Assembly (NCBI GenBank): GCA_905178155.1
Contig: CAJINV010000003.1
Coordinates: 2,757,022 to 2,766,843 of the forward strand
Reading direction: 5' to 3'
DNA length: 9,822 nt
Source of the DNA: Amoebophrya sp. A120
Lineage: Eukaryota > Protista > Dinoflagellata
Position numbers and translations under genes: made by a program. The notes under the pieces are model-generated. The model worked only from the letters and a program-made list of their open reading frames with translations, was not told the DNA's origin and searched no databases. The number at the start of each line of letters is the position of its first letter. Position 1 is the stretch's first letter. Shown piece after piece: positions 1 through 9,822 of the stretch.

Positions 1-252
1 CAATCCCCAAGATATTTTGCAATCCCCAAAATATTTTGCAATCCCCAAAATATTTTGCAATCCCCAAAATATTTTGCAATCCCCAAAATATTTTGCAAGC
101 CCCAAGATGTTTTGCAATCCCCAAAATATTTTGCAATCCCCAAAATATTTTGCAATTCCCGAAATATTTTGCAATCCCCAAAAGATTTTGCAATCCCCCA
201 AATGTTTCGCAATCCCCAAAACGTTGCGCAATCCCCAAAATATTTCGCAATC
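1..252. repeat. 19-bp tandem repeat, consensus CAATCCCCAAAATATTTTG; 13 full units plus CAATC, truncated by the window start
   Basis: Units start at 1, 20, 39 ... 229, 248 with an exact 19-bp period and no indels. Substitutions are most frequent in the units from 153 to 247. Confidence 0.97.
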
Positions 253-1520
253 GGGAAGCAGGGGAAAGGCGGGAGGCGCGGGGAAGGCGGGAAGCACGGG
301 GAAAGTAAGCGGGGAGCGCGGGGAAAGCGGGAAGCACGGAGAAGGCGGGAAGCACGGGGAGAGCGGGTGGGAAGCACGGGGAAGGCGGGAAGCACGGGGA
401 AAGCGGGAAGCACGGAGAAAGCGGGAAGCACGGGGAAAGCGGGCAGCACGGGGAAAGCGGGCAGCACGGGGAAAGCGGGAAGCAAGGGAAGAGCGGGAAG
501 CACGGGAAGAGCGGGAAGCACGGGGAAAGCGGGAAGCAAGGGAAGAGCGGGGAGCACGGGGAAAGCGGGAAGCACGGGGAAAGCGGGAAGCACGGGGAAA
601 GCGGGAAGCACGGGGAAAGTGGATCGGAAAGCATGGGGAAAGCGGGAAGCACGGGGAAAGCGGGAAGCACGGGGAAAGCGGGAAGCAATTACGGGGAAAG
701 TGGGAAACACTTACGGGGAAAGCGGGGAGCACGGGGAAAACGGGAAGCACGGGGAAAGCGGGGAACACAGGGAAAGCGAGAAGCACGGGAGAAGCGGGTG
801 GGGAACGCGGGGAAGTCGGGAAGCACGGGGAAAGCGGGAAACACGGGGAAGGCGGGAAGCACGGGGAAAGCGGGAAGCGCCGGGAAGGCGAGAAGCACGG
901 GGAAAACGGCAAGCACGGGGAAAGCGGGAAGCACGGCGGAAGCGGGAAGCACGGCGGAAGCGGAAAGCGCGGGGAAAGCGGGGGGCACGGGGGAAGCGGG
1001 AAGCACGGGGAAAACGGAAAGCGTAGAGAAAGCGGGAAGCACGGGGAAAGCGGGAAACACGAGAAAAACGGGAAGCATAGGGAAAGCGGGAAGCATAGGG
1101 AAAGCGGGGAGCATAGGGAAAGCGGGAAGCACGGGAACAACGGGAAGCACGAGAAAGGCGGGAGGCACGAGAAAGGCGGGAGGCACGGGGAAGGCGGAAA
1201 GAACGGGGAAAGCGGGGAGCATAGGGAAAGCGGGAAGCACGGGGGGGGCGGGAAACACGAGAAAGGCGGGGGGCAAGGGGAAGGCGGGAAGAACGGGGAA
1301 AGCGGGAGACACGGGGAAGGCGGGAAGCATAGGGAAACGAAAGCGGGAAGCACGGGGAAAACGGGAAGCACGGGGAAAACGGGAAGCATGGGAAAGGCGG
1401 GAGGCACGGGGAAGGCGGGAAGAACGGGGAAAACGGGAAACACGGGGAAAGCGGGAAGCACGGGGAACCGGGAAAAACGGGGAACCGGGGAAAACGGGGA
1501 TAACGGGATGGAAACACGGG
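253..1520. repeat. 18-bp purine/G-rich minisatellite, consensus GCGGGAAGCACGGGGAAA (two related 9-mers), roughly 70 degenerate copies
   Basis: The unit is read directly, with perfect runs at e.g. 565-618. The + strand is almost T-free. The right boundary fades out and is approximate. Confidence 0.95.
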
Positions 1521-1574
1521 CGGGGGGCGCAAAGAAGAAAGGGGGCACGGGTAACGCCGCCGGCGGCCAAGCCC

Positions 1575-1700
1575 CAGGCGAGCAGCTGCCCACCACCCTC
1601 CCCCGGCGCCCTCCCTCTGTTCGCGAAGGGAAGCCGCGCCCCGGCACCACGTCTGCAGGCGGGCAGCTGCCCACCACCCTCCCCCGGCGCCCTCCCTCTG
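1575..1700 (+). repeat. 45-bp direct repeat, two copies (1575-1619 and 1656-1700), one mismatch
   Basis: CAGGCG[A/G]GCAGCTGCCCACCACCCTCCCCCGGCGCCCTCCCTCTG occurs twice, 81 bp apart. Confidence 0.95.
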
Positions 1701-1832
1701 CTCACATCACGAGGAGACCGGCAGAGGGCGCCACCGTCCGCCACCTCTGTCTTGGGCGGTGCGCGCGAGGAAGGCAGGCGGGGGCGGAGCAGATTACTGC
1801 ATGCGAGTTAGCGCGGCGCCGCTGTTGTCCGG

Positions 1833-1856
1833 GGGTGCTGGGGGAGGGTGGTGGGC
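1833..1856 (-). repeat. Inverted partial third copy of the 45-bp repeat
   Basis: GGGGGAGGGTGGTGGGC (1840-1856) is the exact reverse complement of 1669-1685. The match extends to 24 bp with two transition mismatches. Confidence 0.85.
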
Positions 1857-2698
1857 CCCTGCGCCTGGGGGGCAATGAATGCCCCGCCCCGGCGCCCGTG
1901 CTGCCTCCATCCACGCGCGCGGCAGGGGCCCCCGCTCGGCAAGGCTCGTTGCGCGCGGGGCACCAAGGCGCGCAGGGGCAACCGGGGCACAAAGGCAGGC
2001 GGCACGAACGGGCCACGCCGCAAACGCGCGGGCATGGCGTCACACGCCAATGCCTCGCATGGCGCAGACTTTTCCCCTGCTTCCTTCCCCCGTCCACTGG
2101 CGCCCGCCCGCTGCCGCGCTTTGCGTTGTTGCTTGGGCCTAAGGCTTGCCGCCACGCAAATGCGCGCCCCATGCGGGTGGGGTCCTCACGCTCGCGCAGA
2201 GACTGGAACCACGGGCGCCATGGCGCTCCGCCTTCGTTCTGTCAGCAAGAAGCGGCGCAGATGCCTGGCCCCACCCTGCATCAAAAATTTTTTCCCTTGC
2301 CCACCCTCTGGCGTTTTTCTTTCCCCCCTGTCCACTCGTTCACCCTCCCACTACGCGACATAAGCTGCGGCCTTGTAAGTAGTCCAATCCGTATCCGCCA
2401 CCATGACGATAGTAAGTACACGGAGGAACGAACGACCCCCTCTGCGTCAAGGAAACAATGGGGATGATCATTCGACTTATGTGTTCTTTGCTGGGACTAC
2501 TACGTAGTTCTGATGCCGTTACAACGCCTTCTACTGTGTACAGTCATCATAAAAATATCAGGTGGTCGACCATGTTGCTATTGCAGCCATTTGTCTCGCT
2601 AATATTTTCTCGTTGGATAGCAGCAACGGAATTTCGATGTGAGTTCGCGGTGCCGGAGGAGGTGGAGCCGTCTGCGTTATAGAGAAAGTAATTGCATT

Positions 2699-2788
2699 TT
2701 GATTTTGTTAAAAATCAAGCGGAGTCCAAACGCATATTTTTGCAACTACTACCACATTAAAAATGTGGTAGAAAAATGATTTTTCTAC
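2699..2788. other. Cluster of three short perfect inverted repeats (hairpin or cruciform potential) in an AT-rich tract
   Basis: TTGATTTT-GTTA-AAAATCAA (2699-2718), CTACCACATT-AAA-AATGTGGTAG (2749-2771) and GTAGAAAAA-TGA-TTTTTCTAC (2768-2788). Confidence 0.8.
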
Positions 2789-2973
2789 TGAGATCCAAAA
2801 TGAATATCACTCCTACATCTCTAAATAAATACCGAAAACAAGAGACTACTGACGAAAACGGAGGACGACGACGAGATCTCATCTGCAGAGCATGACGAGC
2901 AAAGATAGAAGTGCTCGTCGTCGTCCACACAAAAAGGTAGAGAACTACATGGCAAACTTATTTTTCTGTATAC

Positions 2974-3510
2974 CGTAATGTTCACTTTAATGTGGGCAGA
3001 AGCCGTCTTGGGCGGCTCCGGGGTGGACATCGGCGCGGCCGTGGGCGGCTCCGGGGTGGCCGGCTCCGGGGTGGTCGGCTCCGGGGTGACATCGCTGGTG
3101 TTCCCCCCGGTGGTGTTCACGCCGGTGGTGTTCCCGGTGGTGATGTTACCCATCGTCGTGTTGTCCCCGTCGGTGGTGTTATCTCCCGTCGTCGTCTCGT
3201 TCTGCTCCGTATCATGGAGAAACATCCGTTTCTTGGAAGCGAGCACTTGCGCAAACGTCGACTGCTCTTCCGCGTCGACGTCGACCACCTCGGCGTCCGG
3301 GGCCGCCGAATCCGAGGAGGCGTCTTCATCTTCCGTGGTGCGCACCAGCGGTCCCTCCTGGTGCGGGACGTTCAGAGACAACTGGCCCGAGGTGGAGCCA
3401 GTGGCCCGCTTCATCTTCTTCAGCGCTGGGGTGGAGGATGCGGCGGTCTTCTTCTGGCGGTTCTGCACCAAAACCAGCACGGACACGGCGTTCGTGGAGC
3501 ACAGCGGCAT
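2974..3510 (-). CDS. Probable exon of a mucin-like Thr/Pro-rich glycoprotein (core of ORF 2821..3576)
   Basis: Third codon positions are strongly G/C-biased in this frame (ACC, GGC, GAC, CCG, GAG). There are seven clustered N-x-T/S sequons (NETTTGDNTTDGDNTTMGNITTGNTTGVNTTGGNTS) followed by four TPEP repeats. A candidate acceptor TGCAG| lies at 3463-3467 and a candidate donor |GTATAC at 2968-2973. Boundaries are uncertain. Confidence 0.6.
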
Positions 3511-3929
3511 ATCAAGTGCAAATATGTCTGGGTCCTCTTCAAGGTTACAACTTGTCATGCGAAGTCGCGACCACAAAAAGAAAAATATCTGTGCTGCGTG
3601 AACTACCCCAAAAGCTGCTAACTTCTACCTTAGTAGAAAAGTAGTAGTGACCATGCATTTGACGGATTTCTCATGCAGAATAGGCATTCGGAACGTTGCG
3701 CAAAACCTTTGATGCTTCTGTGTGCATTCCAGACCATGACCGTGTGGCGTGGGGCTGGGGGCTCCGCGAGATGCATGACAAATAACCTTGCCCTCTTCCA
3801 GACCCAGACATTTTTGCAATGCATACGGCAGCGCCAGTGCGGGCAGCAGCCGACGCCGCGCGGCGACCAGGCCAGATGGAGTTGTCATGGATCCCTTCGC
3901 CATTTTCCGATCTTCTCGATTGGTGGATG

Positions 3930-4157
3930 TTAAACCGTGGATGTACTTCTACTTGATGTGGGCAAGCAGTTGATCCTTCCAACGTTTACGCTGCTGCTGT
4001 AAATACACGGGCAAGTACTTCTCGTATTACTGTCTCCTCCTCGTGTTCCTCGTTTATAATTATTTCCGCGGTAGCGCACAACTTCGCCTGTTTTTATTGC
4101 TCTGAGTTTTTTGATATAGTTCTGGCGTCTTAATTGGGTTGCCTTTGTCTTCGACAA
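3930..4157 (-). CDS. Short basic (K/R-rich) ORF or exon fragment, hypothetical
   Basis: 75-codon open frame (SKTKATQLRRQNYIKKLRAIKTGEVVRYRGNNYKRG...). It has no ATG start and no recognisable domain. Confidence 0.2.
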   Translation of the reverse strand: MSKTKATQLRRQNYIKKLRAIKTGEVVRYRGNNYKRGTRGGDSNTRSTCPCIYSSSVNVGRINCLPTSSRSTSTV

Positions 4158-4403
4158 AACAAGTTTTTTTCTTTCTTGGTGGACTGCAAATGCAATGTTA
4201 AAGCACTCGTACTCGATTTACGTTTACTAGGTGATAAGTTGTGAGTTGTGGTAGTAGAAAATTGCGGGGTTCGCAAATTTCAAAACTGATTTTTTTGAGT
4301 TCACGAAAGCAGCGCGCATGAAGGTTTATGTCAAAAGTACGAAGAGTTGTTGAAAACAACACGTACAACTTCACTTTAACTTTTGAACGACGTTAAAGAC
4401 GCT

Positions 4404-4599
4404 CTAATACTCCGACTTGGACGCATAGTGGAGAGAGTTCGAACGACCACGAATACCGAAAGGAAATAACTCAGCTGCATATTGATAAAAACTGGAGTCT
4501 AGCTTTTGCGCCAGCGCCACATATGAACGATAGACATAGAATTGGCGAGGACGAAGCGACATGAATTTCATCATGTAGCGGGACCGATCACACACCTTC
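4404..4599 (-). CDS. Candidate terminal exon, hypothetical protein (KVCDRSRYMMKFMSLRPRQFYVY...SKSEY*)
   Basis: On the minus strand a pyrimidine tract and acceptor CTTCTTCTGTTCGTCAG| (AG at 4600-4601) precede an open frame ending at TAG 4404-4406. Confidence 0.35.
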
Positions 4600-4854
4600 C
4601 TGACGAACAGAAGAAGTGCGCACACTGTCACTGTTCAGACTGAGACTCACACAGACACAGGCTGAATTAATATTTTTATACGAACCACCGAAGAAAAAGA
4701 AATCAGATTGCAATCGCCGCTGGCATCGCAGCAAAGGCGACCGAAATGTTGGGAGGAGTTGAAGACGAGTCGTGCACTGAAAATTTCTGGACGACAGAGC
4801 TGCGGACGACAACTTTGTATACGAACTTCTAGCAACTTGTGAGTTTTTATGCGA

Positions 4855-4892
4855 CGAGAACATTGAACGAGGACGAGGTTAAAAATCTCCTC
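4855..4892 (+). repeat. Dispersed conserved motif, copy 1
   Basis: CGAG-AACATTGAACGAGGACGAGGTTAAAAATCTCCT-C; 33-nt core at 4859-4891. Confidence 0.97.
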
Positions 4893-5405
4893 TGCATCTG
4901 CTAAGCGGCAGTCATCATCAACATCATCATCATCATCAACCTCTTCATCTAGTGCGCAGCACTTTTCTTCCTCCATTTCTTCCTCCATCATCCCTTGCTT
5001 CCTCGAATCGGTAGCAAGTCCGTAATAGTGACTGCTCTGGACCGCGCTGATGATTCCCACCATTATCGCGAGTGCTGCCAGAAGAGCTTGAATCTCGATG
5101 GTGGGGTGGTCGGGACAGAATAATGCACACGCAGAAAGTAGAGCTGTTACAGGTAAAGCGCAGTGGCGAACAACTTGCGCTTGTTCGACGTAATTTCCAT
5201 TTTCAACAGCAGGACGTAGTTGGTAGTTCGGTTTTGCAGGTATAGACTTTTCGCCATCCGCCGCCGACACGCCATCACTTGCGCATCCGCTCCCCGCCCG
5301 CTTCTTCTTCCGTGTCGCTGCGGAACGTGCGAGCTTCAACATCGTGTTCTTGTACTTCTTCGATATCGTTTCTTGCTTTTCATAGCACCACCAGCAGCTA
5401 GCGTC
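4893..5405 (-). CDS. Candidate exon/ORF: basic N-terminal part, hydrophobic segment (ALLAALAIMVGIISAV) and acidic D/E tract running into motif copy 1
   Basis: This is part of ORF 4647..5342. The frame is open upstream to an acceptor-like TTTCGTAG| (TAG at 5406-5408). It formally continues through the motif to 4647, so the 3' limit is uncertain. Confidence 0.45.
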
Positions 5406-5724
5406 CTACGAAACTAAGCACCTGCAGCTTCGTGTTCCTCTGCAATACTTCTAAGGGCTACAGCCAGCGCAGGGCCCGCGGAGTTTTGCCCCTCTCAGTG
5501 CATACTTTGCTTCATGTTCCTAACCGTCAAAACAGAAATGCTCAGAATCTACGAGCTGCACTCTTGCTGCCAGACTCCAATATACCGAAACTGGCTCCAG
5601 ATACGGCTAGGAGCAACGCCGTCTATTTTCTACTAGCTTCCATCACTGTAGTCCCAAGTAGAGCGCCATTTATACTTGACGGCCACAGTCGTCGATCTCT
5701 GTGCGTTCTACTCACGGGCGTCAT

Positions 5725-5886
5725 TTATGCTTGAAATCCAAGCTGTTGGCTCTCCGAGCCTAACATTCCCGACCCCTGCTCGCCCGTGATCATGTCCAGG
5801 CGCGAGGAACCTGCCGGGCGCTGCACGTAATTAGACTCCTGCTGATAGTCCATGAGCCAGTTCTGCTTGCTGCCCGTCGCAAGTTT
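5725..5886 (-). CDS. Candidate terminal exon (KLATGSKQNWLMDYQQESNYVQRPAGSSRLDMITGEQGSGMLGSESQQLGFQA*)
   Basis: On the minus strand a long CT-rich tract ends ...CTCTCGCACATCCAG| (CAG at 5887-5889). The frame is open to TAA at 5725-5727. Confidence 0.45.
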   Translation of the reverse strand, partial: KLATGSKQNWLMDYQQESNYVQRPAGSSRLDMITGEQGSGMLGSESQQLGFQA

Positions 5887-5895
5887 CTGGATGTG

Positions 5896-6001
5896 CGAGA
5901 GGGTGAAAGAGAGGGTAGAGAGAGAAAGAGATGAGAGAGCCAGATAGAGACAACCAAGAGAGAGAGAGAAAAGACACAGCCAGATAGAGACAAGAAAGAG
6001 A
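5896..6001. repeat. (GA)n-rich low-complexity tract containing a 16-bp direct repeat AGCCAGATAGAGACAA (5938-5953 and 5978-5993)
   Basis: Read directly from the sequence; the two copies are 40 bp apart. Confidence 0.85.
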
Positions 6002-6036
6002 CGGCGCTGCCCTCTTTCCATCTTCTGCCTGCTGAG

Positions 6037-6073
6037 CGAGAACATTGAACGAGGACGAGCTTAAAAATCTCCT
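6037..6073 (+). repeat. Dispersed conserved motif, copy 2
   Basis: CGAG-AACATTGAACGAGGACGAGCTTAAAAATCTCCT; core at 6041-6073. Confidence 0.97.
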
Positions 6074-6135
6074 AGAAAGGCACTGTGCTGGCCAGCTTGT
6101 TCGCCAGATTTCGCATGGCCGCTTTGCTGTCCGGC

Positions 6136-6498
6136 TCAGCTCCGTGCTTTCCGCGGCCGGGCCGTCAGGGTGCACTGCGTTCCATCCTCGTGCTCTGCCA
6201 TCGGTGGCATCACGCCCGTGCACGAGAAGTTGCAGACTTTCGCCACGTCGTCGCTCGTTTTGCAATTCCGGCACTCCACCGCCACCTGCCGCGACTGTCT
6301 CACAGTAATCTTCCACTCCCCCGCAGGGCATTTCGTCTTGATTGACTCCTTGCAACGCTGTAGACCGATCTTCTTCCCAGTGTCTTCTTCGACCTCTCTC
6401 CAACTTTGCGGAACTTCAAAGGTCAGCGTGAGGACCTCCTCATCTTCGGAATCGGCTCGCGCTTCCTGGTCCTCCTCGCCCCGCGAATAGTCATCAAT
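6136..6498 (-). CDS. Candidate terminal exon missing from the ORF track: 120 aa, acidic then Cys-rich (IDDYSRGEEDQEARADSEDEEVLTLTFEVPQSWREVEEDTGKKIGLQRCKESIKTKCPAGEWKITVRQSRQVAVECRNCKTSDDVAKVCNFSCTGVMPPMAEHEDGTQCTLTARPRKARS*)
   Basis: Manual translation. The frame is open from acceptor CACATCACAG| (CAG at 6499-6501) to TGA at 6136-6138, with protein-like composition. A consensus donor CAG|GTAAGT lies upstream at 6731-6739. Confidence 0.5.
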   Translation of the reverse strand: MDDYSRGEEDQEARADSEDEEVLTLTFEVPQSWREVEEDTGKKIGLQRCKESIKTKCPAGEWKITVRQSRQVAVECRNCKTSDDVAKVCNFSCTGVMPPMAEHEDGTQCTLTARPRKARS

Positions 6499-6796
6499 CT
6501 GTGATGTGCTTTATTTGAAAATACCTGGCCGCTCCACCCGGTCCGCTCCACAGGTCATGTCCCGAAAACCGGCAACGCGGATGATGCCCATGCCTTTGGC
6601 CGAAGACGCAGGTCGAGAACGGGGAACAAGGCCCGGACTAATTTTCTTCTTTCGTTATCCTTACCTCCGAAATAAGGAGAAACGGAACCAACATCACAGG
6701 ACATGAGACCTACGGAGAATCAAAGGAAAGACTTACCTGACGGCGGCAGTCGGTGATGCTTCGACAGCACCTGGCTCCTTCCTTCTTCTTGATTGC

Positions 6797-6890
6797 ACTA
6801 ACTTGATTCTACTAACCTGATCCTATCACTAACCTGATCCTATCCTAAACCTGATTCCATAAACGTGATCCCAGGTTGATAACGTGAATC
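6797..6890. repeat. Degenerate 14-17-bp tandem repeat (ACTAACCTGATCCTATC, exact copies at 6811-6827 and 6828-6844)
   Basis: About six related units: ACTAACTTGATTCT, ACTAACCTGATCCTATC x2, CTAAACCTGATTCC, ATAAACGTGATCCC, ATAACGTGAATC. Confidence 0.85.
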
Positions 6891-6933
6891 CGCTTCCAAC
6901 CGTTTTCAATAGCACGAGCTTAATTGCAAGAGG

Positions 6934-6974
6934 ACGAGAACCTTGCACGAGGACGAGCTTAAAAATCTGCTCGC
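6934..6974 (+). repeat. Dispersed conserved motif, copy 3
   Basis: ACGAG-AACCTTGCACGAGGACGAGCTTAAAAATCTGCT-CGC; core at 6939-6971. Confidence 0.97.
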
Positions 6975-7571
6975 AATTACAATTGCAATATATTCACTTC
7001 GGCGGGTGGTGGTTGGCGGTGGCCTCTTCGCATGTGGCTCACTAGACCGGGGCAGGGAACGACGCAACGCTATGCACCACGGGCACGCGACTACCAAATG
7101 CCAGTGTGGACGCCAAACCGGGCAGGAGCGCATGCCCATTAAGCTACCTATTTGAATCAGTTTCTTACGACTAGTGGATCAAGCTAACCTTCACCTTAAC
7201 CCTCTGGGGCGATTATGTAACTCGGCGGGGCTGGGTGCAGCGCATACAAACTCCTGCTGCTTAAGCTACGTTTTTTTGCCCAAGTTCATAAGGAACTTTT
7301 TCCACAGCTTCTTTTCTTTAACTTTTCTGTTTTTCAGAACTGCGCGCTGTGAGGTTTCTTACAACTTAGCTTTTGGCGAAGAACAAAAACAGAGAGTCGA
7401 TAAATCATTGCACCTCTCACCCTACTAGTAAACTAACCAAACTACCTCCCCCGGTCGCGCTACGTGCCGAGCATCTCTACTGCACCTGATCCGCACAGGT
7501 GTCGCTACTTTCATACAAGACCTAAATTATGGGAGGGCGATACGCGGAATGCTAACTACACGAGCGGGCGC

Positions 7572-7579
7572 TATATAAG
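7572..7579 (+). promoter_or_regulatory. Possible TATA box (TATATAAG) with GC-rich flanks
   Basis: Matches TATAWAWR, but there is no convincing downstream gene and an 8-mer can occur by chance. Confidence 0.15.
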
Positions 7580-8108
7580 GAGGGCCACGGCACTACTATA
7601 CACACTTTTCTAGTGCACGACCGGCACACCCGCGAACCTCCGCCCGACGCCACGACCACCGGCACAACGGCAGCGTGAGGGATGGACTATTTTAAGCCGT
7701 TTTGGCATAGAGAAAAGCATCCCTTTTCCTTCTTCGCAGTGTATTAAGCTAACTACTCGCCCGACGCAACGGGTGGCGCTACAAAAATCTACTTGCTAAC
7801 ACTGCGAGCTTACGCCTGAGACTACTTTTGTTGTTTGCTTTTGGTGCTTTTGCTTCTACTTCTAACTACTAGCTTTGCGCGGTGCTCTTCCTGCAGCTAC
7901 AACAGCAGCTTCTGCAACTAAAACCGCGGCGACTACTGTCCAGCACCACGGCAACGCTCGGAGCTGAGCAGGTGGTCGTCGAGCCCGGCAGCACCCACGG
8001 CTGCCCATCCATCACCGGTCTACCGCTTGTCCCGTCCCTGCGCAGTCATGTAGTATACCTGCACACTCACGAGGGAAACTCGCGAGACTACAACCCTATT
8101 TGTTCAAC

Positions 8109-8168
8109 AGAGGAGTCGAAATGAGAGGAGACTCTTGCACGGGGGTCGAAATGAGAGGAGTCGAAACG
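8109..8168. repeat. Short tandem duplication of AGAGGAGTCGAAATG; GTCGAAATGAGAGGAG at 8115-8130 and 8145-8160
   Basis: Read directly from the sequence; it abuts motif copy 4. Confidence 0.9.
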
Positions 8169-8206
8169 AGAACATTGAACGAGGACGAGGTTAAAAATCT
8201 GCTCGC
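8166..8206 (+). repeat. Dispersed conserved motif, copy 4
   Basis: ACGAG-AACATTGAACGAGGACGAGGTTAAAAATCTGCT-CGC; core at 8171-8203. Confidence 0.97.
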
Positions 8207-9091
8207 TTAACTCAAAAGCAAACGGGCGCTAATTTCGTTCTTGACGCAATTCAAACCAATTTCAAAAGTTTCAGACTTTGCATTGGGGTGGGTGGGTGTT
8301 GGTCGTTTTTGTGTGCCGATGAACCATTTGGAAAGCAATGAGACACGCGACCACTTCCTAGCTACAATCGCTCGAGCTATCGCTGCTGGAGGATGCACTT
8401 CAACCATCCAAACTGGCGCGCTCTGCTTCACCGAAAAAATGAAGAGGTTGACGCGTCAAAGTAGGTTGCTCAAGGCGAGTAGCCAGGCGCAATTCGCGAT
8501 GGGTGAAGAGCTCGCCCGAAGTCCCCATCTTTCCATCTGTGCATGTTGCAGAAGTTGCGTCTTCCTGCCAACCGCTCAACTTTTCAGAAACAGGAAGGGA
8601 GGCCAGCCTAAATTCGCCAGCAGCCTCGGAGGCCAACTGATGAGAAAAGGCACCGGCCCGCTGGCGGCAGGCCGGTGCCTTTCATCGCCTAGCGTTCGTT
8701 CCAACACCGATGGGTCGTGGCCTGCTTTTCTCGGTGCGAGTACCTGTATTAGTGCTTTTGTATTCGAGAGGACGTCCGATTCCGAAATCGACCAGAGGCA
8801 CACACATACACATCAAGTCAAGCTTGCGCCATACAGAACAAAGAGACTGAATCACCAGACTGCGCGCACGTGAAGTGAAGCGATGCATGGCAGCAATCGC
8901 AATACAAATTGAAAAGAAATTGAAGCTGCGATATACAACTAGAAGCGAAAAAAAATATAAATGCCCGCGCCTGGCTATCAATATGCAGCTGTAGCGCTGC
9001 ATCTCGGTCTAGTAATATTTCTACCTGCGCCTGTGTCTAGTCGTATATCTATATGCATCATTTTTGAATCAAAAGACTCTAACTCATTTAC

Positions 9092-9286
9092 CTGCTCTTG
9101 CGTTTTGTCATTCCCAACCATCATGTTCTCGGTCCCAACGTCAGGAAGAGGAGCACGCGTTTCGTTCGCGTCATCAATAGCAGTTTCTCCAGCAACAAGG
9201 CCACCACCCTTGCCGCCAGGGTTTTTAACTCGGCCACAACGCTTCGGAGGTTGCGGCTGGGCCGTATGCGCGTTCGCAGTCTTCTG
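9092..9286 (-). CDS. Candidate internal exon, 65 codons (QKTANAHTAQPQPPKRCGRVKNPGGKGGGLVAGETAIDDANETRAPLPDVGTENMMVGNDKTQEQ)
   Basis: Manual translation. Acceptor TTTCTTGAACACAG| (CAG at 9287-9289) and donor CAG|GTAAAT (9086-9094), with an open frame between them and AT-richer sequence beyond the donor. Confidence 0.45.
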
Positions 9287-9531
9287 CTGTGTTCAAGAAA
9301 TGACTCGCAGGCTTGCTACGGACACCTGCAACCACGCCGCTCTAGCGGGTGCAGGTAGGAAACAAGCAGGAAAAAACATCGCCCACAGCCAGCGATCTGC
9401 TCTGAAACAGACGAAAGTCCGCAGCTCCAGAGCCGTGATGTGGCAACTACGAAAGGACAGGACTCTTTTTTTCTCAAATAATGTATGACACACTGACACC
9501 CAAAGTTGAAATTTCGGAATTTTTGAATTCA

Positions 9532-9589
9532 TTTTGAATTGGATTTGAAGCAGTTTTAATGTCATTAAAACTGCTTTTGAATTGGATTT
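9532..9589. repeat. 29-bp palindrome (9548-9576) between 15-bp direct repeats TTTTGAATTGGATTT (9532-9546 and 9575-9589)
   Basis: AAGCAGTTTTAATG-T-CATTAAAACTGCTT has perfect 14-bp arms and a 1-nt spacer. Confidence 0.9.
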
Positions 9590-9599
9590 TGAATGAGTT

Positions 9600-9635
9600 A
9601 ACCTTGCACGAGGACGAGCTTAAAAATCTCCTCGC
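9600..9635 (+). repeat. Dispersed conserved motif, copy 5
   Basis: AACCTTGCACGAGGACGAGCTTAAAAATCTCCT-CGC; core at 9600-9632. It lacks the upstream CGAG. Confidence 0.97.
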
Positions 9636-9822
9636 AGTAACGATCAAAATATCATGCGTCAAGAATTTCGTGATGCGGCGGAAATCCTGAGACAGAGCTA
9701 ATATCCGTAACTCACCTGCGTAGGGTTTGTGCTCCAATAGGTATTGCCGATCGGACCACAAATCTTACGCAGGTGACTTCCAGCAATTTGTTCCCAAGGA
9801 TTTTCGCCACATCAAATACTAA

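What the first reader, a model, noticed from the sequence alone, without database searches (positions are those of the whole stretch)
4855..9635. Array of five co-oriented 33-nt conserved motifs separating unrelated ~1-kb segments (cassette-array or long-spacer architecture in apparently eukaryotic DNA)
Seen: the core AAC[A/C]TTG[A/C]ACGAGGACGAG[G/C]TTAAAAATCT[C/G]CT (29 of 33 positions invariant) starts at 4859, 6041, 6939, 8171 and 9600, always on the + strand. The intervening segments are 1149, 865, 1199 and 1396 bp, I see no similarity among them, and similarity between copies ends within a few bases of the core. Established: a short conserved site alternating with unique gene-sized units is the layout of integron attC cassette arrays. 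CRISPR repeats are of similar length but have ~30-40-nt spacers. Ciliate Cbs and nematode elimination motifs mark programmed breakage sites. This motif matches none that I recognise. Inference: it may be the junction or recognition site of an undescribed system that captures, concatenates or excises kb-sized DNA pieces, or a per-unit RNA processing or termination signal. No candidate enzyme is encoded in this window.
Basis: partly seen in the sequence, partly recalled or inferred. Interest (0 to 1): 0.9.

Follow-up and report, generated by a model that had tools for sequence, protein, structure and literature searches.

The report
Reiterated target duplication at retrotransposition hotspot
The repeated 33-base motif is one short stretch of a parasite's genome that was copied again each time a retrotransposon or a reverse-transcribed cellular RNA landed in the same spot, so the "cassette array" is a pile-up of insertions and not a new DNA-capture system.

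Summary
Five motif copies lie at the stated places, all on the + strand. In the 115.5-Mb genome (very probably Amoebophrya sp. A120) the motif occurs 16 times, all in one 18.5-kb locus that runs past the window.

The interpretation needs changing. The segments are copies of sequences from elsewhere in the genome:
- a 5'-truncated 3' end of an RT-encoding non-LTR retrotransposon;
- a non-autonomous element with one constant end and variable truncation at the other;
- a copy of a chromosome-13 gene that lacks three introns;
- an intron-retaining fragment of a Glu/Gln-tRNA synthetase gene.

At other loci, copies of the same element family are flanked by their own locus-specific direct repeats of 35-64 bp, which are long target-site duplications. 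In the array, the sequence right of each motif is a 3-29-nt prefix of the last copy's right flank.

The motif is therefore a 37-62-bp target site, duplicated by about ten successive insertions and then shuffled by recombination at the motif.

The closest precedent is the Drosophila R1 tandem array with 33-nt target duplications. The unusual points are the heterogeneous inserts, the long duplications and the frequent re-use of sites.

First-stage readers noted similar arrays elsewhere in this genome, and I confirmed one (L032). No recombinase was found. Interest is moderate.

The parts
4859..4891 (+). Motif copy 1, the leftmost copy of the duplicated target. Its left flank is the original left flank of the target site.
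4892..6040 (-). Cassette 1, a chimeric insert. Window 5402-6033 is a copy of four exon pieces of a C13 gene, with three introns (1192 nt, about 10 kb, 40 nt) absent. Window 4892-5401 has no other copy in the genome.
   Evidence: The 40-nt intron is present in a DNA contig of the source gene (table 5c).
6041..6073 (+). Motif copy 2.
6074..6938 (-). Cassette 2. It is unique sequence apart from a 99% duplicate, which is cassette 9 of the array. Partial degenerate motif relics lie at 6904-6938. A minus-strand splice donor at 6524 is joined in RNA to an acceptor at 4086.
6939..6971 (+). Motif copy 3.
6972..8170 (-). Cassette 3, the 5'-truncated 3' end of an RT-encoding non-LTR retrotransposon family. 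The element's short tandem-repeat tail (6972-6990) abuts the motif. The element's sense strand is the window's minus strand.
   Evidence: Family hits. RVT_1 matches lie just 5' of this homology at C10 and C14. RT-thumb-like ORF in L035, 44% identical to the L074 pol. Tandem-repeat tails in family copies.
8171..8203 (+). Motif copy 4.
8204..9599 (-). Cassette 4, a composite insert. Window 8409-8687 is 94% identical to a cassette of another repeat-flanked mini-array on C2 (L032). It holds a GT..AG intron on the minus strand (8741-9088) that is spliced out in RNA contigs. Its right 0.96 kb recurs at 99% in cassette 14.
9600..9632 (+). Motif copy 5. It carries a 26-nt rightward extension (to about 9658) that matches the right flank of the last copy.
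9633..9822 (.). Start of cassette 5, cut by the window end and the N run. From 9655 it is a dispersed, partly palindromic repeat found at more than 10 other loci at 92-98% identity.
   Evidence: (I1).
4061..4654 (-). Strongly expressed neighbouring transcript just downstream of the array in minus-strand sense. Depth is 106-375 here against 3-12 over the array. The acceptor at 4086 receives the splice from cassette 2.
   Evidence: tables 2, 5 and 8.

Best explanation
The motif is a single-copy target site of about 40-60 bp in an Amoebophrya-like genome. It has been hit about ten times by reverse-transcription-mediated insertion.

Each insertion used two staggered nicks 37-62 bp apart. Fill-in of the gaps then duplicated the interval, so k insertions leave k+1 copies of the site with one insert between each pair.

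The inserts are whatever RNA the retrotransposon machinery copied:
- its own 5'-truncated 3' ends;
- non-autonomous elements;
- a spliced mRNA and an unspliced pre-mRNA fragment, some joined into chimeras by template switching.

Because both daughter copies of the site stay intact, the site remains a target, which favours further hits. Later unequal exchange within the motif duplicated and reshuffled whole cassettes.

**Shown here:** the origin of the inserts, long duplications at other loci, the nested-prefix pattern, and the exchanges at the motif.

**Inferred:** the RNA intermediate for every cassette, which enzyme does the nicking, and why this site is favoured.
For: 1. **Unique target.** The motif is confined to one locus of 115.5 Mb, with all copies on one strand.
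2. **Foreign inserts.** Cassettes are copies of unrelated sequences from other contigs, and homology ends 0-25 nt from the motif.
3. **Family A (cassette 15).** Copies at L054, L055, L057 and L060 are each flanked by their own direct repeat of 35, 48, 64 and 47 bp. The copies at L052, L054 and L057, like the array's own copy, share one terminus (TATGGACGC...), which abuts the repeat in L054 and L057; L055 has a diverged form of that terminus and L060 lacks it. The other end is cut at different points in L054, L055 and L057 and also abuts the repeat.
4. **Family B (cassettes 3, 10, 12).** This is the 3' part of an RT-encoding non-LTR element. RVT_1 hits lie immediately 5' of it in the same sense at C10 and C14. 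The downstream ORF has an RT-thumb motif and is 44% identical to another LINE pol. Copies end in short tandem-repeat tails.
5. **Machinery present.** The genome holds at least 65 RVT_1 matches with long open frames, including an ORF with an APE endonuclease followed by RT. Non-LTR elements are reported for A120 in the literature (PMC7789003, PMC12130899).
6. **Intron loss.** Cassette 1 lacks three introns of its source gene.
7. **One ancestral site.** The sequence right of every motif copy is a 3-29-nt prefix of the last copy's right flank, and the left side shares 0-3 nt with the first copy's left flank. This is as expected for variable-length duplications of one site.
8. **Common orientation.** Five informative cassette types all have their sense strand on the window's minus strand, with the 3' end to the left.
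9. **Site re-use elsewhere.** L032 has three copies of a repeat (86, 86 and 43 bp) separating two unrelated cassettes. L058 and L052 show similar layouts.
10. **Later recombination.** The 99% intra-array duplications break at the motif. Variants in the left half of the motif follow the upstream cassette and variants in the right half follow the downstream one.
11. **Precedent.** Drosophila R1 tandem elements are separated by 33-nt target duplications, explained by double insertion plus unequal exchange (PMC5932611).
Against: - No poly(A) or other common tail is seen at the 3' ends of the gene-derived cassettes.
- Cassette 13 retains an intron. Taken alone, it could be a DNA-level copy.
- The three 'missing introns' of cassette 1 are non-canonical. 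In principle they could be introner insertions that entered the source gene after the copy was made.
- The RT start side (right edge of the motif) is the more variable edge (0-25 nt), and the 5' junction side is nearly fixed. This is the reverse of the classical picture, in which the first nick is the precise one.
- Cassette 6 belongs to a messy family whose polarity I could not fix, and it may lie in the opposite orientation.
- For family B, my search found no flanking duplications at other loci.
- Cassettes 2, 7 and 8 have no source elsewhere in the assembly.
- No empty-site allele or orthologue could be examined.
- Why one site was hit about ten times is not explained.
Confidence: 0.7

Rival explanations
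1. This is a recurrent fragile site and not a retrotransposon endonuclease target. The partly palindromic motif, just upstream of a strongly transcribed gene, would suffer repeated staggered breaks. Repair would then capture whatever cDNA or DNA fragments are at hand, independent of any endonuclease, and fill-in would duplicate the overhang.
For: - The motif has dyad elements (CGAGGA...TCCTCG; inverted partial copy before copies 8, 11 and 13).
- Cassettes are mosaics of several sources.
- One cassette retains an intron and could be DNA-derived.
- The position of the right edge is ragged.
- The array lies next to a highly expressed transcript.
Against: - The same long duplications flank single insertions at many unrelated loci that share no motif. 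This points to a property of the insertion machinery and not of this site.
- The inserts have a common orientation, and one family has a constant 3' terminus.
Confidence: 0.15
2. This is an integron-like or Crypton-like system. A tyrosine or serine recombinase would integrate circular cassettes at the motif, with the crossover inside ACGAGGACGAG.
For: - Variants in the left and right halves of the motif segregate with the upstream and downstream cassette respectively, as at an integron recombination site.
- Cassettes recur in new contexts.
- First-stage notes mention tyrosine-recombinase elements, and a recombinase-bearing stack of cassettes, elsewhere in this genome (unverified).
Against: - The source sequences carry no copy of the motif, so a circle would have nothing to recombine with.
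- No recombinase domain was found in the ORFs tested from about 40 kb around the array.
- The nested-prefix pattern of variable duplicated length does not fit a fixed crossover point.
- Homologous exchange within the 33-bp repeat explains the reshuffling.
Confidence: 0.06
3. The motif is a functional per-unit signal, either a promoter or first-exon element (as in clustered protocadherin genes) or an RNA processing site, and it is kept by selection. Each cassette would supply an alternative 5' exon that is spliced to the neighbouring gene.
For: - One RNA contig starts inside motif 3, runs through cassette 2 and splices from 6524 to the neighbouring gene's acceptor at 4086.
- The motif shows only four variable positions.
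Against: - Depth over the array is 10-50 times lower than over the gene.
- Other RNA contigs run unspliced across motifs 1 and 14.
- Cassettes are pseudogene and transposon debris with no shared exon structure.
- Substitution divergence between cassettes and their sources is only 3-4%, so the motif's conservation needs no selection.
Confidence: 0.05
4. This is an assembly or library artefact, with chimeric long reads joined by an adapter-like sequence.
For: - The region is bounded by N runs.
- 923 bp are duplicated at 100% identity across a gap.
- One copy's flank scores marginally against one adapter string that I recalled from memory.
Against: - Contigs from two independent public studies (DNA-like and RNA) contain motif-cassette junctions at single-copy depth.
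- The motif has structured variants.
- There is no significant similarity to the adapter strings in six of the seven copies tested.
- The same architecture, with other repeats, occurs at other loci.
Confidence: 0.02

Closest known systems
Drosophila melanogaster R1 tandem array (non-LTR element; 33-nt rDNA target duplications between units) and the 'double insertion' model of McGurk and Barbash 2018 (PMC5932611)
   Same: Repeated insertion into one target keeps the target-site duplication at every junction. The repeat length is similar (33 nt). The array is later expanded and reshuffled by unequal exchange. Some units are 5'-truncated.
   Different: In R1 the inserts are all the same element, and the target is a multicopy rRNA gene recognised by a site-specific element. 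Here the target is unique in the genome. The inserts belong to at least three repeat families plus cellular RNA copies. The duplicated length varies from 37 to 62 bp.
LINE-mediated processed pseudogenes and chimeric retrocopies (L1-type target-primed reverse transcription with template switching)
   Same: Intron-less gene copy, 5' truncation, variable-length target duplications, chimeric inserts made from two or more RNAs, and dependence on RT supplied in trans.
   Different: There are no poly(A) tails. The duplications are two to four times longer than is typical for L1. One cassette retains an intron. Many insertions are stacked in one site.
Site-specific non-LTR elements with long target duplications (for example SLACS/CZAR/CRE in trypanosomatid spliced-leader genes; recalled from memory, not checked here)
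   Same: Tens-of-bp target duplications and repeated use of a defined target.
   Different: Those elements target a conserved multicopy gene and insert only themselves. No site-specific element was identified here.
Bacterial integron cassette arrays and CRISPR arrays
   Same: The layout only: a short conserved site alternating with unrelated units, all in one orientation. As in CRISPR adaptation, the repeat is duplicated at each insertion.
   Different: There is no integrase or cas gene. The cassettes carry no recombination site of their own. The units are retroelement and pseudogene fragments of 0.65-1.7 kb. The organism is a eukaryote.

Membership tests
Reiterated target-site duplication from non-LTR (TPRT-type) retro-insertion | Direct repeats flanking each insert derive from a sequence that was single-copy before insertion. 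| tested here: met
   The motif is absent from the rest of the genome. Flank sequences are nested prefixes or suffixes of the outer flanks.
Reiterated target-site duplication from non-LTR (TPRT-type) retro-insertion | The same element at other loci is flanked by different, locus-specific duplications. | tested here: met
   Family A at L054, L055, L057 and L060 has repeats of 35, 48, 64 and 47 bp. For family B my search found none.
Reiterated target-site duplication from non-LTR (TPRT-type) retro-insertion | Constant 3' end and variable 5' truncation. | tested here: met
   In family A the terminus TATGGACGC... is shared by the array copy and by L052, L054 and L057 (diverged in L055, missing in L060). 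The opposite end is cut at cassette positions 949, 1318, 1677 and 1688.
Reiterated target-site duplication from non-LTR (TPRT-type) retro-insertion | Inserts are related to an element that encodes reverse transcriptase (and an endonuclease). | tested here: met
   Family B homology lies 3' of RVT_1 matches at C10 and C14. The L035 ORF is 44% identical to the L074 pol. An ORF with APE endonuclease and RT is present in L072. A full-length family B element could not be fetched.
Reiterated target-site duplication from non-LTR (TPRT-type) retro-insertion | 3' tail (poly(A) or short tandem repeat) next to the duplication. | tested here: inconclusive
   Family B copies have tandem-repeat tails. Family A ends without a tail, and the gene-derived cassettes have no poly(A).
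Reiterated target-site duplication from non-LTR (TPRT-type) retro-insertion | Gene-derived inserts lack the introns of the source gene. | tested here: inconclusive
   Cassette 1 lacks three introns. Cassette 13 keeps an intron of about 200 nt. Cassettes 4 and 14 keep a GT..AG intron.
Reiterated target-site duplication from non-LTR (TPRT-type) retro-insertion | An empty (pre-insertion) site exists in an allele or a relative. | not testable with these tools
   No related eukaryotic genome is available here. Scans of metagenome and viral contigs for the motif found nothing.
Integron | An adjacent tyrosine-recombinase integrase, and attC sites carried by each cassette. | tested here: not met
   No recombinase domain was found in the ORFs tested from about 40 kb around the array. 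Source sequences have no motif copy.
CRISPR array | Spacers of about 30-40 nt between repeats, cas genes, and a prokaryotic host. | tested here: not met
   The 'spacers' are 655-1690 nt. The genome is a 115.5-Mb eukaryote with spliced transcripts.
Clustered alternative first exons (protocadherin or UGT1 type) | Each unit has its own promoter element and a donor that is spliced to shared constant exons. | tested here: inconclusive
   Only one such join was seen (6524 to 4086, depth 7). Other RNA contigs cross motifs unspliced. The two raw RNA runs laid no reads.

The most novel reading that the evidence does not exclude
In Amoebophrya the retrotransposition machinery may nick outside its recognition sequence. 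Each insertion would then regenerate, and double, an intact long target. That would make hotspots self-propagating: they would grow into oriented archives of cellular and transposon RNAs at many loci. Such arrays could be a major route of gene-fragment shuffling and of intron or exon birth in this lineage. If they are transcribed, as this one weakly is, they could also feed transposon silencing, as piRNA clusters do.
Probability: 0.2. Interest if true: 0.75.

Novelty: new variant of a known kind. Interest (0 to 1): 0.45.

Why it matters
- It removes an apparent "eukaryotic integron or CRISPR" by tracing the pattern to retro-insertion.
- It shows that this parasite's retroelements make unusually long duplications (about 30-64 bp).
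- It shows that the same target is re-used far more often than chance allows, stacking unrelated RNA copies in one place.
- That bears on how dinoflagellate-lineage genomes recycle cDNAs, on how tandem arrays and satellites start, and on how gene fragments and introns are shuffled.
- It gives a rule for reading the many similar "repeat-spacer" loci that first-stage readers flagged elsewhere in this genome.

Tried and rejected
- **Spliced-leader relic.** The motif's reverse complement precedes the 5' end of a cDNA-like cassette, and stacked partial motif copies resemble stacked leader relics. I rejected this because neither half of the motif exists outside this locus, and because Amoebophrya uses the canonical DinoSL (PMC7789003). 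At most a 5-nt GCTCA remnant is seen at cassette 1.
- **Repeated coding micro-exon.** One + frame reads TLNEDE(V/L)KNLL, and two of the four variable sites are synonymous in it. No motif-to-motif joins were seen, and RNA contigs run unspliced across motifs.
- **Virus-like gene-junction signal, Helitron ends, L1-type TTAAAA nick.** The cassettes are host copies, the motif is confined to one locus, and the junctions do not lie at the A-run.
- **Known RNAs.** There are no Rfam or tRNA hits in 30 kb.
- **Nanopore adapter.** Similarity is no better than to shuffled sequence in six of the seven copies tested.
- **RIP-like decay of cassettes.** There is no C-to-T excess. The excess is A-to-G.
- **Motif in other collections.** There were no hits in the metagenome or viral contig scans.
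- **Pfam on ORFs of families A, B and C and of the flanks.** Nothing was found except the Glu/Gln-tRNA synthetase fragment, an unrelated oxidoreductase gene 10 kb away, and ankyrin repeats.
- **Raw RNA runs X9 and X10.** No reads were laid, so they give no test.

Full report
**Observation**

The degenerate 33-mer occurs at window 4859, 6041, 6939, 8171 and 9600, always on the + strand, with none expected by chance. The four segments between these copies share no similarity.

The window is C3:2757022-2766843 of a 115,520,608-base, 401-contig assembly. Either half of the motif, with up to two mismatches, is found 16 times in that assembly. All copies are on the + strand and all lie within C3:2761877-2780296. 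The window therefore holds the left third of a single-locus array.

I did not verify the organism independently.

The window is bounded by N runs. The 2871-N run after it is flanked by 923 bp of 100% identical sequence, so motif copies 5 and 6 may be one copy.

**Artefact check**

I laid contigs from public runs on window 3900-9822.
- A DNA-like run (X1) covers every bin. Its depth is 42-107 over the array and 46 over the flank. Its contigs break or branch exactly at the motifs, as expected for a true repeat.
- A second study's run (X3) contains spliced joins, so it is RNA, and its contigs cross motif-cassette junctions.
- Adapter strings recalled from memory align no better than to shuffled sequence in six of the seven copies tested.

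The array is real DNA.

**What the segments are**

Searching the array against its own genome shows that most cassettes are copies of sequences elsewhere, with homology ending 0-25 nt from the motif.

- **Cassette 1.** On the minus strand it holds four pieces of a C13 gene that are contiguous in the cassette. In the source they are separated by 1192 nt, about 10 kb and 40 nt. The 40-nt piece is present in a DNA contig of the source (table 5c). These introns are non-canonical with short direct repeats at their edges, as described for this organism.
- **Cassette 13.** It is a fragment of a Glu/Gln-tRNA synthetase catalytic domain on the minus strand. It is collinear with a gene 22 kb upstream, includes an intron, and is followed by a 155-nt dispersed repeat.
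- **Cassettes 4 and 14.** They keep a minus-strand GT..AG intron that is removed in RNA contigs.
- **Cassettes 3, 10 and 12; cassette 6; cassette 15.** These belong to multi-copy families.
- **Cassettes 2 (= 9), 7 and most of 8.** They have no other copy in the assembly.

**The decisive result**

Copies of the cassette-15 family at other loci are each flanked by their own, locus-specific direct repeat: 35 bp (L054), 48 bp (L055), 64 bp (L057) and 47 bp (L060).
- The array copy and the copies at L052, L054 and L057 share one terminus (TATGGACGCACACTC...). It directly abuts the repeat in L054 and L057. L055 has a diverged form of the terminus, and L060 lacks it.
- The opposite end is cut at different internal positions in L054, L055 and L057 and also abuts the repeat.

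This is the classical signature of 5'-truncated copies made by target-primed reverse transcription, but with unusually long target-site duplications.

The family of cassettes 3, 10 and 12 is the 3' part of an RT-encoding non-LTR element.
- RVT_1 matches at C10:2699621-2700292 and C14:39431-40099 lie just 5' of this family's homology and in the same sense.
- The ORF that continues from the C10 match has an RT-thumb-like motif and is 44% identical to the pol of another element.
- Family copies end in short tandem-repeat tails such as CAATT, CAGTT, TAGT or AGTCA units, as many LINE clades do.
- In the window that tail sits directly against motif 3.

The genome has at least 65 RVT_1 matches with long open frames, one of them with an APE endonuclease in front of the RT.

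**The motif as a duplicated target**

If the motif is a reiterated target duplication, the bases next to each copy should be pieces of the original flanks. They are.
- The sequence to the right of every copy is a 3-29-nt prefix of the right flank of the last copy. Two derived variants are shared by copies 13 and 15.
- The left side shares 0-3 nt (GAC) with the left flank of the first copy.

The duplicated length is about 37-62 bp, the same range as at the other loci.

Five informative cassette types have their sense strand on the window's minus strand, with the 3' end on the left:
- the LINE 3' end;
- family A;
- the synthetase fragment;
- the GT..AG intron;
- probably the C13 copy.

So priming was mostly from the plus-strand nick at the right edge of the site. 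Composite cassettes fit template switching.

**After insertion**

Intra-array duplications at 99% identity start or end within a few bases of the motif. Variants in the left half of the motif (positions 4 and 8) travel with the upstream cassette, and variants in the right half (positions 20 and 31) with the downstream one. Homologous unequal exchange within the shared repeat explains this.

Point divergence between cassettes and their single-copy sources is only 3-4%. The few variable motif positions therefore need no selection.

**Expression**

RNA contigs cover most of the array at depth 3-12, against 106-375 for the neighbouring transcript at 3900-4654. One contig starts in motif 3, runs through cassette 2 and uses a minus-strand GT donor at 6524, joined to an acceptor at 4086. 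Others cross motifs 1 and 14 unspliced. I read this as weak read-through or cryptic transcription of the array into the neighbouring gene. The proximity to an active gene may help to explain why the site is hit so often, but that is inference.

**Site re-use elsewhere**

- L032 (C2) has three copies of a repeat (86, 86 and 43 bp) around two unrelated cassettes. One of those cassettes is the source of part of cassette 4.
- L058 has three copies of a 33-bp repeat.
- L052 shows nested duplications.
- Several first-stage notes describe further arrays with 28-70-bp repeats on other pieces of this genome. Apart from the loci above, I did not check them.

**Comparison with known systems**

The principle is known. 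Drosophila R1 elements form a tandem array separated by identical 33-nt target duplications, explained by double insertion followed by unequal exchange, and P-element dimers keep their 8-bp duplication at the junction (PMC5932611).

What differs here:
- the target is unique in the genome;
- about ten hits of unrelated inserts, including cellular RNA copies;
- duplications of 37-62 bp;
- apparent frequency of multi-hit sites.

Integron, CRISPR and protocadherin-like readings fail their defining features (see the membership test). I found no description of these arrays in the two Amoebophrya papers I consulted or in three full-text searches.

**Limits**

- No empty site, no full-length autonomous element of family B and no raw-read RNA evidence could be obtained.
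- The enzyme that makes the nicks, and the reason for site re-use, are inferred.
- The RNA origin is well supported for families A and B and for cassette 1. It is not shown for every cassette.

Noticed in passing
window 1-1500: There are two adjoining satellites: about 13 copies of a 19-bp unit (CCCAAAATATTTTGCAAT) followed by about 58 copies of an 18-bp G/A-rich unit. They lie inside a mechanical 816-aa open frame and sit next to an N run.
   Followed up: no
window 6524 -> 4086 (minus strand): An RNA contig joins a GT donor inside cassette 2 to the acceptor of the strongly expressed neighbouring transcript. It skips cassette 1 and two motif copies, so insert debris is being exonised into a host mRNA at low level.
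   Followed up: partly
C3:2766844-2769714 (N run right after the window): The gap is flanked by 923 bp of 100% identical sequence on both sides. This is probably an unclosed or redundant assembly join, which would reduce the motif count from 16 to 15.
   Followed up: partly
L032:326-2705 (C2:5980554-5982933): This is a second mini-array. Three copies of a direct repeat (86, 86 and 43 bp) separate two unrelated cassettes of about 1-1.2 kb. One of these cassettes is the 94% source of window 8409-8687.
   Followed up: partly
L036, L037, L039, L040, L048, L049: In each of these loci, a composite insert of 1.3-2.2 kb built from palindromic, introner-like modules is flanked by a unique direct repeat of 39-57 bp at 94-100% identity. 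Long duplications are therefore not limited to one element family.
   Followed up: partly
cassette 13 vs L061; cassette 15 vs L052/L055: The differences between cassette and source show an A-to-G excess on the window's + strand (12 against 5 G-to-A in cassette 13; 20-27 in cassette 15). There is no RIP-like C-to-T excess, contrary to one first-stage note. The direction of change is unknown for the repeat families.
   Followed up: partly
L035:230-320 (C10:2700600-2700690): The LINE pol ORF carries a Cys/His zinc-finger-like segment (HRCHRC...H...C) just before the RT-thumb FTYLG motif. This is an unusual position for such a segment.
   Followed up: no
reg copies 8, 11, 13 (e.g. L018:5125-5160): Immediately left of these motif copies lies an inverted partial copy (CCTCGTGCAC) of the motif's TGCACGAGG. 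Together they form a 9-bp stem with a loop of about 9 nt across the insertion junction.
   Followed up: no
window 6904-6938 and 8112-8170: Degenerate partial motif copies, and a 19-nt unit repeated three times, are stacked just left of motifs 3 and 4. They may be remains of aborted or partly deleted earlier insertions.
   Followed up: no
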